64,000 bases of DNA, from the sequence record OQ223305.1. One strand, written 5' to 3'. Under the pieces are notes generated by a model. That model did no database searches and was not told where the DNA came from. It saw nothing but the letters and a program-made list of their open reading frames with translations. How positions within the stretch are numbered: position 1 is the stretch's first letter; every line of letters begins with the position of its first letter. This stretch comes from Escherichia phage EO1. Below, piece by piece: positions 1 through 64,000 of the stretch. A program made the position numbers and the translations under genes.

Positions 1-1032
1 GGATTCACAGACATAATTAACGCGAATACCATTGACGCCAAATTCTGCAGGTTTTGAAATGCCGCCATTTCTTGATACTTCAGAAAAGCTTAAATTTCTC
101 ATGCCTCCTTGACCTGCTTGGGCAGTTCTTTGTGCATATATCGTAAATCCTACTGCATTTTCTGGAATAACTACATAATCTTCCTTTAATTCCCATGACC
201 CAGCTTGTCCAGTAAACTCAGCATGTGTTGAAGAAATATATCCATTCGATTCATCATAAAAACGGATAGATATATTTGTAGTTCCAAGCGCAAGTAAATC
301 GGCATCAGCATATAGTTGTGCTTTAAGATAAAGAACATCGCCAGGAATTAAATTGTAGTCAGAAAGTTTACTTATCGCGGATGAAGTTGGTAGACGTGCA
401 ATTTCGTTATTAGTTCCACCAACCGCTGACATAAATTGCTCAACGCTTTCGTATGTTCTTTTAGGAAATCCTGTAGCTCCAACGTCTTCTAAACTATCAA
501 ATACAACATCTAAAATAGTTTGATAGTCATCTGTGCTTTTTCTATTACTTAGTTTAACATGTTCTAATGCAATAGCTCTTTTAGAAGAAGTGTAAAAAGC
601 AGCATATGATACGTCAAATCTTGACAATATAGAATCAGATGGAAAAGCAGACGTTCCCGCGGCTCTTAGCCAAGATACTACCTCAGGAGGAAAATTAACC
701 TTTCCGCTGGTTAATATAGCAACAAGTCTGTTGTTTGAAAAAGAATTCATGAAACTAACAAAAGCAGCTGATGTAGTATCATTTGAAGTCGAAAAAGCAT
801 ATGACTTACTATCAACTAATGCTCCGGTGGAAGGGTCAAAAACTCTTAAATGAAGGCCTGCGTTAAATGTTTGACTTCCTACAGGATTATCCTGAAATTT
901 AACATATGGTGGTCCTGCAGTAGAAAGCGGGCAAGAACCCGCTATGCTTATTTTATATCTTACTGAATTGCTTTCCGATAAAAATGGCGTTTGGACGTAT
1001 CCTTGTCCAAACTCTGCCATAAATTTTTCCAT
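1..1032 (-). CDS. 35: Long tail fiber hinge connector gp35, N-terminal part (ORF runs off window start)
   Basis: ATG at 1030-1032 (minus), product begins MEKFMAEFGQGYVQTPF as remembered for T4 gp35; lies directly downstream of gene 34; GAGG RBS. Confidence 0.85.
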   Translation of the reverse strand, partial: MEKFMAEFGQGYVQTPFLSESNSVRYKISIAGSCPLSTAGPPYVKFQDNPVGSQTFNAGLHLRVFDPSTGALVDSKSYAFSTSNDTTSAAFVSFMNSFSNNRLVAILTSGKVNFPPEVVSWLRAAGTSAFPSDSILSRFDVSYAAFYTSSKRAIALEHVKLSNRKSTDDYQTILDVVFDSLEDVGATGFPKRTYESVEQFMSAVGGTNNEIARLPTSSAISKLSDYNLIPGDVLYLKAQLYADADLLALGTTNISIRFYDESNGYISSTHAEFTGQAGSWELKEDYVVIPENAVGFTIYAQRTAQAGQGGMRNLSFSEVSRNGGISKPAEFGVNGIRVNYVCES

Positions 1033-1040
1033 AATACCTC

Positions 1041-4000
1041 TTATTCAACCCATTCAAATTTAACAGTTTTATTCACTGGGTCAGGAATAATGCGAACATT
1101 ACCAATTCGTAAGAAATCACGAATAGTAAGATTACCCATTATAGCATTATCAGATGGTAAAGCACCAATATCAGATGGCTGAGGAGGGTTACCTCCGTCA
1201 AATACCTGAACAAAACTTGACCAAGAGTTTTTGGTTTTCTGCCATGTGCGTGTCCAGCGAGTGGTACGTGCTTCTGGCGTCGTTGGATAAGTAATCCAAT
1301 CTTGGTAAAGCGAATCAAGTGTGTTACCAAACTGAGTCAATGTACCAGGAGATTTAACCTCTTCGCCACGTTCTAGGTATGGAAGTCCAGTCACTTCATT
1401 AGTTTTTTCAACCATTTTAAAATAACCCGGGAACTGGTTATAAGTGGCTGAATCGTTAATATCGATTGACCAGAATCCTACAGTATCAGATGTTGGCGCA
1501 CGGGTATATAAGTCAGATGTTTTAGTACCCTGAGAACGAATTCTCGAGTTAACAGTCAAACCGCCTGAATTTATAGTAGCACCTTTGGCAATGATTAAGC
1601 TTTCGCCAATCGTTACTTGACCAGATGCATTATTAATAGCTAATGGGCGTAATCCATTAAATCCACCAGTCTGATCACCCGATGCAGTAAGCATAAAATT
1701 CGTTACTGACCCGTCATTGCGAACAATAAAACCATAATTTCCGTTAATAGCACGGAAAGCATTTGCGCTTCGAGAAATAATTTCACCAGTTGCAGTGACT
1801 GAATTACCAAATGTTGCTACGCCATTTGCATTCAATGTTCCTGAAGCATTAACATTTATCGGTGTTACTGTACCGTTGATATTAAATGTTATATTTCCGG
1901 CTTTATTGCGCTGAGAATAAAAATGACTAGATGTTTCATCACTAACTTCAAATACGGTAGAACGTGTTGTATCTGATTCCCCACTAAATTGATTCCCCCA
2001 CACTCTAACAGTCATCGTTTGGGCTGGGTTTGTTCCAGTTTGAGGTCCTTTCTCAAAAATCAATTGAGTTGCTGTTCCAGTATTAGAAATAGTTAGTGTA
2101 CTATTTGCTGAAACTGATCCACCAAATGTAGCAGTACTAGATGATACAAGAGGGGCACTCAGATTCGTTTGTTGAGTTAAGGTTAGTGAACCATTAACCG
2201 TCTGCGCAATATCCCTACGAATGAACTGGGATGAATCTAGACCATCCAATAAATTCGTGTCAGCAGCTTTTGCTTTTAATGGCAAATAATTTGCTAATAC
2301 ACGGTTTAATTCGTATGGTGATACTGCATAGCTATTTTTCTCATATGATTCTAATGGCTGTGTTGAACCTACCGTATCATTACCAACGAATGTAATTGAA
2401 CCAGATGAAGTTTTAACAAAGCCTCTTACTGCAGTAGTTGCTGCCCAGGTAGGTTCACTCTGCACAATCCATTTTAAATTTTTTGGAGATACAGCAGTAT
2501 TTGCTGATGTTCCAGTCACAGTTTCAGATTGAGTTGCAACTTTAATAACACCTTCTTGTGATTCGGTAGATTTAGTACCTAAAAGCTTTTTAGGAGTTAT
2601 TAAAACATTATCTAATGTTCCTGCAGCAGCTTCAACTTGTGTAGCTACACGAAGTGTACCACGCTGTGTCTCATTTGCTTCAAGAATATTAAGGGTATAA
2701 TGGTCCCAGAGAGTTCCTGATTCAACTAATCCAGATAGAGCAACAACAGAAGTACGATCAGTACTATTAAATCTGGTTTTAATTTTTAATGGTGTAGAGA
2801 TACGAGTATCGTCGACGCCTGCGTCGAATTCAACTTGTGTAGCAATTTCAGCTATACCACTTAAACTTTCAGTTGCTCTACGGTCATTTAAAGTTTTAGG
2901 AGTGACTGCACGAGTATAATCAGTTCCTGTATTAACTTCACTTTGCGTAGCAATTTCAATTAAACCAATTCTTCCATCAGTTGATGTCTTTTTATGTAAC
3001 GTTTCTGGCGTTACAACAGCATTTGCCCATCCTTCTTGACTCTGTCCAGCAATTACTTCACTTTCAACTGCTAAAATTACTGCACCTTGCTGTGTTGGAG
3101 TAGCTTTATACTGATCCAAAGCTTTAGGTGAAACAACTAAATTATTAGTGTTTTTATTATAAACATTCGTACCATTTAATTCACGGCTAGAAGCTGGAGT
3201 AGCTCCTGCAGTAGATACAAAGGTTACAATACCAGATAATGATTCAGAACCTTGTCGAGCTTGAAGCTTTTTAGGAGTGATGATCGTAGTATCATCAGTA
3301 CCTGTATTAGTTTCTTGCTGCGTAGCAATTTCAGCAACACCTCTACGAGTTTCTGTAGCAGTTCTTTCATTCAGCTTTTTAGGAGTGATGATAAGGTCAT
3401 CTGCAAAAGAGAATGTGGTATCCTGGTTTACTTGCGCAGTTGTTGCTATTCTTGCAATACCTCTACGAGTTTCTGTAGCAGTACGATTAGCTAACGTTTC
3501 TGGAGTAATTGCCAGTTCTTTTTGCGGAGAATTTTCTAGATCAGCATTAGCTTGAGCCTGTGTAGCTAAAGCAATTACGCCTAATCTTGCTCTAGTAGAA
3601 TTATTTAAAGAGTCTACTCTTTCTACAGTTGGAACGTTTTGCTGTACAACCCAATATTTTCCATCGGAATCTTCGATATAAGCAAGCTGTAAAACTGGAA
3701 CATAATTGGTTTCGCCATTAAAAACTAATTCTTGAACAGTCACCCATTTAGTTTCAGGTGGGTATTCTGAACGTTTTGGAAATTGCAGCAATTGAACTGA
3801 AGAAGCAATTTTATCTTCACCGGCAGCTTTGATTTTAACTGTTTGTCCTTTTCTCATATAATTCATGGAAATCTTAACAGTATCACCGATAGAAATATCA
3901 GTTGGAAGCTGAAGTTCAATTGTTTGGGTTGTTCCATTATTCGCGCCAAATACCATGACTTCTTCATTTGGACGAATATTAGAATTAGTCGTTATAATGC

Positions 4001-4910
4001 GTAAACGTGCTTTACTATCCCCGTCAAACAATCTCCACAATTTCTCATTATCATCAAACATTAAGAAACCATCAATAGATGTACGGCCTTCAATGGAATG
4101 AGTTCCAACTTCTTGTACTGAAGTTGTTTCATCATATGTGGTAACAATTGTGTGATAAAGTGGATTTAATTTATCTAAATCAACAAAATTAATAATATCC
4201 CCATGATTAGCAAATCTAGGAAGTTTAATATTAATTGCTGAAGCAGAAGTAAATCTACGTACGATAAAATCGTTAGATTGCGCCTGATAAAGACTTGCCG
4301 GTGTTACAATTGCAGCTTCTCTGCTATAATCAGCAACGTACATTTGCCACAGACGATTACTAAAAATTAAAACTATCTGCGATTTTGGATGAGTCATTAG
4401 TACTGATCGTACTTGCTGACCTCTAAAATTTACAATGCTTTGCACCGGAGCTGTAATTAAAACTTGGTTAACTCCAGGTTTTCCTCCAATGTCTTGGAGA
4501 ACGATAGTATCTCCATCAATTGGGGAAGATGGTAAAGTAAATGTAATGTCATTACCAGCTGCAGTATCAACTGAAATTGATTCGCCTGACTTTAATTGAT
4601 AAGGTCCTGATGAAACAGTTGTCCAATTAGCATCAGTACGTAATGCTCTCCAGCGTACGCTATTAAAAGCTCCTGCTGGTTTTGGAATATCATTTATAGC
4701 AGCCCAAAAGCGGTTATCATAAATGATTACAAAATCTTTTAAATATCCACGAGTTGGATCGTATTGTTGAACTGTGTTTTCTTGAATTAAGTAATCAACG
4801 TTGACACCGTCAGTTCCTACGGTACGATCAGCTAAAGCTACGTTGATTATTTTATCGCCACCTGCGTCCAGACCATCTTCTGCTCTGAACTTTCTTTTAA
4901 TCTCGGCCAT
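1041..4910 (-). CDS. 34: Long tail fiber proximal subunit gp34
   Basis: 1289 aa ORF, same length as T4 gp34; internal ~40 aa repeats; flanked by rnh and gene 35. Confidence 0.93.
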   Translation of the reverse strand: MAEIKRKFRAEDGLDAGGDKIINVALADRTVGTDGVNVDYLIQENTVQQYDPTRGYLKDFVIIYDNRFWAAINDIPKPAGAFNSVRWRALRTDANWTTVSSGPYQLKSGESISVDTAAGNDITFTLPSSPIDGDTIVLQDIGGKPGVNQVLITAPVQSIVNFRGQQVRSVLMTHPKSQIVLIFSNRLWQMYVADYSREAAIVTPASLYQAQSNDFIVRRFTSASAINIKLPRFANHGDIINFVDLDKLNPLYHTIVTTYDETTSVQEVGTHSIEGRTSIDGFLMFDDNEKLWRLFDGDSKARLRIITTNSNIRPNEEVMVFGANNGTTQTIELQLPTDISIGDTVKISMNYMRKGQTVKIKAAGEDKIASSVQLLQFPKRSEYPPETKWVTVQELVFNGETNYVPVLQLAYIEDSDGKYWVVQQNVPTVERVDSLNNSTRARLGVIALATQAQANADLENSPQKELAITPETLANRTATETRRGIARIATTAQVNQDTTFSFADDLIITPKKLNERTATETRRGVAEIATQQETNTGTDDTTIITPKKLQARQGSESLSGIVTFVSTAGATPASSRELNGTNVYNKNTNNLVVSPKALDQYKATPTQQGAVILAVESEVIAGQSQEGWANAVVTPETLHKKTSTDGRIGLIEIATQSEVNTGTDYTRAVTPKTLNDRRATESLSGIAEIATQVEFDAGVDDTRISTPLKIKTRFNSTDRTSVVALSGLVESGTLWDHYTLNILEANETQRGTLRVATQVEAAAGTLDNVLITPKKLLGTKSTESQEGVIKVATQSETVTGTSANTAVSPKNLKWIVQSEPTWAATTAVRGFVKTSSGSITFVGNDTVGSTQPLESYEKNSYAVSPYELNRVLANYLPLKAKAADTNLLDGLDSSQFIRRDIAQTVNGSLTLTQQTNLSAPLVSSSTATFGGSVSANSTLTISNTGTATQLIFEKGPQTGTNPAQTMTVRVWGNQFSGESDTTRSTVFEVSDETSSHFYSQRNKAGNITFNINGTVTPINVNASGTLNANGVATFGNSVTATGEIISRSANAFRAINGNYGFIVRNDGSVTNFMLTASGDQTGGFNGLRPLAINNASGQVTIGESLIIAKGATINSGGLTVNSRIRSQGTKTSDLYTRAPTSDTVGFWSIDINDSATYNQFPGYFKMVEKTNEVTGLPYLERGEEVKSPGTLTQFGNTLDSLYQDWITYPTTPEARTTRWTRTWQKTKNSWSSFVQVFDGGNPPQPSDIGALPSDNAIMGNLTIRDFLRIGNVRIIPDPVNKTVKFEWVE
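2420..3560 (-). repeat. In-frame tandem coding repeats (~40 aa / 120 bp units, about 8 copies) in the gp34 shaft
   Basis: Protein shows reiterated ITP(K/E)(K/T)L..R(T/S)ATE..G(I/V)A.IAT motifs; two adjacent units keep 22-nt DNA identity at 3339-3360 and 3459-3480; boundaries approximate. Confidence 0.6.
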
Positions 4911-4944
4911 TCTCCCGGGCTCCTATTGTGTTTTCAATAATAAG

Positions 4945-4952
4945 TATTTATA
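4945..4952 (-). promoter_or_regulatory. Late promoter (TATAAATA) for gene 34
   Basis: Exact TATAAATA on minus strand ~35 nt upstream of gene 34 ATG. Confidence 0.7.
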
Positions 4953-4956
4953 CTTG

Positions 4957-4985
4957 TTTACTTTAAGATTTGGATAGTATATAAT
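4957..4985 (+). promoter_or_regulatory. Early sigma70-type promoter for rnh (GTTTAC -35 region, TATAAT -10)
   Basis: TTTACT, 17-nt spacer, TATAAT at 4980-4985, ~30 nt before rnh ATG. Confidence 0.55.
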
Positions 4986-5014
4986 AGAAATCTCACTAAT
5001 TGAACGAGGTTCAT

Positions 5015-5932
5015 ATGGATTTAGAAATGATGCTGGATGAAGATTACAAAGAAGGAATTTGCTTTATTGACTTTAGTCAAATTGCGCTTTCAACTGCTTT
5101 GGTAAACTTTCCAGATAAAGAAAAAATTAATTTATCAATGGTTCGTCATTTGATATTGAACTCAATTAAGTTTAATGTCAAAAAAGCAAAAACTCTTGGA
5201 TACACTAAAATTGTACTGTGTATTGATAATGCGAAATCTGGATATTGGCGTCGTGATTTCGCGTATTATTATAAGAAAAACCGTGGAAAAGCACGAGAAG
5301 AATCTACTTGGGACTGGGAAGGTTATTTTGAATCCAGTCATAAAGTTATAGATGAATTGAAAGCTTATATGCCATACATTGTTATGGATATCGATAAGTA
5401 TGAAGCAGATGACCACATTGCTGTTCTTGTTAAAAAGTTCTCTTTAGAAGGACACAAGATTTTAATCATTTCATCTGATGGTGACTTTACTCAACTTCAC
5501 AAATATCCAAATGTTAAGCAATGGTCACCGATGCACAAGAAATGGGTTAAAATTAAAAGCGGTTCTGCTGAAATTGACTGTATGACTAAAATCCTTAAAG
5601 GCGATAAAAAGGATAACGTTGCTTCAGTTAAAGTACGATCTGACTTTTGGTTTACCAAAGTTGAAGGTGAACGAACTCCTTCAATGAAAACTTCAATCGT
5701 TGAAGCTATTGCTAATGACCGTGAGCAAGCTAAGGTGCTTCTCACAGAATCTGAATATAATCGTTATAAAGAAAATTTAGTTCTAATTGATTTTGATTAT
5801 ATTCCTGATAATATTGCTTCAAACATTGTGAATTACTATAATTCATATAAATTACCACCGCGTGGCAAAATTTATTCATATTTTGTAAAAGCGGGTCTTT
5901 CTAAATTAACTAATAGCATTAATGAATTTTGA
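5015..5932 (+). CDS. rnh: RNase H (5'-3' exonuclease / flap endonuclease)
   Basis: 305 aa, begins MDLEMMLDEDYKEG as remembered for T4 RNase H; GAGG RBS; the track's upstream TTG start rejected. Confidence 0.93.
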   Translation: MDLEMMLDEDYKEGICFIDFSQIALSTALVNFPDKEKINLSMVRHLILNSIKFNVKKAKTLGYTKIVLCIDNAKSGYWRRDFAYYYKKNRGKAREESTWDWEGYFESSHKVIDELKAYMPYIVMDIDKYEADDHIAVLVKKFSLEGHKILIISSDGDFTQLHKYPNVKQWSPMHKKWVKIKSGSAEIDCMTKILKGDKKDNVASVKVRSDFWFTKVEGERTPSMKTSIVEAIANDREQAKVLLTESEYNRYKENLVLIDFDYIPDNIASNIVNYYNSYKLPPRGKIYSYFVKAGLSKLTNSINEF

Positions 5933-5940
5933 GGTGAATA

Positions 5941-6210
5941 ATGGCTAAAAAAGAAATGGTTGAATTTGATGAAGCTATCCATGGCGAAGACTTGGCTAAA
6001 TTTATTAAAGAAGCATCTGATCATAAACTGAAAATTTCCGGTTATAATGAATTGATTAAAGATATTCGAATTCGTGCCAAAGATGAACTTGGTGTTGATG
6101 GCAAGATGTTTAATCGTCTATTAGCTTTGTATCATAAAGATAATCGTGATGTGTTTGAAGCTGAAACTGAAGAGGTAGTTGAACTTTATGACACAGTTTT
6201 CTCTAAATGA
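5941..6210 (+). CDS. dsbA: Double-stranded DNA binding protein
   Basis: 89 aa, position between rnh and gene 33 as in T4. Confidence 0.85.
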   Translation: MAKKEMVEFDEAIHGEDLAKFIKEASDHKLKISGYNELIKDIRIRAKDELGVDGKMFNRLLALYHKDNRDVFEAETEEVVELYDTVFSK

Positions 6211-6526
6211 TATTCGTCCGGTCGATGAGACCGGTCTTTCAGAAAAAGAACTTTCAATTAAGAAAGAAAAGGATGAAATAGCAAAGCTTCTTGATCGTCA
6301 AGAAAATGGATTTATTATTGAAAAGATGGTAGAAGAATTTGGAATGAGTTATCTTGAAGCTACGACAGCATTCTTGGAAGAAAACTCTATTCCTGAAACT
6401 CAATTTGCTAAATTTATTCCTTCGGGTATAATTGAAAAAATTCAGTCAGAAGCTATTGACGAAAATCTTTTACGTCCTTCTGTTGTTCGTTGTGAAAAAA
6501 CTAATACATTAGATTTTCTGCTATGA
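6188..6526 (+). CDS. 33: Late transcription co-activator gp33
   Basis: 112 aa from the ATG at 6188 (MTQFSLNDIRP...); overlaps dsbA 3' end and gene 59 start (ATGA). Confidence 0.85.
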   Translation: MTQFSLNDIRPVDETGLSEKELSIKKEKDEIAKLLDRQENGFIIEKMVEEFGMSYLEATTAFLEENSIPETQFAKFIPSGIIEKIQSEAIDENLLRPSVVRCEKTNTLDFLL

Positions 6527-7176
6527 TTAAACTCCGCATGCCTGCTGGTGGTGAAAGATATATTGATGGTAAATCAGTTTATAAATTATACTTAATGATA
6601 AAACAGCATATGAATGGAAAGTATGATGTTATTAAGTATAATTGGTGCATGCGGGTGTCTGATGCCGCTTATCAAAAGCGAAGGGATAAGTATTTTTTCC
6701 AGAAGTTATCAGAAAAATATAAATTAAAGGAACTTGCTTTAATCTTTATAAGTAATTTGGTTGCTAACCAAGATGCTTGGATTGGTGACATCTCTGACGC
6801 TGATGCACTTGTGTTTTATCGTGAATATATCGGACGCTTAAAGCAAATTAAATTTAAGTTTGAAGAAGATATTCGCAATATTTACTATTTTAGTAAAAAA
6901 GTTGAAGTTTCTGCTTTTAAAGAAATCTTTGAGTATAATCCAAAAGTTCAATCAAGTTATATTTTTAAACTACTTCAATCGAATATAATTTCGTTTGAGA
7001 CGTTTATCTTGCTTGATTCGTTTTTAAATATAATTGATAAACATGATGAACAGACTGATAATTTAGTCTGGAATAATTATTCTATAAAGTTAAAGGCTTA
7101 TAGAAAAATTTTAAATATTGATTCACAGAAAGCTAAAAATGTTTTCATTGAAACTGTGAAATCTTGTAAGTATTGA
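6523..7176 (+). CDS. 59: Helicase loader gp59
   Basis: 217 aa, same length and position as T4 gp59. Confidence 0.9.
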   Translation: MIKLRMPAGGERYIDGKSVYKLYLMIKQHMNGKYDVIKYNWCMRVSDAAYQKRRDKYFFQKLSEKYKLKELALIFISNLVANQDAWIGDISDADALVFYREYIGRLKQIKFKFEEDIRNIYYFSKKVEVSAFKEIFEYNPKVQSSYIFKLLQSNIISFETFILLDSFLNIIDKHDEQTDNLVWNNYSIKLKAYRKILNIDSQKAKNVFIETVKSCKY

Positions 7177-7177
7177 T

Positions 7178-7810
7178 ATGAATATAGTATATTGGTTTAC
7201 ATTTGAAGACCGTGTCAAAAATAAGACTCCACCATACTACTATATCGGTAGTAAATTAAATTGCTCATTTGAGAACGGAATAATATATGACTCTTCCGGA
7301 AAGGAATACTGGAGCTCATGTAAACAAAAAAGATTTTTGAATGCGCTAATGCTTCAAAAACCGAGCGTTAAAATAATTCAAATTGATGATGACTTGGATG
7401 TTATTGAAGCAGAACGAAAATACCAACTTGAAGTAAATGCCAGAGATAATCCAGACTATTTTAATCTGGTATATGCTGGTGGTGGATTTGGTGTGAGTGG
7501 TGAAACTCATCCAGCCAAAGACCCGGAAGTTAGAGAGCATATGAGATTGGCTAATTATATGAACCGTGACGATTTTAGACCTTGGAAAACATCACGAGCT
7601 AATATAGAGTCTTGGAAATTATCTCATATTGCTTACGAGAATTATGTGTTATTATTATCCTCTAATCTGTACGGTAAAACTCCTGGATGGCGAAGAGTTA
7701 AAGGTAATATAAATATAACTGATACAACTGCTAAATCGATGGTAAAGTATTTCAACTCAGGTTGGATACCTCTCGAAGACCCAGAGTATTGCAAATTATG
7801 CCAGCTATGA
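7178..7810 (+). CDS. segG: GIY-YIG family homing endonuclease, SegG-like by position
   Basis: N-terminal IVYWFTF...YYYIGS fits a GIY-YIG variant; sits between 59 and 32 where T4 carries segG. Confidence 0.65.
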   Translation: MNIVYWFTFEDRVKNKTPPYYYIGSKLNCSFENGIIYDSSGKEYWSSCKQKRFLNALMLQKPSVKIIQIDDDLDVIEAERKYQLEVNARDNPDYFNLVYAGGGFGVSGETHPAKDPEVREHMRLANYMNRDDFRPWKTSRANIESWKLSHIAYENYVLLLSSNLYGKTPGWRRVKGNINITDTTAKSMVKYFNSGWIPLEDPEYCKLCQL

Positions 7811-7864
7811 GGTAAAGTGTCATAGCACCAACTGTTAATTAAATTAAGTTAAAAAGGAAATAAA
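7800..7864 (+). promoter_or_regulatory. Gene 32 translational operator (upstream hairpin/pseudoknot plus UUAAA-rich unstructured leader)
   Basis: gctatga(7804-7810)/tcatagc(7820-7826) stem followed by ttaattaaattaagttaaaaagg immediately before the gene 32 ATG. Confidence 0.65.
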
Positions 7865-8797
7865 ATGTTTAAACGTAAATCTACTGCTGAACTTGCTGCA
7901 CAAATGGCTAAACTGAATGGCAATAAAGGTTTTTCTTCTGAAGATAAAGGCGAGTGGAAACTGAAACTCGATAATGCGGGTAACGGTCAAGCAGTAATTC
8001 GTTTTCTTCCGTCTAAAAATGATGAACAAGCACCATTCGCAATTCTTGTAAATCACGGTTTCAAGAAAAATGGTAAATGGTATATTGAAACATGTTCATC
8101 TACCCACGGTGATTACGATTCTTGTCCAGTATGTCAGTACATCAGTAAAAATGATTTATACAACACTGACAATAAAGAGTACGGTCTTGTTAAACGTAAA
8201 ACTTCTTACTGGGCTAACATTCTTGTAGTAAAAGACCCAGCTGCTCCAGAAAATGAAGGTAAAGTATTTAAATACCGTTTCGGTAAGAAAATCTGGGATA
8301 AAATCAATGCAATGATTGCAGTTGATGTTGAAATGGGTGAAACTCCGGTTGATGTAACTTGTCCGTGGGAAGGTGCTAACTTTGTACTGAAAGTTAAACA
8401 AGTTTCTGGTTTTAGTAACTACGACGAATCTAAATTCCTGAATCAATCTGCGATTCCAAACATTGATGATGAATCTTTCCAGAAAGAACTGTTCGAACAA
8501 ATGGTTGACCTTTCTGAAATGACTTCTAAAGATAAATTCAAATCGTTTGAAGAACTGAGCACTAAGTTCAGTCAAGTTATGGGAACTGCTGCTATGGGCG
8601 GTGCCGCAGCAACTGCCGCTAAGAAAGCTGATAAAGTTGCTGATGATTTGGATGCATTCAATGTTGATGACTTCAAAACAAAAACTGAAGATGATTTTAT
8701 GAGCTCAAGCTCTGGCAGTTCATCTGGTGCTGATGACACGGACCTCCTTGTCCTTCCATGGTACTATACAACTATCGGCAATACTGCTGATGATTAA
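7865..8797 (+). CDS. 32: Single-stranded DNA binding protein gp32, with divergent C-terminus
   Basis: N-terminal and core sequence match remembered T4 gp32; ORF is 310 aa versus 301 and ends ...[22 protein letters not shown]. Confidence 0.9.
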
Positions 8798-8810
8798 AGA
8801 GGAAAATAAT

Positions 8811-9041
8811 ATGGCTAAAGTTGATATTGACATCGTTGATTTTGAATATATTGAAGAGATTATTCGTAATCGTTATCCTGAACTTAGTATCACAAGTATT
8901 CATGATGATCCCAATTATTGCAATTTTTCTATTGTCATTGAAGGTCCTCTTGAAGACCTCACCCGCTTTATGGCTAATGAATATTGTGATGGCATGGATT
9001 CTGAAGACGCAGAATTTTACATGGGACTGATTGAACAATAA
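8811..9041 (+). CDS. Hypothetical small acidic protein (frd.3 position)
   Basis: ATG at 8811 with AGAGGA RBS; 76 aa. Confidence 0.6.
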
Positions 9042-9087
9042 TTATCAAGGGGCTATTTGATAGCCCCGTTAAAATGAGGAAATCAAA

Positions 9088-9474
9088 GTGGAAGTTGGAA
9101 AAACTTATATCATTAACCCTTTATTTAAAAATGACTTTGCTAACGAGTGCCGTTGCAATGTAATGATGCTAAATTTAATAGAGAAGCACGGACCTAGTTT
9201 TGTTGTAGATGAAATGGAAAGTGATGATTGTGCTGGTGAATGTGTGGTACGTGTAACTATGGAAGATGGTACTGAATACATGGCGGGTGGCCCACTTGAG
9301 ACGTATTTTGAGATTTACTCTGAAGAATTCAAATACTTTACTGAGGTAACTTTAGAAAAGCCTCAATCCGCTAATGAAGGTATAGTTTCTGGCGTAACAA
9401 AAATTCACTGCATTGTTGACGAAAACAATGTAGATGAAATCATTGAACTTTTGCGAAAAACTTTTAAGGCCTAA
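9088..9474 (+). CDS. Hypothetical protein (frd.2 position), GTG start
   Basis: 128 aa ORF, GAGGA RBS 7 nt upstream of GTG. Confidence 0.55.
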   Translation: MEVGKTYIINPLFKNDFANECRCNVMMLNLIEKHGPSFVVDEMESDDCAGECVVRVTMEDGTEYMAGGPLETYFEIYSEEFKYFTEVTLEKPQSANEGIVSGVTKIHCIVDENNVDEIIELLRKTFKA

Positions 9475-9475
9475 T

Positions 9476-9736
9476 ATGACTAAAGATGATTTCCTGGATG
9501 CGGTAGAAAAAGCTAGTGAGAAATTTGAAGTGATGGGTGTACGGGTCCATAAAGACAGAAATTACGGACTCGATATTCAAACGTATTCGTTATGGCTTGT
9601 GGGTGAACACAGTCTTGTAACCAGTTTAGTTATGGGTGTCGATACCTATCCTCTATTGGTTAAGTTCAGAAGTATGGAAAAGGCTACTAAAGAAATGATT
9701 AAGCTTGGTAAGTGGCTCGATAAAATTCAAAAATAA
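9476..9736 (+). CDS. Hypothetical protein
   Basis: ORF from ATG 9476 immediately after preceding stop (coupled); start uncertain. Confidence 0.45.
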   Translation: MTKDDFLDAVEKASEKFEVMGVRVHKDRNYGLDIQTYSLWLVGEHSLVTSLVMGVDTYPLLVKFRSMEKATKEMIKLGKWLDKIQK

Positions 9737-9739
9737 TTG

Positions 9740-9768
9740 TTTACAACAGGGTAGTAGTGTGATACTAT
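9740..9768 (+). promoter_or_regulatory. Early promoter (TTTACA, 17 nt, TGaTACTAT)
   Basis: GTTTACA at 9739-9745, extended -10 at 9760-9768; inverted repeat 9749-9756/9766-9773 brackets the -10. Confidence 0.55.
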
Positions 9769-9794
9769 TACCCTATCAACTTGAGGAGAATAAA

Positions 9795-10037
9795 ATGAGA
9801 TTACAACGCCAGAGCATCAAAGATTCAGAAGTTAGAGGTAAATGGTATTTTAATATCATCGGTAAAGATTCTGAACTCATTGAAAAAGCTGAACATCTTT
9901 TACGTGATATGGGATGGGAAGATGAATGCGATGGATGTCCTCTTTATGAAGACGGAGAAAGCGCAGGATTCTGGATTTATCATTCTGACGTCGAGCAGTT
10001 TAAAGCTGATTGGAAAATTGTGAAAAAGTCTATTTGA
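9795..10037 (+). CDS. Hypothetical protein
   Basis: ATG 9795 preceded by GAGGAG RBS; 80 aa. Confidence 0.55.
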   Translation: MRLQRQSIKDSEVRGKWYFNIIGKDSELIEKAEHLLRDMGWEDECDGCPLYEDGESAGFWIYHSDVEQFKADWKIVKKSI

Positions 10038-10047
10038 GGAAAATATT

Positions 10048-10407
10048 ATGTCTGACATTCATGTAGCTGGAATTGCTCGAGTAAGTATTCGTTGCCAACT
10101 TAAAACTGTACCCGGGACGGCTTATATTAATTTATCACACGACCTATGTTCTAGTGAAAGACCATTAACTGGTGTAATTACGTTTTACGCTGGAGTTGGC
10201 GGAAACGAATTTACTGTAGGCGAATTTGTTGGTCATAAATTAAAAGTTCAGAAGAATGTGTTAGAACTTTTTAATGACCTTTATGATGATAGCGATGAAG
10301 TTTTTGATGAAATCGCACAAGCAGTTAACAAAGGAATGGTAACTTTAGTTAAAATGATTAACTCTATCGGATATGCTCCTGACCCTTTTCGATGGGAGAT
10401 AATATAA
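10048..10407 (+). CDS. Hypothetical protein
   Basis: 119 aa ORF with GAGGA RBS. Confidence 0.55.
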   Translation: MSDIHVAGIARVSIRCQLKTVPGTAYINLSHDLCSSERPLTGVITFYAGVGGNEFTVGEFVGHKLKVQKNVLELFNDLYDDSDEVFDEIAQAVNKGMVTLVKMINSIGYAPDPFRWEII

Positions 10408-10499
10408 TTTTTGTATTTGAGTTTATGAATGATGAATTCTATTATGCAATGCTTTAAAAATTGCATAGTCTTGATTTAAATGAATTTGAGGAAAATATA

Positions 10500-11419
<920 letters not shown>

Positions 11420-11439
11420 AATAACACGTGGCGGAAAAT

Positions 11440-11787
11440 ATGAATTTTAATTATTACCCTATTCTATTAGAAAAAGACGCGAAACAACCAAAATGGCAAG
11501 GTCCTCAGTTTATTAAAGGCGTCTATCAATTAGTAGTTCCTAAAGACAAGATTTATAGCAGTTGTTTCACTGAATCCGCTTGTAGTATTTTCGGTAATAG
11601 TTCTCCGTATTGGAATTTTGATATAAAGCTTGACAGAAATATCGATATTTGGTTGAAAGCTATGGATATCGGCAATATCACGTTTGATGAGAATAATTAT
11701 CATATTATTGGTCGCTTTTCCAAGCGTGGTAAAGAATTGTATTTTACGCCTGAAATTGAAAGAAAATTTGATGCTAAACCGTATTGA
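11440..11787 (+). CDS. Hypothetical protein located between frd and td
   Basis: 115 aa from ATG 11440 (track gives a GTG start at 11428); no recognisable motifs. Confidence 0.5.
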   Translation: MNFNYYPILLEKDAKQPKWQGPQFIKGVYQLVVPKDKIYSSCFTESACSIFGNSSPYWNFDIKLDRNIDIWLKAMDIGNITFDENNYHIIGRFSKRGKELYFTPEIERKFDAKPY

Positions 11788-11831
11788 TTATTAGCTTCAT
11801 AAAATGTATTATAATTTATATAAGGTACTAA

Positions 11832-12692
11832 ATGAAACAATACCAAGATTTAATTAAAAACATCCTTGAAAATGGTTATGAAACCGATGACCGAACGGGC
11901 ACAGGAACAATTGCTCTGTTCGGTACTAAATTGCGTTGGGATTTAACTAAAGGTTTTCCTGCAGTAACAACTAAAAAGCTCGCCTGGAATGCATGCATTG
12001 CTGAGCTAATATGGTTTTTATCAGGAAGCACAAATGTCAATGATTTGCGATTAATTCAACATGATTCATCAATTCAAGGCAAAACAGTCTGGGATGAAAA
12101 TTACGAAAATCAAGCAAAAGATTTAGGATACCATAGCGGTGAACTTGGTCCAATTTATGGAAAACAGTGGCGTGATTTTGGCGGTGTAGATCAAATTATA
12201 GAAGTTATTGATCGTATTAAAAAACTGCCAAATGATAGGCGTCAAATTGTTTCTGCGTGGAATCCAGCTGAACTTAAATATATGGCATTACCGCCTTGTC
12301 ATATGTTCTATCAGTTTAATGTGCGTAATGGATACCTTGACCTTCAGTGGTATCAACGTTCGGTAGATGTTTTCCTCGGTCTTCCATTTAATATTGCATC
12401 ATATGCTACGTTAGTTCATATTGTAGCTAAGATGTGTAATCTTATTCCGGGAGATTTGATATTTTCTGGTGGTAATACTCATATCTATATGAATCACGTA
12501 GAACAATGTAAAGAAATTTTATGTCGTGAACCTATGGATTTATGCGAATTACAATTAAAATTTCCAGATGAATTTGATGAATGGAACACAGAATCGCAGG
12601 TATTTTGGTTGAGTCAATTTGCAAAGCCTCATAATTTTGTTCTTAACAACTATGAATCACATCCTCCTATTAAAGGAAAGATGGCGGTGTAA
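11832..12692 (+). CDS. td: Thymidylate synthase, uninterrupted (no group I intron)
   Basis: 286 aa continuous ORF with conserved TS motifs (PPCH, ...[10 protein letters not shown] end). Confidence 0.93.
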
Positions 12693-12712
12693 TTTTATTA
12701 TTGCGAGGATAT

Positions 12713-12976
12713 ATGATTTTACGATTTAAAGATACTTCTGGTGTAGTTCTTTTTACACTTCCTAATCCAAGCGAGTTAGAAGTTCCAGGACCAAATCAGC
12801 CTATTATCATTTATGGCAAAAAATATTATACTCATAAAATGACTCGTGAGTATTTTGATAATAAAATTTCCACAGTTAAAACTTCTTCTGACTGTTACTA
12901 CGATATTACTGTTTTAACGGAAGAACAATATGAACACTTACAACCGCGCAGGCCGTATATGCCGAGTAGTGAATAA
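12713..12976 (+). CDS. Hypothetical protein
   Basis: ATG 12713 with AGGAT RBS; 87 aa. Confidence 0.5.
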
Positions 12977-13256
12977 ATATAAATCCGACTTTGATGTTAA
13001 TATTCACCGTGGTACATTTTGGGGAAATTACGTCGGTAAAGATGCTGGCAGCCGGGAGGCTGCCATTGAATTATTCAAAAAAGATTTTATACGTCGAATT
13101 AAATCCGGAGAAATAACTAAAGCACATTTAGAGCCTTTACGTGGAATGAGGCTAGGATGCACATGTAAACCAAAGCCGTGTCATGGTGATATAATAGCTC
13201 ATATAGTTAACCGATTGTTTAAAGACGATTTTCAAGTTGAGGACTTATGCAATTAA
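12930..13256 (+). CDS. Hypothetical protein with C-terminal [12 protein letters not shown] Cys/His motif (DUF4326-like)
   Basis: 108 aa; WGNYVGKD ... [15 protein letters not shown] resembles the DUF4326-type signature as I remember it. Confidence 0.55.
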
Positions 13257-15511
13257 TTAATGTTATCAAAAGTAGTGGTGTTTCTCAGAGCTTTGACCCA
13301 CAAAAAATTATTAAAGTTTTATCTTGGGCAGCTGAAGGAACATCTGTAGATCCTTATGAATTATATGAAAATATTAAATCATATCTCCGTGATGGAATGA
13401 CAACTGATGATATTCAGACTATTGTCATTAAGGCCGCTGCGAATTCTATTTCGGTTGAAGAACCTGATTATCAATATGTAGCTGCACGCTGTTTAATGTT
13501 TGCTCTTCGTAAGCATGTTTATGGGCAGTATGAACCACGTTCATTTATTGACCATATTTCTTACTGTGTAAATGAAGGTAAATATGACCCTGAATTATTG
13601 TCAAAATATTCAGCAGAAGAAATTACATTTTTAGAATCAAAAATTAAGCATGAGCGGGATATGGAATTTACTTATTCCGGGGCGATGCAATTAAAAGAAA
13701 AATATCTAGTTAAAGATAAAACCACTGGTCAAATTTATGAAACTCCACAGTTTGCATTTATGACTATTGGAATGGCATTGCATCAAGATGAACCTGTTGA
13801 TAGATTAAAACATGTTATTCGTTTTTATGAAGCAGTATCCACTCGACAGATTTCACTGCCAACTCCTATTATGGCTGGTTGCCGTACTCCAACTCGGCAG
13901 TTTAGTTCATGCGTTGTTATTGAGGCAGGTGATTCATTAAAGTCTATCAATAAGGCTTCCGCTTCAATTGTTGAATATATCTCTAAACGCGCTGGAATTG
14001 GTATTAACGTTGGTATGATTCGTGCTGAAGGTTCTAAGATTGGCATGGGTGAAGTACGCCATACTGGTGTTATTCCTTTTTGGAAACATTTTCAGACTGC
14101 TGTTAAATCATGTTCACAGGGTGGAATTCGTGGCGGCGCTGCTACTGCTTATTATCCTATTTGGCATTTGGAAGTTGAAAATCTTCTTGTTTTGAAAAAT
14201 AACAAAGGCGTAGAAGAAAACCGCATTCGTCATATGGATTATGGTGTTCAACTGAATGATTTGATGATGGAACGATTCGGAAAGAACGATTACATTACTT
14301 TGTTCAGTCCGCATGAAATGGGTGGAGAGCTTTATTATTCTTATTTTAAAGACCAAGACCGTTTCCGTGAATTATACGAAGCAGCAGAAAAAGACCCTAA
14401 TATTCGTAAAAAGCGTATTAAAGCCCGTGAACTATTTGAATTGCTCATGACTGAACGCTCAGGAACAGCAAGGATTTATGTGCAGTTCATTGATAATACG
14501 AATAACTATACTCCGTTTATTCGTGAAAAGGCACCTATTCGTCAGAGTAACTTGTGCTGTGAAATTGCTATTCCAACAAATGATGTGAATAGCTCTGATG
14601 CTGAAATTGGATTGTGCACGTTATCTGCATTTGTGCTGGATAACTTCGATTGGCAAGACCAAGATAAAATTAATGAATTAGCAGAAGTTCAAGTTCGTGC
14701 TCTTGATAATCTTTTGGATTACCAAGGATATCCAGTTCCTGAAGCAGAAAAAGCTAAAAAGCGTCGTAACCTCGGTATAGGTGTTACTAACTATGCAGCT
14801 TGGCTGGCAAGTAACTTTGCTTCTTATGAAGATGCTAACGATTTAACACATGAACTATTTGAGAGATTACAGTATGGACTCATTAAAGCATCCATTAAGC
14901 TCGCCAAAGAAAAAGGACCTTGCGAATATTATTCAGACACTCGTTGGTCTCGAGGCGAATTACCTATCGACTGGTACAATAAAAAGATTGACCAAATCGC
15001 AGCTCCAAAATACGTTTGTGACTGGTCGTCGCTGCGGGAAGACCTTAAGCTCTTTGGCATCCGTAATAGCACACTATCAGCACTTATGCCATGTGAGTCA
15101 TCTTCCCAAGTTTCTAACAGTACAAACGGTATCGAGCCTCCACGTGGACCAGTCTCTGTTAAAGAATCAAAAGAGGGCTCCTTTAATCAAGTCGTGCCCA
15201 ATATTGAGCATAACATAGACCTCTATGATTATACATGGAAATTAGCTAAGAAAGGTAATAAACCTTATCTTACGCAGGTAGCTATTATGCTAAAATGGGT
15301 TTGTCAATCAGCTTCGGCGAATACATATTATGACCCGCAGATTTTTCCAAAAGGAAAGGTTCCAATGTCTGTAATGATTGATGACATGCTATACGGATGG
15401 TATTATGGCATTAAAAACTTCTATTATCATAATACTCGTGATGGTTCCGGTACTGATGATTACGAAATAGAAACTCCAAAAGCCGATGATTGCGCAGCGT
15501 GTAAATTGTAA
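13247..15511 (+). CDS. nrdA: Ribonucleotide reductase large subunit
   Basis: 754 aa, class I RNR alpha with ATP-cone N-terminus. Confidence 0.93.
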   Translation: MQLINVIKSSGVSQSFDPQKIIKVLSWAAEGTSVDPYELYENIKSYLRDGMTTDDIQTIVIKAAANSISVEEPDYQYVAARCLMFALRKHVYGQYEPRSFIDHISYCVNEGKYDPELLSKYSAEEITFLESKIKHERDMEFTYSGAMQLKEKYLVKDKTTGQIYETPQFAFMTIGMALHQDEPVDRLKHVIRFYEAVSTRQISLPTPIMAGCRTPTRQFSSCVVIEAGDSLKSINKASASIVEYISKRAGIGINVGMIRAEGSKIGMGEVRHTGVIPFWKHFQTAVKSCSQGGIRGGAATAYYPIWHLEVENLLVLKNNKGVEENRIRHMDYGVQLNDLMMERFGKNDYITLFSPHEMGGELYYSYFKDQDRFRELYEAAEKDPNIRKKRIKARELFELLMTERSGTARIYVQFIDNTNNYTPFIREKAPIRQSNLCCEIAIPTNDVNSSDAEIGLCTLSAFVLDNFDWQDQDKINELAEVQVRALDNLLDYQGYPVPEAEKAKKRRNLGIGVTNYAAWLASNFASYEDANDLTHELFERLQYGLIKASIKLAKEKGPCEYYSDTRWSRGELPIDWYNKKIDQIAAPKYVCDWSSLREDLKLFGIRNSTLSALMPCESSSQVSNSTNGIEPPRGPVSVKESKEGSFNQVVPNIEHNIDLYDYTWKLAKKGNKPYLTQVAIMLKWVCQSASANTYYDPQIFPKGKVPMSVMIDDMLYGWYYGIKNFYYHNTRDGSGTDDYEIETPKADDCAACKL

Positions 15512-16242
15512 TGAATTATCAAAAAATTTATAACGACCTAATTTCCCGAGCTCAGGCTCGGGAATCTTTATCAGAATATAAAGAGACACATCATATAATC
15601 CCTAGATGTATGGGAGGTTCTGATGATAAGGAAAATTTAGTTGAATTAACAGCCAGAGAACATTTTATAGCTCATCTACTACTATGTAAGATAAATGAAG
15701 GCCATTTTGGGCTTGCCTCTGCGTTAACGTTAATGGCAACAGATAAAGCTGGCAATAGAATTAATAACAGATTGTACAGCTTACACAGAAAATTATTTGC
15801 TAAAGCTAATTCTGAGTTCTTTAAGAAATATTGGAAAAATAATCCTCATCCTAAAGGAATGTTAGGCAAGCATCATAAAAACGAAACCAAACAGCATGTA
15901 TCAAAAGTGAATAGATACGCATGCCCATCTATAGAAATACATAAATTCTCATTAGATGGGGATTTCATAGAAACCTTTCACTCTATTGCAGCAGCGTCCC
16001 GGTCAGTTAATGGAAACGGGTCAAATATCAAATATTGCGCCGAGGGTAAATTTCAATATGCTTATGGATTTAGATGGTCATATCAACTTGATGCAAAGTT
16101 TGACAAAATAAAACCAAGAGATTATAAAGGAATCCGCGGTAAGAAATGGATTAATAATGGAAGTGAATGCACGCTTATAGGTAAAGATGATATTATACCG
16201 CCAGGTTGGAAACACGGCAGAATTTTAAAGAGGAAAAATTAA
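15511..16242 (+). CDS. mobE: HNH family homing endonuclease, MobE-like by position
   Basis: HHIIPRCMGGSDDKENLVELTAREHFIAH (H-H...N...H); inserted between nrdA and nrdB with TAATG overlaps at both ends. Confidence 0.7.
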   Translation: MNYQKIYNDLISRAQARESLSEYKETHHIIPRCMGGSDDKENLVELTAREHFIAHLLLCKINEGHFGLASALTLMATDKAGNRINNRLYSLHRKLFAKANSEFFKKYWKNNPHPKGMLGKHHKNETKQHVSKVNRYACPSIEIHKFSLDGDFIETFHSIAAASRSVNGNGSNIKYCAEGKFQYAYGFRWSYQLDAKFDKIKPRDYKGIRGKKWINNGSECTLIGKDDIIPPGWKHGRILKRKN

Positions 16243-17420
16243 TGTCTACAGTTTTTAATACAAATCCAGTTGATGTTTTAAAAGAACCTATGTTCTTCGG
16301 TTCAGGTCTTGGTATTGCGCGTTATGATATTCAACGTCATAAAGTTTTTGAAGATTTAACTGAAAAGCAGTTGTCATTTTTCTGGCGTCCTGAAGAAGTA
16401 AACTTGATGATGGATGCTGCACAGTTTAATAAGCTTCCTCAGTACCAGCAAAATATTTTTACTAATAACCTGAAGTATCAATCACTTTTGGATAGCATTC
16501 AGGGCCGCGCGCCATCTGCCGTACTTATGTCATTAATTTCAGACCCAAGCCTTGATACATGGGTTGCTACATGGACTTTTAGTGAAACTATTCACAGTCG
16601 TTCATATACTCATATTATGCGAAATCTTTATACTGATCCGTCAAAGGTATTTGATGAAATTGTATTAGATGAAGCTATTATGAAACGTGCTGAATCCATT
16701 GGACGTTATTATGATGATGTTCTGATTAAAACTCGTTATTGGGAAAACGCTAAAGCTGATATCGAATACCAAAAAGAAATTAATGCAGACGAAGACGTTA
16801 TTGAAGATGCTATTGAGCATGAGACATATTGGAAGCATGAGCTAATGAAATCTCTTTACCTCTGTTTGCATGTAATCAACGCATTGGAAGCTATTCGTTT
16901 TTATGTATCTTTCGCATGTACCTTTAACTTCCATAAGAACATGGAAATCATGGAAGGTAATGCCAAGATTATGAAGTTCATTGCTCGTGATGAGCAGCTT
17001 CACCTTAAAGGCACCCAATATATTATTCGTCAACTTCAACTTGGCACTGATGGTGATGAATGGGTTAAAATCGCCCAAGAGTGTGAACAAGAAGCAGTTG
17101 ATATTTTCATGGAAGTTAACCGCCAAGAAAAAGATTGGGCAGTTCATTTATTTAAAGATGGCGATGTTCCTGGATTAAATACAAATAGCATGTGGAGCTT
17201 TATTGATTACTTAACTGTATCTCGTATGAAACAGTGCGGTCTTCCATGCCCAATTACCGATGCTCCGGTTAAACATCCGTATCCTTGGATTCGTGAATAT
17301 CTTAATTCTGATAATGTTCAATCCGCGCCGCAAGAAGTAGAACTGTCATCTTATCTTGTTGCACAGATTGATAATGATGTTGATGATAAAGTTATGATGA
17401 GTTTTAAAAAATACTTTTAA
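16242..17420 (+). CDS. nrdB: Ribonucleotide reductase small subunit, uninterrupted
   Basis: 392 aa continuous ORF from ATG 16242. Confidence 0.9.
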   Translation: MSTVFNTNPVDVLKEPMFFGSGLGIARYDIQRHKVFEDLTEKQLSFFWRPEEVNLMMDAAQFNKLPQYQQNIFTNNLKYQSLLDSIQGRAPSAVLMSLISDPSLDTWVATWTFSETIHSRSYTHIMRNLYTDPSKVFDEIVLDEAIMKRAESIGRYYDDVLIKTRYWENAKADIEYQKEINADEDVIEDAIEHETYWKHELMKSLYLCLHVINALEAIRFYVSFACTFNFHKNMEIMEGNAKIMKFIARDEQLHLKGTQYIIRQLQLGTDGDEWVKIAQECEQEAVDIFMEVNRQEKDWAVHLFKDGDVPGLNTNSMWSFIDYLTVSRMKQCGLPCPITDAPVKHPYPWIREYLNSDNVQSAPQEVELSSYLVAQIDNDVDDKVMMSFKKYF

Positions 17421-17426
17421 GGAGTG

Positions 17427-17446
17427 GGCCGCAAGGCCCATTTTAT
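17427..17446 (+). terminator. Rho-independent terminator after nrdB
   Basis: tgggcc-gcaa-ggccca hairpin followed by ttttatt. Confidence 0.6.
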
Positions 17447-17447
17447 T

Positions 17448-19035
<1,588 letters not shown>

Positions 19036-19039
19036 GCTG

Positions 19040-19068
19040 TTTACAAGTCTCTCGTGTTGTGTTACAAT
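19040..19068 (+). promoter_or_regulatory. Early promoter for alc (TTTACA, 17 nt, TGtTACAAT)
   Basis: GTTTACA at 19039-19045 and extended -10 at 19060-19068; nearly identical to the 34766-34795 promoter. Confidence 0.6.
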
Positions 19069-19096
19069 AGTCTTACTGACATAACATGAGGACTTT

Positions 19097-19603
19097 ATGA
19101 TGGATTTACAGCTTATTACTACTGAAATGGTCGTTGAAGCATACGGTGATACTACAGATGGGATTTCTGTATTTAAAGGAAATCGTCGAGTTGGATATAT
19201 CACCGATCTTAAGAAAGATTTAGCTAAGCAAGTCAAGCGGAAAACGACCATTAAAGAATATCGAAATCGTCGTCTTGAGCAAGCCCGTGATATGCTTCCT
19301 GATGCAGTTGAGGAGATGAAAGTCTTTTTAGAAAATCAACTCGCTAAGTATGATTGTGAAGTGTTTATTAATCAGACTCAACCTAATGTTCATATCAATA
19401 GCTGCAAATGCTATATCATCGTTAATCCTTTGACAGGAAAGCATCGTCTTGGAATTAGTAATCCAAATCGTAGCGCATCGGATATGGCAGAAGATGTTGC
19501 GGCGTGCTTTAAAATTTCTAAATCTCCGGCTGAACATCATATTTTAATTAACGGTCTTTCTCAAGACGATATTATAGAGGTTATTAAAACTTTATGCATG
19601 TAA
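19097..19603 (+). CDS. alc: Alc, inhibitor of host (cytosine-DNA) transcription
   Basis: 168 aa, position after gene 63 as in T4. Confidence 0.85.
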   Translation: MMDLQLITTEMVVEAYGDTTDGISVFKGNRRVGYITDLKKDLAKQVKRKTTIKEYRNRRLEQARDMLPDAVEEMKVFLENQLAKYDCEVFINQTQPNVHINSCKCYIIVNPLTGKHRLGISNPNRSASDMAEDVAACFKISKSPAEHHILINGLSQDDIIEVIKTLCM

Positions 19604-19947
19604 GTAATTTTACAGCTGGATTGCTATTACTTGTAATAGCATTTGGCGGAACATCTATTATTTTAAAAAATAAGGTAGAAAGATTAGAAACATCGGTTAC
19701 TGAAATTACAAAAACGGCCAATGAAAACGCTTTAGCATTAGATAATTTGCGAATTCAGTATAATTATATTGATGCGATGAATAATAAAAATCGTGAGGCA
19801 ATTGCTGCTATTGAGCGTGAAAATGAAAAACTGCGCAAAGATGCAAAGAAGGCGGATGTGGTGGCTCATAAGCCAGGATTGGTTGAAAAACAAATCAACA
19901 ACTCCTTCAACAAGTTCGCAGAAGACATCCAGGACCTTTCTAAATGA
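19594..19947 (+). CDS. Hypothetical membrane protein
   Basis: N-terminal hydrophobic segment FTAGLLLLVIAFGG, then coiled-coil-like region. Confidence 0.55.
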   Translation: MHVSNFTAGLLLLVIAFGGTSIILKNKVERLETSVTEITKTANENALALDNLRIQYNYIDAMNNKNREAIAAIERENEKLRKDAKKADVVAHKPGLVEKQINNSFNKFAEDIQDLSK

Positions 19948-20243
19948 TTAGACTATCAGCAGTAATATTATCTATCGGTCTTCTAGCTGGTTGTTCGACA
20001 AAGCCTCTAGAAGTAAAGAAAGAAACAGTTCATCCTAGTTGGCCTGTACAGATAAAGTCATATGACGAAGCTAAACTATCTTGGCAAGTTAAAGTTATTG
20101 ATGGTAAAGCTTGGGTAGGTATGCCATTTGAAGATTCTCAGGAATTTCGTATTTGGCTTAATGATGTAAAACGATATGTACATGATCAGAAAACTATGAT
20201 ATGTTATTATCGCCAAGAGTTAAAAGAGGATAAATGCAAATGA
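19944..20243 (+). CDS. Putative lipoprotein
   Basis: Signal peptide with lipobox LLAGC near the N-terminus. Confidence 0.55.
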   Translation: MIRLSAVILSIGLLAGCSTKPLEVKKETVHPSWPVQIKSYDEAKLSWQVKVIDGKAWVGMPFEDSQEFRIWLNDVKRYVHDQKTMICYYRQELKEDKCK

Positions 20244-20466
20244 TTTCATGGCATCAATTTGAACATCTCAAAGGATTGATTTATGAATCCGAGATGGCTG
20301 CAATGATTTACGGACGCCAGATTCAGCGGTTAGAATCTTTACCTCCAACTAATGATGTTTTATTAGCTCAATCACGCGCTAATCTCAAAAATGAATATCA
20401 AAATAAGTGGGGTAAAGCATCTAAAGACCTGCATGATTATATTCAATCATTGGTTGAGAAAAATAA

Positions 20467-20470
<4 letters not shown>
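20234..20470 (+). CDS. Hypothetical protein
   Basis: 78 aa ORF in the operon, overlapping stop/start. Confidence 0.5.
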
Positions 20471-21670
<1,200 letters not shown>

Positions 21671-21671
<1 letters not shown>

Positions 21672-21868
21672 TGGCTTTACATCATGAAACTTGGGCTATT
21701 ATTATTGTAAATAGTGGTTTAGTTGGTACTAGTAATGGACAATTTTGTGTATTCACTAGTGAAATCAGAGCTTGGGAGGAATGCCTTAAATTAAGGGAAA
21801 AGAATCCTGATGTTGAACTAACAGTAAAGAAAACTAAACTGCCTTTACCATGGAAAACTTATGAATAA
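21671..21868 (+). CDS. Hypothetical protein
   Basis: 65 aa ORF coupled to pseT stop. Confidence 0.45.
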
Positions 21869-22061
21869 CATAGAAAAGATTTATCAACTTTGTGATAAAA
21901 TTGAAAAAGAAAAGAAATATCTATTTTGTTTATGGCCTATTGTTGATGGAAGAATAGACTTAGATATTCTTGATTATGAAACAGAAGACATAGTAGATGG
22001 TTCAACTTTTGATAATGCGTTGGATGTTATTAATTGGCTTGAAGAAAATTATGTGGGGTGA
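21861..22061 (+). CDS. Hypothetical protein
   Basis: 66 aa ORF. Confidence 0.45.
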   Translation: MNNIEKIYQLCDKIEKEKKYLFCLWPIVDGRIDLDILDYETEDIVDGSTFDNALDVINWLEENYVG

Positions 22062-22339
22062 ATATGTTTCCGACTTATTCTAAAATCGTAGAAGTAGTGT
22101 TTAGCCAAATTATCGCTAATAACATGTTTGAAAAGCTTGATAATGCAGCTGAGCTTCGAATTCATGCTCAAGTGACTCATGTATTGAACACTTTGCTTCC
22201 AGACCAGGTGGATTCTATTGCAATTACGCTGTATCCAGGTTCCGCGCATATCATTGTCGTATTCGGTCTTGATGCTGAGCTAGTCATCAAAGGCGATATT
22301 CGTTTTGAATCGCAGACATCAGAATTCAAAGCAATTTAA
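22058..22339 (+). CDS. Hypothetical protein
   Basis: 93 aa ORF. Confidence 0.45.
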   Translation: MNMFPTYSKIVEVVFSQIIANNMFEKLDNAAELRIHAQVTHVLNTLLPDQVDSIAITLYPGSAHIIVVFGLDAELVIKGDIRFESQTSEFKAI

Positions 22340-22342
22340 TAG

Positions 22343-22371
22343 TTTACTTTACGGTAGAGTTGTGATATTAT
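22343..22371 (+). promoter_or_regulatory. Early promoter (TTTACT, 17 nt, TGaTATTAT)
   Basis: GTTTAC at 22342-22347; the -10 sits in the loop of inverted repeat ggtagag(22353-22359)/ctctacc(22374-22380). Confidence 0.55.
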
Positions 22372-22401
22372 AGCTCTACCAAAACAAATGAGGAAATTGA
22401 A

Positions 22402-22929
22402 ATGAGCGAATGGTTTGAAGAAGATAAGGTTTATCGCTTTAAAGCTGGATATAAAGATATTTTTAATGAAACTTGCGGGGCTAATAAACGAATTGCCCAG
22501 TTTATTGGGGAAAATTCATTTAAAGTAAAAATAGATCCTGCGAAAAATGTTATTAGCATTAAACGCGAAATTGATGATTGTTGGTATAAAGCTGTTGATG
22601 TAATGGGTGAATCCTATAAAGTTAGCCCGTTATTTTCAATTGCTTATATGTTAGAATATTCTTTTTTCGAAGAAGTTCAAAAAGATGATTCTACAAGTAA
22701 ATTTGAAATTAAAGCTGATAAAGAAATTAAGTGGAAAGTAGTAGGTATTACTGGTTGTATGTTCTATATCTATGCTCAAACTGATACGAAGGAAGAAGCT
22801 AAAAAGAAAGCTCTAGAATATCTTGAAGAGTATGAAGAAGGCCCGGTAATGATTACCCAAGATGCCGAATTAGTTTCTGTCAAATTAGTTAAAAACGTTG
22901 AAAGTAAGGAGCTGGGATCAACATGCTAA
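22402..22929 (+). CDS. Hypothetical protein
   Basis: 175 aa ORF with GAGGAAA RBS. Confidence 0.55.
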   Translation: MSEWFEEDKVYRFKAGYKDIFNETCGANKRIAQFIGENSFKVKIDPAKNVISIKREIDDCWYKAVDVMGESYKVSPLFSIAYMLEYSFFEEVQKDDSTSKFEIKADKEIKWKVVGITGCMFYIYAQTDTKEEAKKKALEYLEEYEEGPVMITQDAELVSVKLVKNVESKELGSTC

Positions 22930-23159
22930 GTGAAAAACCAATTACTACTAAAGAATTCCAAGAAAAAGTTAAACTATTTGCTCAGGAATTGGTAAATAAG
23001 GTTTCTGAACGATTTCCTGAAACATCGGTTCGTGTTATTACCGAAACTCCTCGTTCAGTATTAGTAATTGTGAATCCAGGTGATGGTGACCAAATAACAC
23101 ATCTTAAACTGGATTTTGATGGATTAGTTGAAGCACAAAGGGTGTATGGCGTACTATGA
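22923..23159 (+). CDS. Hypothetical protein
   Basis: 78 aa ORF. Confidence 0.45.
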   Translation: MLSEKPITTKEFQEKVKLFAQELVNKVSERFPETSVRVITETPRSVLVIVNPGDGDQITHLKLDFDGLVEAQRVYGVL

Positions 23160-23494
23160 TGAATTTAACTGATATAATTGATAATTGTCTTGAAAATGAT
23201 ACTGGCGATCATAGAGCGCTTGATTCTGAAACAGCACAGTTCATTAGAATAACTTTGATGAACGATACTCTAGTGAATAGTATTCATCCTTCTGTGTATG
23301 ATGCTATTATTGTGACGAAGTATCCAGTTGAGCTTCACAAAAAGATGGCTGGTGCAATTTTTATTGATAAGAAAAACCGCTTTAAAGATGGGCAGAATAT
23401 AATTAGTTCTGTTATTAAAAGTATAACTAAACTTCGTCACGAAATTTATCGTGTTGAAACTGCTAAATCTGCTTATCTGGTGATTATGAAATGA
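23156..23494 (+). CDS. Hypothetical protein
   Basis: 112 aa ORF. Confidence 0.45.
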   Translation: MMNLTDIIDNCLENDTGDHRALDSETAQFIRITLMNDTLVNSIHPSVYDAIIVTKYPVELHKKMAGAIFIDKKNRFKDGQNIISSVIKSITKLRHEIYRVETAKSAYLVIMK

Positions 23495-24072
23495 AAGCGA
23501 GTACAGTACTTCAAATTGCATATTTAGTATCACAAGAATCAAAATGTTGCTCCTGGAAGGTAGGAGCAGTAATTGAAAAGAATGGACGTATTATTTCTAC
23601 CGGATATAACGGTTCTCCGGCAGGTGGTGTGAACTGTTGTGATTATGCTGCTGAGCAAGGTTGGTTGTTGAATAAACCTAAACATACTATCATTCAAGGA
23701 CATAAGCCCGAATGTGTATCGTTTGGTTCAACTGATCGTTTTGTTTTGGCGAAAGAACACCGCAGCGCTCACTCTGAATGGTCGTCTAAAAATGAAATTC
23801 ATGCTGAACTAAATGCGATTTTGTTTGCTGCGCGAAATGGTTCTTCAATTGAAGGTGCTACTATGTATGTAACACTTTCTCCTTGCCCAGATTGTGCAAA
23901 AGCGATAGCTCAATCTGGTATTAAAAAGCTAGTTTATTGCGAAACATACGATAAAAATAAACCTGGCTGGGATGATATTCTGCGAAATGCGGGTATTGAA
24001 GTGTTTAATGTTCCTAAGAAAAACTTGAATAAGTTAAACTGGGAAAATATCAACGAATTCTGTGGTGAATAA
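23491..24072 (+). CDS. cd: dCMP deaminase
   Basis: 193 aa; cytidine/dCMP deaminase zinc motifs (HAE...PCxxC). Confidence 0.9.
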   Translation: MKASTVLQIAYLVSQESKCCSWKVGAVIEKNGRIISTGYNGSPAGGVNCCDYAAEQGWLLNKPKHTIIQGHKPECVSFGSTDRFVLAKEHRSAHSEWSSKNEIHAELNAILFAARNGSSIEGATMYVTLSPCPDCAKAIAQSGIKKLVYCETYDKNKPGWDDILRNAGIEVFNVPKKNLNKLNWENINEFCGE

Positions 24073-24308
24073 TGAAATTTCGTTTGGTACAACTCACAGC
24101 AATTAGTTCTTATTCTAACGAGAACATTTCATTTGCTGTAGAGTATAAGAAATATTTTTTCTCTAAATGGAAGCAGTATTATAAGTCAGAATGGGTTTGT
24201 ATTGATAGACCGTATAGTTGGAAATCTGATTTAGAAAAATGCCAAAAATTGCTTTCCACTCTTAAAGAACGTGGAACAACCCATATTAAAACTGTGATAG
24301 GTAAATAA
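24072..24308 (+). CDS. Hypothetical protein
   Basis: 78 aa ORF. Confidence 0.45.
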   Translation: MKFRLVQLTAISSYSNENISFAVEYKKYFFSKWKQYYKSEWVCIDRPYSWKSDLEKCQKLLSTLKERGTTHIKTVIGK

Positions 24309-24617
24309 ATGAAACTGACGACTGAGCAAAAAGTAGCAATTCGTGAAATTTTGAAAACTAAATTGTCCATGGGTATTTCAAATGTAGTTTTTGAAAAGTC
24401 TGATGGTACTATTCGTACTATGAAAGGCACTCGTGATGCAGACTTTATGCCAACCATGCAAACCGGTAAATTGACTGAATCTACTCGGAAAGAATCTACT
24501 GATATGATTCCGGTATTTGATGTTGAGCTTGGTGCATGGCGAGGTTTTTCTATTGACAAATTGATTTCAGTTAATGGCATGAAAGTTGAGCATTTGCTTC
24601 AATTTATTGGTAAATAA
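24309..24617 (+). CDS. Hypothetical protein
   Basis: 102 aa ORF. Confidence 0.5.
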   Translation: MKLTTEQKVAIREILKTKLSMGISNVVFEKSDGTIRTMKGTRDADFMPTMQTGKLTESTRKESTDMIPVFDVELGAWRGFSIDKLISVNGMKVEHLLQFIGK

Positions 24618-24619
24618 AT

Positions 24620-24644
24620 GCTTTAAGAATTATTTGTTATTATT
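24620..24644 (+). promoter_or_regulatory. MotA-dependent middle promoter for gene 31
   Basis: MotA box TGCTTTA (24620-24626), 12-nt spacer, TATTAT -10 (24639-24644). Confidence 0.55.
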
Positions 24645-24673
24645 AATTCATCTGTTAACAAAAAGGAAAAACG

Positions 24674-25009
24674 ATGTCTGAAGTACAACAGCTACCAATT
24701 CGTGCTGTCGGTGAATATGTTATTTTAGTTTCTGAACCTGCACAAGCCGGTGATGAAGAAGTTACAGAATCAGGACTTATTATCGGTAAACGTGTTCAAG
24801 GTGAAGTTCCTGAACTGTGTGTAATTCACTCTGTTGGTCCTGATGTTCCTGAAGGTTTCTGTGAAGTTGGTGATTTGACTTCTCTTCCAGTTGGTCAAAT
24901 TCGAAACGTTCCGCATCCTTTTGTAGCCCTAGGTCTTAAGCAGCCAAAAGAAATTAAACAAAAATTTGTTACCTGTCACTATAAAGCTATTCCGTGTCTT
25001 TATAAGTGA
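24674..25009 (+). CDS. 31: Co-chaperonin gp31 (GroES analogue for capsid folding)
   Basis: 111 aa, same length and position as T4 gp31. Confidence 0.9.
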
Positions 25010-25017
25010 TATAAATA
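25010..25017 (+). promoter_or_regulatory. Late promoter core TATAAATA upstream of rIII
   Basis: Exact TATAAATA immediately after gene 31 stop, ~120 nt before rIII ATG. Confidence 0.5.
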
Positions 25018-25135
25018 ATAATATGAATTGAGTTTCAATTCTATGTGGTAGTCTACAACTGAGAGATCTGTCGAAAGAAGATGAAATTCAGAAGAACGTG
25101 ACTACCGAGTTTTAATCTCTAACGAGAATTTTTAA

Positions 25136-25384
25136 ATGATTAAACAATTACAACACGCTCTTGAACTGCAACGAAACGCATGGAATAATGGTCACGAAAA
25201 CTATGGCGCATCTATTGATGTTGAAGCCGAAGCTCTTGAAATCCTGCGTTATTTCAAACATCTGAATCCTGCTCAAACTGCATTAGCTGCTGAGCTTCAG
25301 GAAAAAGATGAACTTAAATATGCTAAGCCTCTGGCTTCTGCCGCACGAAAAGCAGTTCGTCACTTTGTGGTAACACTGAAGTAA
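25136..25384 (+). CDS. rIII: rIII lysis inhibition accessory protein
   Basis: 82 aa, same length and position as T4 rIII. Confidence 0.85.
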   Translation: MIKQLQHALELQRNAWNNGHENYGASIDVEAEALEILRYFKHLNPAQTALAAELQEKDELKYAKPLASAARKAVRHFVVTLK

Positions 25385-25578
25385 TTTATTGGAGATTCAC
25401 TGCCTTAGTGTGAGCTAAAATCGAGGAGCCGTCGAACTTTGTTTTACGGTGTACCTCTTGAATGTTGACGAGGTTTATGGTTATCCTGTCGGTAAATACT
25501 CAAAACCTATGTTCCCCTTGAGGGCTTGCGCAGGCAATGCCAATAAGTCCTGCATTTTCATTTAAAAGAGAATTTATA

Positions 25579-25755
25579 ATGGCAAAACAAGTTAAAGCAA
25601 AGAAAGCAGTTGAAAAGAAAGTTGGTGATTCTAAACGCGCTGGTTACAAGCGTGGGTCGAACTCTCGTATCAATCAAACTGTTGAGAAGATCATGCGCCG
25701 AGCACGTGCGGTTCTTCGAGATGATGCTTCTCGTTTTGGTAAGCAGAAAGCATAA
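25579..25755 (+). CDS. Hypothetical small basic protein
   Basis: 58 aa from ATG 25579 (MAKQVKAKK...); the track's longer ORF from 25537 lacks an RBS; followed by a strong terminator. Confidence 0.5.
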   Translation: MAKQVKAKKAVEKKVGDSKRAGYKRGSNSRINQTVEKIMRRARAVLRDDASRFGKQKA

Positions 25756-25759
25756 GTTG

Positions 25760-25789
25760 AGGACTCCTTCGGGAGTCCTTTTTTATTTT
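25760..25789 (+). terminator. Rho-independent terminator
   Basis: aggactcc-ttcg-ggagtcct hairpin followed by tttttatttt. Confidence 0.8.
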
Positions 25790-25809
25790 CCAAAGATTGC
25801 ACAAAGTTG

Positions 25810-25838
25810 TTTACAGTATGGTTCCTTTGTGATAGTAT
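25810..25838 (+). promoter_or_regulatory. Early promoter (TTTACA, 17 nt, TAGTAT)
   Basis: GTTTACA at 25809-25815; inverted repeat cctttgt(25824-25830)/acaaagg(25851-25857) brackets the -10 and overlaps the RBS. Confidence 0.5.
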
Positions 25839-25865
25839 TATCTTACACAAACAAAGGAGAATAAA

Positions 25866-26198
25866 ATGAAAACGATTAATCTGAACGCTACAGTTAAAAC
25901 TAAATGCTTCAATGGTAAATATGATGAAACTATGTGGTTCTTAATGGCAGTTGAAGGTGATATTATTGAAGTAGAAACAACAGAAGGTATGGGAACAGAT
26001 TTCACCTTTACAATTCAAGTTCATAATTTCTTTACTGGTTGGATTTATGAATTGAATACAGTAATCGTTGGAAAAATTGAACAAAATGAATTAGGCGAAT
26101 GGTATTATGTTACAGCTCGCCAACGTGCAGAACGCTTAATTGAGAAGATGAAAAAAGTTGGTAAACTTGACATGCAGCACTGGAAAGTAGTAAAATAA
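25866..26198 (+). CDS. Hypothetical protein
   Basis: 110 aa with AAGGAG RBS. Confidence 0.55.
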   Translation: MKTINLNATVKTKCFNGKYDETMWFLMAVEGDIIEVETTEGMGTDFTFTIQVHNFFTGWIYELNTVIVGKIEQNELGEWYYVTARQRAERLIEKMKKVGKLDMQHWKVVK

Positions 26199-26201
26199 TT
26201 G

Positions 26202-26229
26202 TTTACTTTGGTACAGGATATGATATTAT
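26202..26229 (+). promoter_or_regulatory. Early promoter (TTTACT, 16 nt, TGaTATTAT)
   Basis: GTTTAC at 26201-26206; -10 in the loop of inverted repeat ggtacagg(26210-26217)/cctgtacc(26233-26240). Confidence 0.55.
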
Positions 26230-26266
26230 ATACCTGTACCGCAATTAAACATCTCGGAGAATAAAA

Positions 26267-26632
26267 ATGAACTACATTAACTTTGAACGTAAATATGTTT
26301 CTAATGGTATTGCAGGTTCTATTGATACTATCTGCCTTTGGAAACATCAAAATGGATCAGTATGCGAAATTGAACAGTATATGACTCCTAACTACGTTTA
26401 TATGCGATTTGAAAATGGCATCACGGTTTCAATCACGAAAGAAGGTTCTTCTTTTAAAATCGCATTAGATGATGATTTCCGTCAACGCGATTTAGGTACT
26501 CATCCTTGCTGGAATGGCGTCAATCGTAAGCTTCTGGTTAAAACTTGGATTCGTCATATTCTGAGTAACAGAGCTAAACCTGAGCATCTTGAAGCGATCT
26601 TTGATGTAGTTCTTAACGAATTTGATATTTAA
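26267..26632 (+). CDS. Hypothetical protein
   Basis: 121 aa with GGAGAA RBS. Confidence 0.55.
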   Translation: MNYINFERKYVSNGIAGSIDTICLWKHQNGSVCEIEQYMTPNYVYMRFENGITVSITKEGSSFKIALDDDFRQRDLGTHPCWNGVNRKLLVKTWIRHILSNRAKPEHLEAIFDVVLNEFDI

Positions 26633-26641
26633 AATAAAATG

Positions 26642-26657
26642 AGGGGCTTCGGCCCCT
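26642..26657 (+). other. Intercistronic UUCG-tetraloop hairpin (stability or processing element; not a clear terminator)
   Basis: aggggc-ttcg-gcccct with no downstream T-run; RBS follows directly. Confidence 0.45.
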
Positions 26658-26673
26658 TACTGAGGAAAATACT

Positions 26674-26961
26674 ATGTTTATGACTACTTATTTTGATACC
26701 CGTAAAAATTTCTGTGAAGTGGTTTTCTCAAAGGCGCCTAAAGGCCTTCCTGCTCATTTGCAACCTACCAGTGAATCGATTAAAAACTATGTTAATGCAG
26801 TCTGCCCTTTAGAGTTCCGTACTGTAAATGGGCGTGATACTCTAGCTATCGCTAAACTCAATCGTGAAATTGACATTGACCCTTCAATTGCGCGTGAAAT
26901 TAACATTTCTGATATTGACGGCGGTAATGTTAAATCGCATGGTTTTCAGATGAGGTTCTAA
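26674..26961 (+). CDS. Hypothetical protein
   Basis: 95 aa with GAGG RBS. Confidence 0.55.
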   Translation: MFMTTYFDTRKNFCEVVFSKAPKGLPAHLQPTSESIKNYVNAVCPLEFRTVNGRDTLAIAKLNREIDIDPSIAREINISDIDGGNVKSHGFQMRF

Positions 26962-27158
26962 TGAAATTCTTTTTGGGTCAAACTGTTGAATTAAAGGGAG
27001 TTGGTATACCTGGATTAATTTCTAAGGTTCTACCTCCATTTAAATGGAGTGGTATTCAAATAAAAGAGGCTTATATTGTTTCCTGGGTAGATGGAAATGA
27101 AGACCTTCGTATGGGTGATGAATTATCTCCTATTTACGGATTAAAGGAATTAGTATGA
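26961..27158 (+). CDS. Hypothetical protein
   Basis: 65 aa, ATGA coupling. Confidence 0.45.
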   Translation: MKFFLGQTVELKGVGIPGLISKVLPPFKWSGIQIKEAYIVSWVDGNEDLRMGDELSPIYGLKELV

Positions 27159-27361
27159 ATATAATTAATAAGATTTTTGGAATTCAGTACATTAAGGTCA
27201 CATATAAAGTAACGTATAAAGGTCCGTATACCGATGAACATGAAGAACCACAAGTTCAGTCTATTATATTAGAAAAGGACCCTAACTGGCCAGTTGAATT
27301 TCGTCTTCCTTGCTATGGTCATTGGGCTGATGTTGAAATTATAAGTATTGAAAATGTCTGA
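27155..27361 (+). CDS. Hypothetical protein
   Basis: 68 aa. Confidence 0.45.
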   Translation: MNIINKIFGIQYIKVTYKVTYKGPYTDEHEEPQVQSIILEKDPNWPVEFRLPCYGHWADVEIISIENV

Positions 27362-27812
27362 GCTAGAGATAAGAAGCAATTTTAAATGGCCATCATGCGC
27401 ATTAAGTAATTTCGCCCAATGGCCTTTCGTTATGGATGGTATTCAATTTGGAGGTCTCGAAGGATTCCTCCAAGGGTGTAAGGTGAAAAATGTTGAACAA
27501 CAAAGACGTATATTTGGGTTATCCGGGCTTGCCGCTCAACAAGCTGGAAGGTCTTATGCTAGAGCTCAGGATCGTGGCACGTTGTTCTGGCTTGGAGTTC
27601 CGTTTTCAAGATACTCCCCGGCGTGGAAAGAATTATACACAAATGCATATTTTGAAGCAGCGATCCAAAACAGGGGCTTTCGTGATGCATTACAAGCCTC
27701 GAAAGGAAAAGTTTTGAAGCACAGCATGGCTAGTGGTCTAACAAAAGATGATACAATACTAACCGAAGCTGAATTTATTGATGTGTTAAACCTATTAAGA
27801 GACTCTCTATGA
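27354..27812 (+). CDS. NADAR/YbiA-like (DUF1768) domain protein
   Basis: LSNFAQWPFVMDGIQFGGLEGFLQGCK parallels the remembered YbiA core FSNFAAWPIKVDGKTWPTSEHYFQAQK; ATG at 27354 preferred over the TTG at 27348. Confidence 0.6.
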   Translation: MSELEIRSNFKWPSCALSNFAQWPFVMDGIQFGGLEGFLQGCKVKNVEQQRRIFGLSGLAAQQAGRSYARAQDRGTLFWLGVPFSRYSPAWKELYTNAYFEAAIQNRGFRDALQASKGKVLKHSMASGLTKDDTILTEAEFIDVLNLLRDSL

Positions 27813-28645
27813 AGCCAACTATTTTAACTGATATTGATGGAGTATGTTTAAGCTGGCAATCAGGCCTTCCTTATTTTGCTCAGAAATATAATCTTCCGTT
27901 AGAACATATTTTAAAAATGATCCAAGATGAGAAATTTATTTCTCCGGGTAAACTCTTTAATTGTGACGAAGAACTTGGCGTCAAGTTAATTGAAAAATAC
28001 AATCGTTCAGATTTTATTCGTTACTTGTCTCCGTATAAAGATGCCCTGTGTGTAATTAACAAATTAAAAGAAGATTATAATTTTGTAGCTGTTACAGCAT
28101 TAGGTGATTCTATTGACGCTCTGTTGAATCGTCAATTTAATTTGAATGCTCTTTTTCCTGGTGCTTTTTCGGAAGTAATGATGTGTGGTCATGATTCTTC
28201 AAAAGAAGAGTTATTCAAAAAGGCAAAAGAGAAATATAACGTAATTTGTTATATTGACGATCTCGCTCATCACTGCGATCATGCGAGTGAAATATTAAAT
28301 GTTCCAGTTTATTGGATGGCTCGAGGGGAGCGTGATAATATTCCAAAAACTGCTCAGCGAGTTTATACATGGAATGATGTAGAAAATAAGCTTTTTTCGC
28401 CAAAGGAAAATAAAGAAAGTTTTGATAGTGAAAAAGCTATAAAAGATGTAATTGAGAAGATGGTTAAAAACGATTCTTTTCCTTGGAACACTACCTGGAG
28501 AACTCCTGGATTTAATCCTTATAATCTATATCATCCATATCAGACACATCCGTTTCAGACATGGAACTATATTAAACCCGGCGGCATAGAGTATTTGTAT
28601 AATAGACCTACTTGTGGTGATAATATTTTTCAAGGAGCATTCTAA
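27809..28645 (+). CDS. HAD-superfamily-like hydrolase/phosphatase
   Basis: N-terminal LTDIDGV (DxDG[TV] motif I) and later CYIDD. Confidence 0.5.
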   Translation: MKPTILTDIDGVCLSWQSGLPYFAQKYNLPLEHILKMIQDEKFISPGKLFNCDEELGVKLIEKYNRSDFIRYLSPYKDALCVINKLKEDYNFVAVTALGDSIDALLNRQFNLNALFPGAFSEVMMCGHDSSKEELFKKAKEKYNVICYIDDLAHHCDHASEILNVPVYWMARGERDNIPKTAQRVYTWNDVENKLFSPKENKESFDSEKAIKDVIEKMVKNDSFPWNTTWRTPGFNPYNLYHPYQTHPFQTWNYIKPGGIEYLYNRPTCGDNIFQGAF

Positions 28646-28914
28646 TGTTTGTTGTTCATACTATTTATGAAAATGAAGGTAATACTACACGTGATTATGG
28701 ACACGTAAATCAATTTTTTAGATGCAATCCAGAATTCCGTGCTCAAAAGGATGAACGAATTTTTAAAAAATGTGTAGAACAAGGTTTCATTTACGTCAAG
28801 CACTGGATGCAAGGAAATAAAGTTAGAACTACATATCATAAGTCTTTGCCTGAGCTTAATGATGAATTGATTTATAATAGAGCTGTAAACCAAACTTTGA
28901 AGGATGAGCAATGA
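28645..28914 (+). CDS. Hypothetical protein
   Basis: 89 aa, TAATG coupling. Confidence 0.5.
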   Translation: MFVVHTIYENEGNTTRDYGHVNQFFRCNPEFRAQKDERIFKKCVEQGFIYVKHWMQGNKVRTTYHKSLPELNDELIYNRAVNQTLKDEQ

Positions 28915-30374
28915 TTCTTAAAATTCTGAATGAAATAGCATCTATTGGATCAACTAAGCAGAAGCAAGCAATTCTTGAAAAGAATAAAGATAATGAATTG
29001 CTTAAACGGGTATATCGTCTGACTTATTCTCGTGGGTTACAGTATTATATCAAGAAATGGCCTAAACCTGGTATTGCTACCCAGAGTTTTGGAATGCTGA
29101 CTATTACCGATATGCTTGACTTCATTGAATTCACGTTAGCTACTCGGAAATTGACCGGAAATGCTGCAATTGAGGAATTGACTGGATATATCACCGATGG
29201 TAAAAAGGATGATGTTGAAGTTTTGCGTCGAGTGATGATGCGAGACCTTGAATGCGGTGCTTCAGTATCTATTGCAAACAAAGTTTGGCCAGGTTTAATT
29301 CCTGAACAACCTCAAATGCTGGCAAGTTCTTATGATGAAAAGGGCATTAGTAAGAATATCAAATTTCCAGCCTTTGCACAGTTAAAAGCAGATGGAGCTC
29401 GGTGTTTTGCTGAAGTCCGAGGTGATGAATTAGATGATGTTCGTCTTTTATCACGAGCTGGTAATGAATATCTAGGATTAGATCTTCTTAAGGAAGAGTT
29501 AATCAAAATGACTGCTGAAGCCCGCCAGATTCATCCAGAAGGTGTGTTAATTGATGGCGAATTGGTATACCATGAGCAAGTTAAAAAGGAACCAGAAGGC
29601 CTAGATTTTCTTTTTGATGCTTATCCTGAAATTAGTAAAGCTAAAGAATTCGCCGAAGTAGCGGAATCTCGTACTACTTCTAATGGAATCGCCAATAAAT
29701 CCTTAAAAGGAACCATTTCTGAAAAAGAAGCTCAATGTATGAAGTTTCAGGTCTGGGATTATGTCCCGTTGGTAGAAATATATGGTCTTCCGGCGTTTCG
29801 TTTAAAATATGATGTACGTTTTTCTAAACTAGAACAAATGACATCAGGATATGATAAAGTAATTTTAATTGAAAACCAGGTAGTAAATAACCTAGATGAA
29901 GCTAAGGTAATTTATAAAAAGTATATTGACCAAGGTCTTGAAGGTATTATTCTCAAAAATACCGATGGATTGTGGGAAAATGCTCGTTCAAAAAATCTCT
30001 ATAAATTTAAAGAAGTAATTGATGTTGATTTAAAAATTGTAGGAATTTATCCTCACCGTAAAGACCCTACTAAAGCAGGTGGATTTATTCTTGAATCAGA
30101 GTGTGGAAAAATTAAAGTAAATGCTGGTTCAGGCTTAAAAGATAAAGCCGGTGTAAAATCACATGAACTTGACCGTACTCGCATTATGGAAAACCAAAAT
30201 TATTATATTGGAAAAATTCTAGAGTGCGAATGCAATGGTTGGTTAAAATCTGATGGCCGCGCCGATTATGTTAAATTATTTCTTCCGATTGCGATTCGTT
30301 TACGTGAAGATAAAACTAAAGCTAATACATTCGAGGATGTATTTGGTGATTTTCATGAGGTAACTGGTCTATGA
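28911..30374 (+). CDS. 30: ATP-dependent DNA ligase
   Basis: 487 aa; KADGAR adenylation motif; same length as T4 DNA ligase. Confidence 0.95.
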   Translation: MILKILNEIASIGSTKQKQAILEKNKDNELLKRVYRLTYSRGLQYYIKKWPKPGIATQSFGMLTITDMLDFIEFTLATRKLTGNAAIEELTGYITDGKKDDVEVLRRVMMRDLECGASVSIANKVWPGLIPEQPQMLASSYDEKGISKNIKFPAFAQLKADGARCFAEVRGDELDDVRLLSRAGNEYLGLDLLKEELIKMTAEARQIHPEGVLIDGELVYHEQVKKEPEGLDFLFDAYPEISKAKEFAEVAESRTTSNGIANKSLKGTISEKEAQCMKFQVWDYVPLVEIYGLPAFRLKYDVRFSKLEQMTSGYDKVILIENQVVNNLDEAKVIYKKYIDQGLEGIILKNTDGLWENARSKNLYKFKEVIDVDLKIVGIYPHRKDPTKAGGFILESECGKIKVNAGSGLKDKAGVKSHELDRTRIMENQNYYIGKILECECNGWLKSDGRADYVKLFLPIAIRLREDKTKANTFEDVFGDFHEVTGL

Positions 30375-30559
30375 AAGCTTACTTAGAAACAATTATCGTG
30401 GCTCAAAAAGAAGGTGGAGATGTTTCTACTTCTGTATCACAAATTATGATTGAATTTATAGATGCATATGCTTATAATAAATTTACAGAAACATTTGATG
30501 CCTACGAAAAAGGTCCAAAGTTTGAAATATATCGTACTCTATTACCAATAGATTATTAA
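30371..30559 (+). CDS. Hypothetical protein
   Basis: 62 aa, ATGA coupling to ligase. Confidence 0.45.
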   Translation: MKAYLETIIVAQKEGGDVSTSVSQIMIEFIDAYAYNKFTETFDAYEKGPKFEIYRTLLPIDY

Positions 30560-30583
30560 AGGCCTTCGGGCCTTTAATTTTAT
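30558..30583 (+). terminator. Rho-independent terminator
   Basis: aaaggcc-ttcg-ggccttt hairpin followed by aatttta. Confidence 0.65.
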
Positions 30584-30588
30584 AAATA
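30581..30588 (+). promoter_or_regulatory. Late promoter TATAAATA for alt
   Basis: Exact TATAAATA 24 nt upstream of alt ATG; Alt is a late, virion-packaged protein. Confidence 0.65.
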
Positions 30589-30611
30589 GAATAAACACTA
30601 GAGAGGATATG

Positions 30612-32705
30612 ATGGAACTCATTACAGAATTATTTGACGAAGATACTACTCTTCCGATTACAAACTTAAATCCAAAGAAGAAAATACCACAAATTTTTTC
30701 AGTTCATGTTGATGATGCAATTGAACAACCAGGCTTTCGTTTATGTACCTATACATCTGGAGGTGATACTAATCGTGATTTAAAGATGGGCGATAAAATG
30801 ATGCATATTGTTCCTTTTACATTAACTGCTAAAGGTTCAATTGCTAAATTAAAAGGTCTTGGTCCAAGCCCGATTAATTATATCAATTCAGTTTTTACTG
30901 TTGCAATGCAAACAATGCGTCAATATAAAATTGATGCCTGTATGCTTCGTATTCTTAAGTCTAAAACTGCTGGCCAAGCTCGACAAATTCAAGTTATTGC
31001 TGATAGACTTATCCGTAGTCGTTCAGGTGGTAGATACGTCCTTCTTAAGGAACTCTGGGATTACGATAAAAAGTATGCATATATTCTTATACATCGCAAA
31101 AATGTATCACTAGAAGACATTCCAGGAGTTCCGGAAATTAGTACCGAGCTCTTTACTAAAGTTGAATCGAAAGTCGGTGATGTTTATATCAATAAAGATA
31201 CTGGAGCCCAAGTAACTAAAAATGAGGCAATTGCAGCATCAATTGCACAAGAAAATGATAAACGTTCTGACCAAGCCGTAATCGTTAAAGTTAAAATTTC
31301 CCGTAGAGCAATTGCACAAAGTCAGTCATTGGAATCTTCTAGATTTGAAAGTGAATTATTCCAGAAGTATGAATCTACAGCAGCTAATTTTAATAAACCA
31401 GCTACTGCACCTTTAATTCCCGAAGCAGAAGAAATGAAAATTGGAATTAATTCATTAGCTTCTAAAACAAAGGCAGCAAAAATTATTGCTGAAGGAACGG
31501 CAAATGAACTTCACTATGATTATAAATTCTTTCCAATGAGTCAAGTCGGTGAAGTTTCAGAAAAAATTAAAGAAGTAATTTTTAATGCAATTAAAAATGA
31601 ACCAACTACTTCAATAAAATGTTTAGAGAAATACGCAGCAGCTGTAAATCAATTCTTTGAAGATTATAAAGATAAATGGCTTGCTAATCATAATAAAAAT
31701 CGTAAAGGACAACCAGATGAAGTCTGGGAAGAAATAACTAAAAATTCCTGGAACGCAGCAAAAACTAAATTCCTCAAACGAATGATTTACAGTTTTTCTG
31801 GAATTGGTTCTGGTCCAATGATTGATATTACTATTGCCCGCGATGGTTCTAAATATACTCCATCACAAAAGCGTGGCATTAGAGAATATTGCGGTTCAGG
31901 ATATACTGACATCAATAATCTTCTTTTAGGTCGTTACAATCCAGAACGATATGATGTAATGAGTGAAAAAGAAATTGAATCTGCTATAAATAACTTAGAT
32001 TCAGCTTTTGAAAATGGTGACCGTATACCAGAAGGCATTACAGTTTATCGTGCTCAAAGTATGACTGCTCCTATATATGAAGCGTTAGTTAAAAATAAAG
32101 TGTTCTATTTCAGAAATTTTGTATCTACTTCTTTAACTCCTATCATTTTTGGGCGTTTTGGAATTACACATGCTGGTATTGGTCTTTTAGAACCAGAAGC
32201 TCGTAACGAATTGACAGTTGATAAAAATGAAGAAGGAATAACTATTAATCCAAACGAAATAAGAGCGTATAAAGAAAATCCTGAATACGTTAAAGTTCAA
32301 ATAGGATGGGCAATTGATGGAGCTCATAAAGTTAATGTTGTATATCCAGGAAGTCTCGGAATAGCAACAGAAGCTGAAGTTATTCTACCACGAGGATTGA
32401 TGGTCAAAGTTAATAAAATAACTGATGCTTCTAATAATGACGGAACAACATCTAATAATACAAAACTCATTCAAGCTGAAGTTATGACTACGGAAGAACT
32501 CACCGAATCAGTAATTTATGACGGTGACCGTCTAATGGAAACTGGTGAAGTAGTTGCAATGACAGGTGATATTGAAATAGAAGACAGAGTTGACTTTGCA
32601 TCATTTGTTTCATCAAATGTTAAACAGAAAGCAGAATCATCTCTCGGAATTATTGCGTCTTGCATAGATATTACAAACATGCCTTACAAGTTCGTTCAAG
32701 GATAA
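30612..32705 (+). CDS. alt: Alt-type ADP-ribosyltransferase (copy 1)
   Basis: 697 aa; N-terminus MELITELFDEDTTLPITNL; R-S-ExE ART motifs (YRAQ, FVSTSL, EAEVILPRG). Confidence 0.85.
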   Translation: MELITELFDEDTTLPITNLNPKKKIPQIFSVHVDDAIEQPGFRLCTYTSGGDTNRDLKMGDKMMHIVPFTLTAKGSIAKLKGLGPSPINYINSVFTVAMQTMRQYKIDACMLRILKSKTAGQARQIQVIADRLIRSRSGGRYVLLKELWDYDKKYAYILIHRKNVSLEDIPGVPEISTELFTKVESKVGDVYINKDTGAQVTKNEAIAASIAQENDKRSDQAVIVKVKISRRAIAQSQSLESSRFESELFQKYESTAANFNKPATAPLIPEAEEMKIGINSLASKTKAAKIIAEGTANELHYDYKFFPMSQVGEVSEKIKEVIFNAIKNEPTTSIKCLEKYAAAVNQFFEDYKDKWLANHNKNRKGQPDEVWEEITKNSWNAAKTKFLKRMIYSFSGIGSGPMIDITIARDGSKYTPSQKRGIREYCGSGYTDINNLLLGRYNPERYDVMSEKEIESAINNLDSAFENGDRIPEGITVYRAQSMTAPIYEALVKNKVFYFRNFVSTSLTPIIFGRFGITHAGIGLLEPEARNELTVDKNEEGITINPNEIRAYKENPEYVKVQIGWAIDGAHKVNVVYPGSLGIATEAEVILPRGLMVKVNKITDASNNDGTTSNNTKLIQAEVMTTEELTESVIYDGDRLMETGEVVAMTGDIEIEDRVDFASFVSSNVKQKAESSLGIIASCIDITNMPYKFVQG

Positions 32706-32708
32706 ATC

Positions 32709-34766
32709 ATGGAACTTATTACAGAATTATTTGACGGCGCTTCGGCGCCGGTTGTTAACTTAAATCCTAAGCATAAAATACCTCAAATTTTTGCTATTCA
32801 AGCCGGTGAAGAAAGCGTGCTTCCTGGATTTAGATTTTGTACATACACCTCTGGCGGTGATACAAATAAAAACGTTAAGCCAGGCGATAAAATGATGCAT
32901 ATCGTAATGATAGGTGTCAATGAGAAACTATCATTAGTTAAACTTAAAAACTTGGGTGGAAATCCAATTGGTGTTATTAATGCGGTTTTTGATACTGCTC
33001 TTCAAACAATGAAACAGTATAAAATTGACGCATGCCTGTTCCGCGTACTAAAGAGTAAAACAAATGGCGCAGCTCGACAAATTCAAGTTATTGCTGACCG
33101 TTTAGTACGTACTAAAGGAGCAGGTCGATATGTTCTTTTAAAGGAAATCTGGGATTACGATAAAAAGTATGCATATATTATGGTTTACCGTAAAAATGCC
33201 AATTTAGAAGACATTCCAGGTGTACCTCCTATTTCAACTGAGTTATTCACAAAAGTTGAATCAAAGGTTGGTGATGTTTATGTAGACGTTAAAACAGGTA
33301 ATGCTGTTCCTAAAGCTGTTGCTGTTGCCGCTTCTATTGCTTTAGAAAATGATAAGCGCACGGATCAAGCTGTTATTCAGAAAACTAAAATTAGTCGTCG
33401 ATTAGCAGCACAAGCTCAATACTCTACTGTCGATGCTTCACTTCAGGGCGATAGTTTCGCTGCTAAGAAATATCAAGAGTTTGAATCTAAAGTTCCGGTA
33501 TATAAAGCAGAAGGACCAATGAACTCTGGCGTTATTCAGATTGGTTCAAACTTCGGCAAAGGAGCTATCGGTGGTATGAGGAGTGCTTCTCGTTTTAAAT
33601 CTAGTGATTATGAACTAGAAAGCTTCCGAAATCATATTGCATTGGCCCATGCGCGTTTACGTGATCCATCTATTAAATTACAGAGCGATATAACATATCA
33701 AGGTTCTCAGGAATATTTAAAGAATAAAGAATTTTTTGATTATAAAACTGATAAAATTTTAAGCGATCTTGCTGACATTAATATTTCTAATAGCTTTGAT
33801 GTTATTAAGAAAATTGTCAATGATTTAGTTAAAGGTTCTAAAGCCACGCCAGATGAAAAGGTAGCTATTATTCAATTTGTCATGAATGGCATTTATAAAT
33901 TGATTAATGAGTCTGCTTCTCAAGCGTATGAATATGCAAGTACTGAAGTACCCCCAAAAGGATTAACTCGGGCTGAGTCTGATGTAATTGAAGATTATTG
34001 CGCAGATTCATATGTTGAAATGAACTCGTTCCTTTTAGGTAAACCGGATTCTACTCGTGAAGAATATATGGAACGAGCTATTAAACACATCGAGACGATG
34101 GATTCTGCTTTTGCCAAAGGATCAGTTCTTCCTCCAGGAACTACGCTTTACCGTGGCCAAGAAGTTACCTTTAAAACTTTACGTCATAATATTGAAAATA
34201 AAATGTTCTATTTTAAGAACTTCGTATCCACATCGCTTAAACCAAATATCTTCGGTGAGTATGGTAAAAACTATATGACTCTAGATGATTCCAGTGCAGT
34301 ATTTTCTGGTGAAGGAGAAGGTTCAATTGACGCAGAAGATTTGATGCATATGGGCAGTCATTCTGCTTATGCGAATGAAGATGCTGAAACTAGCGTGGGT
34401 ATGGTAATTAAAGGAGCTGAGCGAATCAAAGTTATCGTTCCGGGTCATTTATCAGGATTTCCGTCAGAAGCTGAAGTTATTTTACCACGTGGAATTTTGC
34501 TGAAGATTAATAAAGTGAGCACGTACATGATGAAAGAAACTGCTTATAACAAGTATTTAATCGAAGGTACAATCGTTCCTCCTTCTGAACAATTAGAAGA
34601 ATCGGTATATGATGGCGATCATCTGATGGAAACTGGTGAAGTTCGTCCAATGGCTGGATTTAATCAATTCCTTGTAGAAGAATCAAAAGAAGAGGAAAAC
34701 GAAGTTTCTCAAATCTTGGCTTCTTTGGTTAACATCAACGGAATGTCTAAAAAGTTCAAAATGTAG
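32709..34766 (+). CDS. Alt-family ADP-ribosyltransferase paralog (copy 2)
   Basis: 685 aa; collinear with copy 1 (MELITELFDG...; YRGQ, FVSTSL, EAEVILPRG). Confidence 0.8.
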   Translation: MELITELFDGASAPVVNLNPKHKIPQIFAIQAGEESVLPGFRFCTYTSGGDTNKNVKPGDKMMHIVMIGVNEKLSLVKLKNLGGNPIGVINAVFDTALQTMKQYKIDACLFRVLKSKTNGAARQIQVIADRLVRTKGAGRYVLLKEIWDYDKKYAYIMVYRKNANLEDIPGVPPISTELFTKVESKVGDVYVDVKTGNAVPKAVAVAASIALENDKRTDQAVIQKTKISRRLAAQAQYSTVDASLQGDSFAAKKYQEFESKVPVYKAEGPMNSGVIQIGSNFGKGAIGGMRSASRFKSSDYELESFRNHIALAHARLRDPSIKLQSDITYQGSQEYLKNKEFFDYKTDKILSDLADINISNSFDVIKKIVNDLVKGSKATPDEKVAIIQFVMNGIYKLINESASQAYEYASTEVPPKGLTRAESDVIEDYCADSYVEMNSFLLGKPDSTREEYMERAIKHIETMDSAFAKGSVLPPGTTLYRGQEVTFKTLRHNIENKMFYFKNFVSTSLKPNIFGEYGKNYMTLDDSSAVFSGEGEGSIDAEDLMHMGSHSAYANEDAETSVGMVIKGAERIKVIVPGHLSGFPSEAEVILPRGILLKINKVSTYMMKETAYNKYLIEGTIVPPSEQLEESVYDGDHLMETGEVRPMAGFNQFLVEESKEEENEVSQILASLVNINGMSKKFKM

Positions 34767-34795
34767 TTTACAAGTCCCTCGTGTTGTGTTATAAT
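34767..34795 (+). promoter_or_regulatory. Early promoter (TTTACA, 17 nt, TGtTATAAT)
   Basis: GTTTACA at 34766-34772 and TATAAT at 34790-34795; ~54-nt near-identical copy of the alc promoter and leader. Confidence 0.6.
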
Positions 34796-34826
34796 AATCT
34801 TACTGACATAACATGAGGAACACAAA

Positions 34827-35117
34827 ATGAAATCTTCTTTGCGCTTTTTAGGTCAAGAACTTGTAGTTGAAGGCGTTATTCCTGCTGATAATGCTTTTAA
34901 TGAAGCAGTTTATGATGAATTTATCAAAATTTTTGGAACAGATAAAAAGTTCGGAATTTTTCCTTCTGAAAATTTTTCAAAGCCAGAGCAGACTGAAAGC
35001 ATTTTCCAAGGTGTAGTAACAGGTAAATTTGAGTCAGAAGCTCCGGTAAAAATTGAAGTTTATATTGAAGACAGTTTAGTTGCTTCAGTTGCTGCTTTTA
35101 TTTCATTCCGTAAATAA
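34827..35117 (+). CDS. Hypothetical protein
   Basis: 96 aa with GAGGAA RBS. Confidence 0.55.
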   Translation: MKSSLRFLGQELVVEGVIPADNAFNEAVYDEFIKIFGTDKKFGIFPSENFSKPEQTESIFQGVVTGKFESEAPVKIEVYIEDSLVASVAAFISFRK

Positions 35118-35121
35118 AAAC

Positions 35122-35142
35122 ATGGGGACCGAAAGGTCCCCA
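35122..35142. terminator. Bidirectional terminator between convergent transcripts
   Basis: atggggacc-gaaa-ggtccccat hairpin flanked by A-run and T-run. Confidence 0.7.
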
Positions 35143-35145
35143 TTG

Positions 35146-36111
35146 TTATATTGCTCCTAATATTTTACTTTGCGAGTTGACAATTCCCGTCATAGTATTA
35201 ATGTTTGAAATGCTTCCTGCAGTTCCTCCTAATCTACTAAGTCGTGAAAGCGAATTAGATAGTCCAGTAACACCTCCACTATTTCCGAGAACGCTTTGAA
35301 TGCCATTTATAGCAGCAGATTCAAGCCACTCAAGCGCAGCTTGTCTATCAACTGCTCCAGCCTGCATAACTCTATACGCAAAAGTAACATCAAATGTAGT
35401 TATTTGGTTATCTCCATCATATGATAACTCAGGAGCGCTCACTGACACTGGAATGCATCCGGTGAACATCACTGCAGTATGAGGTAATCCATTACGAGCG
35501 TGAAGATTAACCTGAATGTCTGCCTCGACATCTTGTGGCAAAGCGCGCAGTCCAGTTACTGGGTCTTGAACAGCGTTAACCCAGTCTTGCATTGCACGAT
35601 AATTACATGCTTCTGAATCCATTCTAAATGAAATAACCAAAGGGTCTAATTCTCTCCCAGTTATACGAATATTAGGAGAATTATAGTTCCAGTCAGTTTC
35701 ATAGGATAATCTATTCTCTGGCATTTTTACAGAATATATCATCAATCCAGATGAGTTATATGCCATATTAAAGAAGTCAATTAAATATGTACCAACTGTA
35801 AATGAGCCCAATAAACTTTGAACTGTACGTTGACTCATGGCACCAATAAGATATTTACTAACTCCTGATTTTCTTATCAGTTTTTGTGTGCCAGCAGTAA
35901 TTAGCGTGGTAATTCCCTGATTAATATCGCCTTGAGTCAATCCTAACCAATCTGAATTTAAACCCAAGTTATTATAAGAAAAGTTGCTAATTGAACTTAT
36001 CAACGAAGAGCTTTTAGTTGATGGAGTTGTCGCAAAAACGCAGCTAAACATATTATTACGTTGGAAATCTGCGTTTATTGCTTGATTATTAAATTCCTCT
36101 AAAGAATACAT
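35146..36111 (-). CDS. 54: Baseplate tail tube initiator gp54
   Basis: 321 aa; synteny 54-48-29-28-27-51. Confidence 0.88.
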   Translation of the reverse strand: MYSLEEFNNQAINADFQRNNMFSCVFATTPSTKSSSLISSISNFSYNNLGLNSDWLGLTQGDINQGITTLITAGTQKLIRKSGVSKYLIGAMSQRTVQSLLGSFTVGTYLIDFFNMAYNSSGLMIYSVKMPENRLSYETDWNYNSPNIRITGRELDPLVISFRMDSEACNYRAMQDWVNAVQDPVTGLRALPQDVEADIQVNLHARNGLPHTAVMFTGCIPVSVSAPELSYDGDNQITTFDVTFAYRVMQAGAVDRQAALEWLESAAINGIQSVLGNSGGVTGLSNSLSRLSRLGGTAGSISNINTMTGIVNSQSKILGAI

Positions 36112-37205
36112 TAAAAAGTCCCCGCATATAAAGAAGCACGGTTTAACGTGATAATTTCTCTCATAGTAATCTCGAGAGTAAATGTACTAGGGAGGTTTGG
36201 AGCAATAGCTAATCCGTTAAAGTTACCATTAGGTGTTTTATCAAATCTGATGCTTTGTATTTGGCATGGGCCAAATATTTCCGTTTTTCCATCAAACTTA
36301 GATGTTGCACCAAAGTTTTTCACCATCCAAATTGTCGGGTTTGAAACTACTAGAACGTTAGTTAAGCTCGATGTCATTTTCTCAAATAGTGTTTTATTTT
36401 TAGCTGCGTCTTCCGGAGATAAAGGTTCAATTAACGTAGAACGATACCAATCATCTAAATACCCCTTTATTTCAGCAGCATATTGAGATTTACCCGTTTC
36501 ACCATAAGAAAAATAGTTAAAATATTGATAGATATTAATAATAGCCATTAAATCTTCTGTGGAACGTGGAGTCAAATCCCATGTAAACACTTTAGTTCTA
36601 TTCTCAGCACCGCCATACATACTTCTAGCTGTCGTATAAATCTGTTCATTATTATCAGCCATTATACCTTGTGTTATACTTTCCAGTGCCCCAAATACTG
36701 CAGTTGAAGCAATATTACTTAGCACACCAGTAGCAGTACCTCCGCCTCTGCTGATAAGACTTTCTTGAACATCATTAAATCTATGTGATGATGTATCAAC
36801 ATCGGATTTAGATCTTGGTAAAAGAATATTTGCAACAGGTGCTTTACTTATTGTTCCTGAATTATTATCTGATATTAATCCATTTGACAGTTTTGATACT
36901 GTATTACTGATAGTGTTTCTGGCTGTACGTAAAATACTCGAAGATGAAGAAGAGTAGTTAGATCTCATCGATCTAAGACTTCCAGAATCCCTAGATGACA
37001 TATTGTATGCAGTAAATAATAATCCATTCTTATATAGATCTGTTACCTGGAAGTCCCCTGTAGTGTCATTACCACTAGCACGCCCAGTTGGAAACTGGGC
37101 AGTGTATGTTTTAGTTGCTACTTCTGATTTAGTACTCTGTCCGGCTGAAATTTTCTCACCGGACTTTTTAATTAAATCAGCAGTTATTTCTTTAACAATT
37201 GCCAT
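36111..37205 (-). CDS. 48: Baseplate tail tube cap gp48
   Basis: 364 aa, same length as T4 gp48. Confidence 0.88.
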   Translation of the reverse strand: MAIVKEITADLIKKSGEKISAGQSTKSEVATKTYTAQFPTGRASGNDTTGDFQVTDLYKNGLLFTAYNMSSRDSGSLRSMRSNYSSSSSSILRTARNTISNTVSKLSNGLISDNNSGTISKAPVANILLPRSKSDVDTSSHRFNDVQESLISRGGGTATGVLSNIASTAVFGALESITQGIMADNNEQIYTTARSMYGGAENRTKVFTWDLTPRSTEDLMAIINIYQYFNYFSYGETGKSQYAAEIKGYLDDWYRSTLIEPLSPEDAAKNKTLFEKMTSSLTNVLVVSNPTIWMVKNFGATSKFDGKTEIFGPCQIQSIRFDKTPNGNFNGLAIAPNLPSTFTLEITMREIITLNRASLYAGTF

Positions 37206-37213
37206 ATTATTCC

Positions 37214-38986
37214 TTAATTAACTCCAGTCGCATCAAATACACCAGGAGCAGTCGTGCTCGTTACGGGTGTCATATTATGAACGACAGTATTTTTCTTAAC
37301 AACATTATTAGTATTATTGATCGAAGGAGATGCTTGTTGAACAGGAGCTTGCTGTGCTTTGTTCTTTTCTATTACCTGGACTTGTTTTGCTTCTGGCGAT
37401 TTAGCAGAAGTTTCAGGTTTGGCATTAGGCTGATTTTTCTTGAGCTCTTGATAAGTAGCATCAATTTTAGAAAATCTAGCAGCAAGTTCTTTTTTAACTG
37501 CCGGTGAATTATTTAAATCCGGGTCATCCATCCGTTTTTTAAGGTCTTCATAGGCAGCTTCAACTGATTTAACCGTTGAGTCTTTACTCATATCAGCCGA
37601 ATCAGCGTATTTTTCAAAACGAATCATCGCGGCACGGGCTTCATTAGCCTTCATTAAAGCATTTTTTCTTTCTTCTGGTGAAAGTTGCTTTAATTTTTCT
37701 TCTTCTGCTGTGCGTTCTTCGTCGGTAGTTAGTGCTTCTTTATTATCAACGCCACGAATCCAGTTAGATGCACGAGTTTTCCAATTAGCAATTTTATCTA
37801 ATCCTTTTGCTATCGGACCAAGGTCTCCGTTCATTCGTTTATCTTGATAATTTGCAACTTTTTCCTGGTCTTCTTTATTGAGAGATGCTCCAGTAGAATT
37901 TTGGAAATTTTCTAGTGCTCTTCCTTCTACTTCATCAGCAGTATCCTTCATACCAGGAATGACTCGAAGAATTGCCGCAGATAATTTAGCCATTCCAAGC
38001 TGAATAAGTTCTCCTAAATTATAAAGAACCTTTCCAAGCCCTTCTACAATAGCTACCGTCAAACCGCCCCAATCTCCCTCTTCCCAGAATTTTTTAATTT
38101 CATCAATAGAACTAAAGATGCTCTGTAATAAAGGACCCCATGTTCCGGTTTCGCTAGAGAATTTAGTAAAGTCTGTACTAAACAAATCCCAAGCCTGTGA
38201 AAATTTATCTGACCAATATTTGAAATGAACCATCAACAGGTCTATTCCAACAACAACAGCCAATATCATTGCAGTCATTTTAGCAGCTTCAATAGCAGCA
38301 CTGACGGTATACTTAAATAGCATGCTTGATATTTTATCAGTAATTGAAATGGATTTCTTAAATCCGAAATCAACAGTCTTTGTTAATTTATCTAAAGCTT
38401 GAGATAATTTTAAGTTAAATGCGTCTTTTTTCTGTTTTTCTTCTGGTGATTCTTGTTTGGGTTCAACTGGCTGAGGGGCAGGGAAAAAATCAGCATCAGG
38501 ATCATTATTAACTGCTTCAGGAGCTGGTAATAAAGGACCCACAGATTCAGCTGTATCGTCCTCAACAACTTTAACAGGAATAGCGCTTTCAACTGTGGCT
38601 AAACTAGTTCCTGTTTGTTGAATTCCGGCTGTCTGAATTTTTTGCTCTAGTAAACTTGTTAATTTATCTAATTTGCTCCCGAGTGATTCACCGATTTCTT
38701 TATTAATATTATTGCCAATTTCAACAGTTTCAGCAATTAACTCAGAACCAGCAGTAGTATCACTCACTGCGCTTTCTACATTGTCAATTGCTCCAATTAT
38801 TTCATTCGATTTTTCTTCGACAGTTTGAGCAATTAATTCAGAAGCAGCTTGAGCATCATCCAATTTCGTAGATATATCGTTAAGTCCAGATAAAGTGTTA
38901 GAAGCGGATTTAGCCGCTTCCTGTGTTGGTTTATTATCTGAAATAACTTTTCTACGCATCGTTTGCATTTCTTGTGGCTTTTTCAT
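37214..38986 (-). CDS. 29: Tail tube tape measure / baseplate hub protein gp29
   Basis: 590 aa, same length as T4 gp29. Confidence 0.88.
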   Translation of the reverse strand: MKKPQEMQTMRRKVISDNKPTQEAAKSASNTLSGLNDISTKLDDAQAASELIAQTVEEKSNEIIGAIDNVESAVSDTTAGSELIAETVEIGNNINKEIGESLGSKLDKLTSLLEQKIQTAGIQQTGTSLATVESAIPVKVVEDDTAESVGPLLPAPEAVNNDPDADFFPAPQPVEPKQESPEEKQKKDAFNLKLSQALDKLTKTVDFGFKKSISITDKISSMLFKYTVSAAIEAAKMTAMILAVVVGIDLLMVHFKYWSDKFSQAWDLFSTDFTKFSSETGTWGPLLQSIFSSIDEIKKFWEEGDWGGLTVAIVEGLGKVLYNLGELIQLGMAKLSAAILRVIPGMKDTADEVEGRALENFQNSTGASLNKEDQEKVANYQDKRMNGDLGPIAKGLDKIANWKTRASNWIRGVDNKEALTTDEERTAEEEKLKQLSPEERKNALMKANEARAAMIRFEKYADSADMSKDSTVKSVEAAYEDLKKRMDDPDLNNSPAVKKELAARFSKIDATYQELKKNQPNAKPETSAKSPEAKQVQVIEKNKAQQAPVQQASPSINNTNNVVKKNTVVHNMTPVTSTTAPGVFDATGVN

Positions 38987-39516
38987 TCAAATAATCCAAT
39001 AATATTGCCAATTCCGGTTATTGGACCATTAGGGCCAGGAATTGCTAAAGTTGTAAAAATATCATTTGCCCATTTTAAAACGAATGCTGGCATCTCAAGA
39101 AAATTAATTTCTTTAACTTCATCATTGACCTTAAGCAAGCATTTGGATAACATATCGCTCACCGTTAAAAATTGTTCAAATTTTCCAGGAGGTCTAAAAT
39201 AAAATGTATTTCCTTGGTATTGAAATTCCAATCTTTGGCATACATAAACATCATTAATGTCATAAGTATAACCATCTATTTCTTTACGAGATTTAATCTT
39301 TCCATTAAATTCCAATAGATGAATAGAAACGAAATCAACTTCTGCCGGTGATAAATTCGGACAAATAGAATCAATAAGAAGTTTTAAATTTTCATCAGGA
39401 CCTTTAACATCTTTTAAAATGTTATAATGTTTAAGACCCATTTTAGGAATAGAAACTTCTTTATTGCTTATTGGAAGAACTACTTTCTTCAGTGGTAGTA
39501 TCAGATTTAAATTCAT
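38983..39516 (-). CDS. 28: Baseplate distal hub subunit gp28
   Basis: 177 aa; overlaps gene 27 3' end. Confidence 0.85.
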
Positions 39517-40636
39517 TTTTAACCTTAACTGGGTCTATTGTTTCCAGTTTCGTTGCATTAGTGAACATATATAGATGAGTTACTGAATTATTATTTGATA
39601 ATTCATGGATGACTTCATCAACGTAAAATTCTGTTTTAAATTGGTTTTTACTATCGTTAAAAATAATTTTAACGCCAGGTGTCAAGTTAAAATTACCGAC
39701 AGTAGAACATTTAGCATAGCCATCGTATTGTGCCATAGTTTGAAGACGAATAGCTTCTTCATATCCATTCCTATAAGTCATTTCAGAATAAGCACCTGAC
39801 CTTGATACCACAATAGAGTTTTCTCCCTTTCCTGTAGTAATCATTGGCAATGAAGAATCTAAAAATGAATGCGCATAAATAGTAGCATTTTTCATTGGGT
39901 CACGTTTATGAGGATTCGATTTAGTCAACCAAACGAAATCATATGCTAATGGATATTTTAATTCTTGGATGAATTGACCTATTAAAGATGGCTCACCGAC
40001 AATCATTGGATACGGTTCTTGATTTATCATCATATCATAGTCCATCATGTTAACTCCCATGATGTCTTGCCACACAAATACAAATTTGTCACTTCCTACA
40101 GCTAGAGCAACTTCTCTAACATACGACAAATAGTTTTCAAATGTGCTAGTCCATGGAATATCAGGAACATAAGCATTTATAGCATTTATTGCTGGAGTTA
40201 ATAACGTGCGATCCTGATAAATGACACCAAGCATTTCCTTTATAGATTCACCTGCATCAGAGAAAAACGGTCTGCCAAATTTAAGATTTTCTATAGAATG
40301 AATAGTTCCCAATTCAATAGCAATGATGTTATCACCCTTTGAATCTACAGATACAGAAAAATGCTTACATCCATAAATTCGTGTTTTAACATTATTAATA
40401 TCGTTTGCATTAGCTACAGAAATCTGAATTATTTCATTTCCATCCATTTTTGTATGGATATTTTTAGAATCATAAAACTGCAGCATTCCTTCATTTCGGC
40501 CATAAAGAGAATCCCGCATAGTTAATGTGGTAATAGTAGCAGCTAATTCAACAAATCTATTATTACTCCAAGCGTCGTAGCTATCAAATAATTTAACGCT
40601 GAGATTTGGATATCCTGGGCGTTGCAACATACTCAT
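39461..40636 (-). CDS. 27: Baseplate hub subunit gp27
   Basis: 391 aa, same length as T4 gp27. Confidence 0.88.
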
Positions 40637-41385
40637 TATTGTTTATCCTTCTCAATCAGTTTTAATACGAATCCGCGCTCAGCAGGAATCATTTTCATTA
40701 TTGAATTTAAGCTATAATTACTTTTTACGAGCGTGTGATTGATTTGATAAAAAGTAAATATTTCATCTGGGTTAACTAATAGCTTAAACACATCTACTAT
40801 ATCAGTGTATTTTTTTACATACTTATTACAGCATGACATATGCAATGTTAAATTAATAGGATTCATTGCATCGAGAATTTTTTCTAATGTTTCTATCTCG
40901 ATGGCATCAACAAGTTCTATTTGGCTTGATTCGCTAATTTCATTCCAATCATACCACATTTCATCTACTTGAACGGAATGAATATTTTCAGTAATCATCT
41001 TTGCTTTATTTTCATAAAACTCAGAAGGAAACTTTAATTTAATTTTAACATTAGCTACATCAAAAACAGGTTCCTTTAATTCTTTTTGATATATTTCAAA
41101 TGGAACTGTCTTTTCTTTTTTACATTTTGGACATACAAATGTGACCGGTACTTTAGTTTTACCTATTGACCCTACAAATACCTGCAAAAATATAAATGGT
41201 TGCCAAGTCTTCGGATAGTCTCCAAAATAATCAGCAATTAAATCAGCAATTATTTCTTTTTGTTCTTGTGGTGACCGATGTTCTATATCGTTTCGAACTA
41301 ACAAAAAATCTCGATAATCTTCTACCGTAAATGGTTTAAAACGATGAACACCATCTGGTAATTTACAACGAATAATGTTTGCCAT
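40636..41385 (-). CDS. 51: Baseplate hub assembly catalyst gp51
   Basis: 249 aa, same length as T4 gp51. Confidence 0.85.
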
Positions 41386-41402
41386 AGATGCTCCTTTTAT
41401 TC

Positions 41403-41414
41403 TATTTATAAATA
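41403..41414. promoter_or_regulatory. Overlapping divergent late promoters (TATTTATAAATA) for gene 51 (minus) and gene 26 (plus)
   Basis: TATAAATA on plus at 41407-41414 and on minus at 41403-41410; AAGGAG RBS follows on both strands. Confidence 0.65.
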
Positions 41415-41435
41415 TGATAAATAAAGGAGCTAAAT

Positions 41436-42062
41436 ATGTATGAATACAAATTTGATGTGAGAGTTGGTTCTAAAATAATCAACTGTCGCGCATTTACTCT
41501 TAAAGAATATCTAGAACTTATTACTGCTAAAAAGAACGGTTCAGTAGAAGAGATCGTTAAAAAGCTAATCAAAGAATGCACAAATGCAAAAGATTTAAAC
41601 CGCCAAGAATCAGAACTACTATTGATTCATTTATGGGCACATTCTCTTGGAGAAGTTAATCACGAAAACTCCTGGAAGTGCACCTGCGGAACTGAAATAC
41701 CAACCCATATAAATCTATTACATACACAAATAGATGCACCAGAAGACCTCTGGTATACACTGGGTGACATTAAAATTAAGTTCCATTACCCTAAAATTTT
41801 TGATGATAAAAATATAGCCCACATGATAGTATCATGTATAGAAACGATTCATGCTAACGGTGAAAGCATTCCAGTTGAAGACTTAAATGAAAAAGAATTG
41901 GAAGATTTATATTCTATCATCACAGAGTCAGATATTGTAGCTATAAAAGATATGCTTTTAAAGCCTACTGTTTATTTGGCTGTTCCAATTAAGTGTCCAG
42001 AGTGTGGAAAAACTCACGCTCATGTAATAAGAGGACTCAAAGAATTCTTTGAGCTATTGTAA
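41436..42062 (+). CDS. 26: Baseplate hub subunit gp26
   Basis: 208 aa, same length as T4 gp26. Confidence 0.85.
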
Positions 42063-42460
42063 TGGCAAATATTAATAAGCTTTATTCTGACATTGACCCA
42101 GAAATGAAAATGGATTGGGACAAAGACGTTTCCAGATCTCTTGGATTAAGGTCAATTAAAAATAGCCTTTTAGGAATTATTACAACCAGGAAAGGGTCAA
42201 GGCCATTTGACCCAGAATTTGGATGCGATTTATCTGATCAGCTTTTTGAGAATATGACTCCTCTTACTGCTGATACTGTTGAGCGTAACATTGAAAGCGC
42301 AGTAAGAAACTACGAGCCACGTATTGATAAATTAGCAGTTAATGTAATACCGGTTTATGATGATTATACTCTGATAGTAGAAATACGCTTTTCAGTCATC
42401 GATAACCCTGATGATATTGAGCAGATAAAACTACAACTGGCTTCCAGTAACAGAGTATAA
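42062..42460 (+). CDS. 25: Baseplate wedge / sheath initiator gp25
   Basis: 132 aa, same length as T4 gp25. Confidence 0.88.
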   Translation: MANINKLYSDIDPEMKMDWDKDVSRSLGLRSIKNSLLGIITTRKGSRPFDPEFGCDLSDQLFENMTPLTADTVERNIESAVRNYEPRIDKLAVNVIPVYDDYTLIVEIRFSVIDNPDDIEQIKLQLASSNRV

Positions 42461-42486
42461 TGCTTCACGTATAAACGTGGTATAAT
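42461..42486 (+). promoter_or_regulatory. MotA-dependent middle promoter for uvsY
   Basis: MotA box TGCTTCA (42461-42467), 13-nt spacer, TATAAT (42481-42486). Confidence 0.6.
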
Positions 42487-42526
42487 GAATCTAAGTCCAT
42501 CCAATAACAATTGAATAGAGAACAAT

Positions 42527-42940
42527 ATGAGATTAGAAGATCTTCAAGAAGAATTGAAGAAAGATGTGTTTATAGATTCGACTAAATTACAGTATGAAGC
42601 AGCTAATAATGTGATGTTATATAGTAAATGGCTCAATAAGCATTCAAGTATTAAAAAGGAAATGCTTAGAATTGACGCGCAGAAAAAAGTTGCTCTTAAA
42701 GCTAAATTAGACTACTACTCGGGACGAGGAGACGGTGATGAATTTAGTATGGACCGTTATGAGAAATCAGAAATGAAGACAGTTCTATCAGCTGATAAGG
42801 ACGTTTTAAAAGTTGATACTTCATTACAATATTGGGGAATTTTATTAGATTTCTGTAGCGGAGCTCTTGATGCTATTAAATCACGCGGATTTGCTATTAA
42901 GCATATTCAAGACATGCGAGCATTTGAGGCTGGAAAATAA
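42527..42940 (+). CDS. uvsY: Recombination mediator UvsY
   Basis: 137 aa, same length and position as T4 UvsY. Confidence 0.9.
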   Translation: MRLEDLQEELKKDVFIDSTKLQYEAANNVMLYSKWLNKHSSIKKEMLRIDAQKKVALKAKLDYYSGRGDGDEFSMDRYEKSEMKTVLSADKDVLKVDTSLQYWGILLDFCSGALDAIKSRGFAIKHIQDMRAFEAGK

Positions 42941-43164
42941 TGAAATATAGCATTGATGATGCTTTTAATTATGAAGAAGAATTTGAAACGGAAATTCAAT
43001 TCTTAATGAAAAAGTATAATCTCAAGCGTCAGGATATTCGTATCCTGGCCGACCATCCATGCGGTGAAGATGTACTTTATATTAAAGGAAAATTTGCCGG
43101 ATATCTTGATGAATATTTTTATTCCAAAGATATGGGCATTGATATGCATATGAGAGTTATATAA
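42940..43164 (+). CDS. Hypothetical protein (uvsY.-1 position)
   Basis: 74 aa, coupled start. Confidence 0.55.
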   Translation: MKYSIDDAFNYEEEFETEIQFLMKKYNLKRQDIRILADHPCGEDVLYIKGKFAGYLDEYFYSKDMGIDMHMRVI

Positions 43165-43167
43165 ATA
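43160..43167 (+). promoter_or_regulatory. Late promoter TATAAATA
   Basis: Exact TATAAATA ~25 nt upstream of the 43193 ATG. Confidence 0.5.
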
Positions 43168-43192
43168 GATATATAATTTAGAGGAGACAATC

Positions 43193-43360
43193 ATGTCAGA
43201 TAAGATTTGTGTTGTCTGTAAAACTCCAATCGATTCTGCATTGGTTGTTGAAACAGACAAAGGTCCTGTACATCCTGGGCCTTGTTATAATTACATTAAA
43301 GAACTACCAGTTTCAGAAAGTTCGGAAGAACAATTAAATGAAACACAACTTTTGCTATAG
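43193..43360 (+). CDS. Hypothetical small Cys-rich protein (uvsY.-2 position)
   Basis: 55 aa; GAGGAG RBS; CVVCK...GPC pattern. Confidence 0.5.
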   Translation: MSDKICVVCKTPIDSALVVETDKGPVHPGPCYNYIKELPVSESSEEQLNETQLLL

Positions 43361-43383
43361 TGTGACCTTTAGTCTATAGTTTT

Positions 43384-43412
43384 GGCCCTTCCTTTTTGGT
43401 TGGGCCTTTTTT
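43384..43412 (+). terminator. Rho-independent terminator
   Basis: ggccc...gggcc stem followed by tttttt. Confidence 0.55.
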
Positions 43413-43415
43413 AAT

Positions 43416-43658
43416 TTAAAAGCTTTCTTCTACTTCATCGTCTGAATCTTCTAATTCAGCTCTTTTTCCTGCCAAAGCATCTCTCACAGAGATGTCATCA
43501 GTGTCTTTTAATTCAGTTTCTTTAACTCTTTTCTTGTAATAAGCTTCAAGTTCTTCTAGACCTTCTAATGTTTGACATGATGCAATTTTACCCATAAATT
43601 CATCAATAGAAGCTTCATAAAGAAATTGTTTAAATTCTAGTAACATCTTTTTCTCCAA
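43416..43658 (-). CDS. Hypothetical acidic protein (uvsW.1 position)
   Basis: 80 aa downstream of uvsW on minus strand. Confidence 0.6.
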   Translation of the reverse strand: MEKKMLLEFKQFLYEASIDEFMGKIASCQTLEGLEELEAYYKKRVKETELKDTDDISVRDALAGKRAELEDSDDEVEESF

Positions 43659-43671
43659 AGGGCCGAAGCCC

Positions 43672-45183
43672 TTATAAATTAACTGTTTTCATTACGTAAT
43701 TAAATTTTTCATCTGCGTAGCGCTGAATACGATCAATTCCGTGTTTTAAAAGATAGTTCAAATGAACGTATTTCTTTTTCGTATTAGCAGATTTTGGCTT
43801 AACACCGCAATCATCAATGAGGTCCCATACCGTTGCGATTGTTTTAGAACCATGCTTACGTAATACGCGACCTATTGTTTGCAATACAATAATTTTAGAT
43901 TTAACACCGTGTGCTAAAATAACGTGATGCAGATTTTTAACTGAAATACCAGTAGAAAATACACCATAACTAGCTACTATAATTATTCCTTTACCGTTTT
44001 CAGCTAGGGTTTTCATTACGTTGCGTGTTTCGGTATCAACTTCCCCTGATACGTAATAAACTTTATCGTATTCATTTTTAATTAAATCGAAAATAGCTTT
44101 ACCGTGCGATACGTGTTTAAACATGACAAAAGCGTTTTCATCTTTTTGTGCAAGTTTAATAGCTAATTTAGCGATCCATTTATTTCTTTTACTGAGCCCA
44201 GTAATAATTTTTATTTCTTCTTGGTAAGTTTTTCCCTTTAATTTAGTAGTGAACTCATCGGGATAGCGAAGAAAAATACTATTAATTTTTAACTCAGTTA
44301 CTTGTCCATCTTCCATTAATTTAGAAGTCGTTACTGGCTTAAATATTTCACCAAACATTCCAACATACTGCATGATATTAGCTTTGCCATCACGCAATGA
44401 ACCTGATAGACCAAATTTAAACATGCAGTTATTTAAACCTGATATGATAGATGAAATACTTTTTCCTGTAGCAAGATGGCATTCATCATTCATCATCATT
44501 CCAAACTGTGAGAACCATTCTTTCGGTTGTTTTACTACAGTTTGCCATGTACCAACAACGACTGGTGCATCATTTTTATATTTATCATCTTTTGATGCTC
44601 CGCCGCCAATTTTCTTTATCATTGCATGACTGAATAAACGATAATCAACAAAGTCATCAGCCATCTGAGTTGTCAGAGCAGTTGTTGGAACAATGATAAG
44701 AATTTTACCTTCATAATTTTCCAAATAATAACGTGCAAGCAAAGCTTGAATTAAAGATTTACCTGCGGATGTTGGAAGATTAAGAATTCTACGACGATTA
44801 ACTAATCCTTCGAACACTGCATCTTTTTGATACCAATGCGGTTCAATTCTTTTATTTCCTGAATAGATTTCTAATTTAGAAAGCCATTCATCAAAATCTT
44901 TTCTTGATAATTCTTCTTTTTCGTTAATTTGTGGGTCAATCCAGGCTTTATAGCCAAAGTTATCACAGAACTTTTTAATTTGCCCGACTAAGCCGAACGG
45001 AAGAAGGCGATTATAATCTAAAAGACGGATTCGTCCATCCCAGTGACCATATTTGTATTTCGGATTAAAACGATACCCATCAGCTTCAAAGCTAAAGAAA
45101 TCACGGAGTTCATGAAATGTACTTTCTTCACAATCAATTCTCACGTGACTAAAATCATAAAAATGTACTTTAATGTCAGTCAT
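43672..45183 (-). CDS. uvsW: UvsW SF2 DNA/RNA helicase
   Basis: 503 aa; Walker A (PTSAGKS) and DEAD-like (NDECH) helicase motifs. Confidence 0.92.
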   Translation of the reverse strand: MTDIKVHFYDFSHVRIDCEESTFHELRDFFSFEADGYRFNPKYKYGHWDGRIRLLDYNRLLPFGLVGQIKKFCDNFGYKAWIDPQINEKEELSRKDFDEWLSKLEIYSGNKRIEPHWYQKDAVFEGLVNRRRILNLPTSAGKSLIQALLARYYLENYEGKILIIVPTTALTTQMADDFVDYRLFSHAMIKKIGGGASKDDKYKNDAPVVVGTWQTVVKQPKEWFSQFGMMMNDECHLATGKSISSIISGLNNCMFKFGLSGSLRDGKANIMQYVGMFGEIFKPVTTSKLMEDGQVTELKINSIFLRYPDEFTTKLKGKTYQEEIKIITGLSKRNKWIAKLAIKLAQKDENAFVMFKHVSHGKAIFDLIKNEYDKVYYVSGEVDTETRNVMKTLAENGKGIIIVASYGVFSTGISVKNLHHVILAHGVKSKIIVLQTIGRVLRKHGSKTIATVWDLIDDCGVKPKSANTKKKYVHLNYLLKHGIDRIQRYADEKFNYVMKTVNL

Positions 45184-45212
45184 GTCTAAATACCATGTAA
45201 TAAATATATCTA

Positions 45213-45220
45213 TATTTATA
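45213..45220 (-). promoter_or_regulatory. Late promoter TATAAATA for uvsW
   Basis: Exact TATAAATA on minus strand ~30 nt upstream of uvsW ATG. Confidence 0.6.
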
Positions 45221-45233
45221 CTGAGGAAATATT

Positions 45234-45914
45234 ATGATAGATAAAGATTATATTGCAGAGCTGAAGGCTCTTGATGATAATAAAGAAGCTAAGGCTAAAT
45301 TAGCTGAATATGCTGAACAGTTTGGTATAAAGGTCAAAAAGAATAAATCTTTTGATAATATCGTTATTGATATTGAAGAAGCCCTCCAGAAGCTCGCTAG
45401 TGAACCTATGCCAGAGACTGATGGGTTATCTATTAAAGACTTAATTAATGCTGCTGATGCTGCAGAGGGATTAAAATATGACGATGAAGAGGTCAATCCA
45501 GAAGCAGCACTTCTGATTGATTCTCCGGTTAAATCTGACATTAAAATTGAAGTGGTAGAAACGGATAAAATTCCTGAAAATATCGATGTTTTGATTGAAG
45601 ATACTCCTTTTGTTGAAGAAAAATTCGAACAGGCTGTAGCTGAGATTATTGAATCTGAAAAGCCGTCTGTATTTACTCTTCCGGAAAACTTTAGTCCGAA
45701 TCTTCAGCTGATTGGGAAAAATCCAGGATTCTGTACTGTTCCTTGGTGGATTTATCAATGGATCGCTGAAACTCCGGATTGGAAATCTCACCCAACTAGT
45801 TTTGAACACGCGTCGGCACACCAAACTTTATTTAGCTTAATTTACTACATTAATCGTGATGGATCAGTTCTAATTCGTGAAACACGCAATTCTTCTTTCG
45901 TAACATTAAAATAA
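45234..45914 (+). CDS. inh: Inh, inhibitor of prohead protease (capsid-internal)
   Basis: 226 aa, position next to hoc as in T4. Confidence 0.8.
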   Translation: MIDKDYIAELKALDDNKEAKAKLAEYAEQFGIKVKKNKSFDNIVIDIEEALQKLASEPMPETDGLSIKDLINAADAAEGLKYDDEEVNPEAALLIDSPVKSDIKIEVVETDKIPENIDVLIEDTPFVEEKFEQAVAEIIESEKPSVFTLPENFSPNLQLIGKNPGFCTVPWWIYQWIAETPDWKSHPTSFEHASAHQTLFSLIYYINRDGSVLIRETRNSSFVTLK

Positions 45915-45923
45915 GGATAACTT

Positions 45924-47054
45924 ATGGCTTTTACAGTTGATATAACTCCTAAAACACCTACTGGAGTTATAGATCAGACTCAGCAGTTTACTGCTACACC
46001 CAGTGGTGAAACTGGAGGTGGAACTATTACCTATGCTTGGACTGTAGATAATGTTCCACAAGATGGAACTGAAGCAACTTTTAGTTATGTACTAAAAGGA
46101 CCTGCCGGTCAAAAGACTATTAAAGTAGTTGCAACAAACACAGTTCCAGATACTGATGCTGAAACAGCAGAAGCTACTACAACTATCACAGTTCAAAATA
46201 AGACACAGACAACTACCTTAGCTGTAACTCCTGATAGTCCTGCTGCTGGAGTGATTGGAACTCCTGTTGAATTTACTGCTGCTTTAGCTTCTCAACCATC
46301 AGGCGCATCTGCTACGTATCAATGGTATGTTGACGACTCTCCTGTTAGTGAAGCAACTTCCGCTACATTTAGCTATACTCCAACTACAAGTGGAGTAAAA
46401 AGAATTAAATGCGTAGCTCAAGTAACAGCGACAGATTACGATACAAAAGAAGTTACTTCTAATGAAGTATCACTGACTGTTAATAAGGAGTCAATGAATC
46501 CACAGGTTACATTGACTCCTCCTTCTATTAACGTTCAGCAAGATGCTTCGGCTACATTTACTGCTAATGTTACTGGCGCACCTGACGCAGCACAAATTAC
46601 TTACTCGTGGAAGAAAGATTCTTCTCCTGTAGAAGGGTCAACTAACGTATATACTATCGATACCTCATCTGTTGGAAGTCAAACTATTGAAGTTACTGCT
46701 GTCATTACAGCAACTGACTATGATAGCAAAACAGTTAAAACAACAGGTCAAGTTCAGGTAACTGATAAAGTTGCTCCGGAACCAGAAGGTGAATTGCCTT
46801 ATGTTCATCCTCTTCCACATCGTACTTCAGCTTATATCTGGTGCGGTTGGTGGGTTATGGATGAAATCCAAAAAATGACTGAAGAAGGTAAAGATTGGAA
46901 AACTGACGACCCAGATAGTAAGTACTACTTGCACCGTTACACCCTTCAGAAGATGATGAAAGACTATCCAGAAGTTGATGTTCAAGAATCACGTAATGGA
47001 TACATCATCCATAAAACTGCTTTAGAAACTGGTATCATCTATACCTATCCATAA
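45924..47054 (+). CDS. hoc: Hoc, highly immunogenic outer capsid protein
   Basis: 376 aa; Ig-like repeats; conserved C-terminal capsid-binding region. Confidence 0.92.
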   Translation: MAFTVDITPKTPTGVIDQTQQFTATPSGETGGGTITYAWTVDNVPQDGTEATFSYVLKGPAGQKTIKVVATNTVPDTDAETAEATTTITVQNKTQTTTLAVTPDSPAAGVIGTPVEFTAALASQPSGASATYQWYVDDSPVSEATSATFSYTPTTSGVKRIKCVAQVTATDYDTKEVTSNEVSLTVNKESMNPQVTLTPPSINVQQDASATFTANVTGAPDAAQITYSWKKDSSPVEGSTNVYTIDTSSVGSQTIEVTAVITATDYDSKTVKTTGQVQVTDKVAPEPEGELPYVHPLPHRTSAYIWCGWWVMDEIQKMTEEGKDWKTDDPDSKYYLHRYTLQKMMKDYPEVDVQESRNGYIIHKTALETGIIYTYP

Positions 47055-47058
47055 TATC

Positions 47059-47085
47059 AGGGGCTTCGGCCCCTTTCTTCATTTT
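47059..47085 (+). terminator. Rho-independent terminator after hoc
   Basis: aggggc-ttcg-gcccct hairpin followed by ttcttcatttt. Confidence 0.7.
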
Positions 47086-47142
47086 GAAAGCACACAAAAC
47101 ACAATCAGAAAACGATGTATATAATGGCACCAACTCGATAAC

Positions 47143-47358
47143 ATGAGATTGATTATGAGAACTGAGGTTGTGGTGTTTACACTCCATGAGTCTGGAAAGT
47201 CATTCATTGAAATTGCTCGTGAATTGAACTTACAGGCAAAAGAAGTGGCTGTATTATGGGCTCGAGCTATGACTGCTAAGAATAAATTTGAGACTCGAGA
47301 AAAAGTTGTCTATAGAAAAAGACATATTAATAAAAAGGTGAAAAATGGAACAGTATGA
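47143..47358 (+). CDS. Hypothetical protein, possible helix-turn-helix
   Basis: 71 aa; SGKSFIEIARELNLQAKEV HTH-like segment; start uncertain. Confidence 0.45.
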   Translation: MRLIMRTEVVVFTLHESGKSFIEIARELNLQAKEVAVLWARAMTAKNKFETREKVVYRKRHINKKVKNGTV

Positions 47359-47623
47359 TCTTTATGAAAATGAATCTTTCGCTAATCAATTACGCGAAAA
47401 AGCACTTAAAAGTAAACAGTTTAAACTAGAGTGTTTTATTAAAGATTTTTCGGAACTTGCTAATAAAGCAGCTGAACAAGGTAAAACATATTTTAGTTAT
47501 TATTGTACTGCTCGCGATAAATTGATTACTGAAGAAATTGGTGATTGGCTGAGAAAAGAAGGATTTAGCTTTAAAGTCAATAGTGATCAGCGTGATGGTG
47601 ATTGGTTAGAAATTACATTTTGA
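47345..47623 (+). CDS. Hypothetical protein
   Basis: 92 aa. Confidence 0.5.
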   Translation: MEQYDLYENESFANQLREKALKSKQFKLECFIKDFSELANKAAEQGKTYFSYYCTARDKLITEEIGDWLRKEGFSFKVNSDQRDGDWLEITF

Positions 47624-47632
47624 GGATTAATT

Positions 47633-48637
47633 ATGTTTAAAAAGTATAGCAGTCTTGAAAATCATTACAATTCTAAATTCATTGAAAAACTTTATAGTTT
47701 AGGATTGACTGGCGGCGAATGGGTAGCTCGTGAAAAGATTCATGGTACAAATTTCTCATTAATTATTGAGCGCGATAAAGCAACTTGTGCTAAACGTACT
47801 GGACCGATTCTTCCTGCTGAAGATTTCTTTGGGTATGAAATTATTTTAAAGAATTATGCTGATTCCATTAAAGCAGTGCAAGATATTATGGAAACTTCAG
47901 CAGTTGTATCTTATCAAGTCTTCGGTGAATTCGCTGGGCCTGGTATTCAGAAGAATGTCGATTATGGCGATAAAGATTTTTATGTATTTGACATTATTGT
48001 TACTACCGAAAGTGGTGATGTGACTTATGTCGATGATTATATGATGGAATCATTCTGTAATACATTCAAATTTAAAATGGCTCCACTTTTGGGTCGTGGT
48101 AAATTTGAAGAACTTATTAAATTGCCAAATGATTTAGATTCTGTCGTCCAGGATTATAATTTTACAGTAGACCATGCTGGATTAGTTGATGCAAATAAAT
48201 GCGTTTGGAATGCCGAAGCAAAAGGTGAAGTATTTACCGCTGAAGGTTATGTATTGAAACCTTGTTATCCTTCTTGGATGCCTAACGGAAATCGTGTAGC
48301 TATTAAATGCAAGAACTCTAAATTTAGTGAAAAGAAAAAGTCTGATAAGCCTATTAAAGCTAAAGTTGAGCTGTCAGAAGCTGATAATAAATTGCTGGGA
48401 ATTTTAGCTTGCTACGTTACACTGAACCGGGTAAATAACGTTATTTCTAAAATTGGCGAAATTGGTCCAAAAGATTTTGGAAAGGTGATGGGACTAACTG
48501 TTCAAGATATTTTGGAAGAAACTTCTCGTGAAGGTATTACTTTAACTCAAGCGGATAATCCTTCTTTGATTAAAAAGGAATTAGTTAAAATGGTACAAGA
48601 TGTACTTCGTCCGGCTTGGATTGAATTAGTGAGTTAA
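47633..48637 (+). CDS. rnlB: RNA ligase 2
   Basis: 334 aa; begins [16 protein letters not shown]; lysine adenylation motif KIHGTN. Confidence 0.93.
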
Positions 48638-48641
48638 ATAA

Positions 48642-48671
48642 AAAGGGACCGAAAGGTCCCTTTGTTTTATT
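48642..48671. terminator. Bidirectional terminator between rnlB (plus) and gene 24 (minus)
   Basis: aaagggacc-gaaa-ggtcccttt hairpin with A/T runs on both sides. Confidence 0.75.
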
Positions 48672-49950
48672 CATCAACGATAATTTTTGGTAGCTTAACA
48701 CCTAATAAAACAGACAAATCTGAACGACCCGCCATTTTATCCATGTCTCCACCATCAATTATTCTTGCTTCTTTTTCATCTTTTGCTACAGTGTAAGGAT
48801 TTGCAGATAAAGCATATCTAACCAATAAACCGATAGATGGCTGCAAACTTTCTGGATCGACTACAACTTTAAATGCACCTACATGTTCAGGGTCATCTAA
48901 GTCAAGACCTTCTGTATACGGAGCATAGAAAATTGATCCGACAATTTCTTTTTCACCGATATTTTCTACTACACCAACGATTACATAATCTAATGGGCTG
49001 TTAGTATCGCAATAAAGCGGTAAACCATTAGCTAAGAACCCATAGGCATTTTGTGAAAGATATTTATCATCTTCTGGTTTATGTTTTAACCAACCTGATG
49101 CAGCAAGAATCGCAGCGGCACGAGCTGAAGCAACACAGAACGTTGCAGTATAAGTTGATTCTTTTTGGATATGCGAAACCATTTCACATACCATTCGGTA
49201 TAATGAACGACCAGCTTCAGGTGCAGATGCATAACTCAAATCAATGAATCCGGTATCAGTAATTCCTGTAACTTTATAGCGTTTTGATACTGTAATCAAA
49301 GACTGTAGAATATCTTTATTGATTTCATCCGCCATTTCAGTTGCAAGCAAATCTTCCAAGAAATTAGGAGCATCGAATCCATTTGCTTCTAAATCTTGTG
49401 CTAATTCAACTGTGATACCAGTTTTAAGTTTACGAGATTTAACAGCGGTTTGCCATTTATTAATCTGGAATCTAGCATCCGCAATTTCGCTATCAGAGCT
49501 TTCAAATTTGCTTGTTACTGCAGCATCAGAAAATAGACGAACCTTTAAAAGAACAATTGCAATCTGAAGAGCTAATTCTAAATCACTTTCTTCAATGGTA
49601 GCAAATGGTGTATCTTCTAATACTTTATAAACGATATTATTATATTTGAATAAATCGCCTTTATTGAGAGTTAATTTAGACTCTTCTGTTAATTCTGTGA
49701 TTTGTTCTCGGTCTACGTACCCAGCTTCGCCAGCGTAAGTAGCACCAGTTTTAAATGTAAATTCGTTATCTGGGTTAAGGTATTTGATACCATAAAAAGC
49801 AGCAACAGGTTGATTAGTTCTTTGCGTTGCTACAATGTCAGAATATATTAATTTAGTGGTAGCGCGAGTCAAAGCAACGAGATTTGGGCGACCGATTGAG
49901 TTGCTATTCGTTGTGGTTGATTCGCGCAGAAGTTCGTTGATTTTAGCCAT
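48667..49950 (-). CDS. 24: Capsid vertex protein gp24
   Basis: 427 aa, paralogous to gp23. Confidence 0.92.
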   Translation of the reverse strand: MAKINELLRESTTTNSNSIGRPNLVALTRATTKLIYSDIVATQRTNQPVAAFYGIKYLNPDNEFTFKTGATYAGEAGYVDREQITELTEESKLTLNKGDLFKYNNIVYKVLEDTPFATIEESDLELALQIAIVLLKVRLFSDAAVTSKFESSDSEIADARFQINKWQTAVKSRKLKTGITVELAQDLEANGFDAPNFLEDLLATEMADEINKDILQSLITVSKRYKVTGITDTGFIDLSYASAPEAGRSLYRMVCEMVSHIQKESTYTATFCVASARAAAILAASGWLKHKPEDDKYLSQNAYGFLANGLPLYCDTNSPLDYVIVGVVENIGEKEIVGSIFYAPYTEGLDLDDPEHVGAFKVVVDPESLQPSIGLLVRYALSANPYTVAKDEKEARIIDGGDMDKMAGRSDLSVLLGVKLPKIIVDE

Positions 49951-49977
49951 TGCGCTTTCCTTTTAGTTTATATGATT

Positions 49978-49985
49978 TATTTATA
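49978..49985 (-). promoter_or_regulatory. Late promoter TATAAATA for gene 24
   Basis: Exact TATAAATA on minus strand ~28 nt upstream of gene 24 ATG. Confidence 0.65.
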
Positions 49986-49990
49986 CCATA

Positions 49991-50020
49991 AAAACAACTA
50001 AAGGGACCCGAAGGTCCCTT
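49991..50020 (-). terminator. Rho-independent terminator downstream of gene 23
   Basis: aagggacc-ttcg-ggtccctt hairpin followed by tagttgttttta on minus strand. Confidence 0.75.
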
Positions 50021-50033
50021 AAATCGTCAAAGA

Positions 50034-51599
50034 TTAGATACCTTTAACATATACACGGCGGAAGTAAGCGTTTTTACCAAGGCTATTCAGAATAGAAGGC
50101 ATACCGCTCTGGATGCGAGAAGCCGGAGCCTGAGCAGCGGATTCTGCAAATGGGTTGATACCGATACCGTAACGAGTTTTGAATCCCATTACTGGTTGGA
50201 AGTTCTTCGGATCGGAACCACGCAGCGGAGTCAGAGCTACATATGGAGCATAGTAAATACCAGCATCCATTTCGTTCGGACCTTTATAACCTACAGTGAA
50301 ATAATCCTGTTTAGCATACTGGTCGATATATACACGGTATTTACCACCCAGAACACCAGCAAATACTGACTTGGTAGTATCAGTGTTAAAGCCTGTAGCC
50401 AGACCCTGTGCAGCATAAGAAATGCCAGTATCAACTGAAGCCAGAACGTTAACTACGTTACGGGAAGCGATAATGAAGTTACCTTCACCACGACCGGTCT
50501 GACGAGCAATTTCAACTGCTTCTTTGTCAATCTGGAACAACAGAGCTTTAAAGGATTCACCCGCCCAGCGAGCACCACGAATATCAATCGGATCCTGGAA
50601 GTCAAATACACCAGCTTTAGAACCCGGAGTTAGGGTCATACCAGATTTACCAACCTGAGCTGAGTAGTTAATCCAATCAACAACTTCACGGTTGATTTCC
50701 AGCATGATTTCGGTAGCCAGAATACCAGACAGTTCAGCATCAGCATCCATACCGTGAACAGCGCGGAGGTCTTGTGCTAATTCGATAGAGTAAGCAGCTT
50801 TCAGCTGACGAGATTTAGCTTCGATAACTTGTTTATCGATACGGAAGCCCATTTCATTCCATGGGTTATCGGTAGAACCGTTGAAACCTTCCTGAAGTTC
50901 AGCGATAGAAGTAGCCATACCTTCAGCGATTTCTACCAGTACACCAGCTTCCATTTGTTTCTTAATTTCAGCATCTAATTTAGCTGCATCAGTTGCGCTT
51001 GCACTAATTGTTACTTGAGCAGAAGCCTGCAGATACACAGTACCAGTGTCCTGGAAGAAGTGAGTATAGATATCACCTACTGTGGTTTCTGTGCTAGCAG
51101 CCAGAGCCGGGAATTTCTTAGCAGCACCCTGGCCAGAGAACATTGCATCTGGACCATACATTGGGTGGAATGCTTCTTTAGCACCGGAAGCGATTGGGTC
51201 TTTACCATATACTGCACGCAGTGCGAATACCTGGCCAGTCGGGCTGTTCATCGGCTGAACACCACAAATATCGAAAGCAATCAGGTTAGGAATAGCACGA
51301 CGTACCATACCCATAACAGCTGGGCCAATCTGAGTTACTGCGCCAGAAGTCTGACCAGCAGCGATGTTAGTAGCATTGTAACCGTGGTCACCACCGATTT
51401 CAGCTTCTGTTAAGAAAGAACCGAACGCCTGAGCGATTTTTTCGTCTTTGTACTCTGGAGCTGTCTGGAAATCTTTTTCCTGGTTTTCAAAGATTTTAGC
51501 GATAATCGCTTGTTTGCTATTAGCAATTTCCGGTAAACCTTCACCTTCCAGTAATGGCTTCCATTTGTTCAAAAGTTCAGCTTTAGTTTTGATAGTCAT
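50034..51599 (-). CDS. 23: Major capsid protein gp23
   Basis: 521 aa, same length as T4 gp23. Confidence 0.95.
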   Translation of the reverse strand: MTIKTKAELLNKWKPLLEGEGLPEIANSKQAIIAKIFENQEKDFQTAPEYKDEKIAQAFGSFLTEAEIGGDHGYNATNIAAGQTSGAVTQIGPAVMGMVRRAIPNLIAFDICGVQPMNSPTGQVFALRAVYGKDPIASGAKEAFHPMYGPDAMFSGQGAAKKFPALAASTETTVGDIYTHFFQDTGTVYLQASAQVTISASATDAAKLDAEIKKQMEAGVLVEIAEGMATSIAELQEGFNGSTDNPWNEMGFRIDKQVIEAKSRQLKAAYSIELAQDLRAVHGMDADAELSGILATEIMLEINREVVDWINYSAQVGKSGMTLTPGSKAGVFDFQDPIDIRGARWAGESFKALLFQIDKEAVEIARQTGRGEGNFIIASRNVVNVLASVDTGISYAAQGLATGFNTDTTKSVFAGVLGGKYRVYIDQYAKQDYFTVGYKGPNEMDAGIYYAPYVALTPLRGSDPKNFQPVMGFKTRYGIGINPFAESAAQAPASRIQSGMPSILNSLGKNAYFRRVYVKGI

Positions 51600-51617
51600 T
51601 TGTGTTAACCTTTAAAA

Positions 51618-52427
51618 TTAGAAACGAGATGCGACTTTCGCATATACACTTACAATATCTTCTGCACCAGGTGCAGCTTTATCTTCTACAGCTTCAGTGA
51701 CGAAATTCAGTCCGGCTGCTTCAGTATCAGGAGTATTTATACCCTCAGTAATAGTGCTTTCATCTTTATTAGACTTCTTCACCATTTCTACGATGGCACT
51801 CAATTTATTTGAGAATTCATCTGAATAATCCATACCTTCGACCAGAGCAGAGACTTTTTCTTTTTGAGACTCAGTCAGATCTTTAGTACTTTCGCTCAAT
51901 GCCACTTCACGCTGCACATAATTGATATATGCGTCACGCTTATTGAGTTCTTCGAACAGACGAGCTGATTCTTCTTTATGTTCTTGCAGCTCTTCTTCCA
52001 TTTCAGCTACAACATCAACTGATTCTTCTGGAACAACAACGTTGTGTTCAACAAAGAGCTCTTTTAATCCACCAAGCATGGATTCAAACAGTTCGGCTTT
52101 GATGCCTTTATCAACTGCTAATTTATTTTCAGCGAGCCATTCTTTCGCAAGATGGTCAATGAATTTAGAAGCTTGCTCAGCGATTTTCTTCTCAGCTTTT
52201 TCTTCGGCTTCTTCTTTATTTTTTTCTACTTCTTCTTCTGCTTTTTCAGCAATTTTAGCGATATGAGATTCAGCTAATTTAACGGCGTGCTGCTTGACGG
52301 TAGCTTCGAATACAGTGCCGAAAGTTTCTTTTGCTTCCGGAGAAATATTAACTGATTCGAAAATACTATCAAGAGCAACGGAAGCATCAATTTTTTGCGC
52401 TTCAGCAATCAGTTGTTCTTTAAGCAT
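51618..52427 (-). CDS. 22: Prohead scaffolding core protein gp22
   Basis: 269 aa, acidic coiled-coil-like. Confidence 0.9.
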   Translation of the reverse strand: MLKEQLIAEAQKIDASVALDSIFESVNISPEAKETFGTVFEATVKQHAVKLAESHIAKIAEKAEEEVEKNKEEAEEKAEKKIAEQASKFIDHLAKEWLAENKLAVDKGIKAELFESMLGGLKELFVEHNVVVPEESVDVVAEMEEELQEHKEESARLFEELNKRDAYINYVQREVALSESTKDLTESQKEKVSALVEGMDYSDEFSNKLSAIVEMVKKSNKDESTITEGINTPDTEAAGLNFVTEAVEDKAAPGAEDIVSVYAKVASRF

Positions 52428-52454
52428 TTTGTAGTCCTGTTGTTTAGATAATAA

Positions 52455-52462
52455 TATTTATA
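52455..52462 (-). promoter_or_regulatory. Late promoter TATAAATA for gene 22
   Basis: Exact TATAAATA on minus strand overlapping gene 21 stop, ~28 nt upstream of gene 22 ATG. Confidence 0.65.
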
Positions 52463-53096
52463 ACGCTTTTTTCATGGCCTCTGCGAGAGCCATATAGGCG
52501 TCATCGGCACTTGTATCGGCTTCCGCCGTCTGTGATTCGGTAATTTCCTTAGGAGTTACCCATGCATCTGGAGCACTTGGACCCCATACTGCATCAACAC
52601 CTACAGTTAATTTGAATCCTTCGTTTACGATACGATAACCTTTATTTGTGTCAGTCAATGAACCTAATCCACGAGAAGAAACTCCTGGAATCCATCCGGC
52701 ACGAATATTAGCTGCTAATTTATCTCCAGGACCGTGGTCACCTTCAATAACACGAGCTCGTCCGTATACGTCATTTCCTTTCCACCACATATCTTCTATA
52801 ATGATAGCGGCTTGCATCGGGTCAACATTAGCGCGTGGAGGATGATTTAATTCTCCGAGAGCTTGTTTAGTTAAAACTTGCTCATTAATATAGTCTTTTA
52901 CCGCTTTTTCTAATATGCGTTTTGGATAAAGACGTTTATTTCTATTGACGACTTCTGCTTGCATGAATATTCCTTCGATGTATAAACCCGGTTTTAAACC
53001 TAAGTCTTTTCCATCGTGGGATTCGAGCATTGGCACACCATCAATAATTTCGCCAGGTTGACCCCAAGTTTCAATTAGTAATTGGGGTTCATTCAT
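52458..53096 (-). CDS. 21: Prohead core protease gp21
   Basis: 212 aa, same length as T4 gp21. Confidence 0.9.
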   Translation of the reverse strand: MNEPQLLIETWGQPGEIIDGVPMLESHDGKDLGLKPGLYIEGIFMQAEVVNRNKRLYPKRILEKAVKDYINEQVLTKQALGELNHPPRANVDPMQAAIIIEDMWWKGNDVYGRARVIEGDHGPGDKLAANIRAGWIPGVSSRGLGSLTDTNKGYRIVNEGFKLTVGVDAVWGPSAPDAWVTPKEITESQTAEADTSADDAYMALAEAMKKAL

Positions 53097-53521
53097 TAGC
53101 TTAATCCTAATGCTTTACGGCGTTTAAGAGCTTTTTTACGCTTACGCTGAGCACGAGATTGACCTGCTGGATTGGCAATCTTCGTTTTGGTAGCTTTGCG
53201 AGCAATTTGTCTACGTTTTGCTTTAGACAGCCCAGTGGTTTGAAATGCATTACGTTCGCGTGTTTTGCGATCTTTAGTACGTGTAATTTCACCACGAGCT
53301 GAAACGTGCTTAACAATGAATTCATTTAACGGCATGTTTTCATTAATAGAAGCTAATGCAACTGCTAAATCAGTTTCATCATCAAGCATATTCTCGACAA
53401 TTGTATTTATATCGTCTTTATTTAAAGCAGAAGACAATTCGTCAAAGCGACCCTGTGCTTCAGGAATAAGTGCTTCGACATTCTCGAGAACTAATTCATG
53501 AGTTTCAGGGATCAGAAGCAT
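53096..53521 (-). CDS. 68: Prohead core protein gp68
   Basis: 141 aa. Confidence 0.85.
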
Positions 53522-53753
53522 TATTCATCATCCTCGTCTTCGTCAGAGTCTTTGTCTTTTTTGTCGTCTTTATCATCACCATCTTCGTCATCATCTTCGT
53601 CTTCAGGTTCTTCACCTTCGATTAAGAAATTACGAGCGATAGCGATTTTTTCTTCTTTAATTAAATCAATCGTTCTTGCAGCCATGGCTTCAGCAAAGAA
53701 TTTACGAGCGGCTACGAGGTCGTTTGATTTAATAGCTTCAATTAAACCTTCCA

Positions 53754-53754
<1 letters not shown>
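53521..53754 (-). CDS. 67: Prohead core protein gp67
   Basis: 77 aa with extremely acidic C-terminus. Confidence 0.8.
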
Positions 53755-55379
<1,625 letters not shown>

Positions 55380-55411
55380 TTAAGCAGGATGGGGATTTCT
55401 CCCCATTCATT

Positions 55412-55903
55412 TTATTCCCAATAATCGAGAGCGAGAGTTACTTCAAAGGTTTGGATTTCATTGTTTGAATCCCAATCTAACTGAAGTTCACCCACGTTAG
55501 TAGGCCACAGGCCTTTAATTTCGACTTCTTTTGTTACAGTTTTAGCGTCACGAGCATATTGGCGTACAATAGCACTCTTTTTATACTCTGCTGGTTTTCC
55601 ACCAGTAATTTCGTTTCCTTGCCCAGCAGCAATGCTTTGCCAGTCAACAAACTTCTGACGAGCATCATGTGCCTCATCGTTCATTACTGTAATAGTCCAG
55701 TCATCGAATGTACGATCGCCTGCTACGTTAATTTTACGGTTCATAAATCCGACTGGAATTTTTTCTACAATACCAGCTGGTAAAGCAGTGGCTTTACATT
55801 GAAACGTAAAATTTTGTCCAAGATAAGAAATTTCTACTTGGAATAAGTTAGGTCGAGCAAAATCACCAGATTCAAACGCTCGTGTTACATCATCTACAAA
55901 CAT
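55412..55903 (-). CDS. 19: Tail tube protein gp19
   Basis: 163 aa, same length as T4 gp19. Confidence 0.92.
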   Translation of the reverse strand: MFVDDVTRAFESGDFARPNLFQVEISYLGQNFTFQCKATALPAGIVEKIPVGFMNRKINVAGDRTFDDWTITVMNDEAHDARQKFVDWQSIAAGQGNEITGGKPAEYKKSAIVRQYARDAKTVTKEVEIKGLWPTNVGELQLDWDSNNEIQTFEVTLALDYWE

Positions 55904-55966
55904 ATTAGCCTCTGTAGTATTTATATCCCTATGTTTAACCTAGGGCATATAGAATTAAAGAATTAA

Positions 55967-55974
55967 GGATATAG
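55967..55974 (-). promoter_or_regulatory. Late promoter TATAAATA for gene 19 (second copy at 55913-55920)
   Basis: Two exact TATAAATA motifs on minus strand in the 18-19 intergenic region. Confidence 0.6.
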
Positions 55975-56019
55975 TGTATTTATATGGCCTGCCGAAACAG
56001 GCCTTTAGAATGCACCGTA

Positions 56020-57999
56020 TTAACCTGCAAGACCAGTTAACTCATCGAAATCTGCACCTGTAGCAGTTGCTACGAAGTTCAAGGTAATGTAGTTAATGCT
56101 TCTAGCCGGTTGGATGTAGAATGTTGCAACAAACTCATTTCTATCAATTACTGACGGAGTGTTATTTGTTGTATCGCAAACTACACGATATTCATAAATT
56201 CCACCGAGAGCTTTAATTCCCTGTAAGTATTGGGCAGTTTCTGTGCGGAATGATGAACGAGTAAACGCGTTGTTTAATTCGAACAAACGATATTTTGAAC
56301 TACGTCCGATATTCGTTTTCAACATATTAAACAGACGACGAACGTTAATACGATCAAATGGAGAAGGAACAGAAGTAGCTGTTTTATCACCATATAATAC
56401 GTAACCATCACCACCTGTACCAGTTACTGGGTTGATAGCTTCTTGATATAAACGGTCGCGCTGAGCTTGGCGAGTTTCAATAGCAAGTTTAATAACGTTA
56501 AGAATCTGGCCGCGATTATAACCAGCTGGAGACATCCAAGTCTGAGAAACGTTATCGGTTCTTGCACATAAACCGGCAATATCAGCTGCTAATGGAACCC
56601 AACGATTGACATCATTATATTTGTCATACTGATATTTGTAGTTACCATCAATTGCTGCGTAGGTTGAACTGATATTAAAGTTATTATCAGTGTATGAACC
56701 TGTTGCAGTTCTCCAATTGACTAAGTTATCAACAGCGCGAGTTACAGGAATTCCAACTACAGTTTCGCGCGGTGGTGAGCACAATACTAAGCAATCCTGG
56801 CGAGCATCCCCAATTGAAACGACGTGTTTTTGGACAGTAGATGCTGTTTCTAAAGATTCACCGGCACAAGAACCCGCAATAAACAACTGAACGTCAACAG
56901 ATTCACGGTCAGCAAAGAAGTCCCAAGCTTCCATCAAATCTCCTGCTGTTACTTCAGCATTTGATGATAATCCACCAGACAGAGTTAAAATTCCAGAGAA
57001 TCCTTCTGGCCAGTTTTGTGCAGTTGCGAAAATATATTCTGAACCACCTTTTGCGAAAAAGTCATCAATGTAGATGTTACTATCGTAAATATCTTTTTCA
57101 CCACGCTTTGTTGAAAGAACAACGCTTTGAACAATAGCATCATTACGACGAACTATAATAGCGTATTGCGAATCAGTTTGTGGTCCATATCCAAACACTG
57201 CTTTGGCAGTAGATGCACGTGTTCCGCCACCTGGATAAATTGGGAGTAATGCAGAAGCACCTTTTGCGTAGTCAGCTTTAGATACGATTTCAATTTCGAT
57301 TTTATCGCCCAACTCGCCCGGATAAAGAGCTACTACTCCTGGAATTCCATATTTTTCGAGATTTGTTTGAAATTCAACCGCTGTCATAGCAGCTTCGGCA
57401 TTTTCAATTTCAGCTAATAAAATACCAGAATCAGTAATAATTTTTCCAAGAGTTATTACTGCAGCTAAACCAGAGGAAGACGAAGAAATTTCCGCGGTCC
57501 AGTTAGAACCTAATGCTGGATATTCACCGACTTCTTTCGCTTTAGCGATAATTTTTGCAGTAGGAATATTAATTTTCTTAATTTTTCCATCAGCATCTAC
57601 TTCGGTAATTTTACCTTCCGTTTCAATGTCTTCTGAAACATACTTAACTGTGATTTTATCTCCAACCGCGTAGTTACTACCTGGGGTAGAAATAGTGTAT
57701 TCAATATTACCAGCAATCGGAGATGAGTTTTTAGCGGTATCTCTATCGACAGCACGCACAACTCGCAAATCATTTCCGTATTGTAAGAAATTCATTGCAG
57801 ACATAAAATAGTCAGCAGTTTCAGCTGTAGGTTGACCAAAAGTATTAACTAAATCTACTTCATTTGTAACCTGTTTGATCTGAAAAGCAGGACCCCACTG
57901 GAATTTACCGGCCAAAGCTGCTGTACCAGTAGAGTTATTAACCACGGTGCTTTGAACCGTAGTTTCTTTGAGCTCAATGCCCGGAGATAATAAAGTCAT
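56020..57999 (-). CDS. 18: Tail sheath protein gp18
   Basis: 659 aa, same length as T4 gp18. Confidence 0.95.
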   Translation of the reverse strand: MTLLSPGIELKETTVQSTVVNNSTGTAALAGKFQWGPAFQIKQVTNEVDLVNTFGQPTAETADYFMSAMNFLQYGNDLRVVRAVDRDTAKNSSPIAGNIEYTISTPGSNYAVGDKITVKYVSEDIETEGKITEVDADGKIKKINIPTAKIIAKAKEVGEYPALGSNWTAEISSSSSGLAAVITLGKIITDSGILLAEIENAEAAMTAVEFQTNLEKYGIPGVVALYPGELGDKIEIEIVSKADYAKGASALLPIYPGGGTRASTAKAVFGYGPQTDSQYAIIVRRNDAIVQSVVLSTKRGEKDIYDSNIYIDDFFAKGGSEYIFATAQNWPEGFSGILTLSGGLSSNAEVTAGDLMEAWDFFADRESVDVQLFIAGSCAGESLETASTVQKHVVSIGDARQDCLVLCSPPRETVVGIPVTRAVDNLVNWRTATGSYTDNNFNISSTYAAIDGNYKYQYDKYNDVNRWVPLAADIAGLCARTDNVSQTWMSPAGYNRGQILNVIKLAIETRQAQRDRLYQEAINPVTGTGGDGYVLYGDKTATSVPSPFDRINVRRLFNMLKTNIGRSSKYRLFELNNAFTRSSFRTETAQYLQGIKALGGIYEYRVVCDTTNNTPSVIDRNEFVATFYIQPARSINYITLNFVATATGADFDELTGLAG

Positions 58000-58027
58000 T
58001 TTTAATCCTCTTTAATATGCTTTAATA

Positions 58028-61168
<3,141 letters not shown>

Positions 61169-61209
61169 GATTTCTCCTAATCTGGGCTTTAATTAGTTTA
61201 TAATATTTA

Positions 61210-62911
<1,702 letters not shown>

Positions 62912-62942
62912 TTAAAAAAATCCTTTGGGGCCTTGCGGCCCC
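62912..62942 (-). terminator. Rho-independent terminator downstream of wac
   Basis: ggggcc-gcaa-ggcccc hairpin followed by aaaggattttttt on minus strand. Confidence 0.7.
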
Positions 62943-62945
62943 ATG

Positions 62946-64000
62946 TTATGCTGGTGATAAAAAGGTAGAAAGTAGTACCCATTCGCCGTCTTTACGAACG
63001 TAAGCTTGGCCATCTTTTGGAGCTTCAGGGATATAACCTGCTTCCTGTAAAGTCTGAACATCCCCCTGTAATGAAGATACATTACTTTTAATACTACGCA
63101 TTTCTTGATTAATAGAAGAAATGTTAGTTTCATTAGCTTTTATTGAATTAGTTAATCCGCGCTCTTCTACTGTTGAACCATTTGGATTTGTGCCGCTTAC
63201 TAGTTTATTTAGTGCAACAACTTGGCCTTTAATTCCAGTAGTGTTATTACCAATTTCAACTTGTAAGTTTTGAACATCATTGTTCAGTCTATTAACTGAA
63301 GTTTCAACAGTTGAAACCCTATTTAAAAGAGACCCAGGAGGAGAAGGCTGACCTCCACTAGAATCAGTTCCAACGATTTGGTTTAGCCATGAAACGTTTG
63401 CTCGTAGTCCAGATGAAGTGTTTTCACCAACAATTCCATTTAAAAACTCAATTGATGTTGTATTATCTTTAATTTGACCTTTAATACTAGAAGGAATATC
63501 ATCTGAGCCAATTGACGTTTCAATGACAGTCAATCGTTGTTTAATACCTCCGCTTTTATTTAGTTCATCATTTAAAGCTGAAATTTCTTGTGTATTAGTG
63601 TTAACATCTGTGATTATTGAAGTATTTCCTGGATATCCAATAGAAGTTTTGATAGATTTAATTTCGGAACTAAGATTAATCTGCGATTGATCTAAATTAT
63701 GAACACGTGAATATATGCTTTCACTGAATGAAGATGGTCTTTGTCCAAGTTCTTGTCTAAGATTTCCAACTTCAATTGTCAGTGAACCTACATCAGATTC
63801 AATAAATTTTTCTTCCAAATCACTTAGACGTATTCCTTGGGAAGTTATAGCATCTGTATTATTAATGATGCGGTGCTTCATACCCGTGCTGCTATTTCCT
63901 ACAACAGGAAGACCATTGATGTCTTGCCCAGCATATTGTCCTAATTCCCTTTTAATCCATAACAAATCATTTCTAATCGTTCTATAAACTGAATTTGCTT
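62946..64000 (-). CDS. wac: Fibritin (whisker), C-terminal part (ORF runs off window end)
   Basis: Coiled-coil heptad-rich sequence ending in a foldon-like [27 protein letters not shown]. Confidence 0.9.

Follow-up and report, generated by a model that had tools for sequence, protein, structure and literature searches.

How a phage comes to carry a gene 32 without the conserved acidic end of its product is the question raised by this locus. The gp32 protein is a textbook example of a protein that binds single-stranded DNA (ssDNA), and its acidic C-domain is seen as a recruiting hub for the replication and recombination machinery. In the stretch of DNA analysed here (64,000 nt, hereafter the window), a preliminary description made from the letters alone had noticed that the conserved C-terminus of gp32 is replaced within 8735–8797 in a protein of 310 aa, had held that a simple frameshift does not account for the change, and had proposed that it either alters autoregulation and protein recruitment or marks an engineered or recombinant junction. 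The best explanation, together with the consequences proposed for the downstream genes, is probably a natural deletion of 105 bp at the gene 32 3' end of a natural T4-like phage (Tequatrovirus), after which translation continues across the spacer and extended −10 of the frd.3 promoter and across the leader of this gene until it meets a TAA, giving gp32(1–293) plus 17 unrelated residues. Judging from the sequences of the window and of its relatives, the allele appears to be real and compatible with growth.

Gene 32 and the New End of Gp32

The window belongs to a Tequatrovirus and is about 96% identical to its best public relatives over 25 kb. The core OB-fold of its gp32 is matched by Pfam PF08804 at residues 39–239 (E=4.3e-66), the gp32 of PDB 8gme aligns across residues 1–294 (E=9e-194), and PDB 1gpc also matches. 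A residue check finds the LAST motif of N-terminal cooperativity, KRKST, at residues 3–7 and an internal KRKTS at 110–114, all four Zn ligands (H64, C77, C87, and C90) at their T4 numbering, and V258, L262, and F265 of the Dda-binding helix, which is kept; the peptide 248–270 of the Dda complex (PDB 8s9i) aligns with the protein as well, and the Ser-rich linker and ADDTD are retained within codons 1–293. The replacement of the conserved C-terminus in a 310-aa product is confirmed, as the protein is colinear with T4 gp32 through D293 and then continues with 17 new residues. The canonical C-terminus is ADDTDLDDLLNDL, i.e., ADDTD-LDDLLNDL, in PDB 8gme (301 aa), phage 132, and JLBYU31, in agreement with the length of 301 aa and the ending DLDDLLNDL given for T4 gp32 in the preliminary description. 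The tip motif D-L-D-[DE]-L-L-x-x-[LMF] is absent from the window protein, which has the 17-residue tail instead, and the net charge of the C-domain (from residue 252 to the end) is −9 vs −10 in the canonical form. A protein search for the exact 310-aa sequence gave no match on record; we regard the product as a hitherto undescribed natural form of a familiar protein rather than as a novel system.

Among the 120 closest homologues of gp32, with identities as low as about 60%, 114 terminate in the tip motif; the remaining six comprise fragments and artificial constructs, a truncated ORF, and a gp32::Frd.3 fusion. Since gp32 representatives at 35–50% identity also mostly have an acidic run followed by an amphipathic end, e.g., DDLSYFxxLA, the window has lost the best conserved element of the C-domain. 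Some distant homologues at about 40% identity (P0145, P0218, P0234, and P0248) end in DD[DE]VPF, like the bacterial SSB tip DDDIPF. A looser pattern, consisting of an acidic run plus hydrophobic residues, was considered as a sign of tip mimicry and dropped because the new tails match it too, so that it cannot discriminate. To our knowledge, none of the partners of T4 gp32 has been assigned to its eight terminal residues.

Table 1. Features of the gene 59–frd.3 region in window coordinates.
Feature	Position	Strand	Evidence or remark
Gene 59, upstream of gene 32	6523–7176		Profile matches
segG-like homing endonuclease gene, 210 aa	7178–7810	+	PHROG 7504, E=8e-134
Gene 32 (gp32, ssDNA-binding protein), 310-aa variant	7865–8797	+	ORF list; Pfam; PDB matches
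gp32 codons 1–293	7865–8743	+	Colinear with T4 gp32 through D293
ACGGACCT, putative left copy of a weak imperfect direct repeat	8738–8745	+	Read from the sequences
Deletion junction GGACC/T	8744/8745		Alignment; T at 8745 assignable to either side
Read-through tail, codons 294–310, in place of LDDLLNDL	8744–8794	+	ORF list; locus sequences
Remnant 14-nt frd.3 promoter spacer, TCCTTGTCCTTCCA	8745–8758	+	Same 14 nt as in JLBYU31
Extended −10 of the frd.3 early promoter, TG-G-TACTAT	8759–8767	+	Sequence comparison
New gene 32 stop, TAA	8795–8797	+	1 nt ahead of the frd.3 Shine-Dalgarno, 13 nt ahead of its ATG
frd.3 Shine-Dalgarno, GAGG	8799–8802	+	Sequence
frd.3 (76 aa)	8811–9041	+	Pfam PF05798, E=6e-38; PHROG 1764
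Stem-loop GGGGCTAT-TTG-ATAGCCCC directly after frd.3	9049–9067	+	Read from the sequence; without T tract

Anatomy of the Deletion

Alignment with the gene 32 region of T-even phages (phage 132 and 11B_SA_NWU), together with the sequences of 15 loci, reveals a clean deletion of 105 bp with respect to normal T-even phages. The missing segment normally sits between ...GACACGGACC and a 14-nt spacer ahead of TGGTACTATAC; of codon 294 only the first base is left, and the loss comprises what follows up to codon 301 (LDDLLNDL), the TAA that ends the gene, GGGGACC(C/T)CTAGAGGTCCCC, which forms the gene 32 terminator hairpin, the T run of this hairpin, AT-rich DNA, and, from the frd.3 early promoter, the −35 box (GTTTACA). 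GGACC and TGGTACTAT are separated by 14 nt in the window and by 117–123 nt in undeleted phages, and CGGACC now occupies the spot of the deleted −35 box (TTTACA). The frame of the tail crosses what is left of the promoter (spacer and extended −10) and then the leader of frd.3, and the equivalent of this DNA is non-coding in undeleted phages; the interval 8735–8797, indicated at first as divergent, correctly brackets both the junction and the new stop. In addition, a mismatch-tolerant search of the 64-kb window (up to three mismatches allowed) found no second copy of the lost coding end or of the terminator hairpin, so that a frameshift, already doubted in the preliminary description, and a second gene 32 end are both ruled out. 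The CCATGG site and the local richness in G+C that had also been noticed are present (8756–8761; 50% G+C over 8745–8762 vs 36% in the whole window) and correspond to the spacer and the extended −10 of the frd.3 promoter; the site lies 12 nt right of the junction, with its first half inside the 14-nt spacer.

The flanks of the junction have different closest relatives. The left flank is closest to 11B_SA_NWU (98.9% identity), while 800 nt of the right flank are 99.6% identical to the undeleted JLBYU31 and only 73–78% identical to the other deleted phages of the same spacer type; the switch from an 11B_SA_NWU-like to a JLBYU31-like sequence occurs between 8716 and 8748, on the junction, and right of the conserved gene 32 lies a region where phages are only 66–99% alike. 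The Gly288 codon, 18 nt left of the junction, is common to the window and the undeleted phage 132 and is not shared by the other deleted alleles. Upstream, the segG-like gene sits between gene 59 and gene 32, and its counterpart carries the name SegG in the annotation of IsaacDaniel and the label endonuclease in that of 11B_SA_NWU.

Promoter, Terminator, and frd Genes

In undeleted phages the interval between gene 32 and frd.3 contains a stem-loop, an AT-rich stretch, TTTACA-N17-TACTAT, a Shine-Dalgarno, and an ATG, which are the parts of a PeSL (promoter-early stem-loop) cassette of the T4/PST type, whose promoter consensus is TTTACW-N17-TAYWAT (PMC4122927). The PeSL stem-loop (GGGG...CCCC) and AT-rich stretch, present in undeleted relatives, are absent between the two genes in the window, and the −35 TTTACW at 17 nt from the −10 is deleted; the −10 TAYWAT, the Shine-Dalgarno, and the start codon (ATG at 8811) are all kept (Table 1). 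The non-coding parts removed by the deletion together make up a composite terminator-promoter of the PeSL type.

In the window frd.3 abuts gene 32 without a terminator between them, and frd.2 is next downstream. A promoter/terminator scan called neither a complete sigma-70-type promoter nor a terminator between gene 32 and frd.3, so that gene 32 transcripts should read into frd.3; they would probably extend into frd.2 and compensate for the crippled frd.3 promoter, and the translation of frd.3 may become coupled to that of gene 32. The stem-loop directly after frd.3, which was not scored as a terminator by the scan, is the next candidate 3' end, or first structure, for these putative read-through transcripts. 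Another promoter of the T4 early type is found at 9740–9768 (+), with TTTACA, 17 nt, and TACTAT preceded by TG, and has the same architecture as the promoter truncated at 8745–8767. An Rfam scan of 7000–10000 returned nothing meaningful.

Occurrence of the Deletion in Public Genomes

Junction-specific searches of 50,697 phage records identified about nine other deleted phages (12 records), isolated independently of one another; seven countries and four named species, at the least, are represented among them. Four of them, namely 11B_SA_NWU (South Africa), SP21535 (China), Sfk20 (India), and TB004 (Malaysia), have the same 105-bp deletion and proteins of 310–311 aa. The other five encode gp32::Frd.3 fusions: in GEP001, CrRp10, phiC600P9, and Eco-B1.1 the deletion is 1 nt longer and the resulting frame shift leads to a 392-aa protein, while in IME537 a shorter deletion, limited to the tip and the hairpin, leads to a 402-aa protein. 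All the deleted alleles have the identical left end ...GACACGGACC, and their right end points are of three kinds, located 14, 13, and 43 nt before TGGTACTAT. The fusion phages share with the window this left end and the loss of LDDLLNDL, of the stop, and of the hairpin, and differ from it in the right end, shifted by 1 nt, or in the shorter deletion, by which the frame enters frd.3 to give 392–402 aa. The preliminary description had taken the same ending in close relatives as an argument against its reading, an argument that applies in part; a tail of the same kind is found in 11B_SA_NWU, SP21535, Sfk20, and TB004, so that the allele is a recurring natural one and not a one-off.

A census of the region found at least 80% of the 105-nt segment in 482 records and its flanks in 503–508, so roughly 2–5% are without the segment. 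The deleted variants of the other phages are each represented by one GenBank record, with no independent Logan or ENA assembly. Junction scans of IMG/VR and of JGI metagenomes gave no match, a result without weight as IMG/VR holds only one canonical T4-type gene 32 end, and a literature search turned up no paper that deals with gene 32 and frd.3 together or with naturally occurring variants of the gp32 tail.

The fusion ORFs are annotated simply as SSB (318–1496 in loci L010, L011, L012, and L013; 289–1497 in L008), and PHROG 1764, of "unknown function", is a profile of 391 positions of which Frd.3 matches only positions 317–391; this profile may have been built on gp32::Frd.3 fusions. Some undeleted phages have called ORFs that span the intergenic promoter and frd.3 and are labelled "ssDNA binding protein" (1138–1494 in L009 and 1547–1798 in L006), probably by transfer of the name from fusion proteins.

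Origin of the Deletion

The 14 nt right of the junction are of three unrelated types, TCCTTGTCCTTCCA-like (type A), TACAACAAGGACTG, and ACCAAAGCATACTG (types B and C), and for each there is an undeleted phage whose spacer is the same or almost the same: JLBYU31 for the TCCTTGTCCTTCCA-like type, pSs-1 for TACAACAAGGACTG, and T4_ev240 or IsaacDaniel for ACCAAAGCATACTG. Homologous exchange cannot set unrelated spacers directly against a fixed junction, and several independent deletions are therefore favoured. The comparison of these sequences, together with the mosaic flanks, points to several independent origins, i.e., to a deletion hot spot at the 3' end of gene 32; the deletion would arise repeatedly at this site, adjoining the terminator hairpin.

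Which property of the site could guide the deletion was considered from its repeats. Only 0–1 nt are shared at the join, which speaks against simple slippage between direct repeats. A gapped direct repeat, ACGG---ACCT vs ACGGTTTACAT, whose right copy would have ended the deleted segment in JLBYU31-type parents, is weak and found in some parents only, as several undeleted phages have ACAG or ATGG in place of ACGG. An inverted repeat, GGACCTGGATG vs CATCC(T/A)..GTCC, is found in two spacer types and sets both end points at the base of a predicted long stem around the terminator hairpin; with the A and B spacers the folding prediction gives such a long-range stem, with C it does not. Bypass at the base of the hairpin was dropped as a general mechanism, no stem being predicted for type C parents, and is kept only as a partial idea; neither the direct nor the inverted repeat is present in all the parental types. 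In all deletion types the left end interrupts a CCWGG site, which reads GGACC^TGG in undeleted phages and corresponds to 8742–8748 in the window. The left arm of the terminator hairpin repeats GGACC in direct orientation, and the right arm is complementary to it. The SegG homing endonuclease was rejected as the cause, since most deleted phages are without segG and its cleavage site lies elsewhere in gene 32; Liu et al. reportedly placed it in 2003 about 330 bp from the insertion site, in the 5' third of the gene. Spontaneous deletions seldom share their end points exactly unless there is real homology, which counts against a natural recurring deletion as the best explanation.

One ancient deletion allele could instead have spread by recombination, without any hot spot, the exchanges occurring at the junction as branch migration stalls at the 105-nt heterology. 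This possibility, considered somewhat unlikely, is in keeping with the left end ...GACACGGACC, identical even where the undeleted relative differs (ACAGACT in pSs-1 vs ACGGACC in Sfk20), with type A spacers that are only 1–3 nt apart, so that homologous exchange within them is conceivable, and with the very frequent recombination of T-even phages and the strong mosaicism of the frd region. However, about 10 of the 14 positions distinguish the B and C spacers from A, directly against the junction, where homologous exchange is excluded, and the three different right end points also oppose a single event; the window differs from the other type A alleles 18 nt left (the G288 codon) and 4 nt right of the junction, so that two crossovers within about 25 nt would be needed. 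Selection has also been considered as the reason of the recurrence, if the loss of the tip allows the escape from a defence sensing gp32 or ssDNA, or if the 105 bp contain a nuclease or CRISPR target. T4 gp32 activates AbpAB, from which the gene 32 missense mutant tsP7 escapes (PMC10732053), ssDNA that is presented by phage SSBs, T4 gp32 among them, elicits a response of DARNA (bioRxiv 10.64898/2026.02.22.705581), CRISPR escape of T4 through small minihomology deletions is reported (PMC8262927), and the alleles come from unrelated isolates of several countries. An adaptive loss is nevertheless unlikely: no paper was found tying the C-terminal tip of gp32 to any defence system, T7 gp2.5 without its C-terminal Phe still activates DARNA (bioRxiv 10.64898/2026.02.22.705581), the frequency is only about 2–5% of genomes, and selection alone leaves the nucleotide-identical end points unexplained. 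Defences triggered by gp32, such as AbpAB and DARNA, are a speculative selective reason for the loss. A low probability is likewise given to a combined view, in which a precise hot spot guided by structure or by an enzyme (always CC^TGG) would yield a standing pool of tail variants, gp32::Frd.3 fusions among them, favoured in some hosts, e.g., via the escape from SSB-sensing defence.

The collapse or skipping of the hairpin-containing interval in the source assembly might be suggested by the strong G+C hairpin and the long T runs of the missing segment, and by the lack of independent assemblies for the deleted variants of other phages. Such an artefact is very unlikely, because there is no repeat whose collapse could have misled an assembler, the end points having at most 1 nt in common, and the same junction class occurs in about nine genomes from different laboratories with three right ends; moreover, comparable T-even terminator hairpins elsewhere are not reported as deleted. 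As regards the engineered or recombinant junction of the preliminary description, the rearrangement is borne out by the 105-bp deletion and by the switch of closest relative at the junction, whereas a cloning scar with an NcoI site has a negligible probability. CCATGG, 12 nt right of the junction, is the only hint of it; the site and its surrounding bases are identical in the wild undeleted phages 132 and JLBYU31, and being native there it is not a scar, the junction does not lie at the NcoI site, no linker, tag, or vector sequence is present, and both sides are native T-even sequence.

Functional Implications and Significance

A natural deletion with a read-through tail would imply a change of function that can be estimated from two altered forms of T4 gp32. 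ΔPR201 is a viable T4 mutant with an in-frame 15-nt deletion that removes residues 292–296 (TDLDD), and its protein behaves in vitro between the wild type and gp32*I (PMC5892887); its specificity toward other proteins is changed, while autogenous control in vivo is unaffected (PMC535899). Both this protein and gp32 1–295 bind ssDNA about 3-fold and dsDNA 1.5–2-fold more tightly and find their sites 4–6 times faster (for gp32 1–295 vs the wild type, Kss is about 3x, Kds 1.5–2x, and ka about 6x), effects that are far smaller than those of gp32*I, which lacks the whole C-domain (PMC5892887). As for the partners, Dda binds gp32 at residues 248–270, residues 271–301 are disordered in the structure, and 281–301 fall outside the peptide binding tests (PMC11551737).

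By analogy with these proteins, the window gp32 should keep cooperative ssDNA binding and the function of the Dda-binding helix. The published data on ΔPR201 and gp32 1–295 lead to the prediction of a partial relief of the C-domain autoinhibition, or "closed" form, with about 3-fold tighter ssDNA binding and faster association, and whatever partner docking uses the DLDDLLxxL tip would be lost. The damage to autoregulation and recruitment first proposed was probably overstated, considering the intact Dda helix, the normal autoregulation of ΔPR201, and the roughly 3-fold effect seen with 1–295. A fitness cost would be expected from the loss of a motif so conserved, by analogy with the C-terminal Phe of T7 gp2.5, and this speaks against the deletion allele as the best explanation.

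The relevance of the locus lies in the repeated loss, in viable phages, of the most conserved tail motif of an essential protein, which suggests that the gp32 tip is not essential under the conditions of isolation. Plaque-forming phages without the tip, or with the tip site fused to Frd.3, are ready material for the study of tip function, and since the same nucleotide recurs as an end point, the locus lends itself to the study of how homology-poor deletions form beside a terminator-promoter cassette, where the core genome borders on the variable one. From the point of view of annotation, GenBank entries for "SSB" of 310–402 aa, and apparently one PHROG profile too, silently contain promoter or Frd.3 sequence.

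Comparison with Known Systems

T7 gp2.5 (...DDF), E. coli SSB (...DDDIPF), and T4 gp32 are alike in having an acidic disordered tail with a short hydrophobic end motif, and in these tails partner docking is combined with competition with ssDNA for the binding cleft. Removal of the C-terminal Phe of T7 gp2.5 is lethal to T7. The protein without this residue does not interact with T7 DNA polymerase (bioRxiv 10.64898/2026.02.22.705581). T4 gp32 differs from the other SSBs in that no partner is known to use its last eight residues, the binding site of Dda being at 248–270.

PeSL cassettes (Arbiol 2010; Comeau 2014) adjoin indels and module exchanges, and the PeSL site of the window is similarly a boundary between core and variable genome with a mosaic breakpoint. 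In contrast, the documented PeSL events are homologous exchanges between two copies, whereas the deletion of the window takes place inside a single PeSL and extends into protein-coding DNA of an essential gene.

Among the altered forms of gp32, the nearest biochemically characterised protein is gp32 1–295, which like the window protein is without the last tip residues; unlike it, gp32 1–295 was made in vitro, has no added tail, and keeps L294 and D295. ΔPR201 resembles the window in having a small C-domain deletion at the same spot, overlapping the 293/294 junction, with the loss of three negative charges, and its deletion lies between two GATGAC direct repeats according to the mutagenesis primer sequence (PMC5892887). 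ΔPR201 still ends in LLNDL and has its stop, terminator, and promoter in place, whereas in the window the whole tip is lost together with regulatory DNA and 17 foreign residues are gained.

Follow-up and report, generated by a model that had tools for sequence, protein, structure and literature searches.

The four inverted repeats that surround early promoters in the window, that is, the whole 64,000-nucleotide stretch of Escherichia phage EO1 analysed here (OQ223305.1), match published PeSL-type cassettes and do not form a new class; the element is already known. They are probably T4-type early-promoter cassettes of this published kind with a built-in RNA hairpin, and their correct filing as PeSL-type cassettes is the main value of the analysis. 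Beyond the PeSL papers, as far as the accessible text of these goes, we add hairpin-blind statistics in T4, an asymmetry in favour of the sense strand, and a split between hairpins that spare the SD and hairpins that cover it, all of them computational.

Early-promoter cassettes of the window

The window is a segment of a Tequatrovirus (T4-like) genome, with up to ~97% identity to hundreds of Tequatrovirus genomes. Its orientation is opposite to that of the standard T4 map, and its early genes lie on the plus strand. The pattern GTTTAC-N17/18-TGnTAnnAT has six matches in the window against 0.11 expected, and the rnh promoter at 4956, detected by a looser promoter scan, brings the strong early promoters to seven. 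All of these are intergenic and are followed by an SD and an ATG, and six of the seven contain an embedded hairpin, the exception being the rnh promoter.

The first-pass annotation had claimed four inverted repeats, and all four are present to the exact base, each inside an early promoter of this pattern. Its assignment of the repeats to four promoters was too narrow, since the promoters at 19039 and 34766 also carry hairpins (~-22 kcal/mol), which are the two strongest by dG. Its placement of the -10 element in the loop holds in that the repeats bracket the -10, but as RNA at 9739 and 22342 most of the -10 lies in the stem. The RNA stems are longer than the 7–8 bp repeats, with G.U pairs carrying them into TGn and the -10; at 9739 and 22342 they comprise 12 bp with a loop of 3–4 nt.

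The hairpins adopt two geometries. In class A, the right arm lies directly 3' of the -10, ~5–18 nt counted from the hexamer start, where it straddles the expected start site and leaves the SD free. The promoters at 22342, 9739 and 26201 belong to this class, as do the T4 dmd, mobD.2, ipI, ipII and motB promoters. In class B, the SD itself forms the right arm, which lies 16–30 nt after the start of the -10. This class comprises the promoters at 25809, 19039 and 34766 and the T4 regB, denV, motB.2 and nrdC.8 promoters. Read-through RNAs were folded from the -35 to the start codon, and z-scores were calculated against dinucleotide shuffles.

The focal cassette (22342..22404, plus strand) has a -35 element GTTTAC at 22342–22347, a TG at 22363–22364 and a -10 element TATTAT at 22366–22371. 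Its arms, ggtagag (22353–22359) and ctctacc (22374–22380), are part of a full RNA stem of 12 bp (22353–22364/22369–22380) with loop AUAU (dG -16.3 kcal/mol, z -3.7). The right arm ends before the SD GAGGA (22390–22394), which precedes the ATG at 22402, placing the cassette in class A. The promoter is the orthologue of the T4 early promoter Pe133295, located between cd.3 and cd.2, and the T4 orthologue is identical. T4 homology ends right after the SD, and the window has an extra 175-aa ORF (22402–22929) directly 3' of the cassette, between the promoter and the cd.2 homologue; T4 is without an ORF at this position. The ORF has no match in Pfam, and in PHROGs it matches only the unknown-function family phrog_3710. 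Among the features of one related record that fall under the match is a 'putative homing endonuclease', a designation to which domain searches give no support.

A second class A cassette (9739..9797, plus strand) has its -35 at 9739–9744, TG at 9760–9761 and -10 TACTAT at 9763–9768. The arms gggtagta (9749–9756) and tattaccc (9766–9773), which include one G.T, lie within a 12-bp RNA stem (9748–9759/9763–9774) with two G.U pairs and loop UGA (dG -15.2 kcal/mol, z -2.2), and are followed by the SD GAGGAG (9783–9788) and the ATG at 9795. The early promoter of the 30.7 homologue (26201..26269, plus strand; -35 26201–26206, TG 26221–26222, -10 TATTAT 26224–26229) is also of class A. Its arms ggtacagg (26210–26217) and cctgtacc (26233–26240) are contained in a hairpin predicted for 26201–26250 (dG -19.4 kcal/mol, z -4.8), and the SD GGAG (26256–26259) and the ATG at 26267 lie beyond it.

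The early promoter of the 30.8 homologue (25809..25868, plus strand; -35 25809–25814, TG 25830–25831, -10 TAGTAT 25833–25838) belongs to class B. Its arms cctttgt (25824–25830) and acaaagg (25851–25857) overlap the AAGGAG, and the stem 25822–25830/25851–25859 covers this SD (25854–25859) ahead of the ATG at 25866 (dG -12.1 kcal/mol, z -1.7). The T4 counterparts of the 25809 and 26201 promoters have the same arms as the window, and the counterpart of 25809 differs in one base, which lies outside the stem. Phage LH2 (151–242) has the 25809 cassette with 100% identity along 92 nt, and the similarity is lost completely at 16 nt within the downstream ORF. The LH2 ORF is without an annotated gene, and the site has the appearance of a recombination junction slightly within the gene.

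The two remaining class B cassettes are copies of each other. The promoter at 19039..19099 (plus strand; -35 19039–19044, -10 TACAAT 19063–19068) precedes a 168-aa ORF, putatively alc from its position and length, and the promoter's stem (19045–19064/19077–19095; dG -22.2 kcal/mol, z -4.0) covers the SD GAGGA (19087–19091) upstream of the ATG at 19097. The promoter at 34766..34829 (plus strand; -35 34766–34771, -10 TATAAT 34790–34795) lies downstream of alt-like genes, and its stem (34774–34794/34800–34821; dG -21.4 kcal/mol, z -4.9) covers the SD GAGGA (34815–34819) upstream of the ATG at 34827. The segments 19039–19092 and 34766–34819 represent a duplicated 54-nt cassette that reaches exactly from the -35 to the SD, with 51 of 54 positions identical. 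These paralogous copies have unrelated downstream genes and unrelated flanks, and their single difference within the arms exchanges a C-G for a U.G pair. Upstream of the second copy are two tandem genes for Alt-like RNA polymerase ADP-ribosyltransferases (30609–32705 and 32709–34766; 698 and 685 aa, 41% identical), the first of which matches phrog_802. In T4, a single alt gene is known.

The rnh early promoter (4956..5018, plus strand) is the negative case. It has a 6-bp A/T repeat, agattt/aaatct, and its fold does not go beyond that of shuffles (dG -5.6 kcal/mol, z +0.76). It is also the sole strong promoter of the window without a same-strand upstream gene; the gene upstream, gene 34, is divergent, and no read-through RNA is therefore expected at this site. 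The sole hairpin-free strong promoter is thus the sole one without read-through RNA, which agrees with an RNA-based model, albeit as a single case.

None of the promoter-embedded hairpins is followed by a U-tract, and a terminator scan of 19000–27000 lists none of these hairpins, although it does list a true terminator at 25759–25780. We therefore rejected their identity as intrinsic terminators. The true terminator is canonical (25759..25790, plus strand; GAGGACTCCTTCGGGAGTCCTT followed by a T-run) and lies just upstream of the 25809 promoter. A test of whether embedded hairpins and upstream terminators are alternatives gave a trend, in which the hairpins behind a real terminator are weaker without reaching significance (n = 5, p 0.15). 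A nearly identical terminator stem-loop (GGACTCCTTCGGGAGTCC and a T-run) precedes both the 25809 promoter and the T4 promoter at 15288, in different genome regions, and terminators too may travel as cassettes.

Excess complementarity, strand asymmetry and conservation

For statistical analysis we used 39 promoters picked blind to hairpins, 7 from the window and 32 from T4, which were called by motif and given assumed start sites; as the set includes paralogous copies, the effective sample is smaller than 39. Complementarity was tested between the spacer and a downstream segment that begins with the fourth -10 base and reaches to the start codon. The longest Watson–Crick stem has a mean of 6.15 bp for own pairs and 4.46 bp for swapped pairs (z 10.4; 39 promoters). 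Stems of at least 7 bp are formed by 14 of 39 own pairs but by only 3.4% of swapped pairs, and stems of at least 8 bp by 8 of 39 and 0.9%, respectively. The duplex energy is -11.7 kcal/mol for own and -7.0 kcal/mol for swapped pairs (z -11.5), and for 16 of 39 promoters the own partner ranks first of 39.

When only the free bases were shuffled (400 times), 7 bp or more was reached by 1.46 ± 1.16 promoters and by no more than 6, compared with the 14 of 39 observed. For the window, with the promoter elements held fixed and the spacers and downstream leaders shuffled, 3.6% of promoters formed a stem of 7 bp or longer; such stems arose in three or more of the seven promoters in 5 of 3000 shuffles. 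The first-pass annotation had set such a shuffle control beforehand, on the understanding that equally frequent 7–8 bp repeats would speak against its proposal; the repeats are far more frequent in the real promoters (z ~10). Chance complementarity in short A/T-rich sequence accounts well for the agattt/aaatct repeat at 4956, which is at chance level, and 6-bp stems do occur in 14% of swapped pairs. As an explanation of the hairpins in general it is refuted by the shuffle and swap controls (z ~10; 14 of 39 observed against 1.5 expected; three or more of seven window promoters in 5 of 3000 shuffles), and we assign it a negligible probability.

A strong hairpin is found in 20 of 39 promoters, approximately half, where ~4% would be expected. 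The other 19 of 39 are without one, indicating that the hairpin is not required for promoter function. For RB69 alone, the comparison gives p = 0.07 (n = 10), a weak replication due in part to the swap control, which cancels pairing to the shared SD. A hairpin-blind promoter pattern run over viral contigs returned mostly single chance matches in unrelated contigs and was not used.

The two strands of the strong hairpins are not equivalent. Of 20 strong hairpins, 17 are more stable as the sense than as the antisense strand, and none shows the opposite order. The difference between sense and antisense is -2.43 kcal/mol for own pairs compared with -1.04 kcal/mol for swapped pairs (p < 5e-5). A cruciform would be equal on both strands, whereas a G.U pair of an RNA hairpin becomes an A.C mismatch on the opposite strand. 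The bias towards the sense strand exceeds the composition bias and thus suggests selection on the mRNA-sense strand, i.e., on read-through RNA. On the basis of these sequences, the asymmetry points to an RNA hairpin in read-through transcripts rather than a DNA cruciform.

To follow the stems through evolution, we used an annotated phage collection, as protein-anchored orthologue scans of viral and metagenome contigs returned 9, 6 and 4 loci that were mostly near-identical. The focal-site alignment contains eight orthologues from Tequatro-, Mosig- and Dhakavirus and one unclassified phage. Within the 12-bp stem, 95.8% of cells are paired, and sliding the partner by 1–3 columns lowers pairing to 24–65%. 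Three pairs at 22342 are changed on both sides, a level reached by 3 of 500 shuffles. The first-pass annotation had proposed comparing relatives for compensatory changes of this kind. The Dhakavirus copy (GGTAGGACT/AGTCCTACC) differs from T4 (GGTAGAGTT/AGCTCTACC) by A-U to G-C, G-C to A-U and U.G to C-G, and Mosigvirus copies have the wobble changes A-U to G.U and U.G to U-A. It should be noted that the three double changes are adjacent and belong to one lineage, and they may represent a single event.

Upstream of 30.8, the arms are TTCCTTTGT/ACAAAGGAG in T4-type phages, TCTCCGGT/ACTGGAGA in JS98-type phages, where a different cassette replaces the T4-type one, and TTCTCC/GGAGAA in EcS1, and in all three cases they pair with the SD. 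The T4 paralogues dmd and mobD.2 differ in their promoters by a C-G to U-A change and by changes from G.U to Watson–Crick pairs. Tequatro-, Mosig-, Gapriver- and Dhakavirus all share the 26201 arms (GGTACAGG/CCTGTACC) unchanged, although their leaders differ, as do the loop bases outside the -10; one metagenomic copy has a C to U change that gives a G.U pair. In sequence terms, this invariance is constraint and not covariation, and it is silent as to whether structure or sequence is constrained. The earlier proposal that arms differ while complementarity is kept, as expected under selection for structure, is borne out by the excess of own over swapped pairs (z ~10) and by the compensatory changes in orthologues. 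An operator of a sequence-specific dimeric protein was rejected, given that the arms differ between promoters.

A promoter of Klebsiella phage K65 (61–135) combines class A and class B in one cassette: the -10 is enclosed by an inner stem, agggctat/atagccct, and further out the spacer sequence tttcctc pairs with the SD gagga.

SD accessibility and a possible function in read-through RNA

Across the 39 promoters, the predicted unpaired fraction from SD to AUG is 0.43 in read-through RNA and 0.66 in local RNA. Because a longer RNA always pairs more, the control consisted of chimeric read-through RNAs whose upstream half was foreign. Against this control the difference is weakly significant (own 0.429 versus foreign 0.467, p 0.028; 39 promoters), and the ranks of the own sequences cluster at both extremes. 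SD occlusion as a general function was rejected, as the chimeric control shrinks the effect to p 0.028, and it was kept for a subset.

At 25809, the predicted unpaired fraction is 0.37 in read-through RNA, 0.83 in local RNA and 0.59 with a foreign upstream half (own SD-occlusion rank 6 of 39), and at 19039 it is 0.24 with the own and 0.41 with a foreign upstream half (rank 4 of 39). The focal promoter is neutral (own 0.43, foreign 0.47), and the SD is not occluded at 9739 (own 0.60, foreign 0.46; rank 32 of 39) and is freer at 26201 (own 0.79, foreign 0.55). In the spacers, anti-SD sequences are enriched, being present in 9 of 39 against a genomic background of 7.1% (p 0.0014), and in 5 of 39, 6 nt or more of the spacer can pair with the promoter's own SD region, compared with 2.2% (p 0.0017).

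These predictions agree with the claim that the repeat at 25824–25857 occludes the ribosome-binding site: the stem covers AAGGAG, and the unpaired fraction falls from 0.83 in local to 0.37 in read-through RNA. The parallel that had been drawn with T4 lysozyme control fits this site, but the hairpins at 22342, 9739 and 26201 leave the ribosome-binding site untouched. On the predicted folds, the translational reading holds for a minority of promoters, and the focal site is not among them.

That the hairpins form in vivo, where the transcripts start, and all that is set out below on function are inferred from these data. The only bases of a cassette that are free to vary are the spacer between -35 and -10 and the stretch after the -10, and the two are kept complementary to each other. 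The hairpin would form solely in read-through RNA. Local RNA would start ~7 nt after the -10 and, if so, the absence of the left arm from local transcripts, as originally suggested, follows from the geometry. In class B, where the right arm is the SD, read-through RNA would be poorly translatable at the gene concerned and GGAG would be shielded, tying expression to the brief firing of the local early promoter. In class A, the hairpin would most likely mark the cistron boundary in long transcripts, 10–20 nt past the upstream stop codon, where it might cause pausing or attenuation or hold up 3'-exonucleases.

A more far-reaching model, which we regard as possible but doubtful, treats early-promoter hairpins as a genome-wide RNA device that would tell read-through RNA from local RNA. 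In about a quarter of cases the spacer would double as an anti-SD, so that the gene would be translated only from its own immediate-early promoter and GGAG would be hidden from RegB in longer transcripts. The anti-SD reading of the spacer is not described in the accessible text of the T4 post-transcriptional review (PMC3014915) or of the PeSL papers searched. If true, the principle known from e, soc, 49 and I-TevI with their late promoters would hold for early ones as well, and the spacer would gain a post-transcriptional function. Should the SD-covering hairpins act as predicted, the switch-off of some immediate-early genes despite continuing upstream transcription would be accounted for, with regB as an example of a tightly limited product.

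Known elements and alternative explanations

PeSLs are described by Arbiol et al. 2010 (PMC2839356) for RB49/phi1 and by Comeau et al. 2014 (PMC4122927) for PST/T4 and nt-1/KVP40, as far as the accessible text of both papers shows; in that text, Arbiol et al. credit Repoila et al. 1994 with seeing such stem-loops at T-even IP loci. The same portion of PMC2839356 reports that one RB49/phi1 stem-loop lowered downstream lacZ like a strong terminator, that PeSL cassettes recombine and thereby shuffle small genes, and that PeSL mini-circles were demonstrated in RB49/phi1. The catalogue of PST/T4 PeSLs in the accessible part of PMC4122927 gives the promoter as TTTACW-N17-TAYWAT.

The cassettes of the window resemble PeSLs in several respects, a link to published elements that the first-pass annotation had missed. 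Both are intergenic and consist of an A/T-rich upstream region, a strong early promoter, a stem-loop, an SD and a start codon. Both have G-T pairs in the stem, which is usually located between -35 and -10 or overlaps the -10 box. The T-even type shares the T4 early promoter TTTACW-N17-TAYWAT and weaker, A/T-richer stems of variable sequence, and both kinds occupy sites where gene content differs between related genomes. In our set, a strong early promoter lies between same-strand early genes and is followed by an SD and a start codon, the stem-loop lies within or overlaps the promoter and is enriched over controls, and repeated cassettes coincide with insertions, deletions and replacements. 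The differences lie in the proposed role. The papers describe a terminator or attenuator and a recombination site, whereas the sites here are without a U-tract. The accessible text of the papers is silent on translation, SD pairing and strand asymmetry, and the words 'translation' and 'read-through' do not occur in the accessible text of Arbiol et al. (PMC2839356).

Gating of translation by a hairpin that contains a promoter is established for T4 e (lysozyme), soc, 49 and I-TevI, and RNA structure is known to shield GGAG from RegB (PMC3014915). In these gates, the left arm lies upstream of the local start and the right arm comprises the SD/AUG; long transcripts are silent and only locally started ones are translated. 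The class B cassettes at 25809, 19039 and 34766 have the same arrangement, with the SD/AUG paired to a segment upstream of the start, which is not the case at 22342, 9739 and 26201. In contrast to the known gates, which belong to late promoters and delay expression, the promoters here are early, and the effect would confine expression to the first minutes. Class A, including the focal site, differs in never touching the SD. The promoter-embedded hairpins share with intrinsic terminators and 3' stabilising stem-loops between cistrons a stable stem-loop 10–20 nt past the upstream stop codon, but the U-tract seen at 25759–25790 has no equivalent after any of them.

In the original PeSL idea, the repeat is a DNA-level recombination module that promotes cassette exchange and shuffles small genes, and the RNA hairpin would be a by-product. 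We consider this unlikely, although exchange is well in line with the end of T4 homology right after the SD at 22342 and the extra 175-aa ORF there, with LH2, which is identical over the 92-nt 25809 cassette and diverges 16 nt into the gene, and with the duplication of the 54-nt cassette at 19039/34766 in front of unrelated genes. Also, JS98-type phages have another cassette upstream of 30.8, many phages match the query in promoter segments only, and mini-circles are reported for RB49/phi1 in the accessible text of PMC2839356. Nevertheless, exchange needs the conserved promoter sequence alone and not an internal repeat with cassette-specific arms. A cruciform is strand-symmetric, yet G.T(U) pairs consistently give the sense strand the better pairing, and homology-driven exchange does not explain the compensatory and wobble changes in the arms within orthologues. 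Recombination is compatible with the explanation by RNA hairpins, and the two are not exclusive. It is improbable that the repeat instead tunes the promoter through DNA melting, RNA polymerase contacts or the response to Alt/ModA, with the -10 in an extruded or easily opened loop. The arms differ wholly between equally good promoters, half of the promoters have none, and the right arms of class B, 16–30 nt past the start of the -10, are outside the open-complex bubble. Stems of 7–8 bp with loops of 9–20 nt are also short for cruciform extrusion, and the strand asymmetry favours RNA. Such tuning would be consistent with the arms at 26201, whose conservation across genera equals that of the -35 and -10, and with a review of T4 early transcription (PMC2988021) that mentions no hairpins but describes extra conserved promoter positions, the determinants of Alt stimulation being unknown.

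Still more improbable in our view is a mutational by-product, in which a templated strand-switch (quasi-palindrome) during T4 replication makes or perfects inverted repeats without selection. The adjacent multi-base change in both Dhakavirus arms could be one templated event, and an earlier T4 sequence had the loop between the arms inverted, so strand-switching does occur there, at least in cloning or sequencing. However, templated correction gives perfect, strand-symmetric repeats and explains neither the excess of G.U over A.C on the sense strand nor the preference for SD pairing, nor the fixed placement around the -10 and the conservation across four genera. Selection on an RNA hairpin in read-through transcripts remains our preferred reading of these features.

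The inverted loop is documented in the T4 record AF158101. A note states that positions 133300–133313 (orthologous to 22360–22373 of the window) are the inverted complement of the earlier sequence and that this corrects Pe133295. The 14 corrected T4 bases, ttgtgatattatag, are exactly the loop between ggtagag and ctctacc, so that the earlier sequence had the loop with the -10 flipped. The flip may have arisen as an artefact of strand-switching at the hairpin, or cloning may have selected an inversion that kills this strong promoter.

Elsewhere in the window, an uninterrupted 286-aa ORF (11832–12692) occupies what we take to be the td position; judging by length and position only, the phage may be without the td intron and I-TevI of T4.

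Follow-up and report, generated by a model that had tools for sequence, protein, structure and literature searches.

Escherichia phage EO1 encodes an intact orthologue of T4 AdfN, a phage-type NADAR protein predicted to reverse guanine ADP-ribosylation by DarT1

Escherichia phage EO1 carries an intact, syntenic orthologue of T4 gene 30.3 (adfN), whose product has the NADAR fold, the full catalytic set and an intact C-terminus. The gene lies within a 64,000-nt stretch of the phage genome (OQ223305.1; the window hereafter) and is a near-identical copy of the experimentally characterised T4 adfN, the function of which is already published. Given the orthology, fold, residues and synteny documented here, and the activity known from T4, we consider it very likely that EO1 AdfN reverses DarT1 guanine ADP-ribosylation as an anti-DarTG1 factor. 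The preliminary description of this DNA, made from the sequence alone, had read the ORF as a possible counter to DarT-type host defences, a reading that is supported by orthology to T4 AdfN and was already known.

The ORF named in that description, 27354-27812, is real: on the + strand it runs from an ATG at 27354 to a TGA at 27810-27812, encodes 152 aa and, at 459 nt, has the length annotated for T4 gene 30.3. The EO1 ORF listing also gives an in-frame TTG at 27348, 6 bases 5´ of the ATG, which would yield a 154 aa product with two additional residues. This start was ruled out in favour of ATG 27354, which agrees with the T4 annotation, because numbering from the ATG reproduces the published E36 and K43. 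The gene order in EO1 (31, rIII, 30.9 to 30.1, 30) matches that of T4, with the following features around adfN:

24674-25009, upstream of adfN: gp31 co-chaperonin.
25136-25384, upstream of adfN: rIII.
25537..25755, upstream of adfN: 72-aa ORF at the position of T4 30.9.
Upstream of adfN: 30.8 (PF06019).
Upstream of adfN: 30.7 (PF06919).
Upstream of adfN: ORFs at the positions of T4 30.6, 30.5 and 30.4.
27354..27361, + strand: ATGTCTGA overlap between the adfN start and the stop of gene 30.4 (27155..27361), from the sequence and the ORF list.
27354..27812, + strand: adfN (T4 gene 30.3 orthologue), 152 aa, phage-type NADAR, DNA guanine ADP-ribosylglycohydrolase by orthology.
27809..27812, + strand: ATGA overlap between the adfN stop and the start of gene 30.2, from the sequence and the ORF list; T4 is arranged alike.
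27809..28645, + strand: gp30.2, 278 aa, sharing the ATGA overlap with adfN.
Downstream of adfN: 30.2, followed by 30.1 (PF11243).
28911-30374, downstream of adfN: DNA ligase gp30.

The overlaps at the start and stop of adfN are typical of the tightly packed early gene clusters of T4. No clear Shine-Dalgarno sequence precedes the adfN ATG, and the ATGTCTGA overlap suggests translational coupling to 30.4; gp30.2 would in turn be translationally coupled to adfN. Between 26500 and 29000, the EO1 DNA is 97.7% identical to Tequatrovirus genomes, and EO1 adfN is the adfN of a Tequatrovirus. A promoter and terminator scan gave 25 promoter-like sites versus 20.7 ± 5.2 expected, a count not above chance. 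The best sigma-70-like match of the region (26167..26196, + strand; TTGACA and TAAAAT separated by 18 nt, 11/12) is located just 5´ of gene 30.7, and a strong hairpin with a T-run after it (25759..25780) is located 3´ of the 72-aa ORF. Possibly, these two elements are an early promoter and a terminator bounding a unit that includes adfN, though the scan overall did not exceed chance.

The EO1 protein aligns without gaps to T4 gp30.3 (NP_049816), with 149 of 152 residues identical (98%); the differences, EO1 residue first, are K11R, R107K and M125I. M125 lies two residues past H123, at a position where M is the consensus in a 60-sequence family alignment. All three substitutions are conservative, and nothing about them suggests a function altered relative to T4. 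The protein also matches Pfam PF08010 (Phage_30_3) over the entire 138-position profile (E = 7.8e-70; 233.5 bits, gathering threshold 36), and a protein 100% identical to EO1 AdfN is found in GenBank for Shigella phage ESh26. At the nucleotide level, EO1 and T4 adfN differ at 18 positions, 14 of which are silent in the gp30.3 frame, indicating that selection acts on this frame.

This substitution pattern also bears on a second ORF embedded in the gene:

27490..27717, + strand: 30.3´, 75 aa, in the +1 frame inside adfN, matching PF11097 (DUF2883) at 2.1e-45 and annotated in T4.

T4 annotates 30.3´ as an internal translation product, and the PF11097 match, a good Shine-Dalgarno-like AAGGTG 5 nt before its ATG and its retention in an 85%-identical relative all favour the idea that 30.3´ is a functional product instead of, or besides, gp30.3. 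However, the 11 EO1-T4 nucleotide differences inside 30.3´ replace 10 of the 75 amino acids, with radical exchanges such as L>P, R>P and D>V, while 10 of the 11 are silent in the gp30.3 frame, and 6% of synonymous shuffles yield an equally long or longer +1 ORF. The ORF is missing in three of five divergent homologues (MHG19, Roth27 and JEP8), and the E36A and K43A mutations that abolish anti-DarTG1 function both fall upstream of it. Based on the substitution pattern and the shuffle test, we rejected 30.3´ as the real product, a role we regard as highly improbable; 30.3´ is probably free of constraint at the protein level. In view of this, Pfam DUF2883 might itself be an overprinting artefact. 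The product considered below is thus gp30.3, or AdfN.

The assignment of AdfN to the NADAR family rests on profile and fold evidence together with the literature, since scans with the single sequence give no NADAR match: the EO1 protein matched nothing in NCBIfam, PADLOC (DarG-type) or PDB sequences, had no match to PF08719 (NADAR, formerly DUF1768) at E ≤ 1, and among PHROGs matched only phrog_652, of "unknown function". A homology search with EO1 AdfN returned 97 relatives, all with PF08010 and one with both PF08010 and PF08719; several are labelled "YbiA (DUF1768 family)" by JGI. When the 60 full-length members of the gp30.3 family that make up our alignment were compared with PF08719 individually, 23 matched (best 1.5e-7), such that the Pfam NADAR search proposed in the preliminary description was negative for the EO1 protein alone and positive for these family members. 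The sole meaningful match of the family profile among PDB sequences was E. coli YbiA (2b3w; E = 0.002), with LSNFa..DG....EGFLQslK aligned to FSNFAAWPIKVDGKTWPTSEHYFQAQK at YbiA residues 29-55. This HMM alignment reproduces the one to the YbiA motif that had been made by hand, and the peptide quoted in that context, LSNFAQWPFVMDGIQFGGLEGFLQGCK, is present at residues 17-43 of EO1 AdfN.

A structural model of EO1 AdfN contains the NADAR fold, a helical core with two small beta-sheets at its flanks, and YbiA is its top Foldseek match. The original NADAR/YbiA-like assignment, for which a structural comparison with YbiA had been suggested, is therefore borne out at the level of family profile and fold and by the literature on the T4 orthologue. 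As judged from the profiles and the model, the remote relationship of the gp30.3 family to NADAR is solid. Proteins of the gp30.3 type had been placed in NADAR before the experiments on T4 AdfN, and a 2023 structural paper credits earlier bioinformatic work on the superfamily (PMC11543638). Within this superfamily, EO1 AdfN belongs to the phage branch and is a minimal member that consists of the core alone.

The residues expected of such a protein could be located in the EO1 sequence, as follows:

27405..27482, + strand: active-site motif S18-K43, SNF...DG...E36-G-F-L-Q-x-x-K43, from the family and YbiA alignments.
27459..27461, + strand: E36 codon GAA, catalytic glutamate, read from the sequence; invariant, and essential in T4 AdfN.
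27480..27482, + strand: K43 codon AAG, phosphate-coordinating lysine, read from the sequence; invariant, and essential in T4 AdfN.
27720..27722, + strand: H123 codon CAC, last-strand phage-NADAR histidine, read from the sequence; invariant, in model strand 120-123.
27765..27809, + strand: C-terminal helix, residues 138-152; helix 138-151 in the model, identical to T4.

Invariant across all 60 aligned sequences are S18, N19, F20, F25, E36, G37, F38, Q40, K43 and H123. E36 and K43 (E-x6-K after SNF...DG) align with YbiA E48 and K55, and in T4 AdfN both E36A and K43A abolish function (PMC11257639). The C-terminus matters as well, as documented for RB69: insertion of a single base at nt 411 shifts the frame of its copy, the last 15 residues with the C-terminal helix are lost, the protein is inactive and the phage is consequently DarTG1-sensitive (PMC11257639); residues 126-152 of EO1 AdfN are identical to T4.

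With YbiA as both the top Foldseek match and the sole PDB sequence match, and with YbiA-family enzymes annotated as riboflavin-intermediate N-glycosidases (PMC11125620; PMC9503650), AdfN could be imagined to be a housekeeping N-glycosidase of the YbiA type that acts on small molecules, such as reactive intermediates of the riboflavin pathway, and not on ADP-ribosylated DNA. The subfamilies are told apart by a third catalytic residue located in the last strand, which is Glu in YbiA, Asp in DarG1 and BC4488, and His in phage NADARs (PMC11125620, PMC11543638). In the family alignment, the last-strand glutamate of the YbiA subfamily is absent from AdfN, and an invariant His is found instead. This His at the subfamily-defining position and the T4 data contradict the small-molecule reading, which we consider scarcely credible, leaving AdfN as a phage-type NADAR.

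What the T4 protein does has been established by several studies. Gene 30.3 of T4 was renamed adfN, for anti-DarT factor NADAR (Johannesman et al., bioRxiv 2024, PMC11257639; Nat Commun 2025;16:1598, PMC11825919). Deletion of adfN in T4 or T2 prevents plaquing on DarTG1-carrying cells, RB69 fully regains plaquing on DarTG1 with ectopic AdfN, and DarTG2 is unaffected by AdfN (Johannesman et al.). Purified T4 AdfN takes ADP-ribose off DarT1-modified DNA, and no DarT1 binding was seen in two-hybrid assays (PMC11257639). An independent in vitro study found hydrolysis of guanosine-ADPr, and none of thymidine-ADPr, by T4 NADAR (PMC11125620), and a 2026 study reported that cytidine-ADPr is not removed either (PMC12945103). 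Both groups observed that T4 AdfN does not rescue uninfected E. coli from DarT1 toxicity (PMC11125620; Johannesman et al.); T4 AdfN is therefore not a general antitoxin. Phages with unmodified DNA gain little or no rescue from AdfN while non-glucosylated T4 is still protected, which suggests that AdfN prefers hydroxymethylcytosine DNA; the basis of this preference is a matter for the whole family, not for EO1 in particular.

We infer that the EO1 copy acts like T4 AdfN and is expressed early. Under this mechanism, DarT1 from a host DarTG1 system would ADP-ribosylate guanine in the infecting phage DNA and block replication. AdfN, with E36, K43 and the H123 of the phage type as catalytic residues and with a requirement for the C-terminal helix, would hydrolyse the N-glycosidic bond that links ADP-ribose to guanine (guanine-N2-ADP-ribose), returning unmodified DNA on which replication could resume. 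It would thus be an "orphan antitoxin" that reproduces the chemistry of host DarG1. The position of adfN suggests early expression as part of the 30.x cluster and translational coupling to both 30.4 and 30.2. With an intact adfN, EO1 is predicted to resist DarTG1. The ADP-ribosylation of phage DNA by DarTG1, undone by T-even phages with orphan antitoxin chemistry, is a well-documented arms race, and with respect to biology our analysis adds nothing to what Johannesman et al. 2025 and the Ahel-lab NADAR papers report.

In 2022, before these experiments, contextual arguments had led to the proposal of a soluble substrate for phage NADARs (PMC9503650). In this scenario, with which the poor performance of AdfN on unmodified DNA in vivo would agree, the enzyme would act mainly on a soluble molecule derived from ADP-ribose, either an immune signal or an RNA-repair by-product, and de-ADP-ribosylation of DNA would be a side activity. 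The genetic and biochemical evidence instead directly supports the DNA/DarTG1 role, and the papers examined report no soluble substrate; we regard this scenario as very unlikely. Also improbable, though somewhat less so, is that AdfN has a second role, be it on guanine ADPr on RNA or from non-DarT guanine ARTs or in ADP-ribose disposal with gp30.2, or that the hydroxymethylcytosine-DNA determinant represents a new recognition mode.

The preliminary description had also noted two Alt-type ADP-ribosyltransferases in the same early region, and these are confirmed downstream of adfN:

30609-32705, + strand: Alt-type ART 1, PF03496 at 9.8e-38, full-length.
32709-34766, + strand: Alt-type ART 2, PF03496 at 6.1e-20, full-length, in tandem with ART 1.

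ART 1 shares 70% identity with T4 Alt, distributed as a mosaic: its first ~245 residues and its C-terminal end are near-identical, and divergence is found in the middle, which includes the catalytic region. ART 2 is just 42% identical to T4 Alt; in T4 its place is taken by no more than the remnants alt.-1 and alt.-2, annotated as an old partial duplication of alt. The co-location of adfN with the two ARTs is what had suggested, as an alternative to the anti-DarT role, that AdfN reverses or tunes the ADP-ribosylation carried out by the phage itself, and Iyer et al. described T4-like phage NADAR genes as expressed early alongside ARTs (PMC9503650). Substrate and phenotype data argue against this alternative. 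In the assays cited above, T4 NADAR cleaves guanosine-ADPr and neither thymidine- nor cytidine-ADPr. Alt, ModA and ModB, for their part, modify protein arginine. The phenotype of the adfN deletion is confined to DarTG1-carrying hosts, and in lineages without an ART in the examined loci, adfN homologues stay beside the DNA ligase gene. Tuning of the phage's own ADP-ribosylation thus retains a very low probability, and the anti-DarTG1 role remains our preferred reading.

The gene that overlaps the adfN stop had been described as encoding a HAD-like phosphatase. At the level of motifs there is a resemblance, with the N-terminal ILTDIDGVCL of gp30.2, followed by VTALGD and YIDDL, resembling HAD motifs I, II and IV, and a weak PHROG match to polynucleotide kinase was detected (E = 0.0021); gp30.2 had no match in Pfam, NCBIfam, PADLOC or PDB sequences. 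An AF2 model built from the single sequence had a pLDDT of 34.5, too low for use. As a HAD-like phosphatase, gp30.2 is a candidate that these motifs and the weak PHROG match make plausible.

Homologues of AdfN are encoded in 1,510 of 50,697 GenBank phage records. About half are at least 80% identical and belong to Escherichia, Shigella and Yersinia Tequatrovirus and relatives; about half, from phages of Klebsiella, Aeromonas, Acinetobacter, Vibrio and other hosts, are less than 60% identical. At four of five loci examined (Tevenvirinae, Twarogvirinae, Krischvirus or unclassified), adfN lies 5´ of the DNA ligase gene; at the fifth, CUA3, the sequence ends before the ligase and T4-like neighbours are kept. 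Some homologues (P0015, P0016, P0014, P0040 and P0088) are short or chimeric, with PF08010 accompanied by PF11097, PF06919, PF06019 or, in P0088, PF26911. These sequences suggest natural frameshifts, deletions or fusions of adfN in some T4-like phages, and phages with an adfN disrupted in this way are predicted to be DarTG1-sensitive, by analogy with RB69. Although the function was assigned in 2025, nearly all matches listed still carry the adfN orthologue as a "hypothetical protein"; the gap lies in annotation, not in biology, and the label could be replaced by adfN.

Compared with known systems, EO1 AdfN is closest to T4 AdfN, with which it shares its length, the start and stop overlaps, the neighbouring genes and the embedded 30.3´ ORF, as well as E36, K43, H123 and the C-terminal helix. 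The NADAR of Phytophthora nicotianae (PDB 8bau, in complex with ADP-ribose) is a eukaryotic protein of 189 aa with 18% identity and a Glu at the third catalytic position. E. coli YbiA (2b3w, PF08719) likewise has Glu at the position of AdfN His123, removes C-ADPr, which T4 NADAR does not, and is found in a housekeeping, SOS-operon context. The anti-DarT factors AdfA (T4 gp61.2) and AdfB (ICP1) target the same system, DarTG, but are small, non-enzymatic and thought to bind DarT, whereas AdfN repairs DNA enzymatically without binding DarT1. DarG1 (Geobacter/Trichlorobacter lovleyi, PDB 8bat; E. coli C7) is about 14% identical in sequence to EO1 AdfN, has Asp where AdfN has His, and carries an N-terminal extension (PMC12945103) that is missing from AdfN, which comprises only the core domain. 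As an antitoxin, DarG1 neutralises DarT1, while T4 AdfN does not do so in uninfected cells. No DarT1 gene adjoins adfN in EO1: the neighbours gp30.4 and gp30.2 are without an ART domain, and the nearest ARTs are the PF03496 proteins ~3 kb downstream. AdfN thus works like DarG1 but is an orphan rather than a component of a DarTG1 system.

Follow-up and report, generated by a model that had tools for sequence, protein, structure and literature searches.

The Alt protein of phage T4 (gpAlt, NP_049811; NAD+--arginine ADP-ribosyltransferase) is incorporated into the prohead core and ejected into the host (PMC9958956, PMC9026906). Six amino acids are cleaved off (T4 record X15811), and the protein is also processed at its C terminus (PMC9026906). 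According to PMC9958956, it is not known how Alt reaches the core, and other core proteins lack the capsid-targeting sequence of IPII and IPIII. In the T4 record, alt.-1 and alt.-2 are described as duplicating the first part of alt. A 2025 preprint, which considered only one of the two genes, shows that the ability to counter the Mokosh defense varies among Alt alleles.

The pairing of alt with a full-length second gene, Alt2, is not new and is routinely annotated in T4 relatives. Approximately 400 sequenced T-even phages carry the pair, annotated as Alt/Alt2 (BASEL phages), alta/altb (JS98), or alt.-2 (RB phages), with alt.-2 used for a full-length gene in RB14, RB27, RB32, RB51, and Kha5h. 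More distant likenesses are found among the R-S-E bacterial ART toxins (C3-like, Vis, iota, and VIP2), which show 14 to 24% sequence identity to Alt proteins. These toxins lack the approximately 470 additional N-terminal residues of Alt (N-terminal module plus helical center) and its processed tail and are delivered by secretion or by a binary-toxin B component, whereas Alt proteins are carried inside the phage capsid. MuF-fused or polyvalent head effectors and polymorphic toxins (Iyer et al. 2017, 2022) resemble the Alt pair in their working only, and membership is not claimed. The likeness lies in the fusion of a variable effector portion to a conserved N-terminal portion for delivery or packaging and in tandem diversified copies with recombination inside the conserved portion; unlike in those systems, the variable part of Alt is always an ART, with variation in the center and in the ART loops.

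The two-gene alt locus

The window analyzed here (64,000 nucleotides of Escherichia phage EO1, OQ223305.1) contains the common two-gene form of the Tequatrovirus alt locus, alt followed by Alt2, in the conserved order gene 30, alt.1, the alt genes, alt.-3, 54, 48, and 29. The adjacent ORFs of 697 and 685 amino acids reported in a preliminary description were found exactly where it had placed them, 3 bp apart.

30612..32705, + strand: copy 1, alt, type-A effector, non-T4 allele (697 aa)
32709..34766, + strand: copy 2, Alt2 (altb, or "alt.-2 full length"), type-B effector (685 aa)

Copy 1 ends with the stop codon TAA at 32703 to 32705, which is followed by the 3-bp spacer and the ATG of copy 2. 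The length of copy 1 was counted from its second ATG, an in-frame ATG at 30609 being too near the GAGG Shine-Dalgarno sequence. Alignment of the two proteins (BLASTP, 41% identity over 727 columns, E = 8e-159) was collinear over their full length, a resemblance far beyond chance that bears out their description as collinear paralogs. The motifs quoted in that description (MELITELFD...NLNPK.KIPQIF, VYRAQ or LYRGQ, FVSTS, and EAEVILPRG) are real. Neither protein matched MuF (Phage_Mu_F) in Pfam or PHROGs, no immunity gene was found, and the pair is flanked by alt.1 (Phage_blade) and alt.-3 (DUF5498). Elsewhere in the 64-kb window no tRNAs were found, and a GC-rich block at 50 to 52 kb is simply the capsid gene gp23.

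Copy 1, lying between alt.1/gene 30 and alt.-3/gene 54, is the positional ortholog of T4 alt, with the same late promoter, upstream hairpin, R-S-ExE residues, and MELITE propeptide. Amino acids 1 to 250 are 100% identical to those of T4 Alt, and the last approximately 60 are nearly identical, but overall identity is only 70% (ART domain, 64 to 72%), the loops that separate STS from ExE differ in length, and blastn similarity drops out over 31419 to 31847. In its effector half, copy 1 is nearer to Dhakavirus WG01 ORF200 (ART, 85%) than to T4 Alt. The copy 1 allele occurs in approximately 319 records, versus approximately 175 for the T4-type allele. Copy 2 is an ordinary member of the Alt2 family, showing no material difference from it: it is 96 to 98% identical in hundreds of Tequatrovirus records, where it directly follows alt, 401 phage records contain a center with 90% or more identity to its own, and its effector half is 46 to 58% identical to that of JS98 altb.

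Three short sequence elements accompany the two genes.

30558..30575, + strand: hairpin with a UUCG loop (AAAGGCC-TTCG-GGCCTTT), situated between alt.1 and the late promoter of alt, read from the sequence
30581..30588, + strand: T4-type late promoter TATAAATA for the two-gene unit, an exact match 23 nt before the copy 1 ATG
32698..32702, + strand: Shine-Dalgarno sequence AAGGA of copy 2, inside the final codons of copy 1

An identical hairpin lies upstream of alt in T4, JS98, and WG01; the late promoter has the same motif and position in T4 and reads CATAAATA in JS98 and WG01. As first noted, a late promoter stands immediately upstream of copy 1 only: none lies directly before copy 2, copy 2 has no late promoter of its own nearby, and there is no terminator between the copies. 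From the absent terminator, the 3-bp gap, and the embedded Shine-Dalgarno sequence, we infer that a single late promoter serves both copies and that their translation is coupled. The embedded layout recurs in WL-3, PP01, JS98 (alta/altb), and WG01 (200/199). Copy 1 itself contains a second exact TATAAATA, at 31985 to 31992 (717 bp upstream of copy 2), which 9 of 10 alleles of the copy 1 type retain. It was rejected as a dependable copy 2 promoter, being unconserved in T4-type alleles and removed by a synonymous change in PP01, and is probably fortuitous, as it is absent from T4 alt.

Module architecture, catalytic residues, and processing motifs

Both proteins are predicted to be arginine-type (R-S-ExE) mono-ADP-ribosyltransferases of approximately 77 kDa built on one plan: from the N to the C terminus, an alpha/beta module, a helical center, an ART domain, and a short tail.

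30612..31325, + strand: copy 1 N-terminal module, aa 1 to 238, including the MELITE propeptide
31326..31856, + strand: copy 1 central helical module, type A, subtype shared by the window and WG01_200, predicted all-helical
32709..33422, + strand: copy 2 N-terminal module, aa 1 to 238, including the MELITE propeptide
33423..33968, + strand: copy 2 central helical module, type B, predicted helical

The N-terminal module of copy 1 is 100% identical to that of T4 Alt, 68% identical to that of copy 2, and 47% identical to that of JS98 alta. The copy 1 center is 67% identical to that of WG01 ORF200 and 33% identical to that of T4 Alt; the copy 2 center is 46% identical to that of JS98 altb and 8 to 15% identical to every type-A center. 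The centers had been described as diverged, which is true but understated: the central approximately 180 aa of the two copies are 8 to 10% identical, and profile-profile comparison of types A and B found no homology (hhalign probability, 0.4%), although the profiles were shallow (Neff, 2.7), so that remote kinship between the centers may still exist. A representative-library search with the copy 2 center gave 0 matches and is uninformative, since the center's own family was also missed. The mixed alignments supplied to AlphaFold may account in part for the similar helix patterns of both centers. The ART domains of the two copies are only 36% identical.

Among the phages compared, the N-terminal module follows phage lineage, and the ART domain and tail follow effector type rather than lineage. 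The center and ART halves sort into types A, B, and C, which are common to several lineages, and types A and B stay distinct in both Tequatrovirus and Dhakavirus. The number of alt genes ranges from 1 to 3, and some contigs carry the pair collapsed into one chimeric gene; an assembly artifact is a less likely origin of these contigs because their breakpoints do not match the only shared 32-mer.

The catalytic residues were located in both ART domains.

32049..32051, + strand: copy 1 catalytic Arg480 (VYR), invariant column, aligning with the catalytic Arg of CdtA and iota Ia
32124..32132, + strand: copy 1 Ser505-Thr506-Ser507 (STS motif), S505 and S507 invariant
32370..32378, + strand: copy 1 Glu587-Ala-Glu589 (ExE), invariant, aligning with EYE of CdtA
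34152..34154, + strand: copy 2 catalytic Arg482 (LYR), invariant
34227..34235, + strand: copy 2 Ser507-Thr508-Ser509, S507 and S509 invariant, T508 nearly so
34467..34475, + strand: copy 2 Glu587-Ala-Glu589 (ExE), invariant

Invariance was judged in alignments of 22 and 19 sequences. No catalytic residue was lost in either copy, and both appear catalytically competent, as had been suggested. Pfam scores for PF03496 (ADPrib_exo_Tox) were 129.9 bits for copy 1 and 71.8 bits for copy 2 (cutoff, 23.4), and the ART fold of the R-S-E clade was found. The T4 Alt family phrog_802 covered residues 1 to 696 of copy 1 (4e-273) and 1 to 685 of copy 2 (9e-255), and in precomputed tables close homologs of the pair carry PF26846 (Tevenvirinae_ADPRT) together with PF03496. 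An NCBIfam scan gave no match for either copy. A sequence search of the PDB gave no match for copy 2, only weak CdtA and iota matches for copy 1, and no solved Alt structure. By profile, residues, and fold, both copies fit the mono-ADP-ribosyltransferases of the R-S-E clade, with predicted activity.

Both copies begin with MELITE, which fits the gp21 propeptide motif (I/L)-x-Glu at the level of the motif; E6 is invariant in 22 of 22 homologs, read as ITE or LNE. A second candidate site lies near each C terminus.

32532..32540, + strand: copy 1 LME, aa 641 to 643, in the invariant YDGDxLMETGE, candidate C-terminal gp21 site
34623..34631, + strand: copy 2 LME, aa 639 to 641, in YDGDHLMETGE, candidate C-terminal gp21 site

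The copy 2 residues around this motif (aa 630 to 652) were modeled with low confidence (pLDDT < 50) and are likely disordered. Placing the C-terminal cleavage point of Alt proteins between LME and TGE is a guess. The gp21 protease gene is present within the same window.

Copy 2 remnants in T4 and selection on the intact gene

T4 alt.-1 is 95% identical to aa 1 to 56 of copy 2, and T4 alt.-2 is 98% identical to aa 62 to 116; the PHROGs built on these two T4 ORFs match copy 2 best. Two differences separate the T4 remnants from the gene of the window.

32868..32872, + strand: A5 run in copy 2, A4 in T4; the frameshift splits T4 alt.-1 from alt.-2 (direct sequence comparison)
33048..34746, + strand: 1,699-bp copy 2 segment missing from T4, with CTAAAGAGT (33048) and CTAAAAAGT (34747) as its boundaries

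The deletion is out of frame and lies at a 9-bp microhomology, and the T4-type junction is present in 91 records. T4 alt.-1 and alt.-2 are pseudogene fragments, whereas copy 2 is full length here; their sequences fit decay of a once full-length Alt2 rather than a partial duplication of alt. T4 lost Alt2 through the frameshift and the microhomology-flanked deletion. Whether a full-length second copy is the standard state had been left open: it is the usual, annotated arrangement in T4 relatives but not in T4 itself, which has a broken copy 2 stub. Alt2 is dispensable, at least on laboratory hosts, since T4 and approximately 90 other records do without it.

Such remnants, together with the collapse of the pair into a single chimeric gene in some contigs, could indicate that copy 2 is a decaying duplicate still open here by chance. 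The selection test refutes this reading for the window and leaves it very improbable. Both genes are intact, and each is under strong purifying selection (whole-gene dN/dS, 0.062 for copy 1 and 0.047 for copy 2). The copy 2 value was obtained from 7 phages at a dS of 0.19, which makes recent clonal copies unlikely in the ortholog set. In the N-terminal module, dN/dS was 0.008 for copy 1 and 0.016 for copy 2, making this the most constrained region of copy 2. The full-length copy 2 ORF is also retained in approximately 400 records, and orthologs in another genus (48% identity) have every motif intact.

Proposed role of the two enzymes

The reading we favor, with some confidence, is that the two-gene alt locus works as a small modular effector array; it supports the suggestion in the preliminary description of two packaged ART effectors with different targets. 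On this reading, a single late mRNA would yield copy 1 and copy 2, and the N-terminal module common to them would bring both into the prohead core. The gp21 protease would trim them after MELITE and probably also between LME and TGE. Both enzymes would then enter the next host along with the injected DNA, and each would ADP-ribosylate its own set of host proteins, chosen by the central module and the variable loops between STS and ExE. That copies 1 and 2 have different targets is suggested by their sequence divergence.

Alternatively, copy 2 may be an active ART that is no virion passenger and acts late in the producing cell on host or phage proteins, its N-terminal module having another role. 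No functional data on Alt2, altb, or alt.-2, and no virion proteomics showing packaging of the second copy, were found in the literature, and the Alt core-targeting route described above leaves room for this alternative; it is nevertheless unlikely, as copy 2 retains the MELITE propeptide unchanged and, toward its C terminus, the invariant LME-TGE motif, is most constrained in its N-terminal module, and is probably cotranscribed with the packaged Alt from the late promoter. Redundancy, in which both copies would act on one set of main targets (RNA polymerase alpha among them) and copy 2 would only add dosage or robustness, would fit the ExE (arginine-type) signature and architecture common to both and the survival of T4 without copy 2. 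It is quite unlikely given centers without detectable homology, the weak identity of the ART domains, and the maintenance of types A and B in two genera; moreover, allelic differences even inside type A alter an antidefense phenotype.

Beyond the favored reading of two injected enzymes with separate substrates, we tentatively raise a broader possibility, in which we place less confidence. The alt locus may be a recombining array whose lineage-specific, capsid-loading N-terminal module, kept similar among copies by recombination, carries exchangeable center and ART cassettes (types A, B, and C, with subtypes) that move between genera, each directed against a different host or defense protein. 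Alt2 would then be a distinct early-acting effector, possibly serving counterdefense. If this is true, fifty years of work on the model phage T4, which has lost Alt2, would have missed such an effector.

The module pattern (a lineage-bound N-terminal module, swappable effector halves, 1 to 3 copies, and chimeric collapses) bears on substrate choice and packaging. Most relatives of T4 still have the full-length gene of which T4 keeps only the wreck, which makes T4 unrepresentative where injected ADP-ribosyltransferases are concerned. Alt2 is a widespread and strongly conserved predicted enzyme that seems to have gone unstudied and probably enters the host with the phage DNA.

Tandem Alt-type genes and their integrity

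The window is a genome segment of a T4-like phage (Tequatrovirus) in which two long ORFs, copy 1 (alt) and copy 2 (Alt2), occupy the region listed below; gp24, gp23, the scaffold protein gp22, and the prohead protease gp21 are encoded farther along. The sole GC-rich block of the window (50034 to 51599; 44% versus about 35%) is the major capsid gene, gp23, and is ordinary.

Features of the alt region (window coordinates)
Upstream of gene 30 in gene order: 30.2 and 30.1
28911-30374: gene 30, DNA ligase
30371-30559: alt.1, directly before the two long ORFs
30558-30575: UUCG-loop hairpin AAAGGCC-TTCG-GGCCTTT, after the alt.1 stop and ahead of the late promoter
30581-30588: late promoter TATAAATA, upstream of copy 1; identical arrangement in T4
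30612-32705, plus strand: copy 1 ORF, 697 aa
31985-31992: internal TATAAATA within copy 1, codons A-I-N-N
32709-34766, plus strand: copy 2 ORF, 685 aa
34827-35117: alt.-3 (DUF5498), after copy 2
Beyond alt.-3, minus strand: genes 54, 48, and 29

The TAA of copy 1 and the ATG of copy 2 lie only 3 bp apart, and the ORF coordinates bear out the preliminary description of adjacent 697- and 685-aa ORFs. An in-frame ATG at 30609 lies 2 nt past a GAGG Shine-Dalgarno sequence; the ATG at 30612 is well spaced from it, yields the known Alt N terminus MELITE, and matches the start annotated in other records.

The same description had proposed collinear paralogs with competent-looking catalytic motifs, and both points held on alignment. 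The two proteins were 41% identical over 727 columns (BLASTP, E = 8e-159) and collinear across their full lengths, each matched a PHROG of Alt-like proteins over its full length, and both scored above the 23.4-bit cutoff for Pfam PF03496 (ADPrib_exo_Tox; copy 1, 129.9 bits; copy 2, 71.8 bits). The catalytic Arg, Ser-Thr-Ser, and Glu-x-Glu (copy 1, R480, S505/S507, and E587/E589; copy 2, R482, S507/S509, and E587/E589) did not vary among 22 aligned sequences from both paralog lineages and several genera, and the Arg and ExE of the toxins CdtA and iota Ia, whose structures are solved, aligned with those of copy 1. On all features assessable from sequence, both copies belong to the Alt family and to the R-S-E ADP-ribosyltransferase (ART) clade. 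Among seven Tequatrovirus orthologs (Nei-Gojobori; dS, 0.14 to 0.19), copy 1 had a dN/dS of 0.062 and copy 2 a dN/dS of 0.047, with the weakest constraint in the central region (0.135 and 0.082, respectively). Intact ORFs, complete catalytic residues, and low dN/dS together indicate that selection maintains both genes; neither is a pseudogene, and it is highly improbable that copy 2 is a decaying duplicate.

Distribution of the pair and the T4 remnant

The T4 record (NC_000866) lists alt (682 aa), then alt.-1 (61 aa) and alt.-2 (67 aa), and regards the two small ORFs as an ancient duplication of the beginning of alt. T4 alt.-1 was 95% identical to copy 2 residues 1 to 56, and alt.-2 was 98% identical to residues 62 to 116. 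Direct comparison revealed that T4 has A4 where the window has an A5 run (32868 to 32872), creating the alt.-1/alt.-2 split, and that T4 lacks window positions 33048 to 34746 (1,699 bp, a length not divisible by 3), with the deletion junction within a 9-bp microhomology (CTAAAGAGT / CTAAAAAGT). Judging from this frameshift and deletion, T4 alt.-1/alt.-2 is the decayed remnant of a once full-length Alt2-type gene. Nolan et al. (2006; PMC1524935) described alt.-1 and alt.-2 as paralogous to alt and phage 44RR as having a full-length alt duplicate; no explicit account of a frameshift-plus-deletion remnant was found in the literature searched.

The tandem arrangement is not that of the T4 reference, although it is common among relatives. 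The central region of copy 2 was present at ≥90% identity in 401 records of the phage collection, and the whole 4.9-kb region aligned over ≥80% in 368; the T4-type junction occurred in 91 records, with T4 stocks accounting for many of these. The full-length pair is the common state, from which T4 differs. As a feature, it is already known: RefSeq lists "Alt-like RNA polymerase ADP-ribosyltransferase (x2)," JS98 has "alta" and "altb," BASEL phages Bas35, Bas38, Bas39, and Bas43 have "Alt" and "Alt2," and the copy 2 equivalent is named "alt.-2" in RB27 and Kha5h. One deposited phage is 97.6% identical, and this instance of the pair is ordinary.

Module histories and recombination

Modules were compared among the window copies, T4 Alt, JS98 alta and altb, the three genes of WG01 (Dhakavirus), and the single Alt genes carried by Klebsiella phage kv_tblp5 and CIP9 (Kanagawavirus). 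The N-terminal modules (aa 1 to 238) of copies 1 and 2 were 68% identical to each other, and that of copy 1 was 100% identical to T4 Alt; both were 41 to 47% identical to every non-Tequatrovirus protein compared, and the latter were 62 to 98% identical among themselves regardless of effector type. By these identities, the N-terminal module tracks phage lineage, and the center and ART-plus-tail track effector type, a distinction not described in the literature searched. Between types, identity was 8 to 22% in the center and 30 to 39% in ART plus tail.

Effector types
Type A: copy 1, T4 Alt, JS98 alta, WG01_200, kv_tblp5, CIP9
Type B: copy 2, JS98 altb, WG01_199
Type C: WG01_201

WG01 (NC_031928, L011 1350-7462) carries three tandem Alt-like genes, of which ORF201 (631 aa) represents the third type; it keeps VYRSQ and ETEVILPRG, and a simple pattern search found neither an FVSTS-type motif nor the YDGD...ETGE tail.

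Profile-profile comparison detected no homology between type A and type B centers (probability, 0.4%). AlphaFold models of both copies shared an alpha/beta N-domain, an all-helical center with similar helix spacing, an ART domain, and a disordered tail that ends in a helix, and the copy 2 model superposed over its full length on Alt of phage SP18 (31% identity; TM, 0.72/0.78). The centers are read as one predicted fold diverged in sequence past recognition, with the caveat that both models were built on alignments that mixed the two types. An exhaustive representative-library search with the copy 2 center (33423 to 33968) returned zero matches, its own family included, and tblastn found this center in 445 phage records; the cluster representative may carry another center, or the family may be absent from the library.

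Copy 1 was identical to T4 Alt up to about aa 250 and again over the last ~60 aa, with 33% identity in the center, 64 to 72% in the ART domain, and different STS-to-ExE loop lengths. By this pattern copy 1 is mosaic with respect to T4 Alt and represents a non-T4 allele of alt (about 319 records, versus about 175 of the T4 type). Its effector half was nearer WG01_200 than T4 Alt (center, 67%; ART plus tail, 85%), but its N-module was only 47% identical to that of WG01_200, indicating that effector halves moved between lineages or that N-modules were replaced. Bas35 has an intact Alt2 alongside a T4-type Alt, so Alt2 presence and the copy 1 allele assort independently.

Two metagenomic Logan contigs carried, between alt.1 and alt.-3, a single chimeric gene with a copy 1 N-module and a copy 2 body.

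Chimeric Alt genes
L012 4001-6055: Logan contig SRR24155011_2765
L013 4001-6061: Logan contig SRR19633722_48321

Each had a single clean breakpoint, at different sites (close to aa 185 and to aa 220), and a third chimera, protein P0004, switched near aa 100. The contig breakpoints lie off the only shared 32-mer, making an assembler artifact less likely, and the chimeras look like products of unequal recombination between the tandem N-modules. The annotation of Alt in two T4-like Acinetobacter phages, ZZ1 and Henu6, reads "split RNA polymerase ADP-ribosylase" (BFVD I3WW50, A0A410T5F4, and A0A410T542); N-part and ART-part appear to be separate genes, a further sign of separable modules.

Expression signals and predicted function

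The UUCG hairpin is kept in T4, JS98, and WG01 despite differing flanks, and JS98 and WG01 have CATAAATA in place of TATAAATA before alt. No terminator-like site was found between copies 1 and 2, and the AAGGA Shine-Dalgarno sequence of copy 2, 6 nt ahead of its ATG, lies inside the end codons of copy 1 (CAA GGA TAA), as in JS98 and WG01. The locus holds two Alt-family R-S-ExE ART genes, both intact and under selection, in what is predicted to be a single unit served by the late promoter, with signals for coupled translation.

The internal TATAAATA was present in 9 of 10 alleles of the copy 1 type and at another position in Bas35; the window contains 18 such matches versus 9 expected. It was not relied on as a copy 2 promoter, being absent from T4 alt and lost in PP01 through a synonymous substitution. 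A weak late start for copy 2 could lie here; chance is more likely.

A promoter of the T4 early type (34767 to 34795; GTTTACA, 17 nt, and TATAAT with upstream TG; 11 of 12 consensus matches) lies right after the copy 2 stop. Alt.-3 probably has this early promoter of its own, besides any transcription that reads through from the late alt/Alt2 unit, which is possible because no terminator-like site was found between copy 2 and alt.-3. The encoded protein is 100% identical to T4 Alt.-3, C-terminal extension mutants of which escape CmdTAC defense (PMC11618068). A hairpin with a 9-bp stem (35122 to 35143) between the convergent alt.-3 and 54 had a terminator score on both strands.

About 40 copies of T4 Alt form part of the prohead scaffolding core (PMC9958956), and the protein is ejected into the host; gp21 trims its N terminus and also its C terminus (PMC9026906), with 6 residues cleaved off according to GenBank X15811. 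Both copies start with MELITE, and Glu6 of (I/L)-x-E was invariant in all homologs. YDGDxLMETGE, likewise invariant and present in both copies, includes another L-x-E and lies in a low-confidence, probably disordered tail; we infer a C-terminal cleavage site between LME and TGE. The shared N-module would load both proteins into the prohead core, gp21 would trim both, and injection with the DNA would follow; with these motifs in both proteins, failure of copy 2 to be packaged is unlikely.

Each protein would then ADP-ribosylate arginines of a different set of host proteins, with target choice set by its own center and ART loops. T4 Alt restored plating on a strain with Mokosh type I, and Bas37 Alt did not (preprint 10.1101/2025.11.20.689424, which names one Alt gene per phage), supporting the idea that Alt effector differences matter; redundancy of the two copies, with common targets, is judged quite unlikely. 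To the extent that sequence allows, the interpretation in the preliminary description is supported.

The alt locus resembles polymorphic-toxin and MuF effectors in its conserved delivery part and variable effector, but it has neither a MuF domain nor an immunity gene, making the likeness a functional analogy and not membership. No functional work on Alt2 was found in the literature searched. The pair itself will not surprise specialists; Alt2 represents a well-defined, testable gap that owes its existence to T4 as an atypical reference.
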